From the NCBI RefSeq assembly GCF_053078305.1, contig NZ_CP166879.1: a DNA stretch of 64,000 nt; one strand, given 5' to 3'. Below are positions 1 to 64,000 of this stretch, piece by piece (positions within the stretch are counted from its first letter, which is position 1; every line of letters starts with the position of its first letter). The position numbers and the translations under genes were made by a program. The notes under the pieces were generated by a model that saw only the letters and a list, made by a program, of their open reading frames with translations, ran no database searches and had not been told where the DNA came from.

Positions 1-893
1 ATGCCTTCAGACAGTTTTTCTACCGCCATCGCATCCTGATTGTGCTCCCAACGGAACTCCGCTTCGCTCATGGGAGCTGGGCGTGGGAACGTCTGAGAAG
101 GTGGGATTAATTTACGTACCACTGGCGAAACTTTTTCCTGCAGCTCCTTCAGCAAATTCGGTGCGATAGTCAGTCGATCGCAGCCGGTTAAGGCGAGGAT
201 TTGTTCGGTGCGACGGAAGCTCGCGCCCATCACAATGGTTTCATAGTGGTGTTGCTTATAGTAGTCGTAGATATTGCGCACCGATTTAACGCCCGGATCT
301 TCTTCCACCACATACGGGTCCATCGGCTTGCGTGCCTGATACCAGTCATAAATACGCCCGACAAACGGCGAAATCAGAAAAACGCCTGCTTCTGCACAGG
401 CCCGTGCCTGGGCAAAAGAAAACAGCAGCGTCAGGTTGCAGTTAATACCTTCTTTTTCCAGCTCTTCTGCCGCGCGAATTCCTTCCCAGGTCGAAGCCAG
501 CTTGATCAGAATGCGTGATTTCTCAACGCCTTGTTGCTGATACAAGTCCACCAGATGGCGCGCCTTCTCAATACTCTTTTCTTTATCAAAAGAGAGGCGT
601 GCATCAACTTCTGTTGACACGCGACCGGGTACGATTTTGAGGATTTCAGCACCGAAATTGACCGCCAGTTTGTCACACGCTGCGACCACCTGTTGTTCCT
701 GGGTCTTGCCATTTTTTTTACCCCAGGCGATAGCATCGTCTATTAAATGCTCATATTGTGATAATCCGGCAGCCTTGAGTAACAGCGAAGGATTGGTGGT
801 GGCATCCTGGGGATGATAATGGCGAATGGACTCAATATCGCCGCTGTCTGCCACGACAGTGGTGAACTGTTTGATGCCGTCTAACTCGTTCAT
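1..893 (-). CDS. talA: transaldolase A, N-terminal ~297 codons (gene continues beyond window start)
   Basis: Minus-strand frame from ATG at 893 reads [23 protein letters not shown]... and stays open to position 1; absent from ORF track only because no stop lies in the window. Confidence 0.9.
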
Positions 894-1120
894 AGGAAAT
901 ACTCCTTGAAAAGTAAAGTGTTAGATGAGTGCGTTAATTCACACTTCTGAGAAATTTCGCTAAACGCATCAAAAAAGCATAGCAGACAGGCATGGTATTG
1001 CTGGATTAAGCAGGTAACATCAGTGTTATAGGATTATTACCAAAACATTATATTAATGGTGAGAGTTTGGACTTGCTCAAAGTCTGTAGACTCCGGCAAG
1101 GTAATAATGTGCGCCACGTT

Positions 1121-1142
1121 GTGGGCAGGGGCTGTTGCCCAC
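1121..1142 (+). promoter_or_regulatory. inverted repeat GTGGGCA-N8-TGCCCAC in talA-maeB divergent control region, ~40 nt upstream of maeB start
   Basis: Perfect 7-bp arms seen in sequence; function not established. Confidence 0.3.
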
Positions 1143-1181
1143 ACACTTTATTTGTGAACGTTACGTGAAAGGAACAACCAA

Positions 1182-3461
1182 ATGGATGACCAGTTAAAAC
1201 AAAGTGCACTTGATTTCCATGAATTTCCAGTTCCAGGGAAAATCCAGGTTTCTCCAACCAAGCCTCTGGCAACGCAGCGCGATCTGGCGCTGGCCTACTC
1301 ACCAGGCGTTGCCGCACCTTGTCTTGAAATCGAAAAAGACCCGTTAAAAGCCTACAAATATACCGCGCGCGGTAACCTGGTGGCGGTGATCTCTAACGGT
1401 ACGGCGGTGCTGGGGTTAGGCAACATTGGCGCGCTGGCAGGCAAACCGGTGATGGAAGGCAAGGGCGTTCTGTTTAAGAAATTCGCCGGGATTGATGTAT
1501 TTGACATTGAAGTTGACGAACTCGACCCGGACAAATTTATTGAAGTTGTCGCCGCGCTCGAACCAACCTTCGGCGGTATCAACCTCGAAGACATTAAAGC
1601 GCCAGAATGTTTCTATATTGAACAGAAACTGCGCGAGCGGATGAATATTCCGGTATTCCACGACGATCAGCACGGCACGGCAATTATCAGCACAGCCGCC
1701 ATCCTCAACGGCTTGCGCGTGGTGGAGAAAAACATCTCTGACGTGCGGATGGTGGTTTCCGGCGCGGGCGCCGCAGCAATCGCCTGTATGAACCTGCTGG
1801 TAGCGCTGGGTCTGCAAAAACATAACATCGTGGTTTGCGATTCAAAAGGCGTTATCTATCAGGGCCGTGAGCCAAACATGGCGGAAACCAAAGCCGCATA
1901 TGCGGTGGTGGATGACGGCAAACGTACCCTCGATGATGTGATTGAAGGCGCGGATATTTTCCTCGGCTGTTCCGGCCCGAAAGTGCTGACCCAGGAAATG
2001 GTGAAGAAAATGGCTCGTGCGCCAATGATCCTGGCGCTGGCGAACCCGGAACCGGAAATTCTGCCGCCGCTGGCGAAAGAAGTGCGTCCGGATGCCATCA
2101 TCTGCACCGGTCGTTCTGACTATCCAAACCAGGTGAACAACGTCCTGTGCTTCCCGTTCATCTTCCGTGGCGCGCTGGACGTTGGCGCAACCGCCATCAA
2201 CGAAGAGATGAAACTGGCGGCGGTACGCGCGATTGCAGAACTGGCCCATGCGGAACAGAGCGAAGTGGTGGCTTCAGCGTATGGCGATCAGGATCTGAGC
2301 TTTGGTCCGGAATACATCATTCCAAAACCGTTTGATCCGCGCTTGATCGTTAAGATCGCTCCTGCGGTCGCGAAAGCGGCGATGGAGTCGGGCGTGGCGA
2401 CGCGTCCGATTGCTGATTTCGACGTCTACATCGACAAGCTGACTGAGTTCGTTTACAAAACCAACCTGTTTATGAAGCCGATTTTCTCCCAGGCTCGCAA
2501 AGCGCCGAAGCGCGTAGTTCTGCCGGAAGGGGAAGAGGCGCGCGTTCTGCATGCCACTCAGGAACTGGTAACGCTGGGACTGGCGAAACCGATCCTTATC
2601 GGTCGTCCGAACGTGATCGAAATGCGCATTCAGAAACTGGGCTTGCAGATCAAAGCGGGCGTTGATTTTGAGATCGTCAATAACGAATCCGATCCGCGCT
2701 TTAAAGAGTACTGGACCGAATACTTCCAGATCATGAAGCGTCGCGGTGTCACTCAGGAACAGGCGCAGCGTGCGCTGATCAGTAACCCGACAGTGATCGG
2801 CGCGATCATGGTTCAGCGTGGGGAAGCCGATGCAATGATCTGCGGTACGGTGGGCGATTATCATGAACATTTTAGCGTGGTGAAAAATGTCTTTGGTTAT
2901 CGCGATGGCGTTCACACCGCAGGTGCAATGAACGCGCTGCTGCTGCCGAGTGGTAACACCTTTATTGCCGATACCTACGTCAATGACGAACCAGACGCAG
3001 AAGAGCTGGCGGAGATCACCTTGATGGCGGCAGAAACTGTCCGTCGTTTTGGTATTGAGCCGCGCGTTGCTCTGTTGTCGCACTCCAACTTTGGTTCTTC
3101 TGACTGCCCGTCGTCGAGCAAAATGCGTCAGGCGCTGGAACTGGTCAGGGAACGTGCGCCAGAACTGATGATTGATGGTGAAATGCACGGCGATGCAGCG
3201 CTGGTGGAAGCGATTCGCAACGACCGTATGCCGGACAGCCCTTTGAAAGGTTCCGCCAATATTCTGGTAATGCCAAACATGGAAGCTGCCCGCATTAGTT
3301 ACAACTTACTGCGCGTTTCCAGCTCGGAAGGTGTGACTGTCGGTCCGGTGCTGATGGGCGTGGCGAAACCGGTTCACGTGTTAACGCCGATCGCATCGGT
3401 ACGTCGTATCGTCAACATGGTGGCGCTGGCCGTGGTTGAAGCGCAAACCCAACCGCTGTAA
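1182..3461 (+). CDS. maeB: NADP-dependent malic enzyme (malic enzyme domain fused to phosphotransacetylase-like domain)
   Basis: 759-aa ORF starting [22 protein letters not shown]; recognised as MaeB family. Confidence 0.97.
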
Positions 3462-3478
3462 TTCTTTTTTAACTCTCA

Positions 3479-3506
3479 CGCTTACCCTGAATATTCAGGG
3501 TAAGCG
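3479..3506. terminator. 28-bp perfect palindrome CGCTTACCCTGAAT|ATTCAGGGTAAGCG downstream of maeB; putative terminator or insulator hairpin
   Basis: Exact reverse-complement symmetry read from sequence; the T-run precedes rather than follows it, so not a canonical intrinsic terminator. Confidence 0.45.
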
Positions 3507-3507
3507 G

Positions 3508-3751
3508 TCCAGCTGCAATATATTAGTAAAGCTTATTACTGAGTTTACGAATAATAAAAAAAGCAATATAAAATATCTCGATATTATTTTATTTATATTC
3601 ATGCGTCGCATATGAAAGTTTATTCATAACAGTAAATATCTCTCCATTCTTAGTGATCTACCTCACCTTTTAAACGCGCTTGCCGAATTTTGTTATTTAC
3701 TCTGACGAAAAATTGTCACGATACACGAAAGTTTTTCACAGGCGGCGACTC
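3508..3751 (+). promoter_or_regulatory. AT-rich promoter and regulatory region of the eut operon (expected EutR-dependent promoter)
   Basis: 244-bp AT-rich non-coding stretch immediately upstream of the first eut gene; exact promoter elements not mapped. Confidence 0.4.
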
Positions 3752-4087
3752 ATGGATAAAGAACGCATCATTCAGGAATTTGTGCCCGGCAAACAGGTCA
3801 CGCTGGCGCATCTCATCGCGCATCCCGGCGAGGAACTGGCGAAGAAAATCGGCGTTCCGGATGCGGGCGCAATTGGCATTATGACGCTAACTCCTGGCGA
3901 AACGGCGATGATCGCCGGTGATTTAGCATTGAAAGCCGCTGATGTGCATATCGGTTTTCTCGACCGCTTCAGTGGTGCATTGGTGATTTATGGCTCGGTG
4001 GGCGCAGTAGAAGAAGCGTTATCACAAACCGTCAGTGGCTTAGGTCGCTTATTAAATTATACGCTTTGTGAAATGACCAAAAGTTAA
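3752..4087 (+). CDS. eutS: ethanolamine microcompartment shell protein EutS (BMC domain)
   Basis: In frame of ORF 3680..4087; start placed at internal ATG 3752 ([15 protein letters not shown]...) giving 111 aa. Confidence 0.9.
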
Positions 4088-4099
4088 TACGAGGCATTC

Positions 4100-4579
4100 A
4101 TGAAACGAATTGCGTTTGTGGGTACCGTCGGGGCAGGGAAAACAACGTTATTTAATGCGTTGCAGGGGAATTATACCCTCGCCAGAAAAACACAGGCCGT
4201 GGAATTTAATGATAAGGGCGATATTGATACGCCGGGTGAATATTTTAGCCATCCCCGCTGGTATCACGCCTTAATTACCACGCTACAGGATGTGGACATG
4301 CTGATCTATGTCCACGGCGCGAATGACCCGGAAAGTCGGTTGCCTGCCGGGTTGCTGGATATTGGCGTCAGCAAACGGCAAATCGCCGTCATCAGTAAAA
4401 CGGACATGCCGGATGCTGACGTCGCCGCAACGCGAAAGTTATTGCTTGAGACGGGCTTCGAGGAGCCGATTTTCGAGCTAAACAGCCACGACCCGCAAAG
4501 CGTGCAGCAACTGGTGGATTATCTGGCATCTCTCACCAAACAGGAGGAAGCAGGTGAAAAAACTCATCACAGCGAATGA
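4100..4579 (+). CDS. eutP: EutP, P-loop NTPase / acetate kinase of the eut operon
   Basis: 159 aa, Walker A motif GTVGAGKTT. Confidence 0.93.
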   Translation: MKRIAFVGTVGAGKTTLFNALQGNYTLARKTQAVEFNDKGDIDTPGEYFSHPRWYHALITTLQDVDMLIYVHGANDPESRLPAGLLDIGVSKRQIAVISKTDMPDADVAATRKLLLETGFEEPIFELNSHDPQSVQQLVDYLASLTKQEEAGEKTHHSE

Positions 4580-5255
4580 TATTCGTGAAGCACACGCGCG
4601 CGGCGAACAGGCAATGTCCGTGGTTCTGCGCGCCAGCATTATTACCCCGGAAGCCCGTGAAGTGGCGGATCTACTGGGTTTTACCATCACCGAATGTGAT
4701 GAATCGTCCCCGGTAACGGCGTCCGTTCCCGCCAGCGTGCCAGCCGATAAAACCGAAAGTCAGCGCATCCGCGAAACCATCATTGCCCAGCTGCCGGAAG
4801 GCCAGTTTACCGAAAGCCTGGTCGCGCAGTTGATGGAAAAAGTGATGAAGGAAAAACAGTCGCTGGAGCAGGGTGCAATGCAGCCGAGCTTCAAATCGGT
4901 GACCGGCAAAGGCGGCATCAAAGTGATTGATGGCAGCAGCGTCAAGTTTGGTCGTTTCGACGGCGCAGAGCCGCATTGCGTGGGCTTAACTGACCTTGTG
5001 ACCGGAGACGACGGCAGCAGCATGGCCGCTGGTTTTATGCAGTGGGACAACGCATTCTTCCCGTGGACCCTGAACTACGACGAAATCGACATGGTGCTGG
5101 AAGGGGAGCTGCATGTTCGCCACGAAGGCGAAACCATGATCGCCAAAGCAGGCGACGTAATGTTTATCCCGAAAGGCTCCAGCATCGAATTTGGTACGAC
5201 ATCCAGCGTGAAATTCCTGTATGTCGCCTGGCCGGCTAACTGGCAATCCCTATGA
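4554..5255 (+). CDS. eutQ: EutQ, cupin-fold protein / acetate kinase
   Basis: 233 aa; GTG start preceded by AGGAGG; overlaps eutP 3' end by 26 nt. Confidence 0.9.
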   Translation: MKKLITANDIREAHARGEQAMSVVLRASIITPEAREVADLLGFTITECDESSPVTASVPASVPADKTESQRIRETIIAQLPEGQFTESLVAQLMEKVMKEKQSLEQGAMQPSFKSVTGKGGIKVIDGSSVKFGRFDGAEPHCVGLTDLVTGDDGSSMAAGFMQWDNAFFPWTLNYDEIDMVLEGELHVRHEGETMIAKAGDVMFIPKGSSIEFGTTSSVKFLYVAWPANWQSL

Positions 5256-6055
5256 AAGATTTCATCACCGAAGCATGGCTAAGAGCGAACCATACGCTCA
5301 GCGAAGGCGCAGAGATCCATCTCCCTGCGGACAGTCGCCTGACGCCCTCTGCCCGGGAGTTGCTGGAAAGCCGCCATCTGCGCATCAAGTTTATTGACGA
5401 GCAGGGCCGCCTGTTTGTTGACGATGAACAGCAGCAGCCGCAGCCCGTTCATGGGCTAACCAGTAGCGATGAACATCCGCAGGCGTGCTGCGAACTGTGC
5501 CGCCAGCCGGTGGCAAAAAAGCCGGATACGCTGACTCACCTGTCGGCGGAAAAAATGGTCGCCAAAAGCGATCCGCGTCTGGGTTTTCGCGCGGTTCTCG
5601 ACAGCACCATTGCGCTGGCAGTGTGGCTGCAAATTGAACTGGCGGAACCGTGGCAGCCGTGGCTGGCGGATATCCGTTCGCGTCTTGGCAACATTATGCG
5701 CGCCGATGCGCTGGGGGAACCGCTGGGCTGCCAGGCGATTGTCGGGCTTTCTGACGAAGATCTGCATCGGCTTTCTCATCAGCCGCTGCGCTATCTCGAC
5801 CACGATCATCTGGTGCCGGAAGCGCGCCACGGGCGCGATGCTGCGTTGCTCAATCTGCTACGCACCAAAGTGCGGGAAACCGAAACCGTAGCGGCGCAGG
5901 TGTTTATCACCCGCAGCTTTGAAGTATTACGCCCGGACATCTTGCAGGCGCTGAACCGGCTTTCCAGCACGGTCTACGTGATGATGATCCTGAGCGTAAC
6001 GAAGCCGCCGCTAACGGTGAAGCAGATCCAACAACGACTGGGGGAAACGCAATGA
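5252..6055 (+). CDS. eutT: EutT corrinoid (cobalamin) adenosyltransferase
   Basis: 267 aa; ATGA start/stop overlap with eutQ; cysteine motif CCELC. Confidence 0.93.
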
Positions 6056-7068
6056 TTATTGAACGTTGTCGTGAACTGGCGTTGCGAGCGCCCGCCAGAG
6101 TGGTTTTTCCGGATGCGTTAGATCAACGTGTGCTGAAAGCGGCGCAATATTTACATCAACAAGGTCTGGCAACGCCCATTATGGTCGCCAATCCGTTTGA
6201 ACTTCGTCAGTTTGCGCTCAGTCATGGCGTAGCGATGGACGGGCTACAGGTGATTGATCCGCATGGCAACCTCGCAATGCGGGAAGAATTTGCTCATCGC
6301 TGGCTGGCCCGCGCGGGCGAAAAAACGCCGCCGGATGCGCTGGAAAAACTTACCGATCCGCTGATGTTCGCCGCAGCAATGGTCAGCGCCGGTAAAGCGG
6401 ATGTCTGTATCGCGGGCAACCTCTCTTCCACGGCGAATGTGCTGCGTGCCGGATTACGCATTATCGGCTTGCAGCCAGGCTGTAAAACGCTCTCATCCAT
6501 TTTCCTGATGCTGCCACAGTACAGTGGCCCCGCGTTGGGCTTTGCCGATTGCAGCGTGGTACCACAGCCGACGGCGGCGCAGCTGGCGGATATCGCGCTT
6601 GCCAGCGCCGAAACCTGGCGCGCCATCACCGGAGAAGAGCCGCGCGTGGCGATGCTGTCGTTTTCCAGTAACGGTAGCGCCCGTCACCCCTGCGTTGCCA
6701 ATGTCCAGCAGGCGACAGAAATCGTCCGTGAGCGCGCACCAAAGCTGGTAGTCGATGGCGAGTTGCAGTTTGACGCCGCCTTCGTGCCGGAAGTGGCGGC
6801 GCAAAAAGCGCCTGCCAGCCCGCTACAGGGCAAGGCCAATGTGATGGTTTTTCCGTCGCTGGAAGCCGGAAATATTGGCTACAAAATCGCACAACGACTC
6901 GGCGGATATCGTGCCGTCGGGCCATTGATACAAGGACTTGCCGCGCCGATGCACGATCTCTCTCGTGGTTGTAGCGTGCAGGAAATTATCGAGCTGGCGC
7001 TGGTGGCAGCTGTGCCGCGTCAGACAGAAATGAACCGCGAAAGCAGTTTACAAACACTGGTTGAATGA
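6052..7068 (+). CDS. eutD: EutD phosphotransacetylase
   Basis: 338 aa PTA-family protein; ATGA overlap with eutT. Confidence 0.95.
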
Positions 7069-7106
7069 ACGGTCCCGTTCTGGACCCTGATAAAGAGGAA
7101 AGCACA

Positions 7107-7400
7107 ATGGAAGCATTAGGAATGATCGAAACCCGGGGCCTGGTTGCACTGATTGAGGCTTCTGACGCGATGGTGAAAGCTGCGCGCGTCAAGCTGGTTG
7201 GTGTTAAGCAGATTGGCGGCGGCCTGTGTACTGCCATGGTTCGTGGTGATGTTGCAGCCTGTAAAGCGGCGACCGATGCCGGTGCCGCAGCGGCACAGCG
7301 TATCGGCGAGCTGGTATCTGTACACGTTATCCCGCGTCCGCACGGCGACCTGGAAGAAGTGTTCCCGATCGGCCTGAAAGGCGATAGCAGCAACCTGTAA
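7107..7400 (+). CDS. eutM: microcompartment major shell protein EutM (BMC-H)
   Basis: In frame of ORF 7065..7400; start at ATG 7107 after GAGGAA; 97 aa [26 protein letters not shown]. Confidence 0.93.
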
Positions 7401-7418
7401 TCACCCTGTGTGACGTCG

Positions 7419-7440
7419 ATTCGGGCGTCACGCTCTCTCA
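7419..7440 (+). promoter_or_regulatory. hairpin GTGACG-N10-CGTCAC in eutM-eutN intergenic region (candidate mRNA processing/stability element)
   Basis: Inverted repeat read from sequence in the 106-bp eutM-eutN gap. Confidence 0.3.
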
Positions 7441-7506
7441 TTTTTCATTTTACCTTCCGCGGAGGGTAGGGGGAGCTTTTACCTGAAATACGCCACGGAG
7501 GCGGGT

Positions 7507-7794
7507 ATGAAACTGGCAGTCGTCACTGGACAAATTGTTTGTACCGTACGCCATCACGGACTGGCGCATGACAAATTGCTGATGGTGGAAATGATTGATC
7601 CACAAGGTAATCCTGACGGGCAATGTGCCGTCGCCATCGACAATATTGGCGCGGGAACCGGGGAGTGGGTGTTGCTGGTGAGTGGCAGTTCCGCCCGCCA
7701 GGCGCATAAAAGCGAAACGTCACCGGTCGATCTGTGCGTGATTGGCATCGTCGATGAGGTGGTGTCTGGCGGTCAGGTAATTTTCCACAAATAA
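7507..7794 (+). CDS. eutN: microcompartment vertex protein EutN (CcmL/PduN family)
   Basis: 95 aa MKLAVVTGQIVCTVRHHGLAHDKLLMVEM. Confidence 0.93.
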   Translation: MKLAVVTGQIVCTVRHHGLAHDKLLMVEMIDPQGNPDGQCAVAIDNIGAGTGEWVLLVSGSSARQAHKSETSPVDLCVIGIVDEVVSGGQVIFHK

Positions 7795-7805
7795 GGCAGA
7801 ACATC

Positions 7806-9209
7806 ATGAATCAACAGGATATTGAACAGGTGGTGAAAGCGGTACTGCTGAAAATGCAAAGCAGTGACACGCCGCCCGCCGCCGTTCATGAGATGGGCGT
7901 TTTCGCGTCCCTGGATGACGCTGTTGCGGCAGCCAAAATTGCCCAGCAAGGGTTAAAGAGCGTGGCAATGCGCCAGTTAGCCATTGCTGCCATTCGTGAA
8001 GCAGGCGAAAAACACGCCAGAGATTTAGCGGAACTTGCCGTCAGTGAAACCGGCATGGGGCGCGTTGAAGATAAATTTGCAAAAAACGTCGCTCAGGCGC
8101 GCGGCACACCAGGCGTTGAGTGCCTCTCTCCGCAAGTGCTGACTGGCGACAACGGCCTGACCCTAATTGAAAACGCACCCTGGGGCGTGGTGGCTTCGGT
8201 GACGCCTTCCACTAACCCGGCGGCAACCGTAATTAACAACGCCATCAGCCTGATTGCCGCGGGCAACAGCGTCATTTTTGCCCCGCATCCGGCGGCGAAA
8301 AAAGTCTCCCAGCGGGCGATCACGCTGCTCAACCAGGCGATTGTTGCCGCAGGCGGGCCGGAAAACTTACTGGTTACTGTGGCAAATCCGGATATCGAAA
8401 CCGCGCAACGCTTGTTCAAGTTTCCGGGTATCGGCCTGCTGGTGGTGACCGGCGGCGAAGCGGTAGTAGAAGCGGCGCGTAAACACACCAATAAACGTCT
8501 GATTGCCGCAGGCGCTGGCAACCCGCCGGTAGTGGTGGATGAAACCGCTGACCTCGCCCGTGCTGCTCAGTCCATCGTCAAAGGCGCGTCTTTCGATAAC
8601 AACATCATTTGTGCCGACGAAAAGGTACTGATTGTTGTTGATAGCGTAGCCGATGAACTGATGCGTCTGATGGAAGGCCAGCACGCGGTGAAACTGACCG
8701 CAGAACAGGCGCAGCAGCTGCAACCGGTGTTGCTGAAAAATATCGACGAGCGCGGAAAAGGCACCGTCAGCCGTGACTGGGTTGGTCGCGATGCGGCGAA
8801 AATCGCGGCGGCAATCGGCCTGAACGTGCCGCAAGAAACGCGTTTGCTGTTTGTGGAAACCACCGCAGAACATCCGTTTGCCGTGACTGAACTGATGATG
8901 CCGGTGTTGCCCGTCGTGCGCGTCGCCAACGTGGCGGATGCCATTGCGCTGGCGGTGAAACTGGAGGGCGGTTGCCACCACACGGCGGCAATGCACTCGC
9001 GCAACATCGAAAACATGAACCAGATGGCGAATGCTATTGATACCAGCATTTTCGTTAAGAACGGACCGTGCATTGCCGGGCTGGGGCTGGGCGGGGAAGG
9101 CTGGACCACCATGACCATCACCACGCCAACCGGTGAAGGGGTAACCAGCGCGCGTACGTTTGTCCGTCTGCGTCGCTGTGTATTAGTCGATGCGTTTCGC
9201 ATTGTTTAA
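7806..9209 (+). CDS. eutE: EutE CoA-acylating acetaldehyde dehydrogenase
   Basis: 467 aa aldehyde dehydrogenase family. Confidence 0.95.
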   Translation: MNQQDIEQVVKAVLLKMQSSDTPPAAVHEMGVFASLDDAVAAAKIAQQGLKSVAMRQLAIAAIREAGEKHARDLAELAVSETGMGRVEDKFAKNVAQARGTPGVECLSPQVLTGDNGLTLIENAPWGVVASVTPSTNPAATVINNAISLIAAGNSVIFAPHPAAKKVSQRAITLLNQAIVAAGGPENLLVTVANPDIETAQRLFKFPGIGLLVVTGGEAVVEAARKHTNKRLIAAGAGNPPVVVDETADLARAAQSIVKGASFDNNIICADEKVLIVVDSVADELMRLMEGQHAVKLTAEQAQQLQPVLLKNIDERGKGTVSRDWVGRDAAKIAAAIGLNVPQETRLLFVETTAEHPFAVTELMMPVLPVVRVANVADAIALAVKLEGGCHHTAAMHSRNIENMNQMANAIDTSIFVKNGPCIAGLGLGGEGWTTMTITTPTGEGVTSARTFVRLRRCVLVDAFRIV

Positions 9210-9219
9210 GGAGTAACCG

Positions 9220-10056
9220 ATGGCGCACGACGAACAATGGCTCACCCCACGTCTGCAAACGGCGGCAACGCTGTGTAACCAGACGCCCGCCGCGACGGAA
9301 TCCCCGCTGTGGCTGGGGGTGGATCTGGGCACCTGCGATGTGGTTTCGATGGTTGTCGACCGCGACGGTCAGCCGGTGGCGGTATGCCTCGACTGGGCCG
9401 ATGTGGTCCGCGACGGCATCGTCTGGGATTTCTTCGGCGCTGTCACCATTGTTCGTCGCCATCTCGACACTCTTGAGCAGCAATTCGGTCGCCGTTTTAG
9501 CCATGCGGCGACTTCATTTCCTCCAGGTACGGACCCGCGTATTTCCATCAACGTGCTGGAGTCTGCTGGACTGGAAGTGAGCCATGTGCTGGATGAGCCA
9601 ACCGCAGTCGCGGATCTGCTGCAACTGGACAACGCCGGTGTAGTGGATATCGGCGGCGGCACTACCGGCATTGCCATCGTGAAAAAGGGCAAGGTGACGT
9701 ACTCGGCGGATGAAGCAACCGGCGGACATCACATCTCTCTGACTCTCGCCGGAAATCGCCGTATTTCGCTGGAAGAGGCAGAGCAGTACAAGCGCGGTCA
9801 CGGTGACGAGATTTGGCCCGCGGTGAAACCGGTGTACGAAAAAATGGCGGACATTGTCGCCCGGCATATTGAAGGACAGGGCATTACTGATTTATGGCTG
9901 GCGGGCGGCTCCTGTATGCAGCCGGGCGTGGCGGAACTGTTTCGCAAACAATTCCCGGCGTTACAGGTGCATTTACCGCAGCACAGTTTGTTTATGACCC
10001 CGCTGGCGATCGCCAGTAGTGGGCGAGAGAAAGCGGAGGGGCTATATGCAAAATGA
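9220..10056 (+). CDS. eutJ: EutJ chaperone-like ATPase (actin/Hsp70 fold)
   Basis: 278 aa; AAGGAG upstream of ATG. Confidence 0.93.
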   Translation: MAHDEQWLTPRLQTAATLCNQTPAATESPLWLGVDLGTCDVVSMVVDRDGQPVAVCLDWADVVRDGIVWDFFGAVTIVRRHLDTLEQQFGRRFSHAATSFPPGTDPRISINVLESAGLEVSHVLDEPTAVADLLQLDNAGVVDIGGGTTGIAIVKKGKVTYSADEATGGHHISLTLAGNRRISLEEAEQYKRGHGDEIWPAVKPVYEKMADIVARHIEGQGITDLWLAGGSCMQPGVAELFRKQFPALQVHLPQHSLFMTPLAIASSGREKAEGLYAK

Positions 10057-11233
10057 ATTGCAGACCGCGCTCTTTCAGGCGTTCGATACCCTGAATCTGC
10101 AACGGGTAAAAACATTTAGCGTTCCACCGGTGACGCTTTGCGGTCCGGGCTCGGTGAGCAGTTGCGGGCAGCAAGCGCAAACGCGTGGGCTGAAACATCT
10201 GTTCGTGATGGCAGACAGCTTTTTGCATCAGGCAGGGATGACCGCCGGGCTGACGCGTAGCCTGGCCGTTAAAGGTATCGCCATGACGCTCTGGCCATGT
10301 CCGGTGGGCGAACCTTGCATTACCGACGTGTGTGCAGCCGTGGCGCAGTTGCGTGAGTCAGGCTGTGATGGGGTGATCGCGTTTGGCGGCGGCTCGGTGC
10401 TGGATGCGGCGAAAGCCGTGACGTTGCTGGTGACGAACCCGGATAGCACGCTGGCAGAGATGTCAGAAACCAGCGTTCTGCAACCGCGCTTGCCGCTGAT
10501 TGCCATTCCAACTACCGCCGGAACCGGCTCTGAAACCACCAATGTAACGGTGATTATCGACGCGGTGAGCGGGCGCAAGCAGGTGTTAGCCCATGCCTCG
10601 CTGATGCCGGATGTGGCGATCCTCGACGCCGCATTGACCGAAGGTGTGCCGTCGCATGTCACGGCGATGACCGGCATTGATGCGTTAACCCATGCCATTG
10701 AAGCATACAGCGCCCTGAACGCTACACCGTTTACCGACAGTCTGGCGATTGGTGCCATTGCGATGATTGGCAAATCGCTGCCGAAAGCGGTGGGCTACGG
10801 TCACGACCTTGCCGCGCGCGAGAGCATGTTGCTGGCTTCATGTATGGCGGGAATGGCGTTTTCCAGTGCGGGTCTTGGGTTGTGCCACGCGATGGCGCAT
10901 CAGCCGGGCGCGGCGCTGCATATTCCGCACGGTCTGGCGAACGCTATGTTGCTGCCAACGGTGATGGAGTTTAACCGGATGGTTTGTCGCGAACGCTTTA
11001 GTCAGATTGGTCGGGCACTGCGAACTAAAAAATCCGACGATCGTGACGCTATTAACGCGGTAAGTGAGCTGATTGCGGAAGTTGGGATTGGTAAACGACT
11101 GGGCGATGTTGGCGCGACATCTGCGCATTACGGTGCATGGGCGCAGGCCGCGCAGGAAGATATTTGTCTGCGCAGCAACCCGCGTACCGCCAGCCTGGAA
11201 CAGATTGTCGGCCTGTACGCAGCGGCGCAATAA
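10046..11233 (+). CDS. eutG: EutG iron-containing alcohol dehydrogenase
   Basis: In frame of ORF 10019..11233; start at ATG 10046 after GGAGGG (MQNELQTALFQ...), 395 aa; overlaps eutJ 3' end by 11 nt. Confidence 0.93.
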   Translation: MQNELQTALFQAFDTLNLQRVKTFSVPPVTLCGPGSVSSCGQQAQTRGLKHLFVMADSFLHQAGMTAGLTRSLAVKGIAMTLWPCPVGEPCITDVCAAVAQLRESGCDGVIAFGGGSVLDAAKAVTLLVTNPDSTLAEMSETSVLQPRLPLIAIPTTAGTGSETTNVTVIIDAVSGRKQVLAHASLMPDVAILDAALTEGVPSHVTAMTGIDALTHAIEAYSALNATPFTDSLAIGAIAMIGKSLPKAVGYGHDLAARESMLLASCMAGMAFSSAGLGLCHAMAHQPGAALHIPHGLANAMLLPTVMEFNRMVCRERFSQIGRALRTKKSDDRDAINAVSELIAEVGIGKRLGDVGATSAHYGAWAQAAQEDICLRSNPRTASLEQIVGLYAAAQ

Positions 11234-11235
11234 AT

Positions 11236-11417
<182 letters not shown>

Positions 11418-11449
11418 TAATAAATAACAACTAACAGGGAGTAAAGGCG

Positions 11450-12676
11450 ATGGGAATTAACGAAATCATCATGTACATCATGATGTTCTTTATGCTGATA
11501 GCTGCCGTAGACAGGATCCTGTCGCAGTTCGGCGGTTCTGCTCGTTTCCTCGGTAAGTTCGGTAAAAGTATCGAAGGATCAGGCGGTCAGTTCGAAGAAG
11601 GCTTTATGGCAATGGGCGCACTGGGCCTGGCGATGGTCGGTATGACCGCGCTGGCACCGGTACTGGCTCACGTACTCGGGCCGGTAATTATCCCGGTTTA
11701 CGAAATGCTCGGCGCAAACCCGTCAATGTTCGCCGGAACGCTGCTGGCGTGCGATATGGGCGGCTTCTTCCTCGCCAAAGAGCTGGCGGGCGGCGACGTA
11801 GCAGCGTGGCTATACTCAGGGTTAATTCTCGGGTCGATGATGGGGCCAACGATTGTGTTTTCCATTCCGGTGGCGCTCGGCATTATCGAACCTTCTGACC
11901 GTCGTTATCTGGCGCTCGGCGTGCTGGCGGGCATTGTGACCATTCCGATTGGCTGTATTGCTGGTGGTCTGGTAGCTATGTACTCCGGTGTTCAGATCAA
12001 CGGCCAGCCGGTGGAATTCACTTTCGCCCTGATCCTGATGAACATGATCCCGGTGATCATTGTTGCGATTCTGGTGGCGCTGGGGCTGAAATTCATCCCG
12101 GAAAAAATGATCAACGGCTTCCAGATCTTCGCCAAATTCCTCGTTGCATTGATCACCCTCGGTCTTGCCGCTGCGGTAGTGAAATTCCTGCTTGGCTGGG
12201 AACTGATCCCCGGTCTGGATCCTATCTTTATGGCCCCTGGCGATAAACCCGGTGAGGTGATGCGCGCCATTGAAGTTATCGGTTCTATCTCCTGCGTTCT
12301 GTTAGGGGCGTATCCGATGGTGCTGCTGCTGACCCGCTGGTTTGAAAAACCGCTGATGAGCGTCGGTAAGGTGCTGAATATGAACAACATCGCGGCAGCC
12401 GGCATGGTGGCAACGCTTGCCAACAACATCCCGATGTTCGGCATGATGAAGCAGATGGATACCCGCGGCAAAGTCATCAACTGCGCCTTCGCCGTTTCCG
12501 CTGCTTTCGCCCTGGGCGACCACTTAGGCTTCGCCGCTGCCAACATGAATGCCATGATCTTCCCGATGATTGTCGGCAAGTTGATCGGCGGCGTAACGGC
12601 GATTGGCGTGGCGATGATGCTGGTGCCAAAAGACGACGCGACCGCGGCTAAAACCGAAGCGGAGGCACAATCGTGA
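11450..12676 (+). CDS. eutH: EutH ethanolamine permease
   Basis: 408 aa polytopic membrane protein. Confidence 0.95.
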   Translation: MGINEIIMYIMMFFMLIAAVDRILSQFGGSARFLGKFGKSIEGSGGQFEEGFMAMGALGLAMVGMTALAPVLAHVLGPVIIPVYEMLGANPSMFAGTLLACDMGGFFLAKELAGGDVAAWLYSGLILGSMMGPTIVFSIPVALGIIEPSDRRYLALGVLAGIVTIPIGCIAGGLVAMYSGVQINGQPVEFTFALILMNMIPVIIVAILVALGLKFIPEKMINGFQIFAKFLVALITLGLAAAVVKFLLGWELIPGLDPIFMAPGDKPGEVMRAIEVIGSISCVLLGAYPMVLLLTRWFEKPLMSVGKVLNMNNIAAAGMVATLANNIPMFGMMKQMDTRGKVINCAFAVSAAFALGDHLGFAAANMNAMIFPMIVGKLIGGVTAIGVAMMLVPKDDATAAKTEAEAQS

Positions 12677-14076
12677 ACACTCGCCAGCTACTGAGCGTCG
12701 GTATCGATATCGGCACCACCACCACCCAGGTGATTTTCTCCCACCTGGAACTGGTTAACCGTGCGGCGGTGTCGCAGGTGCCGCGCTACGAATTCATCAA
12801 ACGCGAAATTAGCTGGCAAAGCCCGGTGTTCTTTACCCCTGTCGATAAACAGGGTGGTTTAAAAGAAGCGGAACTGAAATCGCTGATTTTAGAGCAATAT
12901 CAGGCTGCGGGCATTGCGCCGGAAAGCGTTGATTCTGGTGCCATCATCATCACCGGTGAAAGCGCGAAAACCCGCAATGCTCGCCCGGCGGTGATGGCGC
13001 TCTCTCAGTCGCTGGGCGATTTTGTCGTCGCCAGCGCCGGGCCGCACCTCGAATCCGTGATCGCCGGTCACGGTGCCGGGGCGCAAACCCTTTCTGAACA
13101 ACGGCTGTGTCGGGTACTGAATATCGACATCGGCGGTGGCACCGCGAACTACGCTCTGTTCGATGCCGGAAAAATCAGCGGCACTGCCTGCCTCAACGTC
13201 GGTGGTCGCCTGCTGGAAACCGACAGCCAGGGGCGCGTGGTTTACGCTCATAAACCGGGGCAGATGATTGTGGATGAGTGCTTCGGTGCAGGCACTGACG
13301 TCCGTTCGCTGACCGGCGCGCAGCTGGTGCAGGTTACCCGGCGGATGGCAGAGCTGATTGTCGAAGTGATTGACGGAACGCTTTCGCCGCTCGCGCAGGC
13401 ATTAATGCAAACCGGTTTGCTGCCCGCAGGTGTTACGCCCGAAATCATTACGCTTTCTGGCGGCGTGGGCGAATGTTATCGCCACCAGCCCGCCGACCCG
13501 TTCTGTTTTGCCGATATTGGCCCGCTTCTGGCAACGGCGCTGCATGACCATCCGCGCCTGCGTGAGATGAACGTGCAGTTTCCGGCGCAAACCGTACGCG
13601 CCACGGTGATTGGCGCGGGTGCACATACCCTTTCGCTCTCTGGCAGCACAATCTGGCTGGAGGGCGTACAACTGCCGCTGCGCAATTTGCCGGTGGCGAT
13701 CCCGATTGATGAAACGGATCTGGTGAGTGCCTGGCAACAGGCGCTGCTTCAGCTGGATCTTGATCCTAAAACTGACGCGTACGTGCTGGCGCTTCCCGCC
13801 TCGCTGCCTGTGCGTTACGCCGCGGTACTGACGGTCATCAACGCGCTGGTCGATTTCGTCGCGCGTTTTCCGAATCCGCATCCCCTGCTGGTGGTGGCCG
13901 GGCAGGACTTTGGTAAAGCTCTGGGCATGTTGTTGCGCCCACAGCTACAACAACTCCCGTTGGCAGTCATTGACGAAGTGATTGTCCGCGCGGGGGACTA
14001 TATCGACATTGGTACGCCTCTTTTTGGCGGATCGGTTGTGCCGGTGACGGTGAAATCACTCGCATTTCCTTCCTGA
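12673..14076 (+). CDS. eutA: EutA ethanolamine ammonia-lyase reactivase
   Basis: 467 aa; GTG start overlapping eutH stop. Confidence 0.93.
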   Translation: MNTRQLLSVGIDIGTTTTQVIFSHLELVNRAAVSQVPRYEFIKREISWQSPVFFTPVDKQGGLKEAELKSLILEQYQAAGIAPESVDSGAIIITGESAKTRNARPAVMALSQSLGDFVVASAGPHLESVIAGHGAGAQTLSEQRLCRVLNIDIGGGTANYALFDAGKISGTACLNVGGRLLETDSQGRVVYAHKPGQMIVDECFGAGTDVRSLTGAQLVQVTRRMAELIVEVIDGTLSPLAQALMQTGLLPAGVTPEIITLSGGVGECYRHQPADPFCFADIGPLLATALHDHPRLREMNVQFPAQTVRATVIGAGAHTLSLSGSTIWLEGVQLPLRNLPVAIPIDETDLVSAWQQALLQLDLDPKTDAYVLALPASLPVRYAAVLTVINALVDFVARFPNPHPLLVVAGQDFGKALGMLLRPQLQQLPLAVIDEVIVRAGDYIDIGTPLFGGSVVPVTVKSLAFPS

Positions 14077-14087
14077 GGGAACGACTT

Positions 14088-15449
14088 ATGAAACTAAAGA
14101 CCACATTGTTCGGCAATGTATATCAGTTTAAGGATGTAAAAGAGGTGCTGGCTAAAGCCAACGAACTGCGTTCGGGGGATGTGCTGGCGGGCGTCGCAGC
14201 GGCAAGCTCACAGGAGCGCGTGGCAGCAAAGCAGGTGTTGTCGGAAATGACCGTAGCGGACATCCGCAATAATCCGGTGATTGCCTATGAAGATGACTGC
14301 GTTACGCGGTTGATTCAGGACGACGTTAACGAAACGGCCTATAACCAGATTAAAAACTGGAGCATCAGCGAACTGCGTGAGTATGTGCTGAGCGACGAAA
14401 CCAGCGTGGACGACATTGCCTTTACCCGCAAAGGGCTGACTTCGGAAGTGGTTGCGGCGGTAGCGAAGATTTGCTCCAACGCGGACCTGATCTACGGCGC
14501 GAAGAAAATGCCGGTGATCAAAAAGGCCAATACCACTATCGGTATTCCGGGCACCTTCAGCGCCCGTTTGCAACCGAACGATACCCGTGACGACGTGCAA
14601 AGTATCGCCGCGCAAATCTACGAAGGGCTTTCCTTCGGGGTGGGCGATGCGGTGATCGGCGTCAACCCGGTAACTGACGACGTGGAAAACTTAAGCCGCG
14701 TGCTGGACACCATCTATGGCGTGATCGACAAATTCAACATCCCAACTCAGGGCTGCGTACTGGCGCACGTCACCACCCAGATCGAAGCGATTCGTCGCGG
14801 CGCGCCTGGCGGACTGATTTTCCAGAGTATCTGTGGCAGCGAAAAAGGGCTGAAAGAGTTTGGCGTGGAACTGGCGATGCTCGACGAAGCGCGCGCAGTG
14901 GGCGCAGAGTTCAACCGTATCGCCGGGGAAAACTGCCTCTACTTCGAAACCGGACAAGGCTCAGCGCTATCCGCTGGCGCTAACTTCGGCGCAGACCAGG
15001 TGACGATGGAAGCACGTAACTATGGGCTGGCGCGTCATTACGATCCGTTTATCGTCAACACCGTGGTCGGCTTTATTGGGCCGGAGTATCTCTACAACGA
15101 CCGCCAGATTATCCGTGCGGGCTTAGAAGATCACTTTATGGGCAAGCTGAGCGGCATCTCTATGGGCTGTGACTGCTGTTACACCAACCACGCTGACGCT
15201 GACCAGAACCTCAACGAAAACCTGATGATCCTGCTCGCCACCGCAGGCTGCAACTACATCATGGGGATGCCGCTGGGTGATGACATCATGCTCAACTACC
15301 AGACCACCGCATTCCACGATACCGCCACTGTGCGTCAGTTACTCAACCTGCGCCCGTCACCGGAGTTTGAACGCTGGCTGGAAAGCATGGGCATTATGGC
15401 AAACGGTCGCCTGACCAAACGGGCGGGCGATCCGTCACTGTTCTTCTGA
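14088..15449 (+). CDS. eutB: ethanolamine ammonia-lyase large subunit
   Basis: 453 aa MKLKTTLFGNVYQFKDVKEVLAKANE; starts 11 nt after eutA stop. Confidence 0.97.
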   Translation: MKLKTTLFGNVYQFKDVKEVLAKANELRSGDVLAGVAAASSQERVAAKQVLSEMTVADIRNNPVIAYEDDCVTRLIQDDVNETAYNQIKNWSISELREYVLSDETSVDDIAFTRKGLTSEVVAAVAKICSNADLIYGAKKMPVIKKANTTIGIPGTFSARLQPNDTRDDVQSIAAQIYEGLSFGVGDAVIGVNPVTDDVENLSRVLDTIYGVIDKFNIPTQGCVLAHVTTQIEAIRRGAPGGLIFQSICGSEKGLKEFGVELAMLDEARAVGAEFNRIAGENCLYFETGQGSALSAGANFGADQVTMEARNYGLARHYDPFIVNTVVGFIGPEYLYNDRQIIRAGLEDHFMGKLSGISMGCDCCYTNHADADQNLNENLMILLATAGCNYIMGMPLGDDIMLNYQTTAFHDTATVRQLLNLRPSPEFERWLESMGIMANGRLTKRAGDPSLFF

Positions 15450-15469
15450 TGACGCGGAGATAACACATC

Positions 15470-16357
15470 ATGGATCAAAAACAGATTGAAGAAATTGTAC
15501 GCAGCGTGATGGCGTCAATGGGACAAGTGGCCCCCGCGCCGTCAGAAGCAAAGTGCGCCACCACCAACTGTGCGGCACCGGTGACCTCGGAAAGCTGCGC
15601 GCTGGATTTAGGTTCTGCGGAAGCAAAAGCGTGGATTGGTGTTGAAAACCCACATCGCGCAGACGTATTAACAGAACTGCGCCGCAGCACCGTGGCCCGC
15701 GTTTGTACCGGTCGTGCCGGTCCGCGTCCGCGTACCCAGGCGCTGCTGCGTTTCCTGGCCGATCACTCTCGTTCGAAAGATACCGTACTTAAAGAAGTGC
15801 CGGAAGAGTGGGTGAAAGCGCAGGGCTTGCTGGAAGTACGCTCTGAAATTAGCGACAAAAATCTCTACCTGACTCGCCCGGATATGGGCCGCCGCCTGTG
15901 TGCAGAAGCTGTTGAAGCGCTGAAAGCGCAGTGTGTTGCCAATCCGGACGTGCAGGTCGTTATTTCTGATGGCCTGTCAACTGATGCGATCACCGTGAAC
16001 TACGAAGAGATCCTGCCACCGCTGATGGCGGGCCTGAAACAGGCCGGGCTGAAAGTCGGTACACCATTCTTTGTTCGTTATGGTCGCGTGAAGATTGAAG
16101 ATCAGATCGGTGAGATCCTCGGCGCGAAAGTGGTGATCCTGCTGGTGGGCGAACGTCCGGGGTTGGGTCAGTCAGAAAGCCTCTCCTGCTACGCCGTTTA
16201 CTCGCCACGTATGGCGACCACCGTTGAGGCCGATCGCACCTGTATCTCTAACATTCACCAGGGCGGCACGCCGCCGGTTGAAGCCGCAGCCGTCATTGTG
16301 GATTTGGCGAAACGTATGCTGGAGCAGAAAGCATCCGGCATCAACATGACCCGATAA
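15470..16357 (+). CDS. eutC: ethanolamine ammonia-lyase small subunit
   Basis: 295 aa. Confidence 0.97.
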
Positions 16358-16366
16358 GGAGGCATC

Positions 16367-17026
16367 ATGCCAGCTTTAGATTTGATTCGACCGTCTGTCA
16401 CCGCTATGCGGGTGATTGCCTCCGTTAACGCCGATTTTGCGCGTGAACTGAAATTGCCGCCGCATATTCGTAGCCTCGGTCTGATTTCTGCCGATTCTGA
16501 CGACGTAACCTACATTGCGGCTGACGAAGCGACCAAGCAGGCGATGGTGGAAGTGGTGTATGGCCGCTCGCTGTATGCGGGCGCTGCACACGGCCCGTCA
16601 CCGACTGCCGGTGAAGTGCTGATTATGCTTGGTGGGCCAAACCCGGCGGAAGTGCGTGCCGGTCTGGATGCGATGGTTGCGCATATTGAAAATGGCGCAG
16701 CTTTCCAGTGGGCTAATGACGCGCAAGATACGGCATTCCTGGCACATGTAGTTTCGCGTACCGGTTCTTATCTCTCATCAACCGCCGGGATCACGCTTGG
16801 CGATCCGATGGCGTATCTGGTGGCACCGCCGCTGGAAGCGACCTATGGCATTGATGCAGCCCTGAAGTCTGCCGACGTACAGCTGGTGACCTATGTCCCG
16901 CCACCGTCTGAAACCAACTACTCGGCAGCATTTTTAACCGGTAGCCAGGCCGCGTGTAAAGCAGCCTGTAACGCCTTTACCGATGCAGTGCTGGAAATCG
17001 CGCGTAATCCAATCCAGCGTGCGTAA
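16367..17026 (+). CDS. eutL: microcompartment shell protein EutL (tandem BMC domains)
   Basis: 219 aa. Confidence 0.95.
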
Positions 17027-17038
17027 TGGAGGTTGCCG

Positions 17039-17539
17039 ATGATCAATGCACTGGGATTGCTGGAAGTGGACGGCATGGTCGCTGCGATAGATGCAGCGGA
17101 TGCCATGCTCAAAGCAGCTAACGTTCGTCTGCTCAGTCACGAAGTGCTTGACCCTGGTCGCTTAACGCTGGTGGTGGAAGGCGATCTGGCGGCGTGTCGT
17201 GCTGCGCTGGACGCAGGTTGTGCTGCCGCGATGCGTACCGGGCGTGTCATCAGCCGTAAGGAGATCGGTCGGCCAGACGATGACACCCAGTGGCTGGTTA
17301 CTGGCTTTAACCGCCAGCCGAAGCAACCCGTAAAGGAACCCGACGCGCCAGTTATCGTCGCGGAATCTGCTGACGAGTTGTTGGCGCTGTTAACATCAGT
17401 ACGTCAGGGAATGACGGCAGGAGAAGTGGCTGCCCACTTTGGCTGGCCGCTGGAAAAAGCCAGAAATGCGCTCGAACAGCTCTTTTCTGCCGGGACGTTA
17501 CGTAAACGCAGTAGTCGTTATCGTCTCAAGCCCCATTAA
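17039..17539 (+). CDS. eutK: microcompartment shell protein EutK (BMC domain with C-terminal helix-turn-helix-like extension)
   Basis: ORF track begins at TTG 17033; ATG at 17039 follows GGAGG at proper spacing, giving 166 aa. Confidence 0.9.
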   Translation: MINALGLLEVDGMVAAIDAADAMLKAANVRLLSHEVLDPGRLTLVVEGDLAACRAALDAGCAAAMRTGRVISRKEIGRPDDDTQWLVTGFNRQPKQPVKEPDAPVIVAESADELLALLTSVRQGMTAGEVAAHFGWPLEKARNALEQLFSAGTLRKRSSRYRLKPH

Positions 17540-17550
17540 CCTGTCGGAGG

Positions 17551-17577
17551 TGCCGGGTGTCCTACAACACCCGGCAT
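17551..17577 (+). promoter_or_regulatory. hairpin TGCCGGGTG-N8-CACCCGGCA immediately upstream of eutR start codon
   Basis: 9-bp perfect stem read from sequence; no obvious Shine-Dalgarno between it and the eutR ATG. Confidence 0.35.
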
Positions 17578-17584
17578 TAACATC

Positions 17585-19544
<1,960 letters not shown>

Positions 19545-20414
19545 TTATCGCTTTTTCGAATGTGCTTTCTGGTTGTCGAACCAGTGGAAATAACTGATCA
19601 CGCCTTCAGCAATCGCTGTGGCGATTTTCTGACGAAACGCCGCCGTGCCTAACAGCCGCTCTTCTTCCGGGTTGGTGATAAACGAGGTTTCCACCAGCAC
19701 CGAAGGAACCGACGGCGATTTCAACACCACAAACGCGGCTTGTTCGGTGTTGCGGCTGTGCAGTTTATGCACCGGCTTAATCTTTTTCAGAATATGCGAG
19801 CCAAGCGTCAGGCTGTTTTTAATAGTATCGGTTTGCACCAGATCAAACAGCACTTGCTGCAATAGGTGATCCTTGTCAGTCGCCTTTTTACCGGCAACTT
19901 CATCGGCGCGGTTTTCGCGTTCAGACAGGTATTTCGCCATTGCGCTACTTGCCCCACGGTTAGAGAGGGCAAATACCGAAGCACCGGCAGCTTTCGGGTT
20001 GGTAAAGCCATCGGCATGAATTGACATAAACAGATCTGCGCCATGTTTATGGGCGATTTCAACGCGATCGTAAAGTGGGATAAACGTATCGCCAGAACGC
20101 GTTAAACGCGCATCAATCCCATGATTACGCAAAATGGAACGGACGTTTTTAGCAATCGCCAGCACCACATGTTTTTCTTTCGAACCGTTGCGCCCGATCG
20201 CTCCGGTATCAATCCCGCCGTGGCCTGGATCGAGAACAACGACACGTTTGCCGCCAGATTTTTTAGCTTTCGGCTTGCTGTGTCCATTGCTGGTTTTTAA
20301 AGGTTCGTCTTTGGCGATGGCTTGCGACATTCCTGACAACGTCAGGGCAGCCAAACCGGCTTTCAGCACCTGGCGGCGCGAAGTGAGTGTTTTTAGTGGT
20401 TTAAAAGTGCTCAT
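19545..20414 (-). CDS. amiA: N-acetylmuramoyl-L-alanine amidase AmiA
   Basis: 289 aa; twin-arginine signal (SRRQVLK); amidase_3 domain; 3 nt upstream of hemF. Confidence 0.97.
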   Translation of the reverse strand: MSTFKPLKTLTSRRQVLKAGLAALTLSGMSQAIAKDEPLKTSNGHSKPKAKKSGGKRVVVLDPGHGGIDTGAIGRNGSKEKHVVLAIAKNVRSILRNHGIDARLTRSGDTFIPLYDRVEIAHKHGADLFMSIHADGFTNPKAAGASVFALSNRGASSAMAKYLSERENRADEVAGKKATDKDHLLQQVLFDLVQTDTIKNSLTLGSHILKKIKPVHKLHSRNTEQAAFVVLKSPSVPSVLVETSFITNPEEERLLGTAAFRQKIATAIAEGVISYFHWFDNQKAHSKKR

Positions 20415-20627
20415 ACGGCCTGAGTTGTAATAATAAAGTTCCAGATGTTATATCGTATCGCGTAATCCGTTACGACCGTTTGCTGTTGAGAATTGTTTTA
20501 CTTTTCATTTCAATAGTTGACAACTCCCCATTATGCCACTTTTTCAACCGATTTTCGTCAGATATTGGCTAATTCGACCGTTCACGCCATAATCAGCCTT
20601 TTAACCCGCAAAAAGGTAACGAATACC

Positions 20628-21053
20628 ATGGAGATACGCGTATTTCGCCAGGAAGATTTCGAAGAGGTCATCACCCTTTGGGAGCGTTGCGACTTGCTGC
20701 GTCCGTGGAACGATCCGGAAATGGACATCGAGCGTAAGATGAACCATGACGTCAGTTTGTTTCTGGTCGCTGAGGTAAACGGTGAAGTGGTCGGAACGGT
20801 GATGGGCGGTTATGACGGGCATCGCGGGTCTGCTTATTATCTTGGCGTGCATCCAGAGTTTCGTGGGCGTGGAATTGCCAATGCGTTGCTTAACCGGCTG
20901 GAGAAAAAGCTGATTGCTCGCGGCTGCCCGAAAATTCAGATCAACGTGCCGGAAGATAACGACATGGTGCTCGGAATGTATGAACGCCTGGGATATGAAC
21001 ACGCCGACGTGCTGAGTCTGGGTAAGCGTTTGATTGAAGATGAAGAGTACTGA
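20628..21053 (+). CDS. ypeA: GNAT-family N-acetyltransferase
   Basis: In frame of ORF 20517..21053; start at ATG 20628 ([14 protein letters not shown]...), 141 aa. Confidence 0.9.
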
Positions 21054-21489
21054 GTTTCATCCTGTCCATTATGATGCGCACGGTCGCCTGCGTTTACCCT
21101 TGCTCTTCTGGCTTGTGCTATTGCTTCAGGCGCGAACCTGGGTGCTGTTTGTCATTGCCGGTGCGTCGCGCGAGCAGGGTACTGCGCTGCTAAATCTGTT
21201 TTATCCCGATCACGATAATTTCTGGCTGGGGCTGATTCCTGGCATTCCGGCGGTGCTGGCGTTTTTGCTGAGTGGTCGGCGGGCTACGTTTCCTCGCACC
21301 TGGCGTGTACTCTATTTTCTGTTGCTGTTGGCGCAGGTGGTTTTACTTTGCTGGCAACCGTGGCTGTGGCTGAACGGTGAATCCGTTAGCGGTATCGGTC
21401 TGGCGCTGGTAGTGGCGGATATTGTGGCGTTAATCTGGCTGCTGACCAATCGACGTTTACGCGCTTGTTTTAATGAAGAAAAAGAATAA
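21040..21489 (+). CDS. yfeZ: inner membrane protein YfeZ
   Basis: 149 aa hydrophobic protein; overlaps ypeA 3' end; alternative start at 21034. Confidence 0.85.
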
Positions 21490-21511
21490 CGCAGAGGTGC
21501 GCTTTGTTTAT

Positions 21512-21608
21512 GCCGGATGCGGCGTGAACGCCTTATCCGGCCTACAAAATTTCGCAAATTCAATATATTGCAGGAAAAAGTAGGCCTGATAAGCGTAGCG
21601 CATCAGGC
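21512..21608. repeat. REP pair (BIME) downstream of yfeZ
   Basis: GCCGGATGCGGCGTGAACGCCTTATCCGGCCTAC (21512-21545) and inverted GTAGGCCTGATAAGCGTAGCGCATCAGGC (21580-21608). Confidence 0.85.
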
Positions 21609-21695
21609 AATTTTGTGTTTGTCATCAGCCTCTGGCGGCACTTTTTTGCAAATTAGCACTCCAAGCAACGTTATTGAATAACCAAAGGAAGTGAC

Positions 21696-22271
21696 ATGAA
21701 ATCGCTGCGTTTAATGTTATGCGCTATGCCATTGATGCTGACCGGCTGTTCCACGATGTCGTCAGTTAACTGGTCTGCCGCTAACCCGTGGAACTGGTTT
21801 GGGTCGTCCACCAAAGTGAGCGAGCAGGGAGTTGGTGAATTAACGGCGTCCACACCACTGCAAGAACAAGCCATTGCCGATGCGCTTGATGGCGATTATC
21901 GCCTGCGAAGCGGAATGAAAACCGCGAACGGCAACGTGGTGCGCTTTTTTGAAGTGATGAAGGGCGACAACGTGGCGATGGTGATTAACGGCGATCAAGG
22001 CACGATCAGTCGCATTGACGTGCTGGATAGCGATATTCCTGCTGACACCGGTGTTAAAATCGGTACACCGTTTAGCGACCTTTACAGCAAAGCATTTGGC
22101 AATTGCCAAAAAGCTGATGGTGATGATAATCGTGCCGTCGAATGTAAAGCCGAAGGCAGTCAACATATTAGCTACCAGTTCAGCGGGGAATGGAGTGGTC
22201 CTGAAGGGTTAATGCCTTCGGACGATACCCTGAAAAACTGGAAAGTCAGTAAAATTATCTGGCGGCGTTAA
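21696..22271 (+). CDS. yfeY: lipoprotein YfeY
   Basis: 191 aa; signal peptide with lipobox LTGC. Confidence 0.9.
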   Translation: MKSLRLMLCAMPLMLTGCSTMSSVNWSAANPWNWFGSSTKVSEQGVGELTASTPLQEQAIADALDGDYRLRSGMKTANGNVVRFFEVMKGDNVAMVINGDQGTISRIDVLDSDIPADTGVKIGTPFSDLYSKAFGNCQKADGDDNRAVECKAEGSQHISYQFSGEWSGPEGLMPSDDTLKNWKVSKIIWRR

Positions 22272-22282
22272 TTTGCGTCTGA

Positions 22283-23266
<984 letters not shown>

Positions 23267-23286
23267 GCGTTTCTGATTCGATGATG

Positions 23287-23320
23287 AAAGGCCAGGCAGT
23301 ATCACAACTGACTGGCCTTT
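23287..23320. terminator. bidirectional intrinsic terminator between convergent yfeX and yfeW
   Basis: AAAGGCCAGGCAGT-loop-ACTGACTGGCCTTT with flanking A/T runs. Confidence 0.7.
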
Positions 23321-23323
23321 TTA

Positions 23324-24628
23324 TTACTTCTGCTTTAACGCCGCATACACTTGATCAACCACCCAACCATAAGTTGCAATCGGCAACTGACCGCTTTCAA
23401 ACATATTGGGATTTTTTTGTGGATCGGCTACTGGCGAATGGGGCTTGTTGCTTAACATCACAATCGCCATGTGATTCACCGGATCGATAACGGTTACCGT
23501 CCCGGTCCAGCCCGTGTGACCGTAGGTTTGCGGGCTTGCCAGCGTGCCAAACGTCGGTGTCATGGTGGCATTACCATTCACGCGCCAGCCGAGGCCAAAA
23601 GTGGCGTCTTCCTTAGAGCTGGTGGTGAACATCTTCACCGTTTCCGCACTGAACAGCTGCACATCGCCATAGCCCCCGCCGTTCAGCATCGTTTGCATTA
23701 ACACCGCAATATCGCCGGTATTGGAAAACAAACCTGCGTGACCGGAAACGCCGCCCATCGAATAAAAGGCTTTTTCATCGTGCACCTGACCCCAGAGAGT
23801 GGAGGTGCGGATATTCGGGAAGTGGATCACTCCATCGCGGGTATTGCCGTTCAATTCCGTGGCGGCAATTTGTTGCGGTTTAAAGCCTTTCAGCAGCGGG
23901 TTAAATACCGTATGTGTCAGGCCGAGCGGGCGATAAATCGACTCTTCAACATAGCGGTCAAGCGGCTGACCGGTGACCGACTCGACGATAAATCCAAGCA
24001 GCATATAATCGACATCACTGTAAATATGCTTGCTGCCGGGCTGATACTCTAGCGGCGTGCGCTTGATCATCTCCAGCGTCTGGCCTTTATCCTGGGAATA
24101 TAACGCGCCCGCGACCGCTTTATTCGGATATTGTGGGTCCGCCGGGAAACCGCCGCTGTGATGCAGCAGGTCAGAAATCCGCAGCGTGTTTTTGCCTTTG
24201 ATGGTGTCATTTGGACTATCGGCAAATCCCGGAATATATTTCGCAATCCGATCGTCAGGATGCAGCTTGCCTTCGCTCATTAGCTTTTGCAGAGCAAAGT
24301 TAGTGGCGTACATCTTGGTATTGGAAGCCAGGTCATACAGCGTCCCGGTGGTGGCTTTGACAGGCTGTTCCATCAATACGCTGCCATCGTACTTTTTCGC
24401 CGCTCCCCAGGCTTTGCGATACACAATCTGATTATCTTTTATAATCAGCAGGTTTACGCCGGGATAACCGGCGTCCACTTGCTGGCTAATCCAGCGATCC
24501 ATCTGGTTAAGCCGTTCGACGTTGAACCCTGCTTTCTCTGGCGAACTTTCTGTCAGAACAGGGTATTTTGCGGCGCTGACGCTATAGCTGACAGCCAGCA
24601 GAGAAAGATAGAGCATTGTCCGTTTCAT
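23324..24628 (-). CDS. yfeW: penicillin-binding protein 4B / serine beta-lactamase-fold DD-peptidase
   Basis: In frame of ORF 23324..24715; start at ATG 24628 (MKRTMLYLSLLAV signal peptide), 434 aa. Confidence 0.9.
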   Translation of the reverse strand: MKRTMLYLSLLAVSYSVSAAKYPVLTESSPEKAGFNVERLNQMDRWISQQVDAGYPGVNLLIIKDNQIVYRKAWGAAKKYDGSVLMEQPVKATTGTLYDLASNTKMYATNFALQKLMSEGKLHPDDRIAKYIPGFADSPNDTIKGKNTLRISDLLHHSGGFPADPQYPNKAVAGALYSQDKGQTLEMIKRTPLEYQPGSKHIYSDVDYMLLGFIVESVTGQPLDRYVEESIYRPLGLTHTVFNPLLKGFKPQQIAATELNGNTRDGVIHFPNIRTSTLWGQVHDEKAFYSMGGVSGHAGLFSNTGDIAVLMQTMLNGGGYGDVQLFSAETVKMFTTSSKEDATFGLGWRVNGNATMTPTFGTLASPQTYGHTGWTGTVTVIDPVNHMAIVMLSNKPHSPVADPQKNPNMFESGQLPIATYGWVVDQVYAALKQK

Positions 24629-24632
24629 AATA

Positions 24633-26057
<1,425 letters not shown>

Positions 26058-26060
26058 GGG

Positions 26061-26957
26061 TTATTCCTTGTCTAAAACCTGACGAATAAAGCCGCCGTGT
26101 TGATCCAGGCGTTTTTTAGCTTCTGCGGCATCGAGATTTTTCAGCACCATCACAATGGCCGTTTTACAGTTGCGCTCGCAGGCAATTAACGCTGCTTCCG
26201 CTTGTTCGGCATTACATCCGGTGGCGTTTTTAACGATATTGACCTGGCGTACATGCAGTTTTTCGTTGGTGGCGACCACATCGACCATCAGGTTGCCGAA
26301 CACTTTGCCGGATTTAATCATCAGCCCGGTGGAGAGCATATTGAGCACCAGTTTCTGCGCTGTACCTGCTTTCATTCGCGAAGAACCAGTGACCACTTCG
26401 GCACCTACAATCGGTGTAATGGCAAACTCGGCGGTGGTTGAAACGGCACTCCCCGGATTACAGGAAATTCCCACTGTGCGGCAGCCGAGCTGGCGTGCGT
26501 ATTCCAGTCCGGCAATTACATACGGCGTGCGACCACTGGCCGCAATGCCAACCACCACATCCTGCGCGGTTAAGCCGATGTTTTTCAGATCATTAACACC
26601 GCCTTCCCGGCTATCTTCAGCGCCTTCCACCGCGTGCTGAATGGCATATTCGCCGCCAGCAATTAATCCAACCACCAAACCCGGTTTCACGCCGTAGGTG
26701 GGCGGACATTCGCTGGCATCCAGAATCCCCAGACGACCGGATGTTCCCGCACCGAGATAAATCAGACGACCGCCGCCGCTTACCTGGGCGTGGATAACAT
26801 CGATCGCCGCGGCGATATCCGGCAGTACGCGCTCAACGGCAAGCGGTACGGTTTTATCTTCATCGTTGATAATCCGGCACATTTCCAGCGTTGATACGCG
26901 GTCAATTTCAGCCGAGGCGGCGTTCGAGCCTTCGGTAATCATCTTTTCAAGTTGCAT
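26061..26957 (-). CDS. murQ: N-acetylmuramic acid 6-phosphate etherase
   Basis: 298 aa SIS-domain protein. Confidence 0.95.
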
Positions 26958-27120
26958 CGGTGGTGACCTTACTATTTACGATCAAATAATTGCAGATGTA
27001 TGGAATCATATATCCCGAATTGACAGACTTAAAGGAATCATTGAGTCTACACTCGCAGAGTGTGAAGAGCGTCATAAGAACTTAAGCGGAATTTTTGCTG
27101 CCAGCCCAGGAGAGTGGAAG

Positions 27121-27978
27121 ATGTTGTACCTGACGAAAATACGCAATGCGGAAAGTGAATTTACCGAGAACGAGCAAAAAATTGCTGACTTTCTGCGGGC
27201 CAACGTGAGTGAGCTGAAATCCGTCTCTTCGCGCAAGATGGCGAAACAGCTCGGCATCAGCCAGTCGAGTATTGTGAAGTTTGCCCAGAAGCTCGGCGCA
27301 CAAGGATTTACTGAATTGCGTATGGCGTTAATAGGCGAATACAGTGCCAGCCGGGAGAAAACGAATGCCACGGCGCTGCACCTGCACAGTTCGATTACCA
27401 GTGATGATTCGCTGGAAGTGATCGCCCGTAAACTGAATCGCGAAAAAGAGCTGGCGCTGGAGCAAACCTGCGCGTTGTTTGACTTCGCGCGGCTGCAAAA
27501 AATCATTGAGGTCATCAGTAAAGCACCGTTTATCCAGATAACGGGCCTGGGCGGATCGGCGCTGGTGGGGCGCGATCTGTCGTTCAAACTGATGAAAATT
27601 GGATATCGCGTGGCCTGCGAAGCCGACACGCACGTACAAGCCACCGTTTCCCAGGCGTTGAAAAAAGGCGATGTACAAATCGCTATCTCTTACAGCGGCA
27701 GTAAAAAAGAGATTGTCTTGTGCGCAGAAGCGGCACGAAAGCAGGGGGCAACGGTGATTGCCATTACTTCTCTGGCTGACTCTCCGCTGCGGCGGCTGGC
27801 GCATTTCACGCTCGATACCGTTTCCGGTGAAACCGAATGGCGTAGCTCGTCGATGTCTACCCGCACGGCGCAAAATTCTGTTACCGATTTACTGTTTGTT
27901 GGTCTTGTGCAACTCAATGATGTGGAGTCATTGAAAATGATTCAGCGCAGCAGTGAGCTAACACAACGCCTGAAATGA
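27121..27978 (+). CDS. murR: RpiR-family transcriptional regulator MurR (HTH + SIS domain)
   Basis: In frame of ORF 26866..27978; start at ATG 27121 ([14 protein letters not shown]...), 285 aa; divergent from murQ. Confidence 0.9.
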
Positions 27979-28106
27979 TGCATAAAGCAGCGACTGGATT
28001 GAGATTTTCCTGAATTAGTGAGCTGATCCGCAGCAATATTTTGTTTATCCTGTATTTTCAGAGGGAATGGAGTGTAACGCTCTGTATTAACAAGGAGAGC
28101 ATTAAA

Positions 28107-28898
28107 ATGGGTAAACTCACGGGCAAGACAGCACTGATTACGGGCGCATTGCAGGGAATTGGCGAAGGAATTGCCAGAACTTTTGCGCGTCATGGCGCAA
28201 ACCTAATCTTGCTGGATATCTCCCCTGAGATCGAAAAGCTGGCGGACGAACTGTGTGGTCGTGGTCATCGCTGTACGGCGGTTGTCGCCGATGTGCGTGA
28301 CCCGGCGTCGGTAGCCGCAGCTATCAAACGCGCGAAGGAAAAAGAAGGGCGCATTGATATCCTGGTGAATAACGCAGGCGTTTGTCGTCTGGGCAGTTTC
28401 CTCGATATGAGCGATGACGATCGCGATTTCCATATTGATATCAATATTAAAGGCGTATGGAACGTCACGAAGGCGGTGCTGCCGGAGATGATTGCCCGCA
28501 AAGATGGTCGCATTGTGATGATGTCTTCAGTCACTGGCGATATGGTGGCCGATCCGGGTGAAACGGCGTATGCCTTAACGAAAGCGGCGATTGTTGGCCT
28601 GACTAAATCGCTGGCGGTGGAGTACGCGCAGTCTGGTATTCGCGTTAACGCCATCTGCCCGGGATACGTTCGCACGCCAATGGCGGAAAGCATTGCCCGC
28701 CAGTCGAATCCGGAAGATCCAGAGTCGGTGCTGACTGATATGGCAAAAGCAATCCCGCTGCGTCGCCTCGCCGATCCGCTGGAAGTCGGCGAACTGGCGG
28801 CCTTCCTCGCATCGGATGAATCCAGCTATTTAACCGGTACACAGAATGTGATTGATGGCGGCAGCACACTGCCGGAGACGGTCAGCGTCGGTATCTGA
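28107..28898 (+). CDS. ucpA: short-chain dehydrogenase/reductase UcpA
   Basis: In frame of ORF 28041..28898; start ATG 28107; 263 aa with TGALQGIG cofactor motif. Confidence 0.9.
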   Translation: MGKLTGKTALITGALQGIGEGIARTFARHGANLILLDISPEIEKLADELCGRGHRCTAVVADVRDPASVAAAIKRAKEKEGRIDILVNNAGVCRLGSFLDMSDDDRDFHIDINIKGVWNVTKAVLPEMIARKDGRIVMMSSVTGDMVADPGETAYALTKAAIVGLTKSLAVEYAQSGIRVNAICPGYVRTPMAESIARQSNPEDPESVLTDMAKAIPLRRLADPLEVGELAAFLASDESSYLTGTQNVIDGGSTLPETVSVGI

Positions 28899-28910
28899 TT
28901 CACCTCTGTT

Positions 28911-28945
28911 TCCTCCCTGCATGTGTGGGGAGGATTTCGTCTTAT
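28911..28945 (+). terminator. intrinsic terminator after ucpA
   Basis: TCCTCCC-loop-GGGGAGGA followed by U-rich tract. Confidence 0.5.
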
Positions 28946-29055
28946 TCCCTTTTCAACTTCCAAATCACCAAACGGTATATAAAACCGTTACTCCTTTCAC
29001 GTCCGTTATAAATATGATGGCTATTAGAAAGTCATTAAATTTATAAGGGTGCGCA

Positions 29056-30072
29056 ATGGCCGTTAACTTACTGAAAAAGAACTCACTCGCGCTGGTCGCT
29101 TCTCTGCTGCTGGCGGGCCATGTACAGGCAACGGAACTGCTGAACAGTTCTTATGACGTCTCCCGCGAGCTGTTTGCCGCCCTGAACCCGCCGTTTGAGC
29201 AACAATGGGCCAAAGATAACGGCGGCGACAAACTGACGATAAAACAATCTCATGCCGGGTCATCAAAACAGGCGCTGGCGATTTTGCAGGGCTTAAAAGC
29301 CGACGTTGTAACTTATAACCAGGTGACCGACGTACAAATCCTGCATGACAAAGGCAAGCTGATCCCGGCGGACTGGCAAACGCGCCTGCCGAATAATAGC
29401 TCGCCGTTCTACTCCACCATGGGCTTCCTGGTGCGTAAGGGTAACCCGAAGAATATCCACGACTGGAACGACCTGGTGCGCTCCGACGTGAAGCTGATTT
29501 TTCCGAACCCGAAAACGTCTGGTAACGCGCGTTACACCTACCTTGCGGCATGGGGCGCAGCGGACAAAGCTGACGGTGGCGACAAAGCCAAAACCGAACA
29601 GTTTATGACTCAGTTCCTGAAAAACGTTGAAGTGTTCGATACCGGCGGTCGTGGCGCGACCACCACCTTCGCCGAGCGCGGTCTGGGCGATGTATTGATC
29701 AGCTTCGAGTCGGAAGTGAACAACATCCGCAAACAGTACGAAGCGCAGGGCTTTGAAGTGGTGATTCCGAAAACCAACATTCTGGCGGAATTCCCGGTGG
29801 CGTGGGTCGATAAAAACGTGCAGGCCAACGGTACGGAAAAAGCCGCAAAAGCCTACCTGAACTGGCTCTACAGCCCGCAGGCGCAGACCATCATCACCGA
29901 CTATTACTACCGCGTAAATAACCCGGAAGTCACGGACAAACTGAAAGATAAATTCCCGCAGACCGAACTGTTCCGTGTGGAAGACAAATTTGGCTCCTGG
30001 CCGGAAGTGATGAAAACCCACTTCACCAGCGGCGGCGAGTTAGACAAGCTGTTAGCGGCGGGGCGTAACTGA
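29056..30072 (+). CDS. cysP: periplasmic thiosulfate-binding protein
   Basis: 338 aa with signal peptide. Confidence 0.97.
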
Positions 30073-30905
30073 TGTTTGCAGTTTCATCAAGACGCGTGCT
30101 GCCGGGCTTTACCTTAAGCCTCGGCACCAGTCTGCTGTTTGTTTGCCTGATTTTGCTCCTGCCACTCTCCGCGCTGGTGATGCAGCTGGCCCAGATGAGC
30201 TGGGCGCAGTACTGGGAGGTGATCACCAACCCGCAGGTGGTCGCAGCCTACAAAGTGACGCTGCTGTCGGCGTTTGTGGCATCGATTTTTAACGGCGTTT
30301 TCGGCCTGCTGATGGCGTGGATCTTAACTCGTTATCGCTTCCCTGGCTGCACGCTGCTTGATGCGCTGATGGATTTACCCTTTGCGCTGCCAACGGCAGT
30401 CGCCGGTTTAACGCTGGCCTCGCTCTTTTCCGTGAACGGTTTTTACGGTGAATGGCTGGCGAAGTTTGATATCAAAGTCACCTACACCTGGCTTGGGATT
30501 GCGGTGGCGATGGCCTTTACCAGCATTCCGTTTGTGGTACGTACCGTGCAGCCGGTGCTGGAAGAGTTAGGCCCGGAATATGAAGAGGCGGCAGAAACGC
30601 TTGGCGCAACGCGCTGGCAGAGTTTCTGCAAAGTGGTGCTGCCGGAGCTTTCTCCGGCGCTGGTGGCGGGCGTGGCGTTGTCGTTTACCCGTAGCCTCGG
30701 TGAGTTTGGCGCGGTGATTTTTATCGCCGGGAATATCGCGTGGAAGACGGAAGTGACGTCGCTGATGATTTTTGTGCGCTTGCAGGAGTTTGATTACCCG
30801 GCGGCGAGCGCGATTGCCTCGGTGATCCTCGCGGCATCTCTGCTGCTGCTGTTCTCAATTAACACTCTGCAAAGTCGCTTTGGTCGGCGTGTGGTAGGTC
30901 ATTAA
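30072..30905 (+). CDS. cysU: sulfate/thiosulfate ABC transporter permease
   Basis: 277 aa; start overlaps cysP stop. Confidence 0.95.
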   Translation: MFAVSSRRVLPGFTLSLGTSLLFVCLILLLPLSALVMQLAQMSWAQYWEVITNPQVVAAYKVTLLSAFVASIFNGVFGLLMAWILTRYRFPGCTLLDALMDLPFALPTAVAGLTLASLFSVNGFYGEWLAKFDIKVTYTWLGIAVAMAFTSIPFVVRTVQPVLEELGPEYEEAAETLGATRWQSFCKVVLPELSPALVAGVALSFTRSLGEFGAVIFIAGNIAWKTEVTSLMIFVRLQEFDYPAASAIASVILAASLLLLFSINTLQSRFGRRVVGH

Positions 30906-31780
30906 TGGCGGAAGTGACACAGTTGAAGCGTTATGACGCGCGCCCGATTAACTGGGGCAAATGGTTTCTGATTGGCACCGGGATGCTGGTTTCGGCGTTC
31001 ATCCTGCTGGTGCCGATGGTTTACATCTTCGTGCAGGCATTCAGCAAGGGGCTGATGCCGGTTTTACAGAATCTGGCCGATCCGGACATGCTGCACGCCA
31101 TCTGGCTGACGGTGATGATTGCGCTGATTGCCGTACCGGTAAACCTGGTGTTCGGCATTCTGCTGGCGTGGCTGGTGACGCGATTTAACTTTCCCGGACG
31201 CCAGTTACTGCTGACACTGCTGGATATTCCGTTTGCCGTATCGCCGGTGGTTGCCGGTCTGGTGTATCTGCTGTTCTACGGCTCCAACGGCCCGCTGGGT
31301 GGCTGGCTGGATGAACATAATCTGCAAATTATGTTCTCCTGGCCGGGGATGGTGCTGGTCACCATCTTCGTGACGTGTCCGTTTGTGGTGCGCGAACTGG
31401 TGCCGGTGATGTTAAGCCAGGGCAGCCAGGAAGACGAAGCGGCGATTTTGCTTGGCGCGTCTGGCTGGCAGATGTTCCGCCGCGTCACATTGCCGAACAT
31501 CCGCTGGGCGCTGCTGTATGGCGTAGTGCTGACCAACGCCCGCGCGATTGGCGAGTTTGGCGCGGTGTCGGTGGTTTCCGGCTCGATTCGTGGCGAAACA
31601 CTTTCGCTGCCGTTACAGATTGAATTGCTGGAGCAGGACTACAACACCGTCGGCTCCTTTACCGCCGCCGCGCTGTTGACGCTGATGGCGATTATCACCC
31701 TGTTTTTAAAGAGTATGTTGCAGTGGCGCCTGGAAAATCAGGAAAAACGCGCGCAGCAGGAGGAACATCATGAGCATTGA
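30905..31780 (+). CDS. cysW: sulfate/thiosulfate ABC transporter permease
   Basis: 291 aa; start overlaps cysU stop. Confidence 0.95.
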
Positions 31781-32867
31781 GATTGCCAATATTAAGAAGT
31801 CGTTTGGTCGCACCCAGGTGCTGAACGATATCTCACTGGATATTCCTTCTGGTCAGATGGTCGCGTTGCTGGGGCCGTCTGGTTCCGGGAAAACCACGCT
31901 GCTGCGCATTATTGCCGGGCTGGAGCATCAAACCAGCGGGCATATTCGCTTCCACGGCACCGACGTCAGCCGTCTGCACGCACGCGATCGCAAGGTCGGT
32001 TTCGTGTTCCAGCATTACGCGCTGTTCCGCCATATGACGGTATTCGACAATATCGCTTTTGGCCTGACGGTGCTGCCGCGTCGCGAGCGCCCGAATGCCG
32101 CGGCGATCAAAGCGAAAGTGACAAAATTGCTGGAGATGGTGCAGCTTGCTCATCTGGCGGATCGTTATCCGGCGCAGCTTTCCGGCGGCCAGAAACAGCG
32201 TGTGGCGCTGGCGCGTGCGCTGGCTGTGGAACCGCAAATTCTGCTGCTTGATGAACCGTTTGGCGCGCTGGATGCGCAGGTGCGTAAAGAGCTGCGTCGC
32301 TGGCTGCGTCAACTGCATGAAGAGCTGAAATTCACCAGCGTATTCGTGACCCACGACCAGGAAGAAGCGACCGAAGTAGCTGATCGTGTAGTGGTGATGA
32401 GCCAGGGCAATATTGAACAGGCTGACGCGCCGGATCAGGTATGGCGCGAACCGGCGACCCGTTTTGTGCTCGAATTTATGGGCGAAGTGAACCGCCTGCA
32501 GGGAACCATTCGCGGCGGGCAGTTCCATGTTGGCGCACATCGCTGGCCGCTGGGCTACACACCTGCGTATCAGGGGCCGGTGGATCTCTTTCTGCGCCCT
32601 TGGGAAGTGGATATCAGCCGCCGTACCAGCCTCGATTCGCCGCTGCCGGTACAGGTACTGGAAGCCAGCCCGAAAGGTCACTACACCCAATTAGTGGTGC
32701 AGCCGCTGGGGTGGTACAACGAACCGCTGACGGTCGTGATGCATGGCGACGATGCCCCGCAGCGTGGCGAGCGTTTATTCGTTGGTCTGCAACATGCGCG
32801 GCTGTATAACGGCGACGAGCGTATCGAAACCCGAGATGAGGAACTTGCTCTCGCACAAAGCGCCTGA
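31770..32867 (+). CDS. cysA: sulfate/thiosulfate ABC transporter ATP-binding protein
   Basis: 365 aa; Walker [10 protein letters not shown]; overlaps cysW 3' end by 11 nt. Confidence 0.97.
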
Positions 32868-32887
32868 TAGGTTGAGTGAATGTTAAC

Positions 32888-32920
32888 GCCCGGAGGCGCT
32901 TCCCGCGATCCGGGCTTTTT
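32888..32920 (+). terminator. intrinsic terminator after cysA
   Basis: GCCCGGA-loop-TCCGGGC followed by TTTTT. Confidence 0.6.
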
Positions 32921-32927
32921 AATGGTG

Positions 32928-32962
32928 TAGGCCTGATAAGACGCGCAAGCGTCGCATCAGGC
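32928..32962. repeat. REP element between cysA and cysM
   Basis: GTAGGCCTGATAAGACGCGCAAGCGTCGCATCAGGC. Confidence 0.85.
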
Positions 32963-32985
32963 AACACCACGTATGGATAGAGATC

Positions 32986-33897
32986 GTGAGTACATTAGAA
33001 CAAACAATAGGCAATACGCCTCTGGTGAAGTTGCAGCGAATGGGGCCGAATAACGGCAGTGAAGTGTGGTTAAAACTGGAAGGCAATAACCCGGCAGGTT
33101 CGGTAAAAGATCGTGCGGCGCTTTCGATGATCGTCGAGGCGGAAAAGCGCGGGGAAATTAAACCGGGTGATGTGTTAATCGAAGCCACCAGTGGTAACAC
33201 CGGCATTGCGCTGGCAATGATTGCCGCGCTTAAAGGCTATCGCATGAAATTGCTGATGCCCGACAACATGAGCCAGGAACGCCGTGCGGCGATGCGTGCT
33301 TATGGTGCGGAACTGATTCTTGTCACCAAAGAGCAGGGCATGGAAGGTGCGCGCGATTTGGCGCTGGAGATGGCGAATCGTGGTGAAGGAAAGCTGCTCG
33401 ATCAGTTCAACAATCCCGATAACCCTTACGCCCATTACACCACTACCGGGCCGGAAATCTGGCAGCAGACTGGCGGGCGCATTACCCATTTTGTCTCCAG
33501 CATGGGAACAACCGGCACTATCACCGGCGTGTCACGCTTTATGCGCGAACAATCCAAACCGGTGACCATTGTCGGCCTGCAACCGGAAGAGGGCAGCAGC
33601 ATTCCCGGCATTCGCCGCTGGCCTACGGAATATCTGCCGGGGATTTTCAACGCTTCTCTGGTGGATGAGGTGCTGGATATTCATCAGCGCGATGCGGAAA
33701 ACACCATGCGCGAACTGGCGGTGCGGGAAGGAATATTCTGTGGCGTCAGCTCCGGCGGCGCGGTTGCCGGAGCACTGCGGGTGGCAAAAGCTAACCCTGG
33801 TGCGGTGGTGGTAGCGATCATCTGCGATCGTGGCGATCGCTACCTTTCCACCGGGGTGTTTGGGGAAGAGCATTTTAGTCAGGGGGCGGGGATTTAA
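32986..33897 (+). CDS. cysM: cysteine synthase B (O-acetylserine sulfhydrylase B)
   Basis: 303 aa PLP enzyme. Confidence 0.97.
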   Translation: MSTLEQTIGNTPLVKLQRMGPNNGSEVWLKLEGNNPAGSVKDRAALSMIVEAEKRGEIKPGDVLIEATSGNTGIALAMIAALKGYRMKLLMPDNMSQERRAAMRAYGAELILVTKEQGMEGARDLALEMANRGEGKLLDQFNNPDNPYAHYTTTGPEIWQQTGGRITHFVSSMGTTGTITGVSRFMREQSKPVTIVGLQPEEGSSIPGIRRWPTEYLPGIFNASLVDEVLDIHQRDAENTMRELAVREGIFCGVSSGGAVAGALRVAKANPGAVVVAIICDRGDRYLSTGVFGEEHFSQGAGI

Positions 33898-33899
33898 GA

Positions 33900-34359
<460 letters not shown>

Positions 34360-34372
34360 GAGAAAAAATTAA

Positions 34373-35224
34373 ATGAGTAGTTTGTTGTTGTTTAACGATA
34401 AGAGCAGGGCACTGCAGGCGGATATCGTCGCCGTGCAGTCGCAGGTAGTGTACGGCAGCGTAGGCAACAGCATTGCCGTGCCTGCTATCAAACAGAACGG
34501 CCTGAATGTCTTTGCCGTGCCGACGGTATTGCTGAGCAATACGCCGCATTATGACACTTTCTACGGTGGTGCGATTCCGGACGAATGGTTTAGCGGCTAT
34601 TTGCGTGCGCTTCAGGAGCGTGATGCGCTGCGCCAACTTCGAGCTGTAACCACGGGCTATATGGGAACGGCATCGCAAATCAAAATCCTTGCCGAGTGGC
34701 TGACTGCGCTACGCAAAGACCATCCTGACCTATTGATCATGGTCGATCCGGTGATTGGCGATATTGATAGCGGAATTTATGTCAAACCTGACCTTCCCGA
34801 GGCGTATCGACAATATTTACTGCCGCTGGCGCAGGGAATTACCCCCAATATCTTTGAGCTGGAAATCCTGACCGGTAAAAATTGCCGCGATCTCGACAGT
34901 GCCATTGCTGCCGCAAAAAGTCTGCTTTCAGACACATTAAAATGGGTGGTGATTACCAGCGCCTCCGGTAATGAAGAAAATCAGGAGATGCAGGTGGCGG
35001 TGGTCAGTGCCGACAGCGTGAATGTCATTTCCCATTCAAGGGTAAAAACCGACCTGAAAGGGACTGGCGACCTGTTTTGTGCTCAGCTTATCAGTGGTTT
35101 GCTGAAAGGGAAGGCATTAAACGATGCGGTGCACCGCGCGGGGTTGCGCGTACTGGAAGTGATGCGCTACACCCAGCAGCATGAGAGCGATGAATTGATT
35201 TTGCCGCCGCTGGCGGAAGCATAA
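34373..35224 (+). CDS. pdxK: pyridoxal/pyridoxine/pyridoxamine kinase
   Basis: 283 aa. Confidence 0.95.
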
Positions 35225-35252
35225 AAAAATGGCGCCGATGGGCGCCATTTTT
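35224..35252. terminator. bidirectional intrinsic terminator between convergent pdxK and crr
   Basis: AAAAAAATGGCGCC-GATG-GGCGCCATTTTT. Confidence 0.8.
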
Positions 35253-35266
35253 CACTGCGGCAAGAA

Positions 35267-35776
35267 TTATTTCTTGATGCGGATAACCGGGGTTTCACCC
35301 ACAGTCACGCTACCGGACAGTTTGATCAGTTCTTTGATTTCGTCCATGTTGGAGATAACAACCGGAGTCAGGGTAGACTTGGCTTTCTCTTCCAGCAGCG
35401 GCAGATCAAATTCAATGACAGTATCGCCAACTTTCACGCGCTGACCTTCTTCAGCAATACGCTTGAAGCCTTCGCCTTTCAGTTCAACGGTGTCGATACC
35501 GAAGTGGACGAACAGTTCAACGCCGCTATCAGATTCGATAGAGAATGCGTGGTTGGTTTCAAAGATTTTACCAATGGTGCCGTCTACAGGCGCGACCATT
35601 TTGTTACCCGTTGGTTTGATAGCAATACCATCACCAACGATTTTTTCCGCAAAAACGACATCCGGCACGTCTTCGATATTGACGATCTCGCCAGAGAGCG
35701 GAGCAATGATCTCAATAGTTCCGGTATCCTTCTTGTCGTCGGAAACCAGAGATTTCAGTTTATCGAACAAACCCAT
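35267..35776 (-). CDS. crr: PTS glucose-specific EIIA (EIIA-Glc)
   Basis: 169 aa [32 protein letters not shown]. Confidence 0.98.
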
Positions 35777-35816
35777 GATCTTCTCCTAAGCAGTAAATTG
35801 GGCCGCATCTCGTGGA

Positions 35817-37544
35817 TTAGCAGATTGTTTTTTCTTCAATGAACTTGTTAACCAGCGTCATTAACTCGTCCGTTGTCGGTTGAGCAAGAGCCTGCTCTGC
35901 TAACACCTTCGCATCTTCGAAGTTCGTGTTACGGATAATCTTCTTAATGCGCGGGATAGAAATGGCGCTCATAGAGAATTCGTCCAGACCCATCCCCAGC
36001 AACAGAAGTGTAGCACGTTCATCGCCAGCAAGCTCACCACACATGCCAGTCCATTTGCCTTCAGCATGAGAAGCATCAATAACTTGCTTGATCAAGTTCA
36101 GCACGGACGGTGACATTGGCTGGTAAAGGTGTGAAATCATATCATTACCACGGTCAACTGCCAGAGTGTACTGCGTTAAATCATTGGTGCCGATACTAAA
36201 GAAATCAACTTCTTTGGCTAAATGACGTGCAATTGTTGCGGCAGCCGGTGTTTCCACCATTACGCCGATTTCAATTGACTCGTCAAACGCTTTACCTTCG
36301 TCGCGCAGTTCCTGTTTGTAAATTTCGATCTCTTTGCGCAGTGCACGCACTTCTTCAACAGAGATGATCATCGGGAACATAATGCGCAATTTACCGAAAG
36401 CCGAGGCACGCAGGATAGCGCGGAGCTGATCGCGCAGGATCTCTTTACGATCCATCGCGATACGGATAGCGCGCCAGCCGAGGAACGGGTTCTCTTCTTT
36501 CGGGAAGTTCATGTATGGCAGCTCTTTGTCGCCGCCGATGTCCATGGTACGAACGATAACCGCCTGCGAGCCACACGCTTCAGCCACTGCTTTGTAAGCA
36601 GCAAACTGTTCTTCTTCAGTGGGCAGCGCGTCGCGGTCCATGAACAGGAACTCAGTACGATACAGACCAACGCCTTCAGCGCCGTTACGCTCTGCACCTT
36701 CAACGTCACGAACCGTACCAATGTTAGCGCATACTTCTACCTGGTGACCGTCCAGCGTAATAGCTGGCAGATCTTTCAGTTTAGCAAGCTCTGCTTTTTC
36801 AGAAGCCACTTGCTCCTGAACAGCGCGCATTTTATCAATAACTTCGTTGGTTGGATTGACGTAAACCTGATTATTTACGGCATCCAGAATCAGATAGTCG
36901 TCATTTTTCACCTGAGAGGTGACGCTACCGGTACCCACGATAGCAGGCAGTTCCAGAGAACGCGCCATGATAGAGGTGTGGGAAGTACGGCCACCCGCGT
37001 CGGTGATGAAACCCAGCACCTTCTTCAGGTTCAGCTGTGCGGTTTCGGACGGCGTCAGGTCAGCGGCAACCAGAATGACTTCATCCTGAATGGCGCTCAG
37101 GTCGATAATCTTCAGGCCCAGGATGTTGCGCAGCAGGCGCTTACCGATATCACGTACGTCAGCCGCACGTTCTTTCAGGTATTCATCATCCAGCTCTTCC
37201 AGGGCAGAAGCCTGACCTTCGATAACTTCATGAGCAGCTGCGTCAGCAGTCATGTGTTTATCTTTAATCAGGGCTATGATTTCCTGCTCCAGCTCCTCAT
37301 CTTCGAGCAGCATAATATGCCCTTCAAAGATGGCTTCTTTTTCTTCACCGAACGTTTCACCAGCTTTCGTTTTGATCGTTTCCAGCTGGGCTGATGCCTT
37401 GGCACGACCGCTCAGAAAACGTTCAACTTCCTGATCAACCTGGTCGGCAGAAATTTTTTTCCGGTCAATGACAATTTCGTCTTCTTTCAGAAGCAGAGCT
37501 TTACCGAAAGCGATACCCGGGGATGCTAAAATGCCTGAAATCAT
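35817..37544 (-). CDS. ptsI: PTS enzyme I
   Basis: 575 aa [19 protein letters not shown]. Confidence 0.98.
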
Positions 37545-37588
37545 AACCCTACCTTACTTGTGACTGATTTTTAAAAGAACCCGGGAAA

Positions 37589-37846
37589 TTACTCGAGTTC
37601 CGCCATCAGTTTAACCAGATGTTCAACCGCTTTCTGCTCGTCTTCGCCTTCTGCGGAGATAGTCACAACGGTACCTTGAGTCAGGCCCAGAGTCTGCAGT
37701 TTAAACAGGCTTTTCGCGCTGGCGCTTTTGCCGTTGGAAGTCACAGTAATTTCAGAAGTGAAGCCCTTAGCTTCTTTTACAAACTGGGCAGCAGGGCGGG
37801 TGTGCAGACCGTTCGGAGCGGTAATGGTAACTTCTTGCTGGAACAT
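37589..37846 (-). CDS. ptsH: phosphocarrier protein HPr
   Basis: 85 aa [22 protein letters not shown]. Confidence 0.98.
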
Positions 37847-38083
37847 TGTATTTCCCCAACTTATAGGTTTAGTGTTGTGGAACTAAAGTCTAGCCTGGCG
37901 GTTCGACTTTAGCCTGTATTGTTAGCGCCAGTTTTTAACAGACGCGACGCACGAAGAGCGCAATACAGTCCATTGCTGGCGGGTGTTGACCGCTGACGTT
38001 TCGTACGTCATTAAACATTATGCCGCTAAAGGAAGAATTGAACCAAATCATAAAATCGATTCAGCTTTGGCTTTTCCTGTAAC

Positions 38084-38107
38084 GATTAATTTCGCGCATC
38101 AAAATAA
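38084..38107 (-). promoter_or_regulatory. Mlc operator in the ptsH upstream (P0) region
   Basis: Minus-strand sequence TTATTTTGATGCGCGAAATTAATC matches the Mlc/NagC-type operator recalled for ptsHI P0. Confidence 0.55.
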
Positions 38108-38179
38108 TTAGTCTGGTTAAATACCAGTTCCGACAGGCTGAATCAATGCCAGGAGGGGCGAAAGTTTGAAGCAGGCCAC

Positions 38180-38207
38180 AAAAAAGCACCTAAAAAGGTG
38201 CTTTTTT
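38180..38207. terminator. intrinsic terminator downstream of cysK (bidirectional form)
   Basis: AAAAAAGCACC-TAAAAA-GGTGCTTTTTT. Confidence 0.8.
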
Positions 38208-38229
38208 ACGCATTTTTAACAAGCTGGCA

Positions 38230-39201
38230 TTACTGTTGCAATTCTTTCTCCGTGAAGAGATCGGCAAACAATGCGGTGCTTAAATAACGCTCACCCGATG
38301 ACGGTAGAATAACCACAATATTCTTGTTGGTAAAGCTTTCATCTTCTTGTAGTTTCAACGCCGCAGCAACAGCTGCTCCAGAAGAGATACCTGCAAGAAT
38401 ACCTTCTTCTTCCATCAGACGACGCGCGGTAGAAATCGCTTCTTCATTGGTTATGCCAATGACTTTATCGACCAGCTTGAGATCGAGGTTAGCCGGGATA
38501 AAACCAGCGCCAATACCCTGAATTTTATGCGGGCCAGGTTTAATCTCTTCACCTGCCAGCGCCTGGGCGATAACTGGAGAATCGGTTGGCTCAACGGCGA
38601 CAGAGATAAGATCGGTCTTACCTTTGGTGCCTTTAATGTAGCGGCTGACGCCAGTCAGCGTACCGCCAGTCCCAACGCCAGCAATAAATACATCAACCTG
38701 ACCGTCGGTATCTTCCCAGATCTCCGGACCGGTGGTTTTTTCGTGAATTTCAGGGTTTGCCGGATTGCTGAATTGTTGCAGCAGCAGGTATTTCTCTGGA
38801 TTGCTGGCGACAATTTCTTCTGCTTTTTGGATTGCGCCTTTCATGCCTTTAGCACCTTCGGTCAGCACCAGGTTTGCACCTAACGCTTTCAGCAGCTTGC
38901 GGCGTTCAATACTCATGGTTTCTGGCATGGTCAGGGTGAGTTTGTAACCGCGAGCGGCAGCGACATAGGCCAGTGCAATCCCGGTATTACCGCTGGTTGG
39001 TTCAACCAGTTCAACGCCTGGTTTCAGCACGCCGCGCTTTTCGGCATCCCAAATCATGTTGGCACCGATACGGCACTTAACGCTGAAGCTGGGGTTACGA
39101 GATTCCACCTTCGCCAGAATGCGTCCGTTACCGATGCGATTCAGGCGAACCAGCGGCGTGTGACCGATAGTCAGCGAGTTATCTTCAAAAATCTTACTCA
39201 T
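38230..39201 (-). CDS. cysK: cysteine synthase A (O-acetylserine sulfhydrylase A)
   Basis: 323 aa [26 protein letters not shown]. Confidence 0.98.
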
Positions 39202-39385
39202 GGCCTGTCCTTAACTGTATGAAATTGGGATACAACAGGTAGCATACCCGCTCAGAGAATATGCGGAAGTAAGGATTTAGCATATCTATATACAGAAGGG
39301 AAATAATGACATGAAAGATGGAATAAGGGGCGGCATAAGCCACCCCTGTTTCACACAAACGGTTTACAAAATAACCGGTAGATTG

Positions 39386-40147
39386 TTACCGCCACATCGC
39401 GTGTTTATCGCGATAGCAATCGACCCACATCGCCGTCGCGCCACAAACGGCAACGGGCATGATGAACAGATTAAGCAGCGGGATCATCGTAAACAGGCTG
39501 GTTAAAGCACCAAACTGCATATTGGTGATTTTGCGTGTGCGCAGGGCGGTGCGCATCTCTTTAAACGGCACTTTGTGGTTATCGAAGGGGTAATCGCAAT
39601 ACTGGATGGCTAACATCCAGGCGCTAAACAGGAACCACAGTACCGGCGCGACGGTTTGCCCAATACCAGGGATGAAGTAAAGAATTAGTAATACAATTGC
39701 GCGCGGCAGATACCAGGCAAATTTTTGCCATTCGCGTTTCATGATTCGCGGCACATCTTTCATGATACCGAAAATCCCGGTATCTGGCGGTGTAGCGCCA
39801 GTCAATCGTGCTTCCAGTTGTTCAGCCAATAAACCGTTAAACGGAGCGGCAATCCAGTTAGCAATCGTGGAGAAGAAATAGCCAAACACTAACAGCACAG
39901 AGATGACAGCCAGAGGCCACAACAGATAGCTCAGCCATTGTAACCAGTCCGGAACATAACTCATGAGAGTCGGGATCCAGACATCGAGTTGCGTAAAGAG
40001 CCACCAGAATGCGCCCCCCATCAACAAAATATTGACCAGCAGCGGTAAAATAACGAAACGCCGAATCCCAGGTTGCGAGACGAGCTTCCAGCCTTGCGCA
40101 AAATAGTAAAAACCGCTGCGTGGGGCAGATGTGAATGATGAAACCAT
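39386..40147 (-). CDS. cysZ: sulfate transporter CysZ
   Basis: 253 aa membrane protein. Confidence 0.95.
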
Positions 40148-40376
40148 AATCAGGATGAGCTCCTTTTGACCAATCCCAGGAAAATTGTGCGTATTTTACC
40201 GGGTAATTGCGCAATGGACAGTTAGGATATGTTCGAAAAAACAGCAAAAAGCACGATTTCATCTATCTTTGTGCTGTGAAAGTTAATAGTGCACTTGCAC
40301 TTGAGGTAATCGGCAAATACTCTTAGTGAGTAAATGTTTGCCGTGGTGGCAAGGTGTTAGAACAACAGAGAATATA

Positions 40377-41375
40377 ATGATGCAGGATTTGCGTCTGATA
40401 TTAATCATTGTTGGCGCGATCGCCATAATCGCTTTACTGGTACATGGTTTCTGGACCAGCCGTAAAGAACGATCTTCTATGTTCCGCGATCGGCCATTAA
40501 AACGAATGAAGTCAAAACGTGACGACGATTCTTATGACGAGGATGTCGAAGATGATGAGGGCGTTGGTGAGGTTCGTGTTCACCGCGTGAATCATGCCCC
40601 GGCTAACGCCCAGGAGCATGAGGCTGCTCGTCCGTCGCCGCAACACCAGTACCAACCGCCTTATGCGTCTGCGCAGCCGCGTCAACCGGTCCAGCAGCCG
40701 CCTGAAGCGCAGGTACCGCCGCAACATGCTCCGCGTCCAGCGCAGCCGGTGCAGCAACCCGTGCAGCAGCCTGCCTATCAGCCGCAGCCTGAACAGCCGT
40801 TGCAGCAGCCAGTTTCGCCACAGGTCGCGCCAGCGCCGCAGCCAGTGCATTCAGCACCGCAACCGGCACAACAGGCTTTCCAGCCTGCAGAACCCGTAGC
40901 GGCACCACAGCCTGAGCCTGTAGCGGAACCGGCTCCAGTTATGGATAAACCGAAGCGCAAAGAAGCGGTGATTATCATGAACGTCGCGGCGCATCACGGT
41001 AGCGAGCTAAACGGTGAACTGCTTCTTAACAGCATTCAACAAGCGGGCTTCATTTTTGGCGATATGAATATTTACCATCGTCATCTTAGCCCGGATGGCA
41101 GCGGCCCGGCGTTATTCAGCCTGGCGAATATGGTGAAACCGGGAACCTTTGATCCTGAAATGAAGGATTTCACTACTCCGGGCGTCACTATCTTTATGCA
41201 GGTACCGTCTTACGGTGACGAGCTGCAGAACTTCAAGCTGATGCTGCAATCTGCGCAGCATATTGCCGATGAAGTGGGCGGTGTCGTGCTTGACGATCAG
41301 CGCCGTATGATGACTCCGCAGAAATTGCGCGAGTACCAGGACATCATCCGCGAAGTTAAAGACGCCAACGCCTGA
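40377..41375 (+). CDS. zipA: cell division protein ZipA (FtsZ membrane tether)
   Basis: In frame of ORF 40326..41375; start at ATG 40377 ([23 protein letters not shown] anchor); long Pro/Gln-rich linker; C-terminal FtsZ-binding domain. Confidence 0.93.
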
Positions 41376-41404
41376 TACACTTAAGGCAAATTAACTCCTC
41401 TTCG

Positions 41405-41428
41405 AACCCCCGCTTGTCGGGGGTTTTT
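41405..41428 (+). terminator. intrinsic terminator / attenuator between zipA and ligA
   Basis: ACCCCCG-CTTGT-CGGGGGT followed by TTTTT. Confidence 0.7.
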
Positions 41429-41436
41429 AGCATTGA

Positions 41437-43461
<2,025 letters not shown>

Positions 43462-43462
43462 G

Positions 43463-43666
43463 ATGGAAAAAGAGCAGCTGATTGAAATAGCCAATACGAT
43501 AATGCCGTTTGGCAAATACAAAGGGCGTCGCTTAATCGACCTGCCGGAGGAGTATCTGCTGTGGTTTGCCCGCAAAGATGAGTTCCCGGCAGGGAAGCTC
43601 GGTGAGCTAATGCAAATCACGCTGCTGATTAAAACCGAGGGGCTGACGCAACTGGTCCAGCCCTGA
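43463..43666 (+). CDS. ypeB: small protein YpeB (DUF3820 family)
   Basis: In frame of ORF 43370..43666; start at ATG 43463, 2 nt after ligA stop; 67 aa. Confidence 0.8.
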   Translation: MEKEQLIEIANTIMPFGKYKGRRLIDLPEEYLLWFARKDEFPAGKLGELMQITLLIKTEGLTQLVQP

Positions 43667-43676
43667 AGCGTCCGCT

Positions 43677-44675
43677 TTAAGCTTTATCGGTGCTGCTTTC
43701 CTGCTGCGCCTGTAACTGTTCGGTCTGGCGTTTGTATCGACGCGCCAGCACCGCACAGACCATCAATTGGATCTGATGGAAAATCATCAGGGGCAGCACC
43801 ATCATACCGATCACCGATGTGGGGAACAGAATGTTTGCCATCGGGATGCCATTTGCCAGACTCTTTTTCGAACCACAAAAGACGATAGTAATTTCATCTG
43901 CCTTATTGAAGCCCAGTCGGCGTGCCATAAAGACGTTAACTACAATCACGATAGCCAGAAGAACGCAGCTGACCACCACGATAAACAGCAATGATCCCCA
44001 GCCAACTTTATGCCAGATACCATTAACGACGGCTTCGCTGAACGCTGTATAAACCACCAACAGAATGGACGTCTGGTCAGTTTTCGCAATCCATTTTTTA
44101 TTGCGCGACACCCAGTCACCAATCCACGGCCGGGAAAGATGCCCCAACACAAACGGCAGCAGCAGTTGCAGCATAATTTTACCGACCTGCTCAAGGCTGC
44201 CCCCTGCACCGTGAACATTCATCACCAGACCAACCAGCAATGGTGAAAGGAAAATCCCCAGCAGGCTGGATGCTGACGCAGAACAAACCGCCGCCGCGAC
44301 GTTACCGCCCGCCATTGACGTGAAGGCGATTGCAGACTGCACGGTAGCCGGGAGAATGCACAAGTAGAGAAAACCGGAGTAGAGCATCGGGTCGACATTT
44401 ACCGGTTTCCACCAGGCAAACAGTACACCCAGAATCGGAAACAGCACGAAGGTGCTGCACATTACCCACAAATGCAGTCGCCAGTGACCACCGCCAGCAA
44501 TAATCGCCTCACGCGACAACTTCGCGCCGTGCATAAAGAACAGCAGGGCAATAGCTGCGGTGGTCAGATTTTCAAAGAAGGGGACGAAATCGCCTCTGGC
44601 CGGAAAGAAAGAGGCCAGCAACACCACCGTGATCAGGGTTAAGGTGAAAGGATCGAGGATACGAAAAAGTTTCAT
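43677..44675 (-). CDS. yfeH: bile acid:sodium symporter-family inner membrane protein
   Basis: 332 aa polytopic membrane protein. Confidence 0.93.
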   Translation of the reverse strand: MKLFRILDPFTLTLITVVLLASFFPARGDFVPFFENLTTAAIALLFFMHGAKLSREAIIAGGGHWRLHLWVMCSTFVLFPILGVLFAWWKPVNVDPMLYSGFLYLCILPATVQSAIAFTSMAGGNVAAAVCSASASSLLGIFLSPLLVGLVMNVHGAGGSLEQVGKIMLQLLLPFVLGHLSRPWIGDWVSRNKKWIAKTDQTSILLVVYTAFSEAVVNGIWHKVGWGSLLFIVVVSCVLLAIVIVVNVFMARRLGFNKADEITIVFCGSKKSLANGIPMANILFPTSVIGMMVLPLMIFHQIQLMVCAVLARRYKRQTEQLQAQQESSTDKA

Positions 44676-44764
44676 AAAGACTCCAGATGATCGATGGTTC
44701 TATTGTGCTTCTTCCAGTTTGAGAAATAAAATTGATTTATTGCATCCATTCATGAAGAAAACAG

Positions 44765-45691
44765 ATGAATTATTCTTTAAAACAATTAAAGGTTTTCGTC
44801 ACAGTAGCGCAGGAGAAAAGTTTTAGTCGTGCAGGAGAGCGTATCGGCCTGAGCCAGTCGGCAGTGAGTCACAGTGTGAAGGAGCTGGAAAATCATACTG
44901 GTGTTCGCCTGCTGGACAGAACCACGCGTGAAGTGGTGCTTACAGATGCAGGGCAGCAGTTGGCTTTGCGTCTTGAGCGACTGCTGGATGAACTTAACAG
45001 CACGTTGCGCGATACCGGGCGTATGGGGCAACAACTGAGCGGAAAAGTTCGGGTCGCTGCCAGCCAGACCATTTCCGCGCATCTTATTCCGCAATGCATT
45101 GCTGAAAGCCATCGCCGCTATCCAGATATTCAGTTTGTCCTGCACGATCGTCCGCAGCAGTGGGTGATGGAAAGTATTCGCCAGGGAGATGTCGACTTTG
45201 GCATCGTCATCGATCCAGGCCCAGTGGGCGATCTGCAATGTGAAGCGATTCTTTCCGAGCCTTTCTTTCTGCTTTGCCATCGCGATAGCGCTTTGGCCGC
45301 GGAAGATTATGTACCCTGGCAGGCATTACAGGGAGCGAAATTGGTGTTGCAGGATTACGCGTCAGGCAGCCGACCGCTGATTGACGCAGCGCTGGCGCGC
45401 AATGGTATTCAGGCGAATATTGTGCAGGAGATTGGACATCCGGCGACGCTGTTCCCGATGGTAGCCGCAGGCATCGGCATCAGTATTCTTCCCGCACTGG
45501 CGCTACCATTGCCTGAAGGTAGCCCACTGGTGGTAAAGCGCATTACGCCGGTTGTTGAACGCCAGTTGATGCTGGTGCGCAGGAAGAACCGTTCACTTTC
45601 CACCGCCGCTGAAGCGTTATGGGACGTGGTACGAGACCAGGGCAATGCGCTAATGGCTGGGCGGGAAGGGGATCCGTTGTATCAGATATAG
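44765..45691 (+). CDS. yfeR: LysR-family transcriptional regulator
   Basis: 308 aa; N-terminal HTH ([38 protein letters not shown]); divergent from yfeH. Confidence 0.93.
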
Positions 45692-46023
45692 ATATCGATA
45701 TGAGTCGTATTTTCAACAGGATTTAGAAGGGATACATTCAGAGACAAACGCTGCTCTTTCTCCTGCGCCTTTTCTGCCTGCTGTCTCTGCAACTGCGCCA
45801 GTTGTGTTTCCAGTAGGGTGACTTGCTGTTGAATCAATTCGGCCTGTTTTTGCTTGTCTTCAGCACTGCCGCTAGTGTCTACAATCTCTTTAATTTGTTG
45901 AGTGAGTTTGATGATTTGCTGACTTATCCGCGCGATTTGTGAAGCAACATCGCTACCTTGTGATGCCCTGTTACTACTCTGTGTTTGTATGGAAGGAATT
46001 GAAGTTGAAGAGATAGTGGCCAT
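45682..46023 (-). CDS. FlxA-like small protein: Ser/Thr-rich N-terminus followed by Gln-rich predicted coiled coil
   Basis: 113-aa ORF with GAGGA 7 nt upstream of ATG; composition and the [12 protein letters not shown]...QLQRQQAEK segment resemble the FlxA family; family assignment from memory, not searched. Confidence 0.55.
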
Positions 46024-46112
46024 TGTTCAGTCCTCGTCACTGTACGAGGTAATATCGGTAGAAGAACAAGGAACTTGAGAAGAAAAATCAATCTTACAAA
46101 TCGCAGATAGCA

Positions 46113-46139
46113 AAAAAGCGCCTTTAGGGCGCTTTTTTA
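46113..46139 (-). terminator. intrinsic terminator of the valU-valX-valY-lysV tRNA operon
   Basis: AAAAAAGCGCC-TTTA-GGGCGCTTTTTT immediately 3' of lysV. Confidence 0.85.
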
Positions 46140-46142
46140 CAT

Positions 46143-46218
46143 TGGTGGGTCGTGCAGGATTCGAACCTGCGACCAATTGATTAAAAGTCAACTGCTCTAC
46201 CAACTGAGCTAACGACCC
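46143..46218 (-). tRNA. lysV: tRNA-Lys (anticodon UUU)
   Basis: Reverse complement reads GGGTCGTTAGCTCAGTTGGTAGAGCAGTTGACTTTTAATCAATTGGTCGCAGGTTCGAATCCTGCACGACCCACCA. Confidence 0.97.
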
Positions 46219-46222
46219 GAAG

Positions 46223-46298
46223 TGGTGGGTGATGACGGGATCGAACCGCCGACCCCCTCCTTGTAAGGGAGGTGCTCTCCCAGCTGAGCTAATCACCC
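46223..46298 (-). tRNA. valY: tRNA-Val (anticodon UAC)
   Basis: Reverse complement reads GGGTGATTAGCTCAGCTGGGAGAGCACCTCCCTTACAAGGAGGGGGTCGGCGGTTCGATCCCGTCATCACCCACCA. Confidence 0.97.
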
Positions 46299-46344
46299 AC
46301 TTCGGTACTTCACATTTTTACAAGAAATTTAGCTGGTGAGAAAG

Positions 46345-46420
46345 TGGTGGGTGATGACGGGATCGAACCGCCGACCCCCTCCTTGTAAGGGAGGTGCTCT
46401 CCCAGCTGAGCTAATCACCC
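46345..46420 (-). tRNA. valX: tRNA-Val (anticodon UAC)
   Basis: Identical 76-nt sequence to valY. Confidence 0.97.
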
Positions 46421-46464
46421 ACTTCTCAATTTCTTGCTACACGGCGGAGACTACATAAAGTAGT

Positions 46465-46540
46465 TGGTGGGTGATGACGGGATCGAACCGCCGACCCCCT
46501 CCTTGTAAGGGAGGTGCTCTCCCAGCTGAGCTAATCACCC
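46465..46540 (-). tRNA. valU: tRNA-Val (anticodon UAC)
   Basis: Identical 76-nt sequence to valY; first gene of the tRNA operon. Confidence 0.97.
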
Positions 46541-46557
46541 CCGCTGTGTGGAGTCGC

Positions 46558-46585
46558 ATTATAGGGAGAGTTCAAAATGAGTCAA
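46558..46585 (-). promoter_or_regulatory. sigma70 promoter of the valU tRNA operon (-35 TTGACT, 16-nt spacer, -10 TATAAT, GC-rich discriminator)
   Basis: Minus strand reads TTGACTCATTTTGAACTCTCCCTATAATGCGACTCC just upstream of valU; AT-rich UP/Fis-like region further upstream. Confidence 0.7.
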
Positions 46586-46798
46586 CGCATTTTCTAAAGA
46601 AATTGTTCGTTCGTCGTAAATTTAAGCAAGATGATCGCAAAACAGACTGTGTTGCGCAATTTGTCAACGAAAACAATAATGCGTAAGGTTGCAACCCGAA
46701 CTACATTGAGGAATCAGGCGGGAGTGATAGAATATCGCCCACTCAATTTTTCCAGGATTTGCCGGTTGTCGGCATCTTTCTAAACGTAAGGCCATTTC

Positions 46799-48214
46799 AT
46801 GAAAATCAAAACTCGCTTCGCGCCAAGCCCAACAGGCTATCTGCACGTTGGCGGCGCGCGTACTGCTCTTTACTCCTGGCTTTTTGCACGTAACCACGGC
46901 GGTGAGTTCGTGCTGCGTATTGAAGACACCGATCTTGAGCGTTCCACGCCGGAAGCTATCGAAGCCATTATGGATGGCATGAACTGGCTGAGCCTGGAGT
47001 GGGATGAAGGTCCGTACTACCAGACCAAACGTTTTGATCGCTACAACGCAGTGATCGATCAGATGCTGGAGGAGGGCACTGCTTATAAATGCTATTGCTC
47101 TAAAGAGCGCCTGGAAGCGCTGCGCGAAGAACAAATGGCGAAAGGTGAGAAGCCGCGTTATGACGGTCGCTGCCGCCACAGTCATGAGCATCACGCTGAT
47201 GATGAGCCGTGTGTCGTACGTTTTGCTAACCCGCAGGAAGGTTCTGTTGTTTTTGACGATCAGATCCGTGGTCCGATCGAGTTCAGCAACCAGGAGCTGG
47301 ATGATCTGATTATCCGCCGTACCGATGGTTCCCCAACCTATAACTTCTGTGTGGTTGTCGATGACTGGGATATGGAAATCACCCACGTTATCCGTGGCGA
47401 AGACCATATCAACAACACGCCACGCCAGATCAACATTCTTAAAGCCCTGAAAGCGCCGGTACCGGTTTACGCGCACGTTTCTATGATCAACGGCGATGAC
47501 GGCAAAAAACTGTCCAAACGTCACGGGGCAGTCAGCGTAATGCAGTATCGTGATGACGGTTATTTGCCAGAAGCACTGCTGAACTATCTGGTGCGTCTGG
47601 GCTGGTCCCACGGCGATCAGGAAATCTTCACTCGTGAAGAGATGATCAAATACTTCACTTTGAATGCCGTCAGCAAATCTGCCAGTGCGTTCAACACCGA
47701 CAAGTTGCTGTGGCTGAACCATCACTACATTAATGCGCTGCCGCCGGAGTATGTTGCTACTCACTTACAGTGGCACATTGAGCAGGAAAATATCGATACC
47801 CGTAACGGCCCGCAGCTGGCTGATCTGGTGAAACTGCTGGGCGAACGCTGCAAGACGCTGAAAGAGATGGCACAGAGCTGCCGTTATTTCTACGAAGATT
47901 TTGCTGAGTTCGATGCCGATGCCGCGAAAAAACATCTGCGTCCGGTAGCGCGTCAGCCGCTGGAAGTAGTTCGTGACAAACTGGCCGCGATTACTGACTG
48001 GACAGCTGAAAACGTTCATCACGCTATTCAGGCGACGGCGGATGAGCTGGAAGTGGGTATGGGTAAAGTTGGTATGCCGCTGCGTGTCGCCGTAACCGGT
48101 GCGGGGCAGTCTCCGGCACTGGATGTTACCGTTCACGCAATCGGTAAGACACGTAGCATTGAGCGTATCAACAAAGCGCTGGCCTTTATTGCTGAACGCG
48201 AAAACCAGCAGTAA
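46799..48214 (+). CDS. gltX: glutamyl-tRNA synthetase
   Basis: 471 aa; HIGH-type motif ([14 protein letters not shown]) and KMSKS-type motif (KLSKR). Confidence 0.98.
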
Positions 48215-48231
48215 TTAGCGTGTAAAAAGAT

Positions 48232-48263
48232 AAACGGCAGGAGATAATATCCTGCCGTTTTTT
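48232..48263. terminator. bidirectional intrinsic terminator between convergent gltX and yfeD
   Basis: AAACGGCAGGA-GATAATA-TCCTGCCGTTTTTT. Confidence 0.8.
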
Positions 48264-48265
48264 AT

Positions 48266-48658
48266 TTATGCTGATTCGTCAATATCGAGACGGGCGAGGA
48301 AATTGCGAATTCCTTCACGTGACAAAAATTGCGCGACTTTTTCCTGCTCAATGTCTGTCATATTATCTATCGCGTTGATGATTTGTCGATACGCCGGGGC
48401 GCGTGCTCCAGGAGCGTATTCAGCAATTCTCTCTTCAGCTTCCATCAACATTGGTGTGTTATGGAACGCAGGCGTGTTCTGAATAAACTCGCAAACTTGC
48501 GTATCGACCAGAATAAGTCTGGCACGACCGCCTTTCACGCCGGGAAATTTTTCCGTTTTCCAGCCTTTTTCTCTGATCCAACGGTTAACAGTTTGTTTAG
48601 CCACACCGAGGCATTCAGCCAGTTCTTCGGTGGTCATTTTATTGCGTAATCTTTTCAT
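48266..48658 (-). CDS. yfeD: putative DNA-binding protein YfeD (HTH, DUF1323-type)
   Basis: 130 aa; N-terminal segment TTEELAECLGVAKQTVNRWIREKGW paralogous to YfeC. Confidence 0.88.
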   Translation of the reverse strand: MKRLRNKMTTEELAECLGVAKQTVNRWIREKGWKTEKFPGVKGGRARLILVDTQVCEFIQNTPAFHNTPMLMEAEERIAEYAPGARAPAYRQIINAIDNMTDIEQEKVAQFLSREGIRNFLARLDIDESA

Positions 48659-48659
48659 A

Positions 48660-49004
48660 TTATTTGCTATCGCGAATCCCTAAGCGTTGTAACAATCCGA
48701 TAATCCCTTCCCGCAGAAGCAAGGATGTAAACTGTTTTTGTTCAACTGGCGTCATCTCTTTCGCCAGTGTCACCAGCAATACTTCAAGCGGCGCATCACC
48801 AGAAAGGGCAGGCGCTTCTCCCTGACCTTCTGGACGTTCAGCATTACGAATATATTCACGAACCTGTTCATTGACGTGAACCAGTCGGGCTTTGCCACCC
48901 TGGACGCCTGGTTTTGGTGACGTCGTCCAGCCTTCCTTGCGTACCCATTTATTAATGGTCTGGCGGCTATAGCCGGTCAGTCTGGCAAGTTCATCTGGCG
49001 TCAT
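48660..49004 (-). CDS. yfeC: putative DNA-binding protein YfeC (HTH, DUF1323-type)
   Basis: In frame of ORF 48660..49019; start chosen at second ATG (MTPDELARLTGYSRQTINKWVRKEGW), 114 aa; alternative start at 49019. Confidence 0.85.
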   Translation of the reverse strand: MTPDELARLTGYSRQTINKWVRKEGWTTSPKPGVQGGKARLVHVNEQVREYIRNAERPEGQGEAPALSGDAPLEVLLVTLAKEMTPVEQKQFTSLLLREGIIGLLQRLGIRDSK

Positions 49005-49178
49005 CCTCTCCTTGAACATAACAATTCCCTGAATGTATGTGGGTCTATTAGTAGTTCATTTTATAGCACCACTTTACAGGAAACCGTGACATGAATAACT
49101 ACTGAATGCGAGCGGTTTTCCAAAATTGTTCATTTGCCTGATTTTTCAGCGATTGAAACTACACGTTGCAATTTGCCG

Positions 49179-49207
49179 TTGACACATTCGGGCGGAATTC
49201 ATATGAT
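49179..49207 (+). promoter_or_regulatory. sigma70 promoter of the tRNA-Ala operon (-35 TTGACA, 17-nt spacer, -10 TATGAT, GC-rich discriminator)
   Basis: TTGACACATTCGGGCGGAATTCATATGATGCCGCCCGTC about 30 nt upstream of the first tRNA-Ala. Confidence 0.7.
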
Positions 49208-49239
49208 GCCGCCCGTCAACTCGACAAGCTTTACGTGAC

Positions 49240-49315
<76 letters not shown>

Positions 49316-49354
49316 AATTTTGCACCCAGCAAATTTGGTACGTAAACGCATCGT

Positions 49355-49430
<76 letters not shown>

Positions 49431-49469
49431 AATTTTGCACCCAGCAAATTTGGTACGTAAACGCATCGT

Positions 49470-49545
<76 letters not shown>

Positions 49546-49552
49546 AATTTCC

Positions 49553-49580
49553 AACCCTCGCTGCAAAGCGGGGGTTTTTT
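49553..49580 (+). terminator. intrinsic terminator after the tRNA-Ala array
   Basis: CCCTCGCT-GCAA-AGCGGGGG followed by TTTTTT. Confidence 0.75.
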
Positions 49581-49752
49581 GTCTCTGCTTTTTGCCGCTT
49601 TTGTAATACAGTCTACGTCCGGGTTAGCGCCGCCTGGTGAAAGCATCATTGGATGAAAAATCGGCAACAGGCTGGCCCTTGTTTGCTTCGCGATGCGAAT
49701 AAACTTATTATTTGTGTGCCTGAAAACCCCGATCAGTGAGAGTAGTGTACTC

Positions 49753-51942
49753 ATGTTTGTGGAGCATAACCTGATAAAAAATATCAAGATATTCACACTA
49801 GCGTTTACGCTCACCGTGGTACTTATTCAGCTTTCCCGTTTTATTTCGCCACTTGCCATTATCCATTCCAGTTATATCTTTCTGGCGTGGATGCCACTGT
49901 GCGTAATGCTGTCAATCTTGTTTATCTTTGGCTGGCGCGGTGTCGTTCCCGTTTTATGCGGGATGTTTTGCACCAATCTGTGGAACTTTCATCTCTCTTT
50001 TTTACAGACTGCGGTCATGCTCAGCAGCCAGACGTTTGTCGTGTTATGTGCCTGCGCAATATTACGCTGGCAGCTGGGGACGCGTTGGCGTTATGGATTG
50101 ACCAGCCGATATGTCTGGCAACGTCTGTTCTGGCTTGGTTTGGTGACGCCGATCGGCATCAAATGCAGCATGTATCTTGTGGGGAGCTTCTTTGATTTCC
50201 CGCTAAAGATATCCACCTTTTTCGGCGATGCGGATGCCATTTTCACGGTCGTTGATTTGCTAAGCCTTTTCACCGCGGTGCTGATTTACAACATGCTTTT
50301 CTACTATCTCACTCGCATGATTGTAAGTCCCCACTTTGCGCAGATATTGTGGCGCAGGGATATCGCTCCGTCGTTGGGCAAAGAGAAACGCGCATTTACC
50401 TTAAGCTGGCTGGCAGCGTTAAGCGTGCTGCTACTTCTGTTGTGCACACCTTATGAAAACGACTTTATTGCCGGTTACCTGGTACCCGTTTTCTTCATCA
50501 TCTTTACCCTCGGGGTCGGTAAGCTTCGCTATCCGTTTTTAAATCTCACCTGGGCTGTTTCAACGCTTTGCCTGCTGAATTACAACCAGAACTTTTTGCA
50601 AGGGGTGGAAACCGAATATTCGCTGGCATTTATTCTTGCGGTGCTGATTTCCTTTAGCGTTTGCCTGCTCTATATGGTGCGCATTTATCATCGCAGTGAA
50701 TGGCTTAATCGCCGCTGGCATTTGCAGGCGCTGACCGATCCGTTAACGCTCCTGCCCAACTTTCGTGCGTTGGAACAAGCGCCGGAGCAAGAGGCGGGCA
50801 AGAGTTTTTGCTGCCTGCGCATTGATAATCTTGAGTTTATGAGTCGTCATTACGGGTTAATGATGCGCGTTCACTGTATCCGATCAATTTACCGTACGCT
50901 GCTGCCGTTGATGCAGGAAAACGAAAAGTTGTATCAATTGCCGGGTAGTGAACTGCTGTTAGTGCTGAGCGGGCCGGAAACGGAAGGGCGACTCCAGCAT
51001 ATGGTTAACATCCTGAATAGTCGGCAAATTCACTGGAACAATACCGGGCTGGATATGGGCTATGGTGCTGCCTGGGGGCGTTTTGATGGAAATCAGGAAA
51101 CCCTGCAACCCTTGTTGGGGCAGTTAAGCTGGCTGGCGGAGCAATCCTGCGCACATCATCATGTGCTGGCGCTGGATAGCCGAGAGGAGATGGTTTCCGG
51201 GCAGACCACTAAACAGGTGCTATTGCTGAATACCATTCGCACGGCGTTAGATCAGGGTGATTTGCTGCTCTACGCCCAGCCAATTCGCAACAAAGAGGGT
51301 GAAGGTTATGATGAGATCCTCGCGCGACTGAAATATGACGGCGGCATTATGACCCCGGATAAGTTTCTGCCCCTTATTGCTCAGTTTAATCTTAGCGCGC
51401 GTTTTGATTTGCAAGTGCTGGAATCCTTGTTGAAGTGGCTGGCAACACACCCTTGCGACAAAAAAGGCCCGCGCTTTTCAGTTAATTTAATGCCGCTCAC
51501 GCTGCTGCAAAAGAATATTGCCGGGCGGATTATTCGTCTATTTAAGCGTTATCACATCTCCCCGCAGGCGGTCATTCTTGAGATCACCGAGGAGCAGGCG
51601 TTTTCTAACGCAGAAAGCAGCATGTACAACATCGAGCAGCTGCATAAGTTTGGTTTCCGGATTGCGATTGATGACTTTGGCACCGGCTATGCCAACTACG
51701 AACGGTTAAAGCGTTTGCAGGCTGATATCATCAAAATTGATGGCGTCTTTGTGAAAGATATCGTCACGAATACGCTGGATGCGATGATTGTGAGATCAAT
51801 TACCGATCTGGCGAAAGCGAAGTCATTGAGTGTGGTCGCGGAGTTTGTCGAGACGCAACAGCAACAGGCGCTATTGCATAAGCTCGGGGTGCAATATCTG
51901 CAAGGGTATTTGATTGGTCGCCCGCAGCCATTAGCTGATTAA
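49753..51942 (+). CDS. pdeA: c-di-GMP phosphodiesterase PdeA/YfeA (N-terminal MASE1-like membrane domain, degenerate GGDEF, EAL)
   Basis: In frame of ORF 49693..51942; start at ATG 49753 (MFVEHNLIKNIK...), 729 aa; EAL-domain motifs near C-terminus. Confidence 0.93.
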   Translation: MFVEHNLIKNIKIFTLAFTLTVVLIQLSRFISPLAIIHSSYIFLAWMPLCVMLSILFIFGWRGVVPVLCGMFCTNLWNFHLSFLQTAVMLSSQTFVVLCACAILRWQLGTRWRYGLTSRYVWQRLFWLGLVTPIGIKCSMYLVGSFFDFPLKISTFFGDADAIFTVVDLLSLFTAVLIYNMLFYYLTRMIVSPHFAQILWRRDIAPSLGKEKRAFTLSWLAALSVLLLLLCTPYENDFIAGYLVPVFFIIFTLGVGKLRYPFLNLTWAVSTLCLLNYNQNFLQGVETEYSLAFILAVLISFSVCLLYMVRIYHRSEWLNRRWHLQALTDPLTLLPNFRALEQAPEQEAGKSFCCLRIDNLEFMSRHYGLMMRVHCIRSIYRTLLPLMQENEKLYQLPGSELLLVLSGPETEGRLQHMVNILNSRQIHWNNTGLDMGYGAAWGRFDGNQETLQPLLGQLSWLAEQSCAHHHVLALDSREEMVSGQTTKQVLLLNTIRTALDQGDLLLYAQPIRNKEGEGYDEILARLKYDGGIMTPDKFLPLIAQFNLSARFDLQVLESLLKWLATHPCDKKGPRFSVNLMPLTLLQKNIAGRIIRLFKRYHISPQAVILEITEEQAFSNAESSMYNIEQLHKFGFRIAIDDFGTGYANYERLKRLQADIIKIDGVFVKDIVTNTLDAMIVRSITDLAKAKSLSVVAEFVETQQQQALLHKLGVQYLQGYLIGRPQPLAD

Positions 51943-51949
51943 CAGGCGT

Positions 51950-51981
51950 AAAAAAACCGGGGAATTATCCCCGGCTTTTTT
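51950..51981. terminator. bidirectional intrinsic terminator between convergent pdeA and nupC
   Basis: AAAAAAACCGGGGA-ATTA-TCCCCGGCTTTTTT. Confidence 0.85.
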
Positions 51982-51991
51982 ATGTATGGTC

Positions 51992-53194
51992 TTACAGCAC
52001 CAGTGCTGCGATTGACGCAGACAGCACACTCACCAGGGTAGAGCCGTAAACCAGCTTCAGACCGAAGCGAGAAACCACGTTACCTTGCTCTTCATTCAGG
52101 CCTTTAACTGCACCTGCGATAATCCCGATTGAAGAGAAGTTAGCGAAGGAAACCAGGAACACAGAGATGATGCCTTCAGCACGTGGAGAGAGTGTAGAGG
52201 CAATTTTCTGCAGATCCATCATCGCAACGAACTCGTTGGAAACCAGTTTGGTCGCCATGATACTGCCCACTTGCAGTGCTTCACTGGAAGGAACACCCAT
52301 CACCCATGCAATCGGATAGAAGATGTAGCCCAGGATGCCCTGGAAGGAGATGCTGTAGCCAAACCAGCCAGTCACGGTAGCAAACAGTGCGTTCAGCGCG
52401 GCGATCAGGGCGATAAAGCCGATCAGCATCGCGGCAACGATAATGGCAACTTTGAAACCTGCCAGAATGTATTCACCCAGCATTTCGAAGAAGCTCTGAC
52501 CTTCGTGCAGGTTGGACATCTGAATGTTTTCTTCACTGGCATCAACACGGTAAGGGTTGATCAGCGACAGCACGATAAAGGTGCTGAACATATTCAGTAC
52601 CAGCGCTGCAACGACATATTTCGGCTCCAGCATGGTCATGTATGCACCAACGATGGACATAGAAACGGTGGACATCGCCGTTGCTGCCATGGTGTACATA
52701 CGATTACGGGAGATTTTGCCGAGGATATCTTTATAGGCAATAAAGTTTTCAGACTGACCCAGAATCAGAGAGCTGACGGCGTTAAAGGATTCCAGTTTGC
52801 CCATACCGTTGACTTTGGAGAGCAGGAAACCAATTGCGCGGATAATCACCGGTAACACGCGAATGTGCTGGAGAATACCGATCAGTGCAGAGATAAAGAC
52901 GATTGGGCACAGCACTTTCAGGAAGAAGAATGCCAGGCCTTGATCATTCATGCTACCAAAGACGAAGTTAGTCCCTTCGTTGGCAAATCCGAGCAGTTTT
53001 TCGAACATTTCGGAGAAGCCTTTCACGAAGCCTAAACCAACGTCGGAGTTCAGGAAGAACCACGCCAGTAACACTTCGATAACAAGCAATTGAATAACAT
53101 AACGGATACGAATTTTTTTGCGGTCGCTGCTTACCAGCAGTGCGAGAATCGCAACAACGGCAAGTGCCAGTACAAAATGAAGGACGCGGTCCAT
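51992..53194 (-). CDS. nupC: nucleoside:H+ symporter NupC
   Basis: In frame of ORF 51992..53233; start at ATG 53194 ([17 protein letters not shown]), 400 aa. Confidence 0.95.
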
Positions 53195-53289
53195 ATTTGC
53201 TCCAAATATGAGGCAGGTTAAATTTCCGTGCACATTCTATGTAACATGGTTAAGGAAAACGAGATCTGACACACACTATAATGACGTCC

Positions 53290-53305
53290 TGTGACAAGCT
53301 TCAAA
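53290..53305. promoter_or_regulatory. candidate CRP site (TGTGA-N6-TCAAA) in nupC upstream region
   Basis: One-mismatch match to TGTGA-N6-TCACA about 100 nt upstream of nupC; nupC is a known CRP/CytR-controlled gene. Confidence 0.3.
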
Positions 53306-53464
53306 AATAGTGAGCTGTCATACATTTCTGCTATGTTGTGTATGGAAGCTGAAAGTTATGTAAATGTGCTAACATTAAACATAACCATAACATTCAAGTC
53401 ATCAATCTTTTCGTAGTCATAATCCTGGTCTATCAGAGAAATCACCACAATCCATTTAAATGAA

Positions 53465-53481
53465 TTTGATAATCATTCTCG
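53465..53481. promoter_or_regulatory. Fur box-like sequence upstream of mntH
   Basis: TTTGATAATCATTCTCG resembles GATAATGATAATCATTATC. Confidence 0.5.
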
Positions 53482-53495
53482 TTTGACATAGCATG

Positions 53496-53517
53496 AAACA
53501 TAGCAAAGGCTATGTTT
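53496..53517. promoter_or_regulatory. MntR operator (perfect inverted repeat AAACATAGC-N4-GCTATGTTT) just upstream of mntH
   Basis: Palindrome read directly from sequence 13 nt before the mntH start; matches the MntR box recalled for mntH. Confidence 0.8.
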
Positions 53518-53520
53518 TAG

Positions 53521-54768
<1,248 letters not shown>

Positions 54769-54795
54769 TTGAATGAGCGTCGCATCTGGCACTAT

Positions 54796-54886
<91 letters not shown>

Positions 54887-54908
54887 TGTGCTCCATTGGC
54901 GAATGTGT

Positions 54909-55235
54909 TTAATGGCGGTGTCCATGTCCGCGGCCTTTTCCGCGATGATCGTCACGATCGCGCCAGCCTTCACGATAGCCACGCTCATATGCTTTACGCT
55001 TATCCCAGCCACGATGGTAGCCATTATCATGACGCCACCAGCGGTTTTTACGCCATTCATAATTGCGATGCCAGTAGTCACGGTCGCGCCAGTGACCACC
55101 GTCCCAGTAATTACCGTAATGATCGCGATCGCCAATTTGTAATTTGATTGATGGCAGTAGGGTGATTTCGCCTGCGTTTGCTGCAAGCGGGGTAAATGCC
55201 ATCAGGGCGGCCGCCAGAAACAGTGACCTGAACAT
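54909..55235 (-). CDS. ypeC: secreted Arg/Asp/His/Trp-rich protein YpeC (DUF2502-type)
   Basis: 108 aa; signal peptide [21 protein letters not shown]; C-terminal [10 protein letters not shown]. Confidence 0.85.
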
Positions 55236-55285
55236 TGTTATTCTCCTTCACGATCGAAGCCGTCAGCGGCCTGTTAACGCAATAT

Positions 55286-55307
55286 TACGGGGAGGTAAAG
55301 CCCCGTA
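55286..55307 (-). terminator. putative terminator hairpin after yfeO
   Basis: TACGGGG-N8-CCCCGTA inverted repeat in the yfeO-ypeC gap. Confidence 0.4.
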
Positions 55308-55349
55308 TCATCGCCATAACTCTTAAATCATAAAGGAGAGCATTTTTTG

Positions 55350-56606
55350 CTAAACGTTATCGTGGGGGGGCTGTTGCTTCGGACGATTGACCATCATCAT
55401 CGGCTTACCTGCTAATAACAGCCATGCCGGAAGCATGACGATACAGAGCAGCGGTAGCAATGTGGTATTGGGTACAACGACTGCCGCCATAAAAAGGCTT
55501 AACCAGCCATCGCGTGTTACCACCAGCACGATGCCGAGAATAGCGCAGGAAACGGTTATTGCCGCTGGAACGGCGGGGACGTGCTCATGCAGCATCAACC
55601 CTAATGCCACGCCGACGAACACTGCCGGGAAAATTCGTCCACCGCGAAAGCCACTGGCGGCAGCAACGACCAGGGCGGTCAGTTTAATCACCGCCAGCAA
55701 AAAGTAATCGCTGGTGCTGAAAGCCTGATTTGCCACCATCTGCTGCATCTCATCCAGCCCTTTAAACAGCGAAACTGGTCCACCAATAACCCCCAGAATA
55801 CCGAGAATAAATCCGCCAATACCCAGCACGAGCACCGGATTTTTCATTTGATGCATCATCGCGTGCAACCGTGGTAAGCACCATACGGCGACCATCCCTG
55901 CTGCGATGGCAATCGCCGCGACAATTGCACCGCTGAGAATATCGGTCATTTCCATCTGTCCGTAATGCGCAATGGGCAGTGAAAAATGGGGATGGAAAAA
56001 TAATCCGGTAGTAAGTGCACCAGCTGCTGCCGCCATTAACGGCGCAAAAAGACGATCCCATAGCGGAACTTCACTACTGCCATTTAAGGTTTGCGAAAAT
56101 ATCAACGCCGCCGCAACAGGTGTACCAAACAGCGCGCCGATGGTTCCGGCAGAGGCTAAAATAGTCCACTCCATTCGGTTGACGCGCGGTAACAGACGAG
56201 CGCCAATGGCAACCGCAAGGGCGATATTGACGGTCATGATCGGATGTTCCGGCCCCAGGCTGACGCCGCCAGCAAGACCGAGAATTAATGCTACGATAAG
56301 TCCTGGTAGCGCAGAGGGCGGAACCGGTGCGCCGATCAGCGGTTCACAGGCGGGGTCTGGTCCGGCATGACCCTGGCTGAAACGGATAACCAACCCCACC
56401 GCAATACCCGTTAGCGTTAATACACCGATGATCCAGAGGGGTGAATCCTGGGCTATCCCCAGAGTTCCCGGCAGTCGTTGCCAGAGCAAATTCTGTAATA
56501 CCGAGGCGATTTTCATCACCACAATCAGAATAAGACTGGACGCAATCCCAATTGCCACGGCGGGGAGCGATAATAACAACATGGTTCTGGCTCGCGGATG
56601 GAGCAT
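55350..56606 (-). CDS. yfeO: putative ion-channel / transporter membrane protein YfeO (ClC-like fold)
   Basis: 418 aa highly hydrophobic. Confidence 0.93.
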
Positions 56607-56809
56607 GTTCTATTCCTTATGCGGGGTCAGATACTTAGTTTGCCCAGCTTGCAAAAAGGCATCGCTGCAATTGGTGCTGAAACGATAAAGTAATTGTGTG
56701 ACCCAGATCGATATTTACAGGGAGCCTGCCTTTCCGGCGTTGTTGTTATGCCCCCAGGTATTTACAGTGTGAGAAAGAATTATTTTGACTTTAGCGGAGC
56801 AGTTGAAGA

Positions 56810-57775
56810 ATGACAAAGTATGCATTAGTCGGTGATGTGGGCGGCACCAACGCACGTCTTGCTCTGTGTGATATTGCCAGTGGTGAAATCTCGCAGGCTA
56901 AGACCTATTCAGGGCTTGATTACCCCAGCCTCGAAGCGGTCATTCGCGTTTATCTTGAAGAACATAAGGTCGAGGTGAAAGACGGCTGTATTGCCATCGC
57001 TTGCCCAATTACCGGTGACTGGGTGGCAATGACCAACCATACCTGGGCGTTCTCAATTGCCGAAATGAAAAAGAATCTCGGTTTTAGCCATCTGGAAATT
57101 ATTAACGATTTTACCGCTGTATCGATGGCGATCCCGATGCTGAAAAAAGAGCATCTGATTCAGTTTGGTGGCGCAGAGCCGATAGAAGGTAAGCCTATTG
57201 CGGTTTACGGTGCCGGAACGGGGCTTGGGGTTGCGCATCTGGTCCATGTCGATAAGCGTTGGGTAAGCTTGCCGGGCGAAGGCGGTCACGTTGATTTTGC
57301 GCCGAATAGTGAAGAAGAGGCCATTATCCTCGAAATATTGCGTGCGGAAATTGGTCATGTTTCGGCGGAACGCGTGCTTTCTGGCCCAGGGCTGGTGAAT
57401 TTGTATCGCGCAATTGTGAAAGCTGACAACCGCCTGCCAGAAAATCTCAAGCCAAAAGATATTACCGAACGCGCGCTGGCTGACAGCTGCACCGATTGCC
57501 GCCGTGCGTTGTCGCTGTTTTGCGTCATTATGGGCCGTTTTGGCGGCAATCTGGCGCTCAATCTCGGGACATTTGGCGGCGTGTTTATTGCGGGCGGTAT
57601 CGTGCCGCGCTTCCTTGAGTTCTTCAAAGCCTCTGGTTTCCGTGCCGCATTTGAAGATAAAGGGCGCTTTAAAGAATATGTCCATGATATTCCGGTGTAT
57701 CTCATCGTCCATGACAATCCGGGTCTTCTCGGTTCCGGTGCACATTTACGCCAGACCTTAGGTCACATTCTGTAA
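56810..57775 (+). CDS. glk: glucokinase
   Basis: 321 aa [21 protein letters not shown]. Confidence 0.98.
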
Positions 57776-57790
57776 ATCCTTCCTGTTATA

Positions 57791-57819
57791 TCGGGAGGTA
57801 ACTCTCCCGATAATCTTTT
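57791..57819 (+). terminator. intrinsic terminator after glk
   Basis: TCGGGAG-GTAACT-CTCCCGA followed by TAATCTTTT. Confidence 0.6.
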
Positions 57820-57993
57820 AAATCATACAGTTAATTCAATTTTTCTTTGTGTCCCCTCACAAGGCCGACCTGCGTCACACTTCCGTACAGCGGGATTAAT
57901 TCTCCAGTAAATGCATTATTTGTCTGGTAACGGCGATTTGTTTTGCACGTTCATAATTTCACTCGTCAACTATCACTGAACGAGGAATTAACG

Positions 57994-58320
57994 ATGAGTA
58001 AGAAACTGATTGCCTTATGTGCCTGCCCGATGGGCCTGGCTCACACCTTTATGGCCGCTCAGGCGCTGGAAGAAGCAGCGGTAGAAGCCGGTTATGAAGT
58101 GAAAATTGAAACCCAGGGCGCGGACGGTATCCAGAATCGCCTGACGGCGCAGGATATCGCCGAAGCGACCATCATCATCCACTCCGTGGCAGTTACCCCG
58201 GAAGATAACGAACGTTTCGAATCACGCGACGTTTATGAAATCACTTTGCAGGACGCAATTAAAAACGCTGCGGGCATCATCAAAGAAATCGAAGAGATGA
58301 TTGCCTCTGAACAACAGTAA
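57994..58320 (+). CDS. fryB: PTS fructose-like EIIB component
   Basis: In frame of ORF 57943..58320; start at ATG 57994 (MSKKLIALCACPMGLAHTFMAA, active-site Cys), 108 aa. Confidence 0.9.
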   Translation: MSKKLIALCACPMGLAHTFMAAQALEEAAVEAGYEVKIETQGADGIQNRLTAQDIAEATIIIHSVAVTPEDNERFESRDVYEITLQDAIKNAAGIIKEIEEMIASEQQ

Positions 58321-58341
58321 TATTCGACAGGGATAATTGTT

Positions 58342-59589
58342 ATGGCCATTAAAAAACGCAGTGCAACCGTTGTGCCTGGCGCATCCGGTGCGGCAGCGGC
58401 AGTTAAGAATCCGCAGGCCTCTAAAACCAGCTTCTGGGGTGAACTCCCGCAGCATGTGATGTCAGGGATTTCACGCATGGTGCCGACCTTAATTATGGGC
58501 GGTGTGATCCTCGCTTTCAGCCAGTTGATTGCTTATAGCTGGCTTAAAATTCCTGCTGAGATCGGCATCATGGATGCTCTTAATAGCGGGAAATTCTCCG
58601 GTTTCGACCTCTCCTTACTTAAATTTGCCTGGCTGTCGCAGTCCTTCGGCGGCGTGTTGTTTGGTTTTGCCATTCCGATGTTTGCTGCATTTGTGGCGAA
58701 CTCTATCGGTGGCAAACTGGCGTTCCCGGCTGGTTTTATCGGCGGCTTGATGTCTACCCAGCCGACGCAACTGCTGAACTTCGATCCCAGCACTATGCAA
58801 TGGGCGACCTCTTCGCCGGTGCCGTCCACCTTCATTGGTGCGCTGATTATATCTATCGTTGCTGGTTACCTTGTGAAATGGATGAACCAGAAAATCCAGT
58901 TACCGGATTTCCTGTTAGCGTTCAAAACCACATTTTTGCTACCGATTCTTTCCGCCATTTTTGTCATGCTGGCGATGTACTACGTCATCACCCCCTTTGG
59001 GGGCTGGATCAACGGCGGTATCCGTACTGTGCTGACTGCCGCAGGTGAGAAGGGCGCGCTGATGTACGCAATGGGGATCGCCGCGGCGACAGCAATCGAC
59101 CTTGGTGGCCCGATCAACAAAGCCGCAGGTTTTGTTGCCTTCAGCTTTACCACTGACCACGTATTACCGGTCACCGCACGTTCTATCGCTATCGTTATTC
59201 CGCCGATTGGTCTGGGTCTGGCGACCATTATCGACCGTCGTTTAACCGGCAAACGCCTGTTCAGCGCACAACTTTATCCGCAGGGTAAGACCGCGATGTT
59301 CCTTGCCTTTATGGGGATCAGTGAGGGTGCGATTCCGTTTGCGCTGGAAAGCCCCATCACCGCCATTCCGTCGTATATGGTCGGCGCGATTGTCGGCTCA
59401 ACCGCCGCTGTCTGGCTGGGCGCAGTGCAATGGTTCCCGGAATCCGCTATCTGGGCATGGCCGCTGGTCACTAACCTGGGCGTCTATATGGCGGGGATCG
59501 CGCTGGGGGCAGTCATAACTGCGCTGATGGTGGTGTTCCTGCGTCTGATGATGTTCCGTAAAGGCAAATTGTTAATCGATAGCCTGTAA
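58342..59589 (+). CDS. fryC: PTS fructose-like EIIC permease
   Basis: 415 aa polytopic membrane protein. Confidence 0.93.
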
Positions 59590-59603
59590 GAAGGAAAATC
59601 CAG

Positions 59604-60689
59604 ATGACATTACTCGCTTCGCTGCGCGACTGGCTTAAGGCGCAACAACTGGATGCGGTGCTTCTCTCCTCACGGCAGAACAAACAGCCGCATCTGGGGA
59701 TCTCCACCGGATCAGGCTATGTGCTGATTAGCCGTGAAAGTGCGCACATTCTGGTGGACTCGCGCTATTACGCGGATGTAGAAGCCCGCACGCAAGGTTA
59801 CCAGCTGCATTTGCTTGACGCGACGCACACGCTTACAACCATCGCCAGGCAAATCATTGCCGATGAGCAGTTGCAAACGCTCGGTTTTGAAGGCCAGCAG
59901 GTGAGTTGGGAAACCGCGCACCGCTGGCAGTCTGAACTCAATGCGAAACTGGTAAGCGCCACGCCGGATGTGCTGCGGCAAATCAAAACGCCAGAGGAGG
60001 TGGAGAAAATCCGCCTTGCCTGTGGGATTGCCGATCGCGGTGCAGAGCATATTCGCCGCTTTATTCAGGCGGGGATGAGCGAGCGCGAGATAGCCGCTGA
60101 ACTGGAGTGGTTTATGCGCCAGCAGGGCGCAGAAAAAACCTCTTTTGACACCATTGTCGCCAGTGGCTGGCGTGGGGCGCTGCCGCACGGCAAAGCCAGC
60201 GACAAGATTGTTGCAGCGGGCGAGTTTGTCACTCTCGATTTCGGTGCGCTGTATCAGGGCTACTGCTCTGATATGACGCGCACCTTGCTGGTGAATGGCG
60301 AAGGGGTGAGCGCCGAATCTCATCCGCTGTTTAACGTCTATCAGATTGTTTTGCAGGCACAGCTCGCAGCAATCTCTGCAATTCGCCCCGGCGTGCGCTG
60401 CCAGCAGGCTGACGACGCCGCGCGCCGGGTGATTACCGAGGCAGGATTTGGCGACTATTTTGGTCACAACACCGATCATGCTATTGGCATTGAAGTACAC
60501 GAAGATCCGCGCTTTTCACCGCGGGATACCACGACGCTACAGCCAGGCATGTTACTGACCGTGGAGCCGGGGATTTATTTGCCAGGGCAAGGGGGCGTGC
60601 GCATCGAGGATGTTGTGCTGGTCACCCCGCAAGGCGCAGAAGTGCTCTACGCCATGCCGAAAACAGTGTTGCTCACGGGAGAGGCATAA
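59604..60689 (+). CDS. ypdF: Xaa-Pro aminopeptidase (M24 family)
   Basis: 361 aa; creatinase/prolidase N-domain plus metal-binding C-domain. Confidence 0.93.
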
Positions 60690-61726
60690 TGGATTTATCG
60701 CTATTAAAAGCGTTGAGCGAGGCAGATGCGATCGCCTCCTCGGAACAGGAAGTGCGGCAGATCCTGCTGGAAGAAGCGGATCGCCTGCAAAAAGAAGTGC
60801 GATTTGATGGTCTGGGATCGGTGCTGATCCGCCTCAATGAATCGACAGGTCCGAAAGTGATGATCTGTGCGCATATGGACGAAGTTGGATTTATGGTGCG
60901 CAGTATCTCCCGCGAAGGCGCAATTGATGTGCTGCCGGTTGGCAACGTGCGCATGGCTGCCCGCCAGCTGCAGCCGGTGCGCATCACCACCCGTGAAGAG
61001 TGCAAAATTCCAGGCCTGCTTGACGGCGACCGGCAGGGGAATGATGTCAGCGCCATGCGCGTGGATATTGGCGCGCGCTCGTATGACGAAGTGATGCAGG
61101 CGGGAATTCGTCCAGGCGATCGCGTCACGTTCGATACCACTTTTCAGGTTCTCCCCCACCAGCGGGTGATGGGGAAAGCCTTTGATGACCGCCTCGGTTG
61201 CTATCTGCTGGTGACGTTACTACGTGAGCTGCACGACGCCGAACTGCCTGCGGAAGTGTGGCTGGTGGCAAGTTCCAGCGAAGAGGTGGGATTACGCGGC
61301 GGGCAAACTGCCACCCGCGCGGTGTCGCCGGACGTCGCCATTGTCCTTGATACCGCCTGCTGGGCGAAAAACTTTGATTATGGCGCGGCTAACCATCGCC
61401 AGATTGGTAACGGCCCGATGCTGGTGTTAAGCGACAAGTCACTGATTGCGCCGCCAAAACTCACCGCCTGGATCGAAACCGTGGCGGCAGAAATTGGCGT
61501 GCCGTTACAGGCGGATATGTTCAGTAACGGCGGCACGGACGGTGGAGCGGTGCACTTAACCGGTACCGGCGTACCCACAGTGGTGATGGGGCCTGCCACC
61601 CGCCACGGACATTGCGCCGCGTCGATTGCCGATTGCCGCGACATTTTGCAGATGCAGCAGCTTTTATCTGCCCTTATTCAACGTCTTACGCGTGAGACGG
61701 TTGTTCAACTGACGGATTTCAGATGA
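60689..61726 (+). CDS. ypdE: M42-family metallo-aminopeptidase
   Basis: 345 aa; start overlaps ypdF stop. Confidence 0.93.
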
Positions 61727-61750
61727 TCTCCTGATTAACCCGGAGCGGTT

Positions 61751-64000
61751 ATGTTAACGATTCAATTTCTCTGTCCTTTGCCAAATGGTCTACATGCTCG
61801 TCCGGCGTGGGAGCTTAAAGAGCAGTGCAGCCAGTGGCAAAGCGAAATCACTTTTATTAACCATCGCCAGAACGCAAAGGCCGATGCCAAAAGCTCGCTG
61901 GCGCTGATTGGCACCGGCACCTTATTTAATGACAGTTGCAGCCTGAACATTAGCGGCAGCGATGAAGAGCAGGCGCGGCGCGTGCTGGAAGAGTACATCC
62001 AGGTGCGCTTTATCGACAGCGACAGCATCCAGCCAACGCAGGCAGAACTGACGGCGCATCCGCTGCCGCGTTCATTAAGTCGCCTGAACCCTGATTTACT
62101 GTATGGCAATGTGCTGGCAAGCGGCGTCGGTGTGGGGACGCTGACCCTGTTACAGAGCGACAGCCTCGACAGTTACCGGGCGATCCCCGCCAGTGCGCAA
62201 GATTCCACCCGGCTGGAGCACAGCCTGGCAACGCTTGCCGAGCAATTGAACCAGCAATTGCGTGAGCGTGACGGCGAAAGCAAAACTATCCTCAGCGCCC
62301 ATTTGTCGCTGATTCAGGATGATGAATTCGCGGGCAATATCCGTCGCCTGATGACAGAACAACATCAGGGGCTGGGGGCGGCGATTATCAGCAATATGGA
62401 GCAGGTTTGCGCCAAACTTTCTGCTTCTGCCAGTGATTATCTGCGCGAACGTGTTAGCGACATTCGCGATATCAGCGAACAGTTACTGCATATCACCTGG
62501 CCGGAACTGAAGCCGCGCAACAATCTGGTGCTGGAAAAACCGACTATTCTGGTGGCCGAGGATTTAACCCCAAGCCAGTTTTTAAGCCTGGATTTAAAAA
62601 ATCTTGCGGGCATGATTCTGGAGAAAACCGGGCGCACCTCGCATACCCTGATTCTGGCCCGCGCCTCGGCGATCCCGGTACTGAGCGGCCTGCCGCTGGA
62701 TGCGATTGCCCGTTATGCCGGGCAACCTGCAGTGCTTGACGCCCAGTGCGGCGTGCTGGCGATTAACCTGAATGACGCGGTGAGCGGTTATTATCAGGTC
62801 GCGCAGACGCTGGCGGATAAACGCCAAAAACAACAGGCGCAGGCTGCCGCGCAGCTGGCTTATTCCCGTGATAACAAGCGTATTGATATCGCGGCGAATA
62901 TTGGCACCGCTCTGGAAGCGCCTGGCGCGTTTGCCAACGGCGCGGAAGGCGTCGGGCTGTTCCGTACCGAAATGCTCTATATGGATCGCGACAGCGCGCC
63001 GGACGAGCAGGAGCAATTTGAAGCCTACCAGCAGGTGCTACTGGCAGCGGGCGACAAGCCGATTATCTTCCGCACAATGGACATCGGAGGCGATAAAAGC
63101 ATTCCTTATCTGAATATTCCCCAGGAAGAGAACCCGTTCCTCGGCTATCGCGCGGTACGTATTTACCCGGAATTTGCTGGCCTGTTCCGCACTCAACTGC
63201 GGGCCATTTTGCGCGCCGCCAGTTTCGGCAACGCCCAGTTGATGATCCCGATGGTCCACAGCCTCGATCAGATCTTATGGGTGAAGGGCGAGATCCAAAA
63301 AGCGATCGTTGAGCTTAAGCGCGATGGCCTGCGTCATGCAGAGACGATTACGCTGGGTATCATGGTGGAAGTGCCGTCGGTGTGCTACATCATCGATCAC
63401 TTCTGCGATGAGGTCGATTTCTTCAGTATCGGCTCCAACGATATGACCCAGTATCTGTATGCGGTCGATCGTAATAACCCGCGCGTATCGCCGCTATATA
63501 ACCCGATTACGCCATCGTTCCTGCGCATGTTGCAGCAAATAGTTACCACTGCGCATCAGCGGGGCAAATGGGTAGGCATTTGCGGTGAACTGGGCGGTGA
63601 AAGCCGTTATCTGCCGCTACTGCTTGGGCTGGGCCTGGATGAGCTGAGTATGAGTAGCCCGCGCATTCCGGCGGTGAAAAGCCAGCTTCGTCAACTGGAT
63701 AGCGAGGCGTGTCGGGAACTGGCACGTCAGGCGTGTGAATGTCGCAGCGCGCAGGAAATTGAAGCGTTACTCACCGCCTTTACGCCGGAAGAAGACGTTC
63801 GCCCGCTGCTGGCGCTGGAGAATATCTTCGTTGATCAGGCCTTTAGCAATAAAGAGCAGGCGATCCAGTTCCTGTGCGGTAACCTCGGCGTTAACGGGCG
63901 CACTGAACATCCGTTCGAGCTGGAAGAGGATGTCTGGCAGCGGGAAGAGATTGTCACCACTGGCGTTGGTTTTGGCGTGGCGATCCCGCACACCAAATCT
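61751..64000 (+). CDS. fryA: PTS multiphosphoryl transfer protein (fused HPr-like, EI-like and EIIA-like domains), N-terminal 750 codons; continues past window end
   Basis: ATG 61751 (MLTIQFLCPLPNGLHARPAWELKEQ...), frame open to position 64000; not in ORF track because no stop in window. Confidence 0.9.
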   Translation, partial: MLTIQFLCPLPNGLHARPAWELKEQCSQWQSEITFINHRQNAKADAKSSLALIGTGTLFNDSCSLNISGSDEEQARRVLEEYIQVRFIDSDSIQPTQAELTAHPLPRSLSRLNPDLLYGNVLASGVGVGTLTLLQSDSLDSYRAIPASAQDSTRLEHSLATLAEQLNQQLRERDGESKTILSAHLSLIQDDEFAGNIRRLMTEQHQGLGAAIISNMEQVCAKLSASASDYLRERVSDIRDISEQLLHITWPELKPRNNLVLEKPTILVAEDLTPSQFLSLDLKNLAGMILEKTGRTSHTLILARASAIPVLSGLPLDAIARYAGQPAVLDAQCGVLAINLNDAVSGYYQVAQTLADKRQKQQAQAAAQLAYSRDNKRIDIAANIGTALEAPGAFANGAEGVGLFRTEMLYMDRDSAPDEQEQFEAYQQVLLAAGDKPIIFRTMDIGGDKSIPYLNIPQEENPFLGYRAVRIYPEFAGLFRTQLRAILRAASFGNAQLMIPMVHSLDQILWVKGEIQKAIVELKRDGLRHAETITLGIMVEVPSVCYIIDHFCDEVDFFSIGSNDMTQYLYAVDRNNPRVSPLYNPITPSFLRMLQQIVTTAHQRGKWVGICGELGGESRYLPLLLGLGLDELSMSSPRIPAVKSQLRQLDSEACRELARQACECRSAQEIEALLTAFTPEEDVRPLLALENIFVDQAFSNKEQAIQFLCGNLGVNGRTEHPFELEEDVWQREEIVTTGVGFGVAIPHTKS

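Follow-up and report, generated by a model that had tools for sequence, protein, structure and literature searches.

The closest described relative of the gene considered here is flxA (b1566) of Escherichia coli K-12, a gene of the Qin cryptic prophage described in 1997. Within the family, dependence on FliA in vivo has been established for K-12 flxA only: FliA is bound there in ChIP, and the gene depends strictly on FliA, with an expression value of 280 that drops to 2 once fliA is deleted (PMC4183435); in a second study it was down 28-fold without fliA (PMC1935009). The closest described neighbourhood is the xap locus of K-12, which is involved in xanthosine catabolism and occupies exactly the same interval, from the yfeR stop codon to the lysV terminator region. 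The order of genes in MG1655 is lysV-xapR-xapB-xapA-yfeN-yfeR, as had been stated in an earlier interpretation of this DNA made without database searches (the sequence-only reading). In a pan-genome study, xapB and xapR were classified as accessory genes, found in about half of the phylogroup A and B1 isolates and absent in D and E (PMC9602453).

The window, by which the whole analysed stretch of 64,000 nucleotides is meant, carries a single small gene at this place. Its identity, its distribution, the putative promoter in front of it and its predicted product are described below and compared with the known systems.

The interval between yfeR and the tRNA operon

In silico analysis of the interval 45682-46142 revealed one plausible gene, the FlxA-like ORF on the minus strand (Table 1). 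Together with yfeR it makes up all the ORFs of gene length in the ORF list between gltX, which starts at 46799, and yfeH. The gene converges on yfeR, the two coding sequences overlapping by 10 bp at their 3' ends, and it shares the orientation of the tRNA operon, which it follows at a distance of about 120 bp. The intrinsic terminator of the operon is identical in K-12 and in other genera and stands immediately upstream of the promoter-like site of the FlxA-like gene. It was read by eye from the sequence, a simple terminator scan having missed it because its A/T tracts extend the stem. A terminator scan found no terminator 3' of the FlxA-like ORF; therefore transcription of either of the two convergent genes, the ORF and yfeR, must continue into the other one in antisense. 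Only the tRNAs were matched by Rfam in the window, with neither RtT nor any other family.

These features are largely those given by the sequence-only reading, in which the 113-aa ORF, the end of yfeR at 45691 and a GAGGA Shine-Dalgarno sequence were all named as they are now found. For the lysV terminator the hairpin itself is present, and its position was one base off (46113-46139 instead of 46112-46138). The product had been described as Ser/Thr-rich at the N-terminus with a Gln-rich coiled coil, which agrees with an N-terminus rich in Ser, Thr and Gln and a Gln-rich, helical core.

Table 1. Features of the yfeR-tRNA operon region, with positions in the window
Feature	Position	Strand	Basis
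yfeR, LysR-family regulator, left conserved flank of the polymorphic segment	44765-45691	plus	ORF list, annotations
FlxA-like CDS, 113 aa and stop, ATG start	45682-46023	minus	ORF list
Allele-specific segment, 396 bp, 43% G+C	45693-46088		BLAST breakpoints against K-12
Shine-Dalgarno GAGGA, 7 nt before the FlxA-like ATG	46031-46035	minus	read from sequence
Sigma-28 (FliA) promoter-like site, TCAAGTTC-N11-ACCGATAT-T	46051-46078	minus	pattern, PWM, conservation
-10 element of the sigma-28-like site	46052-46059	minus	
-35 element of the sigma-28-like site	46071-46078	minus	
Intrinsic terminator of the tRNA operon, A6-GCGCC-TTTAG-GGCGC-T6	46112-46138	minus	read from sequence
valU-valX-valY-lysV tRNA operon	46143-46540	minus	
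lysV, tRNA-Lys(UUU)	46143-46218	minus	ARAGORN, Rfam tRNA match
Three tRNA-Val(UAC)	46223-46298, 46345-46420, 46465-46540	minus	ARAGORN, Rfam
Sigma-70 promoter-like site of the tRNA operon, TTGACT-16-TATAAT	46585-46558	minus	

The proposed FlxA-like identity of the product is borne out by the Pfam FlxA model PF14282, which matches residues 15-92 at profile positions 4-82 of 101 with a score of 50.5 bits (gathering cut-off 26.3; E=2.4e-13). Among the NCBIfam models, none scored above its own cut-off for the 113-aa protein. Identity with K-12 FlxA amounts to 42% across 74 aa, and the C-terminal motif IDIY[IV] is common to both proteins. The match to the flxA PHROG is weak (E=1e-7), and a phage origin of the protein was considered and rejected, tblastn having given no match in 50,697 phage records. 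RefSeq already applies the name "FlxA-like family protein" to the gene product in O157 (WP_000201407.1) and in E. coli B REL606 (WP_000201405.1), two strains in which the order yfeR / FlxA-like ORF / lysV is identical; the name "FlxA-like" was not found in the literature searched. The exact sequence of 113 aa has no match in the protein collection, where an upstream-extended call of 159 aa is present instead. As an uncharacterised member of a family already known, the gene is of modest interest.

Orthologues of the gene are known in at least eight genera. The protein alignment, built from 17 orthologues and K-12 FlxA, contains sixteen invariant columns, including those in the central LAQLQ.QQAE block and in the C-terminal I..Y, and the ORF is intact in all alleles read, five from E. 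coli and twelve orthologues from other genera. Across genera, dN/dS is about 0.14-0.17 where dS is not saturated. Within E. coli it is about 0.55, on few changes that are mostly non-synonymous, and the O157 allele carries Q43H and D110G, both at nearly invariant positions of the family; the constraint may therefore be relaxed in E. coli. The same two observations would fit an ORF that were a decaying remnant or a chance ORF without function. Such an explanation is hardly credible, however, in view of the length, start codon, Shine-Dalgarno sequence, promoter motif and C-terminal motif kept in at least eight genera, the cross-genus dN/dS of about 0.15, the significant Pfam match and the intactness of every allele read. 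The sequence-only reading had allowed that FlxA similarity and conservation of the ORF in related genomes might both be missing; the Pfam match and the cross-genus orthologues contradict this.

Two alleles in E. coli and their relative age

BLAST homology to K-12 runs through yfeR (99.6% identity) to position 45692, 1 bp beyond the stop codon, and restarts at 46089, 11 bp upstream of the -35 element of the sigma-28-like site. The breaks at 45692/45693 and 46088/46089 therefore delimit the allele-specific segment of 396 bp. Its K-12 counterpart measures about 4.4 kb, carries xapR-xapB-xapA-yfeN, is unrelated to it in content and exists as two deeply diverged haplotypes. MG1655 could have shared the order of yfeR, small ORF and lysV seen in the window; it has the xap genes there.

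The FlxA-like segment was found in 1,316 of the 5,426 complete E. coli genomes and the xap-yfeN segment in 4,099, the xap segment being absent from 1,327. The sum of the first two counts is 5,415, so that practically every genome has one of the two alleles, and the two segments almost never co-occur in one genome. The whole yfeR-to-gltX arrangement of the window is present in one piece in 1,197 genomes. Strain HH97 was considered as an intermediate allele with FlxA-like and xapB fragments, and was rejected; its 1.2-kb interval, patched together from degenerate pieces and containing long stretches of poly-A, was judged unreliable. The locus represents a common and already annotated two-allele difference among strains, not a new element.

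The locus is without the signature of a mobile element. No integrase or recombinase ORF lies beside the tRNA operon or among the nearby ORFs of the ORF list, and the only direct or inverted repeats in 45400-46700 are the tRNA genes; on both points the sequence-only reading was right. In K-12, a second copy of the lysV 3' end and terminator is located about 140 bp downstream of the first and forms an RtT-type tandem unit. This copy lies on the tRNA side of xapR and is not an att site flanking an island, and a repeat of this RtT type is also present in some strains with the FlxA-like allele. The distribution, too, is other than the patchy and non-syntenic one of an island, the FlxA-like gene occupying the same position in at least eight genera.

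In at least six other genera, orthologues with 43-88% amino-acid identity to the window ORF are located directly downstream of lysV and convergent with yfeR. Orthologues in this slot were found in Pseudocitrobacter, Kluyvera (six species), Pluralibacter, Enterobacter hormaechei, Scandinavium and Lelliottia. Both gene ends were read at some of these loci: in Pseudocitrobacter, Enterobacter and Scandinavium the gene shares 10 bp with yfeR, in Lelliottia 4 bp. As regards yfeR itself, the E. coli gene is unexpectedly close to that of Pseudocitrobacter, with a dS of 0.73 against about 2.6 to Citrobacter.

Other arrangements of the interval include those with xap genes, yfeN or both kinds of content. 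Citrobacter freundii has the order yfeR-xapA-xapB-xapR-tRNAs, without the FlxA-like gene and without yfeN. Leclercia carries both contents, namely yfeR-xapA-xapB-xapR, then the FlxA-like gene and then the tRNAs, and a relative represented by a 2.1-kb contig (YfeR 90% identical) has yfeR, an overlapping FlxA-like gene and then yfeN. Judging from Leclercia and the yfeN-bearing relative, the FlxA-like gene would therefore have been in place before xap and yfeN came in, on one side of it or the other. Loss of this small gene then leaves the K-12 state.

The divergence of the individual genes points in the same direction. For the FlxA-like gene, the dS separating E. coli from P. faecalis is 0.55, compared with 0.73 for yfeR and 0.80 for gltX; the gene therefore shows no excess similarity between these species relative to its flanks. 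Among the E. coli FlxA-like alleles dS does not exceed 0.056. The xap haplotypes of K-12 and of a B2 strain (LF82) differ by a dS of 0.14 (xapR) up to 0.53 (yfeN), with 0.06 in the adjoining yfeR. Because of these measures the FlxA-like allele looks resident and the xap block imported, probably more than once. The FlxA-like arrangement also appears to be the older one, and xap the incoming one, because of the same-slot orthologues in other genera and the dN/dS of about 0.15. The sequence-only reading had offered two alternatives, an ancestral state lacking xap or a replacement; the synteny in at least six other genera and the dS comparison favour the first, that is, an old, syntenic arrangement in the Enterobacteriaceae. 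Retention of the FlxA-like gene since the Escherichia ancestor is a step that we infer, since C. freundii has xapABR only and the comparison covered E. coli and the genera named above.

On a Pseudocitrobacter metagenome contig, an E. coli-like copy of the gene (dS 0.10) is located between Pseudocitrobacter-like flanks, the yfeH of that contig being at a dS of 1.23 from E. coli; therefore the segment does move between genera. This inter-genus transfer of exactly the segment in question is one of four observations that would fit a recent, lineage-specific gain at a tRNA-linked hot spot, by which the segment took the place of an ancestral xap locus in part of the E. coli lineages; the others are (i) the low G+C content of the segment, 43% against 53% in the flanks; (ii) the C. 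freundii slot with xapABR and no FlxA-like gene; (iii) the greater nearness of yfeR to Pseudocitrobacter than to Citrobacter, which hints at an old exchange. We regard a recent gain as quite unlikely, given that there is no integrase and no att repeat, that the arrangement is common to six other genera, mostly with the 10-bp yfeR overlap, and that the diversity of the E. coli alleles (dS to 0.056) is of species age. The xap haplotypes, moreover, are far more divergent than their own flanks, and in dS to P. faecalis the gene is in line with the genes that flank it.

According to the favoured reading, in which the FlxA-like state is the old one, the gene would hold the ancestral position directly downstream of valU-valX-valY-lysV, converging on yfeR, and the yfeN-xapA-xapB-xapR block would have entered the interval and displaced it, giving the K-12 type. 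The alleles would most likely have been swapped among lineages by homologous recombination in the flanks (yfeR on one side, the tRNA operon-gltX side on the other), and such an exchange would not have involved a mobile element.

The sigma-28-like promoter site

Upstream of the FlxA-like gene, 28 nt before its ATG, the minus strand carries the motif TCAAGTTC-N11-ACCGATAT (46078-46052). The pattern TCAAG-N14-RCCGATA was found at one place in the 64 kb of the window, the number expected from shuffles being 0. A PWM was constructed from 16 FliA promoters bound in experiment, with flxA left out (Fitzgerald et al., PMC4183435). By this PWM the site scores 19.7 bits and is the top of 127,946 window positions, the next reaching 13.4 bits, and the validated flxA promoter scores 19.4 bits. 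The motif has been kept in 18 orthologous loci and in K-12 flxA with the following features: (i) the -35 sequence TCAAG, for which K-12 flxA has TAAAG; (ii) a spacer of 11 nt; (iii) the -10 sequence GCCGATA; (iv) a distance of 23-31 nt to the ATG. The sequences of the spacer and of the flanks have diverged freely among the 18 loci. A purine-rich Shine-Dalgarno sequence is found at a constant distance in all orthologues.

The -10 element of the window and of REL606 is ACCGATAT, not GCCGATAT, with A for G in the first position; O157 and the other alleles have G. The validated promoters of ycgR and fliD likewise have ACCGATA (PMC4183435). Having its own sigma-28 promoter motif, the FlxA-like gene should therefore be transcribed by FliA-RNA polymerase. 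It is most likely a FliA-dependent, class-3 (late) gene of the flagellar regulon, which the enzyme would transcribe in the same manner as the prophage paralogue flxA in K-12.

Alternatively, expression of the gene might depend mostly on transcription that reads through from the tRNA operon or on a sigma-70 promoter, with the sigma-28-like motif being non-functional. Its co-directional position about 120 bp downstream of the operon and the initial A of the -10 element in the window would be compatible with this. The explanation is nevertheless very unlikely, as a strong terminator separates lysV from the FlxA-like gene, no sigma-70-like site was found between the two, the register of the motif is invariant in 18 loci whose surroundings have diverged beyond alignment, and by the PWM the site scores as high as the validated flxA promoter. 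As for the 5' UTR, no consensus structure was obtained with RNAalifold from 14 leaders. A translational hairpin was considered and is not claimed: when leaders are folded singly, the Shine-Dalgarno sequence is often paired with a pyrimidine-rich arm (E. coli leader, -8.6 kcal/mol, z=-1.8), but overall these folds are no better than those of shuffles.

The best explanation of the whole, which we hold to be quite probable, is that the FlxA-like ORF is a genuine member of the FlxA family, chromosomal and passed on by vertical descent, driven by FliA as a class-3 gene and constituting the ancestral allele of the locus. The observation made by the sequence-only reading and its interpretation were correct; what it missed are the upstream sigma-28 motif, the exclusivity of the alleles and the existing RefSeq annotation in O157 and E. 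coli B.

The predicted product and its known counterparts

The AlphaFold model, based on the alignment of orthologues, has a mean pLDDT of 70 and of about 90 in the core. It predicts disordered residues 1-21, a helix at 22-49, a conserved SGSAE loop, a second helix at 54-99 and a disordered tail ending in IDIYI. The pLDDT of residues 1-22 is below 50, and the N-terminus is without a Sec signal. Foldseek against the PDB returned only generic helical hairpins with E above 0.3 (LSD1 tower, designed coiled coils, CdsO), and a profile search of the PDB sequences returned designed coiled coils only. In the 113-aa product, a helical-hairpin coiled coil would be preceded by a disordered N-terminus rich in Ser and Thr and followed by the conserved C-terminal IDIY[IV].

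K-12 FlxA has been detected with five peptides in the culture exoproteome, together with FlgK, FliD, FliC, FlgL, FlgM and FlgE, all of which are flagellar export substrates (PMC6391000). Flagellar secretion is inefficient at 42 C, and at this temperature the mRNA and the protein of K-12 FlxA shift in opposite directions (PMC6551532). Because of these data on K-12 FlxA, the sigma-28 motif and the disordered, signal-less N-terminus, the preferred mechanism is that the flagellar type III export apparatus may accept the product as a late, non-essential substrate, as it does FlgM. This mechanism is speculative, being drawn by analogy, and we consider it possible rather than probable.

About as likely as export is a cytoplasmic role, in which the protein would act as a small coiled-coil adaptor or regulator in the flagellar or motility programme; we see in it a serious possibility, somewhat short of an even chance. 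The helical hairpin is a generic protein-binding fold, flxA mutants are reported to be motile in the title of Ide and Kutsukake (1997, cited in PMC4183435), and the exoproteome that lists FlxA includes cytoplasmic proteins too, such as CheY and metabolic enzymes (PMC6391000). Against a cytoplasmic location speak the company of six flagellar-exported proteins in that exoproteome, the opposite course of FlxA mRNA and protein when secretion is impaired (PMC6551532) and the N-terminus, which is disordered and lacks a Sec signal. If the preferred export mechanism is extended to the family, FlxA proteins might be unrecognised FliA-controlled late flagellar export substrates with an extracellular or checkpoint role, and E. 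coli lineages would trade such a gene against xanthosine catabolism at a single recombining locus; this wider proposal is tentative and rather doubtful.

That the gene is annotated by RefSeq in O157 and E. coli B was already known. New here are the apparently older, syntenic state, the exclusivity of the alleles in E. coli and the deeply conserved motif of a putative sigma-28 promoter. These explain a difference between K-12 and B or O157 at a well-mapped locus: about a quarter of the sequenced E. coli are without the xanthosine genes and have a flagellar-regulon-type gene instead. The FlxA family is not only prophage cargo, and comprises a syntenic chromosomal lineage under purifying selection across the Enterobacteriaceae, with a conserved sigma-28 motif. 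The role of FlxA proteins is better approached through this lysV-linked lineage than through the Qin copy. In practical terms the consequences are modest.

Three known systems may be set beside the locus. The first is the tyrT-rtT/tpr arrangement, which we take to consist of small features downstream of a tRNA operon (compare the RefSeq "RtT sRNA" feature). The likeness lies in a short feature directly after the terminator of a tRNA operon. The window differs in having a single copy of the lysV 3' end, and the FlxA-like gene is conserved and protein-coding, with a promoter-like site of its own.

The second is FlgM, the anti-sigma-28 factor, to which the likeness is one of functional analogy only. 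Both proteins are of about 100 aa, with a sigma-28 promoter (a promoter-like site in the window) and a disordered N-terminus, and FlgM was detected in the same exoproteome as K-12 FlxA (PMC6391000). However, no sequence similarity between FlgM and the FlxA-like protein was found, and FlgM is largely unfolded, whereas a stable helical hairpin is predicted for the FlxA-like protein; a likeness in FliA binding is not implied.

The third and closest is K-12 FlxA, a protein of the same Pfam family with 110 aa compared to the 113 aa of the window protein. The two are alike in the coiled-coil core and the C-terminal IDIY[IV], and their genes are alike in the sigma-28 promoter motif, its 11-nt spacer and its short distance before the ATG. 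The major difference relates to the genomic setting: flxA of K-12 lies within a prophage, whereas the gene of the window is chromosomal, syntenic across genera and located beside a tRNA operon.

Convergent ends of the FlxA-like gene and yfeR

The coding ends of the FlxA-like gene (minus strand) and yfeR (plus strand) converge and overlap by 10 bp at window 45682-45691, where the E. coli sequence is TCAGATATAG. An overlap of equal length has been identified in the orthologous loci of Pseudocitrobacter, Enterobacter and Scandinavium. No terminator was found between the two genes. Since the ends overlap and no terminator intervenes, FlxA-like transcription driven by FliA (sigma-28) from the predicted promoter would enter yfeR in the antisense direction.

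Repeat unit and tRNA genes around lysV

An RtT-type unit of about 140-160 bp, the end of which is a second copy of the lysV 3' end and terminator, is located 3' of lysV, and its copy number differs between loci. The duplication is present in K-12, some E. coli with the FlxA-like allele, P. faecalis and several Kluyvera, and is absent from the window.

Location of the RtT-type unit in the comparison loci
Locus	Coordinates	Position
K-12 (L001)	3330-3539	
L022	1954-2079	
L005, L006, L008, L010		between lysV and the FlxA-like gene

Three tandem tRNA-Ala(GGC) genes are found at window 49240-49545; K-12, REL606 and HH97 have two, alaX and alaW, in the equivalent position. For LF82 (L025 6149-6224), the annotation lists a tRNA-Ala, not a tRNA-Val, in the middle of the valU-valX-valY-lysV operon. 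Downstream of gltX, O157 strain Al Ain (L002 6633-8101) carries an IS200/IS605 tnpA pseudogene and a TnpB/InsQ gene in place of the yfeD and yfeC of K-12; the window apparently resembles K-12 here.

Variant alleles and divergent haplotypes

The 1.2 kb that separate yfeR from lysV in strain HH97 (L003 7690-8906, NZ_CP116409.1) form a mosaic of degenerate FlxA-like pieces, a fragment of xapB and poly-A stretches 16-20 nt long. Either this is a decayed allele unique to the strain or the mosaic arose as an artefact of assembly. The FlxA-like allele of O157 strain Al Ain (L002 3983-4324) carries the substitutions Q43H and D110G at nearly invariant positions of the family alignment, the latter inside the C-terminal IDIYI motif.

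The FlxA-like gene on the uncultured Pseudocitrobacter MAG contig CAJYVI010000110.1 (L004 756-3111) is E. coli-like (dS 0.10), and the neighbouring yfeH is Pseudocitrobacter-like, with a dS of 0.35 to P. faecalis versus 1.23 to E. coli. This mix reflects either inter-genus transfer of a short FlxA-like segment or a chimeric assembly. The upstream tRNA cluster of the contig, Lys-Val-Lys-Lys-Lys, is also atypical.

The alternative occupant of the site, the xap-yfeN island (xapR to yfeN), exists as two deep haplotypes with about 93% nucleotide identity between K-12 and LF82. The dS between these strains climbs from 0.14 at xapR to 0.53 at yfeN, whereas in the adjoining yfeR it is only 0.06. This difference in sequence divergence suggests that the two haplotypes were imported separately or represent a balanced polymorphism of old standing.

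Follow-up and report, generated by a model that had tools for sequence, protein, structure and literature searches.

YfeC and YfeD, a tandem pair of paralogous small DNA-binding proteins encoded between gltX and the tRNA-Ala genes of Escherichia coli

What a duplicated pair of small helix-turn-helix (HTH) genes does between gltX and an array of tRNA-Ala genes is the question raised by the locus described here, which lies in a window of 64,000 nucleotides (the whole stretch of DNA analysed; contig NZ_CP166879.1, assembly GCF_053078305.1). The pair corresponds to the already catalogued yfeC (b2398) and yfeD (b2399) of E. coli K-12, a real but ordinary locus of partly understood physiological role, and the locus DNA is 100% identical to annotated yfeD, yfeC, gltX and tRNA-Ala in several complete E. 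coli genomes. [quoted passage not shown] The two genes very likely form an operon for two paralogous small DNA-binding regulators, of which YfeC would repress its own operon and YfeD would act on separate GTTC-core sites. Since genes, family and DNA binding have all been catalogued before, the value of the analysis lies in clean-up: the toxin-antitoxin label that is still spreading in the literature is wrong, and the "MerR family" name of YfeD, the K-12 start of yfeC, the remote kinship to the Mu repressor and transposase and the dating of the duplication are likewise put in order.

Gene pair, translation start and paralogy

The features of the locus are collected in Table 1. As originally described, the pair is flanked by gltX (46799-48214, plus strand) and by tRNA-Ala(GGC) genes downstream in coordinates, and base 48659 alone parts the yfeC stop from the yfeD start. 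The same layout (gltX / yfeD-yfeC / tRNA-Ala) is found in K-12, where two tRNA-Ala genes lie beside yfeCD in contrast to three in the window strain. Rfam models matched only tRNAs between 45500 and 50000, and no evidence was found for a functional meaning of the gltX/tRNA-Ala position, which is one of conserved synteny.

Table 1. Features of the yfeC-yfeD locus and its flanks, in window coordinates
Feature	Position	Strand	Basis and remarks
Bidirectional terminator-like hairpin common to convergent gltX and yfeCD	48232..48260	.	11-bp stem, 6 G-C pairs, T-runs on both strands
yfeD CDS, 130 aa, faster-evolving yfeC paralogue	48266..48658	-	ORF list; PF07037 213.5 bits; HTH_17 31.4 bits; 38% identity to YfeC
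YfeD C-terminal helical domain, residues 83-123, M-T-x-x-E-Q...L-L-x-R-E-G-I-x-x-F-L-x-R-L, putative oligomerisation module	48290..48412	-	
YfeD N-terminal winged helix-turn-helix, residues 7-60, wing PGVKGGRARL	48479..48640	-	
One-base spacer between yfeC stop TAA and yfeD ATG	48659..48659	-	AAA TAA T ATG AAA; likely translational-coupling junction
yfeC CDS, 119 aa from conserved upstream ATG	48660..49019	-	ORF list; PF07037 173 bits; annotated yfeC in identical E. coli genomes; start conserved in 78 reconstructed genes
YfeC C-terminal helical domain, about residues 78-112	48684..48788	-	Helices 17-27 and 30-51 of fusion model; aligned to YfeD C-terminal domain
YfeC N-terminal winged helix-turn-helix, about residues 5-58, wing PGVQGGKARL	48846..49007	-	Aligned to YfeD winged helix-turn-helix; profile matches to MuA/Mu repressor
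Shine-Dalgarno-like AGGGAA, 5' of the 119-aa yfeC start	49025..49030	-	AGGAAA or AGGGAA in nearly all species loci
Predicted yfeCD promoter, extended -10 TGcTATAAA, no good -35	49060..49068	-	TG-n-TATAA in 20/20 genera aligned; T-A-T-A-A and TG invariant
Candidate YfeC operator O1 GTTTCCTGTAAA, spacer just upstream of -10	49073..49084	-	8.7 bits with GTTTCCGGAAAC matrix; inside conserved GTCAC..TTTC..TAAA block
Invariant CTCGCA, right arm of TGCGAG-N4-CTCGCA palindrome	49107..49112	-	Upstream alignment, 20 genera
Second YfeC-motif match ATTTTGGAAAAC, 42 bp from O1	49115..49126	-	8.2 bits; Escherichia-specific, not conserved outside Escherichia
Divergent tRNA-Ala operon promoter TTGACA, 17 nt, TATGAT, then GC-rich discriminator (context, outside yfeCD)	49179..49207	+	11/12 consensus matches; block nearly invariant across genera
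tRNA-Ala(GGC) genes (three)	49240-49315, 49355-49430, 49470-49545	+	

The translation of YfeD (ORF 48266..48658, minus strand) begins MKRLRNKMTTEEL, and that of YfeC (ORF 48660..49019, minus strand) begins MFKERMTPDEL. A length of 114 residues had been assigned to the gene ending at 49019, but that coordinate gives a 119-residue YfeC; the 114-residue form comes from K-12, where the gene is annotated from the second ATG (49004), and for the identical strain XH990 the NCBI pipeline gives 119 residues. None of the 78 reconstructed genes departs from the upstream ATG or from the peptide M-[F/I/L]-K-E-[R/M]-M that follows it. All but two of them have Arg as residue 5, for which four synonymous codons are used (AGG, CGG, CGA, CGT); the two exceptions, both from Escherichia species, have Met. 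Because this ATG, its peptide and a preceding AGGAA/AGGGA Shine-Dalgarno-like box are conserved, the longer form is favoured, and comparison of the sequences suggests that the K-12 start of yfeC is probably annotated five codons too short.

The central reading of the locus as a tandem of paralogous small HTH proteins was supported by the family scores and by the tight conserved junction. In a BLASTP comparison, YfeC and YfeD align over 127 residues (38% identity, 55% positives, E=3e-27), so that the pairwise similarity is significant. The motif T..ELA...G...QT.N.W.R..GW.T...PGV.GG.ARL noted in their N-terminal segments is present, but the similarity is not N-terminal alone and extends over the whole length to a C-terminal "MT..EQ....LL.REGI...L.RL.I" segment. 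Both proteins match PF07037, "Transcription regulator YfeC-like" (formerly DUF1323), far above its gathering cut-off of 22.9 bits: the score is 213.5 bits for YfeD (residues 8-129) and 173 bits for YfeC (residues 6-118), each covering model positions 1-122, and the model was matched by 20 of 20 diverse members of a family alignment.

Architecture, distribution and evolution

In each protein, a winged helix-turn-helix of excisionase/Mu-repressor type occupies the N-terminal part, and a disordered linker joins it to a helical C-terminal domain that is specific to the family. In the AlphaFold2 model of YfeD (pLDDT 73), the winged helix-turn-helix spans residues 7-60, disorder spans 67-80 and helices span 83-123; the most conserved feature of the winged domain is its beta-hairpin wing, G-V-(K/Q)-G-G-(K/R)-A. 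The C-terminal domain probably mediates oligomerisation, a role for which the one basis is a moderate-confidence model of the two C-terminal domains as a fusion, numbered such that its residue 1 is YfeC residue 62.

This very small family hardly extends beyond Enterobacteriaceae, in whose core genome yfeCD is a probable operon. The locus was present in 5,425 of 5,426 complete E. coli genomes, and yfeC and yfeD stood in tandem in all 80 species loci fetched. Of the 79 junctions that were reconstructed, 77 have a gap of -20 to +9 nt between the two genes, and in 48 the gap is 1 nt. As the alignment used for the scan carried YfeD-specific patterns, genera with a divergent second copy were looked up separately: Cedecea possesses the tandem pair, and Chimaeribacter (Yersiniaceae) has one copy in the gltX-convergent position. 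The duplication is considered old because one genus of Yersiniaceae has a single copy. YfeC branches are short and YfeD branches long in a neighbour-joining tree, and dN of yfeD is about twice that of yfeC, which means that yfeD evolves about twice as fast; dN/dS, where dS could be estimated, is 0.06-0.17 for yfeC and 0.07-0.14 for yfeD. One tandem duplication at the base of Enterobacteriaceae probably gave rise to the pair, after which the downstream copy diverged faster. An origin from phages or plasmids was rejected: no homologue turned up among 50,697 phage records in a tblastn search with YfeC; YfeD matches in a plasmid collection look chromosomal because they are mostly megabase-sized records or records carrying both genes; Foldseek against viral structures gave matches to the N-terminal domain alone, none at E<0.001; and similarity to phrog_4151 (E=7e-9) and to the Mu-like transposase phrog_310 is confined to the N-terminal part.

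These data also bear on the literature reading of yfeD/yfeC as a type II toxin-antitoxin pair, which was predicted "with high confidence" by RASTA-Bacteria in 2007 (PMC2374986) and repeated in a transposon-sequencing paper of 2018 (PMC5847654). Two small adjacent genes, a near-overlapping junction and an HTH protein do make up the generic layout of such modules, and a weak Pfam YdaS_toxin match was obtained at 20.3 bits, below the cut-off of 30. However, the partners are paralogues of the same fold, searches of Pfam, NCBIfam and PADLOC gave no toxin family above threshold, the distribution of the pair, core and syntenic throughout Enterobacteriaceae, is neither patchy nor mobile, it is absent from phages and its plasmid records are mostly chromosome-like. 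Moreover, K-12, K1 and EHEC strains survive the loss of yfeC, even when yfeD is raised about 20-fold, and both proteins yield ChIP-exo DNA-binding profiles. Based on the paralogous HTH pair, the lack of a toxin domain, the core locus and the viable deletions, the toxin-antitoxin reading was rejected as largely refuted, with next to no probability left to it.

Transcription signals, DNA binding and a possible circuit

Co-transcription of yfeC and yfeD, previously deduced from their spacing, is very probable in view of the 1-nt gap, the conserved tight junction, the sole terminator-like hairpin after yfeD and the conserved TGnTATAA upstream. A simple sigma-70 -35/-10 scan did not report a yfeC promoter, and the promoter is accordingly predicted from conservation only. 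An inverted-repeat scan of the intergenic region yielded nothing useful for yfeC; in the upstream alignment, a TGCGAG-N4-CTCGCA palindrome was found in most genera, its left arm being lost in Escherichia.

Association of both YfeC and YfeD with DNA in vivo has already been validated by the published ChIP-exo study of Gao et al. 2021, which reported 50 YfeC sites and 36 YfeD sites together with RNA-seq of a yfeC deletion (PMC8464067). The proteins carried C-terminal 8xmyc tags; in the case of yfeC, this places the tag at both the putative oligomerisation domain and the junction with yfeD. YfeC is listed as a confirmed transcription factor in RegulonDB v12, and its K-12 RefSeq product is "DNA-binding transcriptional dual regulator". 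Re-analysis of 20 published peaks gave the YfeC palindrome GTTTCCGGAAAC, with a log-likelihood of 29.4 against 18.4 +/- 2.3 in shuffles (z about 4.7); its matrix, of low information content (6.6 bits), reached at least 9 bits in 9 of the 20 peaks on which it was trained, against a background of 3.5%. The YfeD peaks contain a different, GTTC-core motif, which gives z=3.1 when taken as a non-palindromic 8-mer and z=4.3 when taken as a weak 12-mer palindrome. Only 1 of 15 YfeD peaks reached 9 bits with the YfeC matrix, and did so off-centre; the paralogues do not have one simple motif in common.

Two matches of at least 8 bits to the YfeC matrix lie within 220 bp at the locus, compared with 0.2 expected from the background rate. 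The one next to the -10 element may be a YfeC operator (O1), as judged from sequence; its arm spacing in other genera differs from that of the ChIP-derived palindrome. The published "yfeC" ChIP-exo peak was not counted as support for autoregulation: with a v2 to v3 offset that we take to be about +1978, it falls on alaX, at the 3' end of this tRNA gene and some 400 bp upstream of yfeC, and scores 1.6 bits with the matrix, which is no match.

In the yfeC deletion, yfeD was up by log2 4.33 (padj 5e-133), or about 20-fold, with yfeCD listed by the authors as a direct target, and ybaQ was down by log2 5.16 (PMC8464067). These are the only strong, specific transcript changes in that strain, and YfeD has a peak (signal/noise 29.7) in the upstream region of ybaQ, 25-32 bp from its ATG. 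The rise of yfeD together with the fall of ybaQ suggests a cascade from YfeC to YfeD and calls for caution on the wider regulon: many "up" genes are very short and also altered in the unrelated yciT deletion, so much of the published YfeC regulon may be technical. The rise of yfeD could itself be an artefact of the construction of the deletion.

From these observations, the following circuit is proposed. The operon would be read from the conserved extended -10 promoter, yfeD would be translated in tight coupling with yfeC, and transcription would stop at the hairpin common with gltX. YfeC would bind GTTTCCGGAAAC-like palindromes, including the related site in its own promoter, and so repress the operon and set the level of YfeD; YfeD would in turn act on different GTTC-core sites, the upstream region of ybaQ among them. 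Loss of autorepression may thus account for the rise of yfeD, and a regulatory link from YfeD to ybaQ would account for the second change. A bolder version, which we regard as rather unlikely, sees a host-domesticated Mu-type repressor module that works as a two-tier switch: autorepression by YfeC would gate YfeD, released YfeD would silence small HTH regulators such as ybaQ, both proteins would bind at sfsB/nlp, most of the "YfeC regulon" would be YfeD-mediated or technical, and a C-terminal heterodimer could add control by titration. A yfeC mutant of E. coli K1 colonised the small intestine of neonatal rats poorly, and the physiological role may therefore merit targeted study.

It is improbable that YfeC and YfeD act mainly as an obligate heterodimer or hetero-oligomer, with the operon supplying equimolar subunits of one regulator. 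The short and conserved junction points to coupled synthesis at a roughly stoichiometric ratio, the genes are in tandem in every species locus fetched, the recognition helices hardly differ (QT[IV]N[KR]W[VI]R), and the C-terminal-domain fusion, modelled from a species-paired alignment, shows ordered helices at pLDDT 82-90 (pTM 0.57, with 36% of the chain being linker), although such a fusion cannot separate heterodimers from homodimers. Nevertheless, despite these recognition helices the ChIP-exo site lists overlap at one location only and the derived motifs differ, the yfeC deletion is viable with yfeD about 20-fold up, which argues against a fixed ratio, and Chimaeribacter manages with a single copy.

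The proteins might instead be architectural, of nucleoid-associated type, binding cooperatively head-to-tail on short loose repeats as Xis, BldC, pSK1 Par and RacA do, rather than dimeric operator-specific factors, a reading that we hold to be quite improbable. Structurally, the DNA-binding domain is indeed matched best by Pukovnik Xis, pSK1 Par, BldC and RacA, 40% of the YfeC ChIP-exo sites are intragenic (PMC8464067), the best YfeD motif is a short GTTC-core element, and both motifs are low in information; on the other hand, the palindrome in the YfeC peaks is significant against shuffles, the sites number only 36-50 and not hundreds, and Xis and BldC lack the additional C-terminal domain. 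Autorepression by YfeC with separate YfeD sites remains the preferred reading.

Comparison with known DNA-binding families

YfeC and YfeD possess the winged-helix fold with a GVKGGKA wing that characterizes the HTH Mu-type domain (PF02316; PDB 1QPM/1G4D, 1TNS), and the Chimaeribacter homologue is labelled "HTH Mu-type domain-containing" in UniProt. The PF02316 threshold of 23.3 bits was not reached by YfeC (14.6 bits, E=0.041), and YfeD was not listed, whereas 6 of 20 family members matched it (best E=3.1e-6). A profile of the family found MuA domain I-alpha (1TNS, E=4.8e-5) and the DNA-binding domain of the Mu repressor (E=0.027), and the YfeC sequence by itself found 1TNS (E=0.01). Because the E. 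coli proteins are sub-threshold and the family-level matches are significant, the Mu-type relationship is regarded as real but remote. In contrast to Mu, the pair has no transposase, no Mu-repressor leucine zipper or C-terminal region and no phage context, and its C-terminal domain is unrelated to any solved structure.

YfeD scores 31.4 bits on the model of HTH_17 (PF12728), an excisionase-family domain. Members of the excisionase/BldC/pSK1 Par/TorI class (MerR-like winged-helix; HTH_17, TIGR01764) are single-domain proteins of about 50-70 residues that form head-to-tail multimers on DNA, whereas YfeC and YfeD add a linker and a helical domain of about 45 residues, lack a recombinase partner and, in the case of YfeC, have palindromic peaks. 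No association with an integrase or mobile element was found, the neighbours being gltX, tRNA genes, pdeA and nupC in every genome examined.

MerR regulators are related to YfeC and YfeD distantly, through their helix-turn-helix-wing topology. YfeC scores 12.6 bits against the MerR_1 cut-off of 21.6, YfeD is not listed, and weak matches occur in no more than 5 of 20 relatives; family models thus give no support to the product name "MerR family" that the NCBI pipeline attached to YfeD. Unlike MerR proteins, the pair lacks the effector-binding C-terminus and the long antiparallel coiled-coil dimerisation helix, in place of which a disordered linker and short helices are modelled, and the predicted yfeCD promoter is an ordinary extended -10 rather than the type with a 19-20 bp spacer. 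With the PF07037 YfeC-like family there is no essential difference: it comprises the same genes, and both proteins match its model end to end.

The yfeC-yfeD gene pair and its surroundings

The paired genes of the window are the named, core E. coli genes yfeD and yfeC. At 100% identity, the DNA of positions 48100-49250 recurs in several complete E. coli genomes, where the genes are annotated under these names; the locus is matched in 5,425 of 5,426 complete E. coli genomes, and K-12 has the same gene layout as the window. The first-pass annotation had described two paralogous minus-strand genes 1 nt apart, which is borne out by the open reading frames and by the junction AAA TAA T ATG with its single intervening base, 48659. 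Pairwise alignment of the two proteins is significant (38% identity over 127 residues, E=3e-27); the likeness had been placed in the N-terminal segment, which does align, but it is not confined there, as the C-terminal block MT..EQ....LL.REGI...L.RL.I aligns as well. The reading of the pair was judged correct and the observation confirmed, with one adjustment: the length of 130 aa holds for YfeD, whereas the 114 aa given for YfeC is the K-12 annotation, which starts at the second ATG (49004), and a start at 49019 yields the 119 aa annotated by the NCBI pipeline in strain XH990.

In 78 of 78 reconstructed genes yfeC has the upstream ATG and keeps the peptide M-[F/I/L]-K-E-[R/M]-M, and an AGGAA/AGGGA box is conserved 6-7 nt upstream of this longer start. 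Residue 5 is Arg, encoded by four synonymous codons (AGG, CGG, CGA, and CGT), in all but two of the 78 genes, and Met in two Escherichia species. Because the amino acid is conserved despite nucleotide changes, the comparison argues for translation of the five extra codons.

Further features surround the pair. A Gln/Ser-rich ORF, named 'FlxA-like family protein' in the annotation of strain XH990, adjoins the tRNA Val-Val-Val-Lys operon and shares 10 nt with the 3' end of yfeR, a LysR-type gene. An 'RtT sRNA' is annotated in the identical genome XH990 just 3' of tRNA-Lys; an Rfam scan of 45500-50000 at the gathering threshold returned tRNAs and nothing else. The three tRNA-Ala(GGC) genes are identical and form a perfect tandem array, compared with two copies in K-12 and in the otherwise 100%-identical best-matching genomes, where the 601-base query is covered over 486 bases only, in two pieces.

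Coordinates of features in the window and of predicted segments of YfeD
Feature	Position	Strand	Remark
yfeR	44765-45691	+	LysR-type gene
FlxA-like ORF	45682-46023	-	113 aa
RtT sRNA	about 45990-46115	-	annotated in XH990
gltX	46799-48214	+	convergent with the pair
Terminator-like hairpin	48232-48260		3' of yfeD, common to gltX
yfeD	48266-48658	-	130 aa
yfeC	48660-49019	-	119 aa
TGcTATAAA element	49068-49060	-	downstream neighbour of first YfeC-motif match
First YfeC-motif match	49073-49084	-	GTTTCCTGTAAA on yfeC strand; directly upstream of TGcTATAAA
Region of the TGCGAG-N4-CTCGCA palindrome	49107-49126
Second YfeC-motif match	49115-49126		Escherichia-specific
Three tRNA-Ala(GGC) genes	49240-49545	+	divergent from the pair
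tRNA-Ala tandem array	49240-49550		115-bp repeat, 2.7 copies, 100% match
YfeD strand-helix-helix-hairpin-helix domain	residues 7-60		AlphaFold2 model
YfeD disordered stretch	residues 67-80		AlphaFold2 model
YfeD short helical domain	residues 83-123		AlphaFold2 model

Fold, family and evolution

Pfam PF07037 ('Transcription regulator YfeC-like') matches both proteins end to end, with 213.5 bits for YfeD and 173 bits for YfeC (cut-off 22.9). When 1.84 billion representative proteins were searched exhaustively with a profile, only 236 matched at E<=0.001, some twenty of them full-length, and the named members belong to Enterobacteriaceae genera and Chimaeribacter (Yersiniaceae), which makes for a very small, lineage-restricted family. 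The DNA-binding domain proposed in the first-pass annotation is recovered by structure prediction as a winged-helix domain in the AlphaFold2 model of YfeD (pLDDT 73), and by Mu-type profile matches. By sequence, the family profile matches 1TNS, the I-alpha domain of the MuA transposase (E=4.8e-5), and 1G4D, the Mu repressor (E=0.027), the Mu-type alignment passing through the wing, W...GVKGGKA. The Pfam Mu DNA-binding domain is matched by 6 of 20 family members (best E=3e-6), E. coli YfeC and YfeD themselves falling below its threshold, and the Chimaeribacter homologue is labelled 'HTH Mu-type' in UniProt. Given these matches and this label, the domain is a remote member of the Mu-type branch of excisionase/MerR-like winged helices.

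Relatives of the C-terminal domain, sought by sequence and by structure, were not detectable. When the C-terminal domains of YfeC and YfeD from the same genomes (51 distinct pairs) were fused through a 20-residue linker, the predicted structure showed ordered helices at pLDDT 82-90 and a pTM of 0.57, with the linker making up one third of the chain. This model is compatible with the two domains packing together, hetero- and homo-dimers being inseparable by it.

Scanning one genome per species gave 80 loci, none of them outside the Enterobacteriaceae and unclassified metagenomic bins. In all 80, yfeC lies directly upstream of yfeD on the same strand, and in most gltX is convergent with the pair. 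Of 79 reconstructed junctions, 48 have a gap of 1 nt from yfeC stop to yfeD start, and in 77 the gap is within -20 to +9 nt; the exceptions are one locus with a truncated yfeC (+50 nt) and one with only a partial yfeC. The only terminator-like hairpin lies 3' of yfeD. These tight junctions fit translational coupling as well as the co-transcription read earlier from the 1-nt gap. Cedecea carries a tandem pair with a 47-nt gap at the corresponding position and Chimaeribacter a single gene, still convergent with gltX, which places one tandem duplication at about the base of the Enterobacteriaceae.

Across genera, identity is 66-94% for YfeC versus only 45-98% for YfeD, and a neighbour-joining tree has short branches in the YfeC clade and long ones in the YfeD clade. 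Relative to K-12, yfeD has about double the dN of yfeC; dN/dS, where dS was estimable, is 0.06-0.17 for yfeC and 0.07-0.14 for yfeD, and both genes are under purifying selection. No phage homologues of the pair were found, and most plasmid-database matches, being megabase-sized records or lying in records with both genes, look like chromosomal sequence. Decay of the pair is occasional among the loci fetched for comparison (L006, L081, and L054). Only the last ~38 codons of yfeC are left in Escherichia sp. MOD1-EC7003, yfeC is truncated and yfeD rearranged in Enterobacter sp. EA-1, and yfeD and gltX are frameshifted in one Trabulsiella assembly, which may be an assembly error.

Binding sites and regulatory effects

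Both proteins were tagged by Gao et al. 2021 (PMC8464067), whose ChIP-exo lists comprise 50 sites for YfeC and 36 for YfeD. They gave the YfeC motif as a 'TTC-rich inverted repeat', reported differential expression of 205 genes on deletion of yfeC, and put YfeC forward as a 'local regulator' that mainly represses and is linked to the release of extracellular DNA. RegulonDB v12 counts YfeC as a confirmed transcription factor. An E. coli K1 yfeC::kan mutant showed poor colonisation of the neonatal rat small intestine and reduced lethality, and deleting yfeC in EHEC did not lower LEE1 transcription.

Palindrome-constrained expectation-maximisation on K-12 sequence around 20 YfeC peaks converged on GTTTCCGGAAAC (log-likelihood 29.4 versus 18.4 +/- 2.3 in 12 shuffles). 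The matrix reaches at least 9 bits in 9 of 20 peaks against 3.5% background expected per peak-sized window, an enrichment that is optimistic as the matrix was trained on the peaks it scored. The 220-bp yfeC/tRNA-Ala intergenic region holds two matches of at least 8 bits, versus 0.2 expected. The first match and the neighbouring TGnTATAA both lie within blocks conserved in 20 genera, and are read as a candidate operator located in the spacer of a putative extended -10 promoter. With an offset of about +1978 from genome version 2 to version 3, which is consistent with the other peak-to-gene assignments that were checked, the published 'yfeC' ChIP-exo peak maps to the 3' end of alaX, a tRNA gene, at a distance of about 400 bp from yfeC. 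Because the YfeC motif has no match there, this off-promoter peak was set aside as evidence of autoregulation. A 16-bp palindrome, TGCGAG-N4-CTCGCA, also occurs between the divergent tRNA-Ala and yfeC promoters in most Enterobacteriaceae genera (loci L025-L080); its right arm is invariant, and its left arm is degenerate in Escherichia, Citrobacter, and Salmonella.

What the YfeD peaks have in common is a GTTC core (RYAWGTTC), located at the edge of the peak, and against shuffles a non-palindromic 8-mer (z=3.1) and a weak 12-mer palindrome (z=4.3) emerge; the YfeC palindrome reaches at least 9 bits in only 1 of 15 YfeD peaks. The half-sites GTT(T)C are alike, as the nearly identical recognition helices of the two proteins would predict. 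The two site sets nevertheless have one common location only, the 5' end of sfsB (nlp), which is homologous to Ner of phage Mu; the location may be a genuine target or a spot that is over-precipitated in general. It lies at about 3334932-3334961 of K-12 NC_000913.3 (locus L097), with a YciT peak 40-70 bp away.

In the RNA-seq table of the yfeC deletion, three genes show strong gene-specific changes, namely yfeC itself, yfeD (log2 +4.33, padj 5e-133), and ybaQ (log2 -5.16), and the ybaQ start codon is preceded, at 25-32 bp, by a YfeD ChIP-exo peak (signal/noise 29.7). The rise of yfeD, the fall of ybaQ, and this peak suggest a cascade: YfeC would repress yfeD, and YfeD in excess would repress ybaQ. 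The yfeD increase may also have a polar or read-through cause, the method of deletion construction not being stated in PMC8464067. Many other 'up' genes are very short (rpmJ, rpmH, rpmG, rpmF, rpmI, rpmD, acrZ, lpp, mgrB, and ilvL among them), and several changed genes, including acrZ, lpp, ygdR, cus genes, and fim genes, also change in an unrelated yciT deletion; we suspect a library-preparation effect. The dominance of short genes and this overlap point to technical bias in part of the published YfeC regulon.

Comparison with known systems

The evidence best supports an autoregulated operon composed of two diverged paralogues, in which YfeC controls the level of YfeD; each protein combines a Mu-type/excisionase-like winged-helix domain with a private C-terminal domain. 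The pair was predicted as a toxin-antitoxin system by RASTA-Bacteria in 2007, a label still repeated, and this reading is unsupported: both proteins have one fold and both lack a toxin domain, the locus belongs to the core genome and is syntenic, and yfeC deletions are viable. NCBI names YfeD a 'MerR family transcriptional regulator', a name without support from MerR family models; the YfeC-like model fits it instead, at 213 bits. The pair represents catalogued, lineage-specific small regulators rather than a new system.

Follow-up and report, generated by a model that had tools for sequence, protein, structure and literature searches.

In Escherichia coli K-12, the mntH promoter is said to be under dual repression by Fe2+-Fur and Mn2+-MntR, as reportedly described by Patzer and Hantke in 2001. 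In Salmonella, mntH reportedly carries a Fur motif over the -35 element, an MntR inverted repeat between the -10 element and the ribosome-binding site (RBS), and an OxyR motif too, in the description credited to Kehres and colleagues in 2002. Repression of mntH by MntR is stated in reviews and later papers, and one later paper states with reference to Patzer and Hantke 2001 that MntR binds short palindromic boxes. The locus analysed here lies in a stretch of 64,000 nucleotides (hereafter the window) and matches the nupC-mntH intergenic region of E. coli, which is found in 5424 of the 5426 complete E. coli genomes. The gene regulated by the two operators, mntH, occupies 53530..54768 on the + strand, as an open reading frame of 412 codons (412 aa) with its ATG at 53530; in RefSeq records that are identical or nearly so, its product is annotated as an Nramp-family Mn2+/H+ symporter. 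On the - strand, nupC (51992-53194) is divergent to mntH. Positions 53430-53579 are identical to K-12 MG1655 except for a single base, at 53486 (A in the window, G in MG1655), which falls outside both the Fur box and the palindrome. We are highly confident that this region is the known mntH promoter-operator of E. coli, with its sigma-70 promoter, Fur box and MntR palindrome. The mntH control region is real, well conserved and already known, and there is nothing new in it. Its proposed use in the earlier note as a positive control for readable operator signals is valid.

The candidate MntR operator is a perfect inverted repeat, AAACATAGC-AAAG-GCTATGTTT, spanning 53496..53517 with no strand assigned. 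It is built of two 9-nt arms (AAACATAGC, 53496-53504, and GCTATGTTT, 53509-53517), found to be 100% complementary in a repeat search, on either side of a 4-nt spacer (AAAG, 53505-53508); the conserved core corresponds to the first 18 nt (53496-53513). Twelve bases (53518-53529) lie between the end of the palindrome and the mntH ATG at 53530. This is an offset of 13, and the perfect inverted repeat that had been placed 13 nt upstream of the mntH start is indeed there. The motif ATAGC-N4-GCTAT is matched exactly at 53500-53513, its sole exact match within the 64-kb window. With up to three mismatches allowed, the 22-nt pattern occurs once in 64 kb, compared to 0.03 occurrences expected, and no further copies were found elsewhere in the window with up to four. 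Perfect inverted repeats with 9-nt arms are not rare as such, since the window contains about 10 distinct ones, mostly terminator-like. Therefore, symmetry by itself is no evidence; what makes the palindrome significant is its particular sequence, together with where it lies and how well it is conserved. An additional MntR half-site, ACATAGC at 53486-53492, overlapping the -10 element, was considered and rejected, as it is conserved neither in E. coli nor across genera. These positions read GCATAGC in K-12 and ACGTAGC in other strains, and in the -10 element itself invariance is limited to T, A and T; this third copy of the half-site is probably coincidental.

The same motif is found upstream of other genes of the K-12 MntR regulon. 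The dps site (ACACATAGCCGGTGCTATACTT, 46 nt upstream of the dps start) has 3 mismatches to the mntH palindrome, the mntS/rybA site (TAATATAGCCTGTGCTATATCT, over the 5′ end of rybA) has 4, and mntP has two sites with 3 mismatches each, about 360-420 nt upstream of its coding sequence. In an unbiased scan, every 22-mer of 53195-53529 was compared with three upstream regions (mntS, mntP and dps). The palindrome ranked first, with a score of 51 versus a mean of 38.0 (sd 2.8). The mntR gene itself is located outside the window and is present in 5421 of the 5426 complete E. coli genomes. A full-text literature search with the sequence of the site gave nothing but unrelated primers. We take the exact palindrome at 53496-53517 to be the published MntR site of mntH. 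Overall, the identification of an MntR palindrome upstream of mntH held up, as the best 22-mer in common with the sequences that precede mntS, mntP (twice) and dps and as an element near-invariant across 80 sequences. The prediction that it is the MntR operator is supported by computed motif sharing, conservation and secondary citations.

Conservation was assessed on an alignment of 80 sequences, namely the window and 79 of 80 mntH loci from genome contigs of Enterobacteriaceae species (Escherichia, Citrobacter, Salmonella, Enterobacter, Klebsiella, Raoultella, Buttiauxella, Kosakonia and others). A promoter consensus scan predicts a -35 hexamer, TTGATA (53466..53471, + strand), which is invariant in all 80 sequences, followed after a 17-nt spacer by a -10 hexamer, TAGCAT (53489..53494, + strand), that ends 1 nt upstream of the palindrome. 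The palindrome thus sits between the -10 hexamer and the ribosome-binding site, where the Shine-Dalgarno sequence of mntH is GAGG (53520..53523, + strand). In the Fur box and -35 region, the invariant columns are TTGATAA (53466-53472), ATT (53475-53477) and C 53480. The -10 hexamer is invariant at exactly T 53489, A 53490 and T 53494, the pattern expected of a -10 element. Further downstream, AAACATAGCAAAGGCTAT (53496-53513) is invariant save for one spacer substitution, at 53506 in one genome; 53515 is also invariant, as are the GG of the Shine-Dalgarno sequence (53522-53523) and the TG of the start codon. Taken together, these invariant columns are as expected of a promoter with two operators. 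By comparison, none of the 134 fourfold-degenerate mntH sites in invariant codons is invariant in the same species, and their mean majority frequency is 0.55. Since neutral sites are saturated, the near-invariant non-coding runs point to selection. Within E. coli, all variation of 53430-53579 is confined to 53481-53495, between the Fur box and the palindrome.

From the position of the -10 hexamer, the predicted transcription start falls within the left arm, near 53500-53502, and the palindrome would span about -5 to +17. The left arm and spacer (AAACATAGCAAAG) are frozen in the 80 sequences, apart from the single spacer substitution, whereas the right arm tolerates changes. Perfect symmetry is limited to Escherichia, Citrobacter, Salmonella and Kluyvera, and the right arm reads GCTATATTT or GCTATATCT in most of the remaining genera. 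The distance to mntH is unusual in one locus (L031, Trabulsiella odontotermitis TbOT1.10, at about 1110-1200), in which a ATATTTCAGAGGCAGAA segment is tandemly duplicated between the palindrome and the mntH ATG. This duplication places the palindrome 28 nt from the mntH start, compared to the usual 9-13 nt.

The Fur box extends over 53462..53481 (no strand assigned) and contains the -35 hexamer. Two models were used, a 19-bp consensus (GATAATGATAATCATTATC) and an alternative 7-1-7 inverted repeat. The 19-mer GAATTTGATAATCATTCTC (53462-53480) matches the consensus at 15/19 positions, and the 7-1-7 form TGATAATCATTCTCG (53467-53481) at 12/14. Within the window, no site matches the Fur consensus better, and this one shares the top rank. 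With at most four mismatches, 2 matches to the 19-mer are observed in the window versus 0.12 expected from dinucleotide shuffles; for the 7-1-7 form with at most two mismatches, 4 strand-hits are observed versus 0.25 expected. The other Fur-like matches, at 41494-41512 (15/19) and 49772-49786 (7-1-7, 12/14), are both inside coding sequences, the second one in the 5′ end of pdeA, and were treated as probably due to chance. A Fur-like AT-rich box had been proposed 15 nt upstream of the palindrome. The box is present and the spacing is correct, with 15 nt between the end of the 19-mer (53480) and the start of the palindrome (53496), but the start proposed for it, 53465, leaves out 3 nt at the beginning of the 19-mer.

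Published Fur data could be mapped onto this box. Using information theory, Chen et al. 2007 (PMC2189734) predicted a Fur cluster at mntH, with the strongest site (19.9 bits, 25 bp) at 2510784, or -56 from the start codon; neither a footprint nor a gel shift is flagged there for the mntH Fur site. Position -56 corresponds to 53474, on which the 7-1-7 match is exactly centred. In MG1655, Gao et al. 2023 (PMC10164565) assigned to mntH a Fur ChIP-exo peak (P75, 2510767-2510798) seen in iron-replete conditions only and also listed in Seo et al. Anchored on the -56 position of Chen et al. 2007, which uses the same coordinate system, P75 converts to about 53460-53491, with a possible 1-nt offset. 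The peak covers the whole Fur box and ends before the palindrome. Hence, instead of mapping elsewhere, both the ChIP-exo peak and the predicted 19.9-bit site fall on the box. In addition, mntH belongs to the nine-strain core Fur regulon and is upregulated in the fur deletions of the nine strains, with log2 changes of 1.16-3.30 (Gao et al. 2023, PMC10164565), and an mntH-lacZ fusion is repressed by Fur (Beauchene et al. 2015). The Fur-box interpretation is therefore supported, with a consensus match of only 15/19 for the 19-mer. Overall, the dual control of mntH by manganese and iron, which the earlier note had referred to, agrees with the shared motif, with the conservation and with the published Fur data mapped onto the box.

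Just upstream of the -35 element, a candidate OxyR-binding region (53419..53455, no strand assigned) includes the block CTATCAGAGAAATCA (53430-53444), at least 90% conserved across the 80 aligned sequences. A review states that the mntH promoter has an OxyR site, with which the conserved block probably coincides. Compared with the OxyR consensus ATAGnTnnnAnCTAT-N7-ATAGnTnnnAnCTAT, the region 53419-53455 scores 13/20, a level that several unrelated sites of the window also reach and that is not above background. At the other end of the intergenic region, a second Fur ChIP-exo peak without an assigned gene (P76, 2511044-2511073; Gao et al. 2023, PMC10164565) converts to about 53185-53214. The peak lies over a perfect palindrome, CATATTTG-CTC-CAAATATG (53192-53210), that contains the nupC start codon and, on the minus strand, the GGAG of nupC. 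This palindrome is unlike a Fur box and is present with at most three substitutions in 75 of 79 related loci.

Could the mntH palindrome be something other than a DNA operator for MntR? With about 10 perfect inverted repeats with 9-nt arms in the window, it might be a chance repeat, or it might be the site of another regulator. However, it is near-invariant in 80 sequences in which neutral sites are saturated, its motif is common specifically to the mntS, mntP and dps upstream regions, and the literature consistently credits MntR with the Mn2+-dependent repression of mntH, so that we consider chance or another regulator extremely improbable. The palindrome could also act in RNA, as a hairpin of the mntH 5′ leader that, for example, controls translation or attenuation or belongs to a Mn2+ riboswitch. 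A Mn2+-responsive leader has reportedly been claimed for Salmonella mntH, by Shi and colleagues in 2014, which would favour such a role. Moreover, 53490-53545 folds as an 11-pair hairpin (-15 kcal/mol, z = -3.4) that ends 5 nt before the Shine-Dalgarno sequence. Yet the nine arm pairs show no compensatory change in 77 distinct sequences. Seven of them never vary, an uncompensated C·A is found at pair 4 in 57 of the 77, and pair 2 is mismatched in 12. The loop is conserved as strongly as the stem and, with the predicted start (about 53501) inside the left arm, the main transcript could not form the stem. When 53200-53650 was searched with Rfam covariance models (yybP-ykoY and other riboswitch or leader families), there was no relevant match even at E = 10; no terminator-like site was found in the mntH leader region. 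The absence of covariation largely refutes the RNA hairpin, which we regard as very unlikely.

The conservation might also reflect a coding sequence, that of the small protein YpeD, and not operators. ypeD (b4819; 53460-53549, + strand) is annotated in K-12 and O157, with 29 aa in K-12, and spans the Fur box, the -10 hexamer, the palindrome and the mntH start. Its product has been detected by ribosome profiling, and homologues are reported in Salmonella and Citrobacter. Since the ypeD start (53460) precedes the predicted transcription start (53500-53502), some transcription must begin further upstream. Against a coding origin of the conservation, codon 9 is a TGA stop in the window (A 53486) and TAA in other E. 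coli lineages, as compared to TGG in K-12. The 90 nt of ypeD are identical in only 55 of 5425 E. coli records. Among about 80-82 Enterobacteriaceae sequences, the open reading frame has 29 aa in 11 (11/82), is reduced to 11 codons in 34 and lacks an ATG in 9. The reading frame across the palindrome varies between genera, and no variation is seen at third-codon positions inside the palindrome, contrary to what a coding sequence would show. Conservation due to YpeD is therefore exceedingly doubtful; the reported conservation of ypeD is probably that of the operators. A distinct point is raised by the AAAG spacer, almost invariant in mntH orthologues yet different in the K-12 MntR sites of the other genes, so that contacts with MntR may account for only part of the conservation. 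Together with the contrast between the frozen left arm and the variable right arm, this could point to a second function overlapping the operator, such as constraints acting on the first transcribed bases, or translation of a ypeD-type uORF coupled to mntH initiation. We consider this unlikely.

In the reading that we prefer, two operators acting on one promoter, a sigma-70 promoter with its -35 hexamer at 53466-53471 and its -10 hexamer at 53489-53494 would drive mntH. When iron is sufficient, Fe2+-Fur would bind 53462-53481, cover the -35 hexamer and presumably exclude RNA polymerase by steric hindrance. When manganese is sufficient, a Mn2+-MntR dimer would bind the 22-bp palindrome at 53496-53517, 1 nt past the -10 hexamer and over the predicted start, and may block open-complex formation or promoter escape, again by a steric mechanism suggested by the layout. 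With separate, non-overlapping sites, each repressor could work without the other. The conserved block immediately preceding the -35 hexamer is probably where OxyR acts as an activator.

The value of this site is mainly one of calibration. Reading the raw sequence located two real, experimentally supported operators within a few bases, and comparable calls elsewhere in the scan therefore deserve some trust. The mntH site is a node where iron, manganese and peroxide signals meet on manganese import. This convergence has been described since 2000-2002, and the present analysis leaves the picture unchanged.

Compared with known systems, the closest is the E. coli K-12 mntH promoter, which is the same locus. 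No functional difference is expected from the one-base difference at 53486 over 53430-53579, a substitution that creates the stop in the overlapping ypeD. In Salmonella, the identical palindrome AAACATAGCAAAGGCTATGTTT is found at two loci (L014 and L015), as is TTGATAATCATTATC, with the same arrangement as in the window, and the layout reported for Salmonella mntH matches that of the window. The Salmonella Fur box is nearer to the consensus, with ATTATC where the window has ATTCTC, and the stretch separating it from the -10 element differs. The other E. coli MntR sites (mntS/rybA, the two of mntP, and dps) have the core ATAGC-N4-GCTAT in common with the mntH site, with A/T-rich outer positions, except that one mntP half-site reads TTAGC instead of ATAGC. 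They depart from the mntH site by 3-4 mismatches and have differing 4-nt spacers. Among the sites compared, only at mntH is the palindrome perfect. By its title, Waters 2011 presents mntP, on the other hand, as an activated efflux gene. Finally, MntR of Bacillus subtilis belongs to the same regulator family as E. coli MntR, and its operators, like those of the DtxR family, follow the same logic, a Mn2+-loaded dimer on an inverted repeat at an importer promoter, with a different operator sequence.

Follow-up and report, generated by a model that had tools for sequence, protein, structure and literature searches.

A mannose-linked amino acid or peptide as a possible substrate of the PTS-peptidase operon fry of Escherichia coli, suggested by its relatives in distant gut bacteria

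In the MngA/MngB system for 2-O-alpha-mannosyl-D-glycerate, a fructose-family phosphotransferase system (PTS) imports a glycoside with a non-sugar aglycone, which is then cleaved in the cytoplasm to give mannose-6-phosphate; MngB, the characterised PTS-linked GH38 enzyme, frees this product from a 6-phospho-alpha-mannoside (PMC2815779). The loci frvABXR and sgcXBCQAER of E. coli K-12 are, like fry, orphan PTS operons with overlapping reading frames, each carrying an M42 paralogue (FrvX and SgcX). The frv PTS is of the fructose family, as is that of fry, whereas the sgc PTS is of the galactitol family; unlike fry, both operons lack an M24 gene and a dedicated EI/HPr, and their regulators are FrvR (PRD-type) and SgcR (DeoR-type). 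In Clostridioides difficile CD2484-CD2491 and related clostridial loci (L055-L072, L078-L090 and L094 in our sample; the CD numbers were assigned to L088 by gene order and would correspond to it), EIIB and EIIC genes are followed, in fry order, by a YpdF-type M24 gene and often by a YpdE-type M42 gene. The C. difficile PTS (CD2486-88) and the Xaa-Pro peptidase (CD2485) are both glucose/CcpA-induced, and the peptidase was interpreted as contributing to the release of proline for Stickland metabolism (PMC3510511). The fry operon itself is listed as a single transcription unit in K-12 (PMC2731931).

The window analysed here, a stretch of DNA of 64,000 nucleotides, holds fryB, fryC, ypdF (M24), ypdE (M42) and the 5' part of fryA at positions 57994-64000, all on the plus strand, with glk upstream on the same strand (56810-57775). 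fryB (57994..58320, 108 aa) encodes a PTS EIIB (Pfam PTS_IIB; TIGR00829, 92 bits against a cutoff of 77) whose phosphorylatable Cys11 sits in a CPMGLAHT motif, and fryC (58342..59589, 415 aa) a PTS EIIC permease (Pfam PTS_EIIC; TIGR01427, 157.2 bits against a cutoff of 157.55). They are followed by ypdF (59604..60689, 361 aa), for an M24B Xaa-Pro-type aminopeptidase (Pfam Creatinase_N and Peptidase_M24), ypdE (60689..61726, 345 aa), for an M42 aminopeptidase (Pfam Peptidase_M42), and fryA (61751..64000), for an HPr-EI-EIIA multiphosphoryl transfer protein (TIGR01417, 503 bits against a cutoff of 342). The window contains 749 of the 831 fryA codons, covering PTS-HPr, PEP-utilisers_N, PEP-utilizers, PEP-utilizers_C and positions 1-65 of 144 of PTS_EIIA_2; the final 82 codons and the convergent ypdC lie beyond it. 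The intervals between successive genes are 21, 14, -1 and 24 nt, the ypdE ATG overlapping the ypdF stop by 1 nt. The open reading frames, translations, Pfam and NCBIfam bear out the gene identities, order, tight spacing and HPr/EI/EIIA fusion of the earlier note, which began the operon exactly at the fryB ATG and ended it at 64000, the window edge inside fryA.

These genes encode a complete, self-contained PTS phosphorelay. The phospho- and active-site residues H15 (HPr), H298 (EI), C611 and H747 (EIIA) are all present in FryA, and the encoded phosphate path runs from PEP through H298, H15 and H747 to Cys11 of FryB and on to the substrate in FryC. Between the permease gene and fryA, with the spacing of translationally coupled genes, lie ypdF and ypdE, whose products are cytoplasmic metallo-aminopeptidases. 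YpdF reaches 810 bits against its own NCBIfam equivalog model (cutoff 393), and all of its metal ligands (D212, D223, H292, E321 and E335) are present and invariant across 63 sequences; the K-12 protein has a structure (5CNX). YpdE reaches 682 bits (cutoff 412; 194 bits against the FrvX model), and its H62, D64, D166, E198, E199, D221 and H308 are kept in 48-49 of 49 sequences; the structure of its Shigella orthologue is 1YLO.

The earlier note had called the coupling of a sugar PTS to peptidases unusual, which is right only in part, as the pairing is recurrent. All three M42 paralogues of K-12 lie in PTS operons (fry, frvABXR and sgcXBCQAER), and in 61 of 80 FryC-clade loci, sampled from 80 species, the EIIC gene has a YpdF-type M24 gene as its immediate downstream neighbour. 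These 61, found in Enterobacterales, Clostridia and Negativicutes, include 36 Enterobacterales loci, in which M42 and fryA are present wherever the contig allows. The order EIIA-EIIB-EIIC-M24-M42-PatB is found in 15 clostridial or Erysipelotrichia loci and EIIA-EIIB-EIIC-M24-PatB in nine loci, often with a PepV-type M20 gene upstream, while three Rahnella loci read M20-EIIB-EIIC-M24. For the M42 and M24 genes of the clostridial loci, the best-scoring models are those of YpdE (393 bits) and YpdF (337 bits), and the accompanying EIIC is 52-66% identical to FryC. In place of FryA and YpdC, the clostridial loci have a separate EIIA and an Mga/PRD/EIIA regulator, and they add a PatB-type C-S lyase, a PepV-type M20 peptidase and sometimes a phosphomannose isomerase. 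The EIIC-M24 adjacency is kept in different phyla, with peptidases 37-47% identical, while the regulators, the format of EIIA and the place in the chromosome all differ, and the conservation of EIIB-EIIC-M24(-M42) in Clostridia and Negativicutes argues for a coupling that is old and recurrent, not for an oddity of E. coli.

Clues to the sugar come from these same neighbourhoods. Of about 27 non-enteric peptidase-type loci, five, all Firmicute versions, include or adjoin a gene for a class I phosphomannose isomerase (TIGR00218, 174-267 bits against a cutoff of 116). In addition, 17 other FryC-clade loci have the same regulator-EIIA-EIIB-EIIC set with a GH38 alpha-mannosidase replacing the peptidases, and the two types of locus are interleaved in the EIIC tree. 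This EII-GH38 layout is that of mng, and fry has peptidases where mng has the glycosidase. FryC is 27% identical to E. coli MngA and likewise to FrvB; since it is no closer to MngA than to FrvB, the case for mannose rests on gene neighbourhoods and not on similarity to a characterised transporter. For the amino-acid part, the PLP enzyme encoded in the Firmicute loci belongs to the PatB family of C-S lyases (TIGR04350, 340-345 bits against a cutoff of 340) and could just catabolise released cysteine or act as an aminotransferase. A 54%-identical EIIABC adjoins RidA, an AlaDH-like gene, M24, M20 and PatB. The PatB-type lyases, the phosphomannose isomerases and the sister loci with GH38 lend indirect support to the earlier note's hypothesis of a glycosylated peptide as substrate.

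We infer from these associations that FryC would import and phosphorylate a hexose, most likely of mannose type, that is covalently bound to an amino acid or short peptide. Inside the cell, YpdF (Xaa-Pro specific) and YpdE (broad specificity) would strip the amino-acid part from the N-terminus. This would leave free amino acids along with a hexose phosphate, probably mannose-6-phosphate, and the latter would enter glycolysis via the ordinary enzymes. The co-regulation in C. difficile also speaks for this reading, as do the purifying selection, the prevalence of the locus and the deletion phenotypes of ypdE and fryA given below. Taken as a whole, with one fry promoter under probable YpdC control (see below), this is the best explanation of the locus suggested by sequence comparison, although we hold it tentatively, at a little under an even chance.

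One may argue instead that the PTS takes up a plain fructose- or mannose-like monosaccharide and that the peptidases are housekeeping or starvation enzymes, co-expressed for carbon and nitrogen scavenging with no common substrate. YpdE and YpdF reportedly hydrolyse ordinary unglycosylated peptides in vitro, so no sugar is needed on their substrate. Judged by its open reading frames and Pfam domains, the E. coli operon encodes neither a phosphomannose isomerase nor any glycosidase, lyase or deglycase that could separate the sugar from the amino acid. The Stickland interpretation of the C. difficile peptidase fits this account as well (PMC3510511), as does the better survival of an in-frame fryA deletion mutant in prolonged culture, which was seen in peptide-rich LB (PMC5364489). 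However, co-expression alone leaves unexplained both the EIIC-M24 adjacency across phyla and the sister loci with a glycosidase in the peptidases' position, and we consider this account unlikely, if deserving of serious attention.

More doubtful is that the substrate is a small sugar amide or aminoacyl-sugar, such as an N-aminoacyl amino sugar or a bacillithiol-like Cys-GlcN glycoside, with the M24 and M42 enzymes acting as amidohydrolases on the phosphorylated sugar. Both families include non-peptidase hydrolases, and the ectoine hydrolase DoeA, DMSP lyase and the NAGGN-system M42 hydrolase are among the weaker NCBIfam matches here; any alpha-aminoacyl amide can be cleaved by an aminopeptidase; and the release of cysteine or serine would fit the C-S lyase, the RidA and the AlaDH-like gene that accompany the Firmicute peptidases. 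Nevertheless, YpdF and YpdE far exceed their own aminopeptidase equivalog cutoffs, peptidase activity has been demonstrated, and the phosphomannose isomerase in five loci suits mannose better than an amino sugar. It is quite improbable that the system transports nothing and that FryA and FryB are instead a regulatory phosphorelay of the PTS-Ntr or DhaM kind, which would respond to PEP or a ligand and act on the peptidases or on other targets by phosphorylating or binding them. Such a role would agree with the presence in the operon of a separate EI and HPr, which are insulated from PtsI/HPr in the manner of known regulatory PTS branches, and with the lack of any FryABC transport activity on record, but the full-length EIIC is strongly conserved (dN/dS 0.02; 100 invariant columns across 54-79% identical homologues), and the general EI/HPr serves the Firmicute versions, whose PRD-type regulator is of a kind typical of catabolic PTS operons.

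The locus is colinear with K-12 fryB-fryC-ypdF-ypdE-fryA (b2387-b2383) at 97.6% nucleotide identity and equal gene lengths, apart from the window ending inside fryA here, and megablast finds it in 5424 of 5426 complete E. coli genomes. Therefore, it is an already known and annotated core-genome operon of E. coli. Its description as known in K-12 yet functionally cryptic holds: RefSeq labels the PTS parts "putative", the FryABC substrate was stated as unknown in 2017 (PMC5364489), and no later assignment was found in the literature searched. Amino-acid differences from K-12 number 0 in FryB, 1 in FryC, 12 in YpdF, 1 in YpdE and 4 in FryA, and dN/dS against K-12 is 0.00-0.03 for fryB, fryC, ypdE (0.009) and fryA and 0.11 for ypdF, showing strong purifying selection on all of these genes. 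Synonymous divergence rises threefold from ypdF onward, which indicates a recombinant allele. YpdF carries G291D (codon GAT, 60474..60476), directly before the metal ligand H292, at a position that is Gly in 62 of 62 homologues; the substitution is private to this genome, a 45-mer with GAT occurring in none of the 5426 genomes and that with GGT in 119. The view that E. coli keeps the operon only as a silent relic in decay, now without function, has hardly any claim to belief, for although no inducer is on record, YpdC was inactive under laboratory conditions (PMC8464067), fryC and ypdF are annotated as frameshifted in the closest complete genome and G291D falls on an invariant glycine, the selection data largely refute it, every catalytic and phospho-acceptor residue is intact, the locus is nearly universal in the species, and a ypdE deletion in uropathogenic UTI89 lowers the bladder competitive index to 0.30 (PMC8767336).

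The preferred reading, uptake of a mannose-type conjugate, includes a single activator-dependent promoter in the glk-fryB spacer from which all five genes would be read. A terminator-like hairpin 3' of glk (57789..57812; 10-bp stem and T-rich tail, -14.8 kcal/mol, z = -3.58, 0 of 200 shuffles folding as well) marks the upstream boundary of the transcription unit. In araBAD, a CRP site is combined with two AraC half-sites overlapping the -35 region. The elements predicted at fry resemble this arrangement: a CRP-like site, CCGACCTGCGTCACAC (57865..57880), has its centre about 91.5 bp upstream of the putative transcription start, and two 17-bp direct repeats follow in 20-bp register, a distal one, ATTAATTCTCCAGTAAA (57895..57911), as putative AraC-type (YpdC) half-site, and a proximal one, ATTATTTGTCTGGTAAC (57915..57931), overlapping the -35 region. 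The predicted -10 hexamer, CATAAT (57952..57957), is a good one and is invariant across genera at 29-31 nt upstream of the fryB ATG; no -35 hexamer is recognisable for it, in keeping with a promoter of the activator-dependent type, and because of this poor -35 a simple sigma-70 scan missed it. In an alignment anchored on the -10 hexamer, the right half TCACA of the CRP-like site and its position are conserved across genera. The distal repeat is conserved in 26 enterobacterial loci, including loci with a different upstream gene, and the repeat motif occurs three times in 64 kb against 0.2 expected, the pattern being derived from the same sites. Downstream of this promoter, the sequence scan gave no convincing internal promoter or terminator, and the homologous C. 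difficile genes are reported as co-regulated (PMC3510511); nothing was found to show that ypdE and ypdF are transcribed apart from the PTS genes or have no PTS-dependent phenotype, the two findings that the earlier note had named as refuting it.

The putative activator is probably the product of ypdC, an AraC-type gene encoded convergently just beyond the window end. This adjacent gene, which completes the likeness to araBAD, travels with the fry cassette: in 28 of the 32 enteric loci that could be evaluated it lies convergent to fryA, 9-1141 nt from its stop, 15 of these 28 having neither glk nor ypdB nearby, and the promoter elements are conserved across genera with ypdC-linked loci. The difference from araBAD is that no ChIP-exo peaks were obtained for YpdC under the conditions tested (PMC8464067), so the case for its role at the fry promoter comes only from synteny and the footprint.

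In summary, the presence of related loci in distant gut bacteria shows that the pairing of this PTS with peptidases is ancient, and the same loci point to a mannose-linked amino acid or peptide as a possible substrate.

The fry operon runs along the plus strand to the end of the window as five co-directional reading frames separated by successive gaps of 21, 14, -1 and 24 nt. As identified from the ORF list, Pfam and NCBIfam, fryB (57994-58320) encodes a PTS EIIB, fryC (58342-59589) a PTS EIIC, ypdF (59604-60689) a protein with Creatinase_N and M24 domains, and ypdE (60689-61726) an M42 peptidase, while translation, Pfam and NCBIfam identify fryA as an HPr-EI-EIIA fusion that starts at 61751 and has 749 of its 831 codons, with part of the EIIA domain cut off, before the window ends. 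An earlier note, made from the sequence, had described this gene order and its coordinates (57994-64000) correctly, the end coordinate being only the window edge. The upstream neighbor is glk (56810-57775), and a stable hairpin with a T-rich tail lies 3' of it (57789-57812). Within the operon, no convincing internal promoter or terminator was found; predicted sites of either kind did not outnumber those in shuffled sequences, and an Rfam scan of 56600-64000 gave no match above the gathering scores. A study of CpxR lists "fryBC ypdF ypdE fryA" as one unit and finds ypdF and fryA mildly induced (PMC2731931).

The domain content of each product is clear, with one borderline case. FryC has a PTS_EIIC domain (PF02378, 52.6 bits against a cutoff of 30.7), and its score with the fructose-type EIIC model TIGR01427 is 157.2 bits, just under the cutoff of 157.55; this borderline score identifies FryC as a divergent member of the PTS fructose family (Fru, TC 4.A.2). 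FryB is a fructose-family EIIB (PF02302, 71 bits; TIGR00829, 92.2 bits against a cutoff of 76.85), and its phosphorylatable N-terminal cysteine is Cys11, inside a CPMGLAHT motif. FryA contains five Pfam domains in order, scores 503.5 bits with TIGR01417 (cutoff 341.7) and retains the phospho-acceptors H15, H298, C611 and H747, as befits a multiphosphoryl transfer protein. YpdF, whose solved structure is 5CNX, is an M24B peptidase of the Xaa-Pro aminopeptidase/prolidase kind (PF01321 and PF00557; NF007310, 810 bits against a cutoff of 393), and its metal ligands D212, D223, H292, E321 and E335 are invariant among 63 sequences. YpdE is an M42 (TET-type) aminopeptidase (PF05343, 287 bits; NF007421, 682 against a cutoff of 412) with conserved H62, D64, D166, E198, E199, D221 and H308, and the structure of its Shigella orthologue has been solved (1YLO). 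YpdE is dodecameric and one of three M42 enzymes in E. coli (PMC3511314).

The operon is nearly universal in E. coli: megablast finds the fry segment in 5424 of 5426 complete genomes, and the locus of K-12 MG1655 is colinear with that of the window at 97.6% identity. Residue differences from K-12 number 0 in FryB, 1 in FryC, 1 in YpdE, 4 in FryA and 12 in YpdF, and dN/dS is 0.11 for ypdF and 0.00-0.03 for the other four genes. On this prevalence and these ratios, a decaying pseudogene cluster was rejected; the fry locus is a maintained and already known operon rather than a remnant. The literature searched contains no substrate assignment for the fry PTS, and a 2017 paper states that the substrate of FryABC is unknown (PMC5364489). 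The view that the locus is known in K-12 but functionally cryptic is borne out by this literature. Two phenotypes are on record: an in-frame fryA deletion favors survival in prolonged LB culture (PMC5364489), and a UPEC UTI89 strain lacking ypdE is at a disadvantage in mouse bladder competitions (competitive index 0.30; PMC8767336), a defect that could reflect a polar effect on fryA.

Divergence is not even along the locus. Synonymous divergence from K-12 is 0.01-0.05 for glk, fryB and fryC and 0.13-0.15 for ypdF, ypdE and fryA, and this roughly threefold jump from ypdF onward places a probable recombination breakpoint near where fryC meets ypdF. Patches with 6-8% mismatches against K-12 lie at 59636-59935 and 60236-60535. 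In YpdF, the strain carries G291D (GGT to GAT, 60474-60476) directly before the metal ligand H292. Position 291 is Gly in 62 of 62 homologues (37-100% identity), and the 45-mer with GAT occurs in none of the 5426 complete E. coli genomes, against 119 for the GGT version; G291D is either a sequencing error or a mutation that is private to this strain and probably damaging. The closest complete genome (99.06%) is that of E. coli GDSC2227PM, where RefSeq annotates both fryC and ypdF as frameshifted pseudogenes (L001, 6643-8988), which could reflect either real decay or assembly indels; there are 4 gap openings relative to the window over 12.3 kb. Farther away, the YpdE match is split in two in Escherichia sp. 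MOD1-EC7003 (L020, 12348-13300), and the FryA match is split in two in Citrobacter amalonaticus S646, which has no ypdC nearby (L028, 13411-16000); either split may reflect a lineage-specific disruption.

Although the earlier note was right about the reading frames and domains of this PTS-peptidase operon, its judgment that such coupling is unusual does not hold in E. coli, where all three M42 paralogues of K-12, YpdE, FrvX and SgcX, are encoded within orphan PTS operons. In frvA-frvB-frvX-frvR and sgcX-sgcB-sgcC-sgcQ-sgcA-sgcE-sgcR, as in fry, the M42 gene lies inside the operon, and in these two the reading frames overlap those of PTS genes; moreover, the operons holding the three paralogues span two different PTS families.

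The FryC family itself is narrow: a search at E < 1e-30 gives 54 representatives. A word-indexed FryC search gave close enteric relatives only, whereas a search of representatives and a genome scan reached other phyla: one genome per species was scanned with a FryC alignment, and the resulting 80 loci from 80 species were mapped by tblastn and ORF clustering. In 61 of the 80, a YpdF-type M24 gene lies directly 3' of the permease gene. Four layouts can be distinguished. The first, in 36 loci of Enterobacterales, is fryB-fryC-M24-M42-fryA, nearly always with a convergent AraC-type gene. The second, regulator-EIIA-EIIB-EIIC-M24-M42-PLP enzyme, is found in 15 loci of Clostridia and Erysipelotrichia (Enterocloster, Hungatella, Lachnospiraceae, Ruminococcaceae, Caproiciproducens and Breznakia). 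The third, EIIA-EIIB-EIIC-M24-PLP enzyme, often with a PepV-type M20 gene upstream, is found in nine loci (C. difficile, Geosporobacter, Caloramator, Pelosinus, Lucifera and others), and three Rahnella loci with M20-EIIB-EIIC-M24 are grouped with it. The fourth, in 17 loci (Hungatella, Leptotrichia, Sebaldella, Streptococcus suis and others), is regulator-EIIA-EIIB-EIIC with a gene for a GH38 alpha-mannosidase after it. Among the family models, those of YpdE and YpdF give the highest scores for the clostridial M42 and M24 proteins. A study of C. difficile 630 reports glucose/CcpA induction both of the PTS genes CD2486-88 and of CD2485, the neighboring gene for an Xaa-Pro peptidase (PMC3510511); judging by gene order, the C. 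difficile locus in our set (L088) appears to correspond to the CD2485-CD2488 region. The M24 adjacency across layouts, together with this co-induction, argues that PTS-peptidase coupling is ancient and specific, the opposite of the independence between peptidase and PTS genes that had been named as the outcome refuting the earlier note.

An assembly titled Chryseobacterium sp. 18061 (L041) contains a fry cassette of Enterobacter type, ypdC included (FryC 74% and FryA 76% identity); such a cassette is unexpected in a Bacteroidota genome, and the assembly is likely contaminated or mislabelled. In addition, the Enterobacterales metagenome-assembled genome bin_27 (L051, 8603-17200) has a same-strand AraC-type gene upstream and a PatB-like PLP enzyme gene after fryA, and this variant enteric cassette bridges the enteric and Firmicute layouts.

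A candidate regulator accompanies the enteric cassette. A YpdC-like AraC gene lies convergent to fryA, 9-1141 nt from its stop codon, in 28 of 32 evaluable enteric loci, and in one further locus it lies just upstream of fryB. Since fifteen of the enteric loci bearing ypdC lack both glk and ypdB in their surroundings, and Salmonella has ypdC without ypdB, ypdC belongs to the fry genes and not to ypdAB, and glk is an incidental neighbor. A simple sigma-70 scan of the glk-fryB spacer found no promoter; the fry promoter was located by cross-genus footprinting, in which fryB upstream regions were aligned on an invariant CATAAT hexamer. The footprint comprises this predicted -10 hexamer (57952-57957), two direct repeats of 17 bp, set in a 20-bp register and reaching the -35 position (57895-57911 and 57915-57931, putative AraC-type half-sites), and, some 77 nt before the hexamer, a TCACA-containing element (57865-57880, a predicted CRP-like site); the Shine-Dalgarno sequence of fryB is at 57982-57987. 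These elements are kept across genera even where the gene upstream differs. The half-site pattern WTNATTTNTCYNGTAA, drawn from the repeats, has 3 matches in the 64-kb window against 0.2 expected, a ratio to be read with the derivation of the pattern from these same sites in mind. The third match, with one mismatch, is far from the fry promoter, at 34244-34259 on the minus strand. The predicted promoter layout resembles that of araBAD. YpdC is predicted to be a regulator of the fry operon, with the repeats as its candidate operator. YpdC gave zero ChIP-exo peaks under the laboratory conditions tested (PMC8464067).

Clues to the substrate come from the other loci. No gene for a lyase, glycosidase or phosphomannose isomerase lies in the E. 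coli fry operon itself. The PLP enzyme of the Firmicute loci belongs to the PatB family of C-S lyases, scoring 340-345 bits where the cutoff is 340, and a class I phosphomannose isomerase gene directly follows the lyase gene in three loci and lies divergently upstream in two, all five of them being of the peptidase type. In a neighbor-joining tree built from the permeases, the clostridial clade with M24, M42 and PatB is the sister of the enteric Fry clade, and in the remaining branches the GH38-type and peptidase-type loci interleave; one permease lineage thus works with either a mannosidase or a set of peptidase and lyase enzymes. MngB, the sole characterised PTS-coupled GH38 enzyme, frees mannose-6-phosphate from a 6-phospho-alpha-mannoside. 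Furthermore, a fused EIIABC with 54% identity sits with RidA, an AlaDH-like gene, M24, M20 and PatB, and more distant relatives, at 39-44% identity, have GH38, an amylase-family enzyme and glycerate kinase as neighbors. Taken together, the lyase, the isomerase, the GH38 loci and the EIIABC neighbors point to a mannose-type sugar bound to an amino acid or peptide as the candidate substrate. One may argue that FryC is a sister of the E. coli permease MngA, but this is rejected: FryC is only 27% identical to MngA, the same as to FrvB, and a GH38-linked permease of the FryC clade is also just 26% identical to MngA. In Enterocloster, upstream genes for ribokinase-like and NagB-like proteins and ABC permeases were likewise discarded as part of the locus, as they form a separate ABC operon and occur in only 3-4 loci.

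Fry-type loci have a FryC-clade permease, a YpdF-type M24 and then a YpdE-type M42 or PepV-type M20 peptidase, with a PatB-type lyase and a phosphomannose isomerase as optional members. Such loci might represent a widespread gut-bacterial pathway for glyco-amino acids or glycopeptides, a proposal that, with all its steps and its YpdC/CRP switch, we consider rather unlikely to be correct as a whole. The PTS would phosphorylate a peptide-attached mannose residue, and the aminopeptidases would cut the peptide back as far as the glycosylated residue. In Firmicutes, the PLP beta-lyase would then free mannose-6-phosphate by beta-elimination rather than hydrolysis. In enterics, the cassette would be a mobile unit, self-powered by its own EI and HPr, and turned on by YpdC and CRP.

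In summary, fry is one of the few E. coli PTS permeases still without a substrate some 25 years after it was catalogued, and a ypdE mutant is attenuated in the mouse bladder. The locus was already known; our comparisons add that conservation of the permease-peptidase block reaches from E. coli as far as C. difficile, that an alpha-mannosidase replaces the peptidases in sister loci while some peptidase-type loci gain a phosphomannose isomerase and a C-S lyase, and that ypdC and a conserved repeat-bearing promoter move with the cassette. The conserved coupling, a candidate sugar (mannose), the extra pathway enzymes of other phyla, and a candidate regulator and operator make the function of fry directly testable. 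If the proposed pathway is true, glyco-amino acids or glycopeptides would constitute a new class of PTS substrates, and the PTS-linked M42 "cellulase-like" peptidases would acquire a role.
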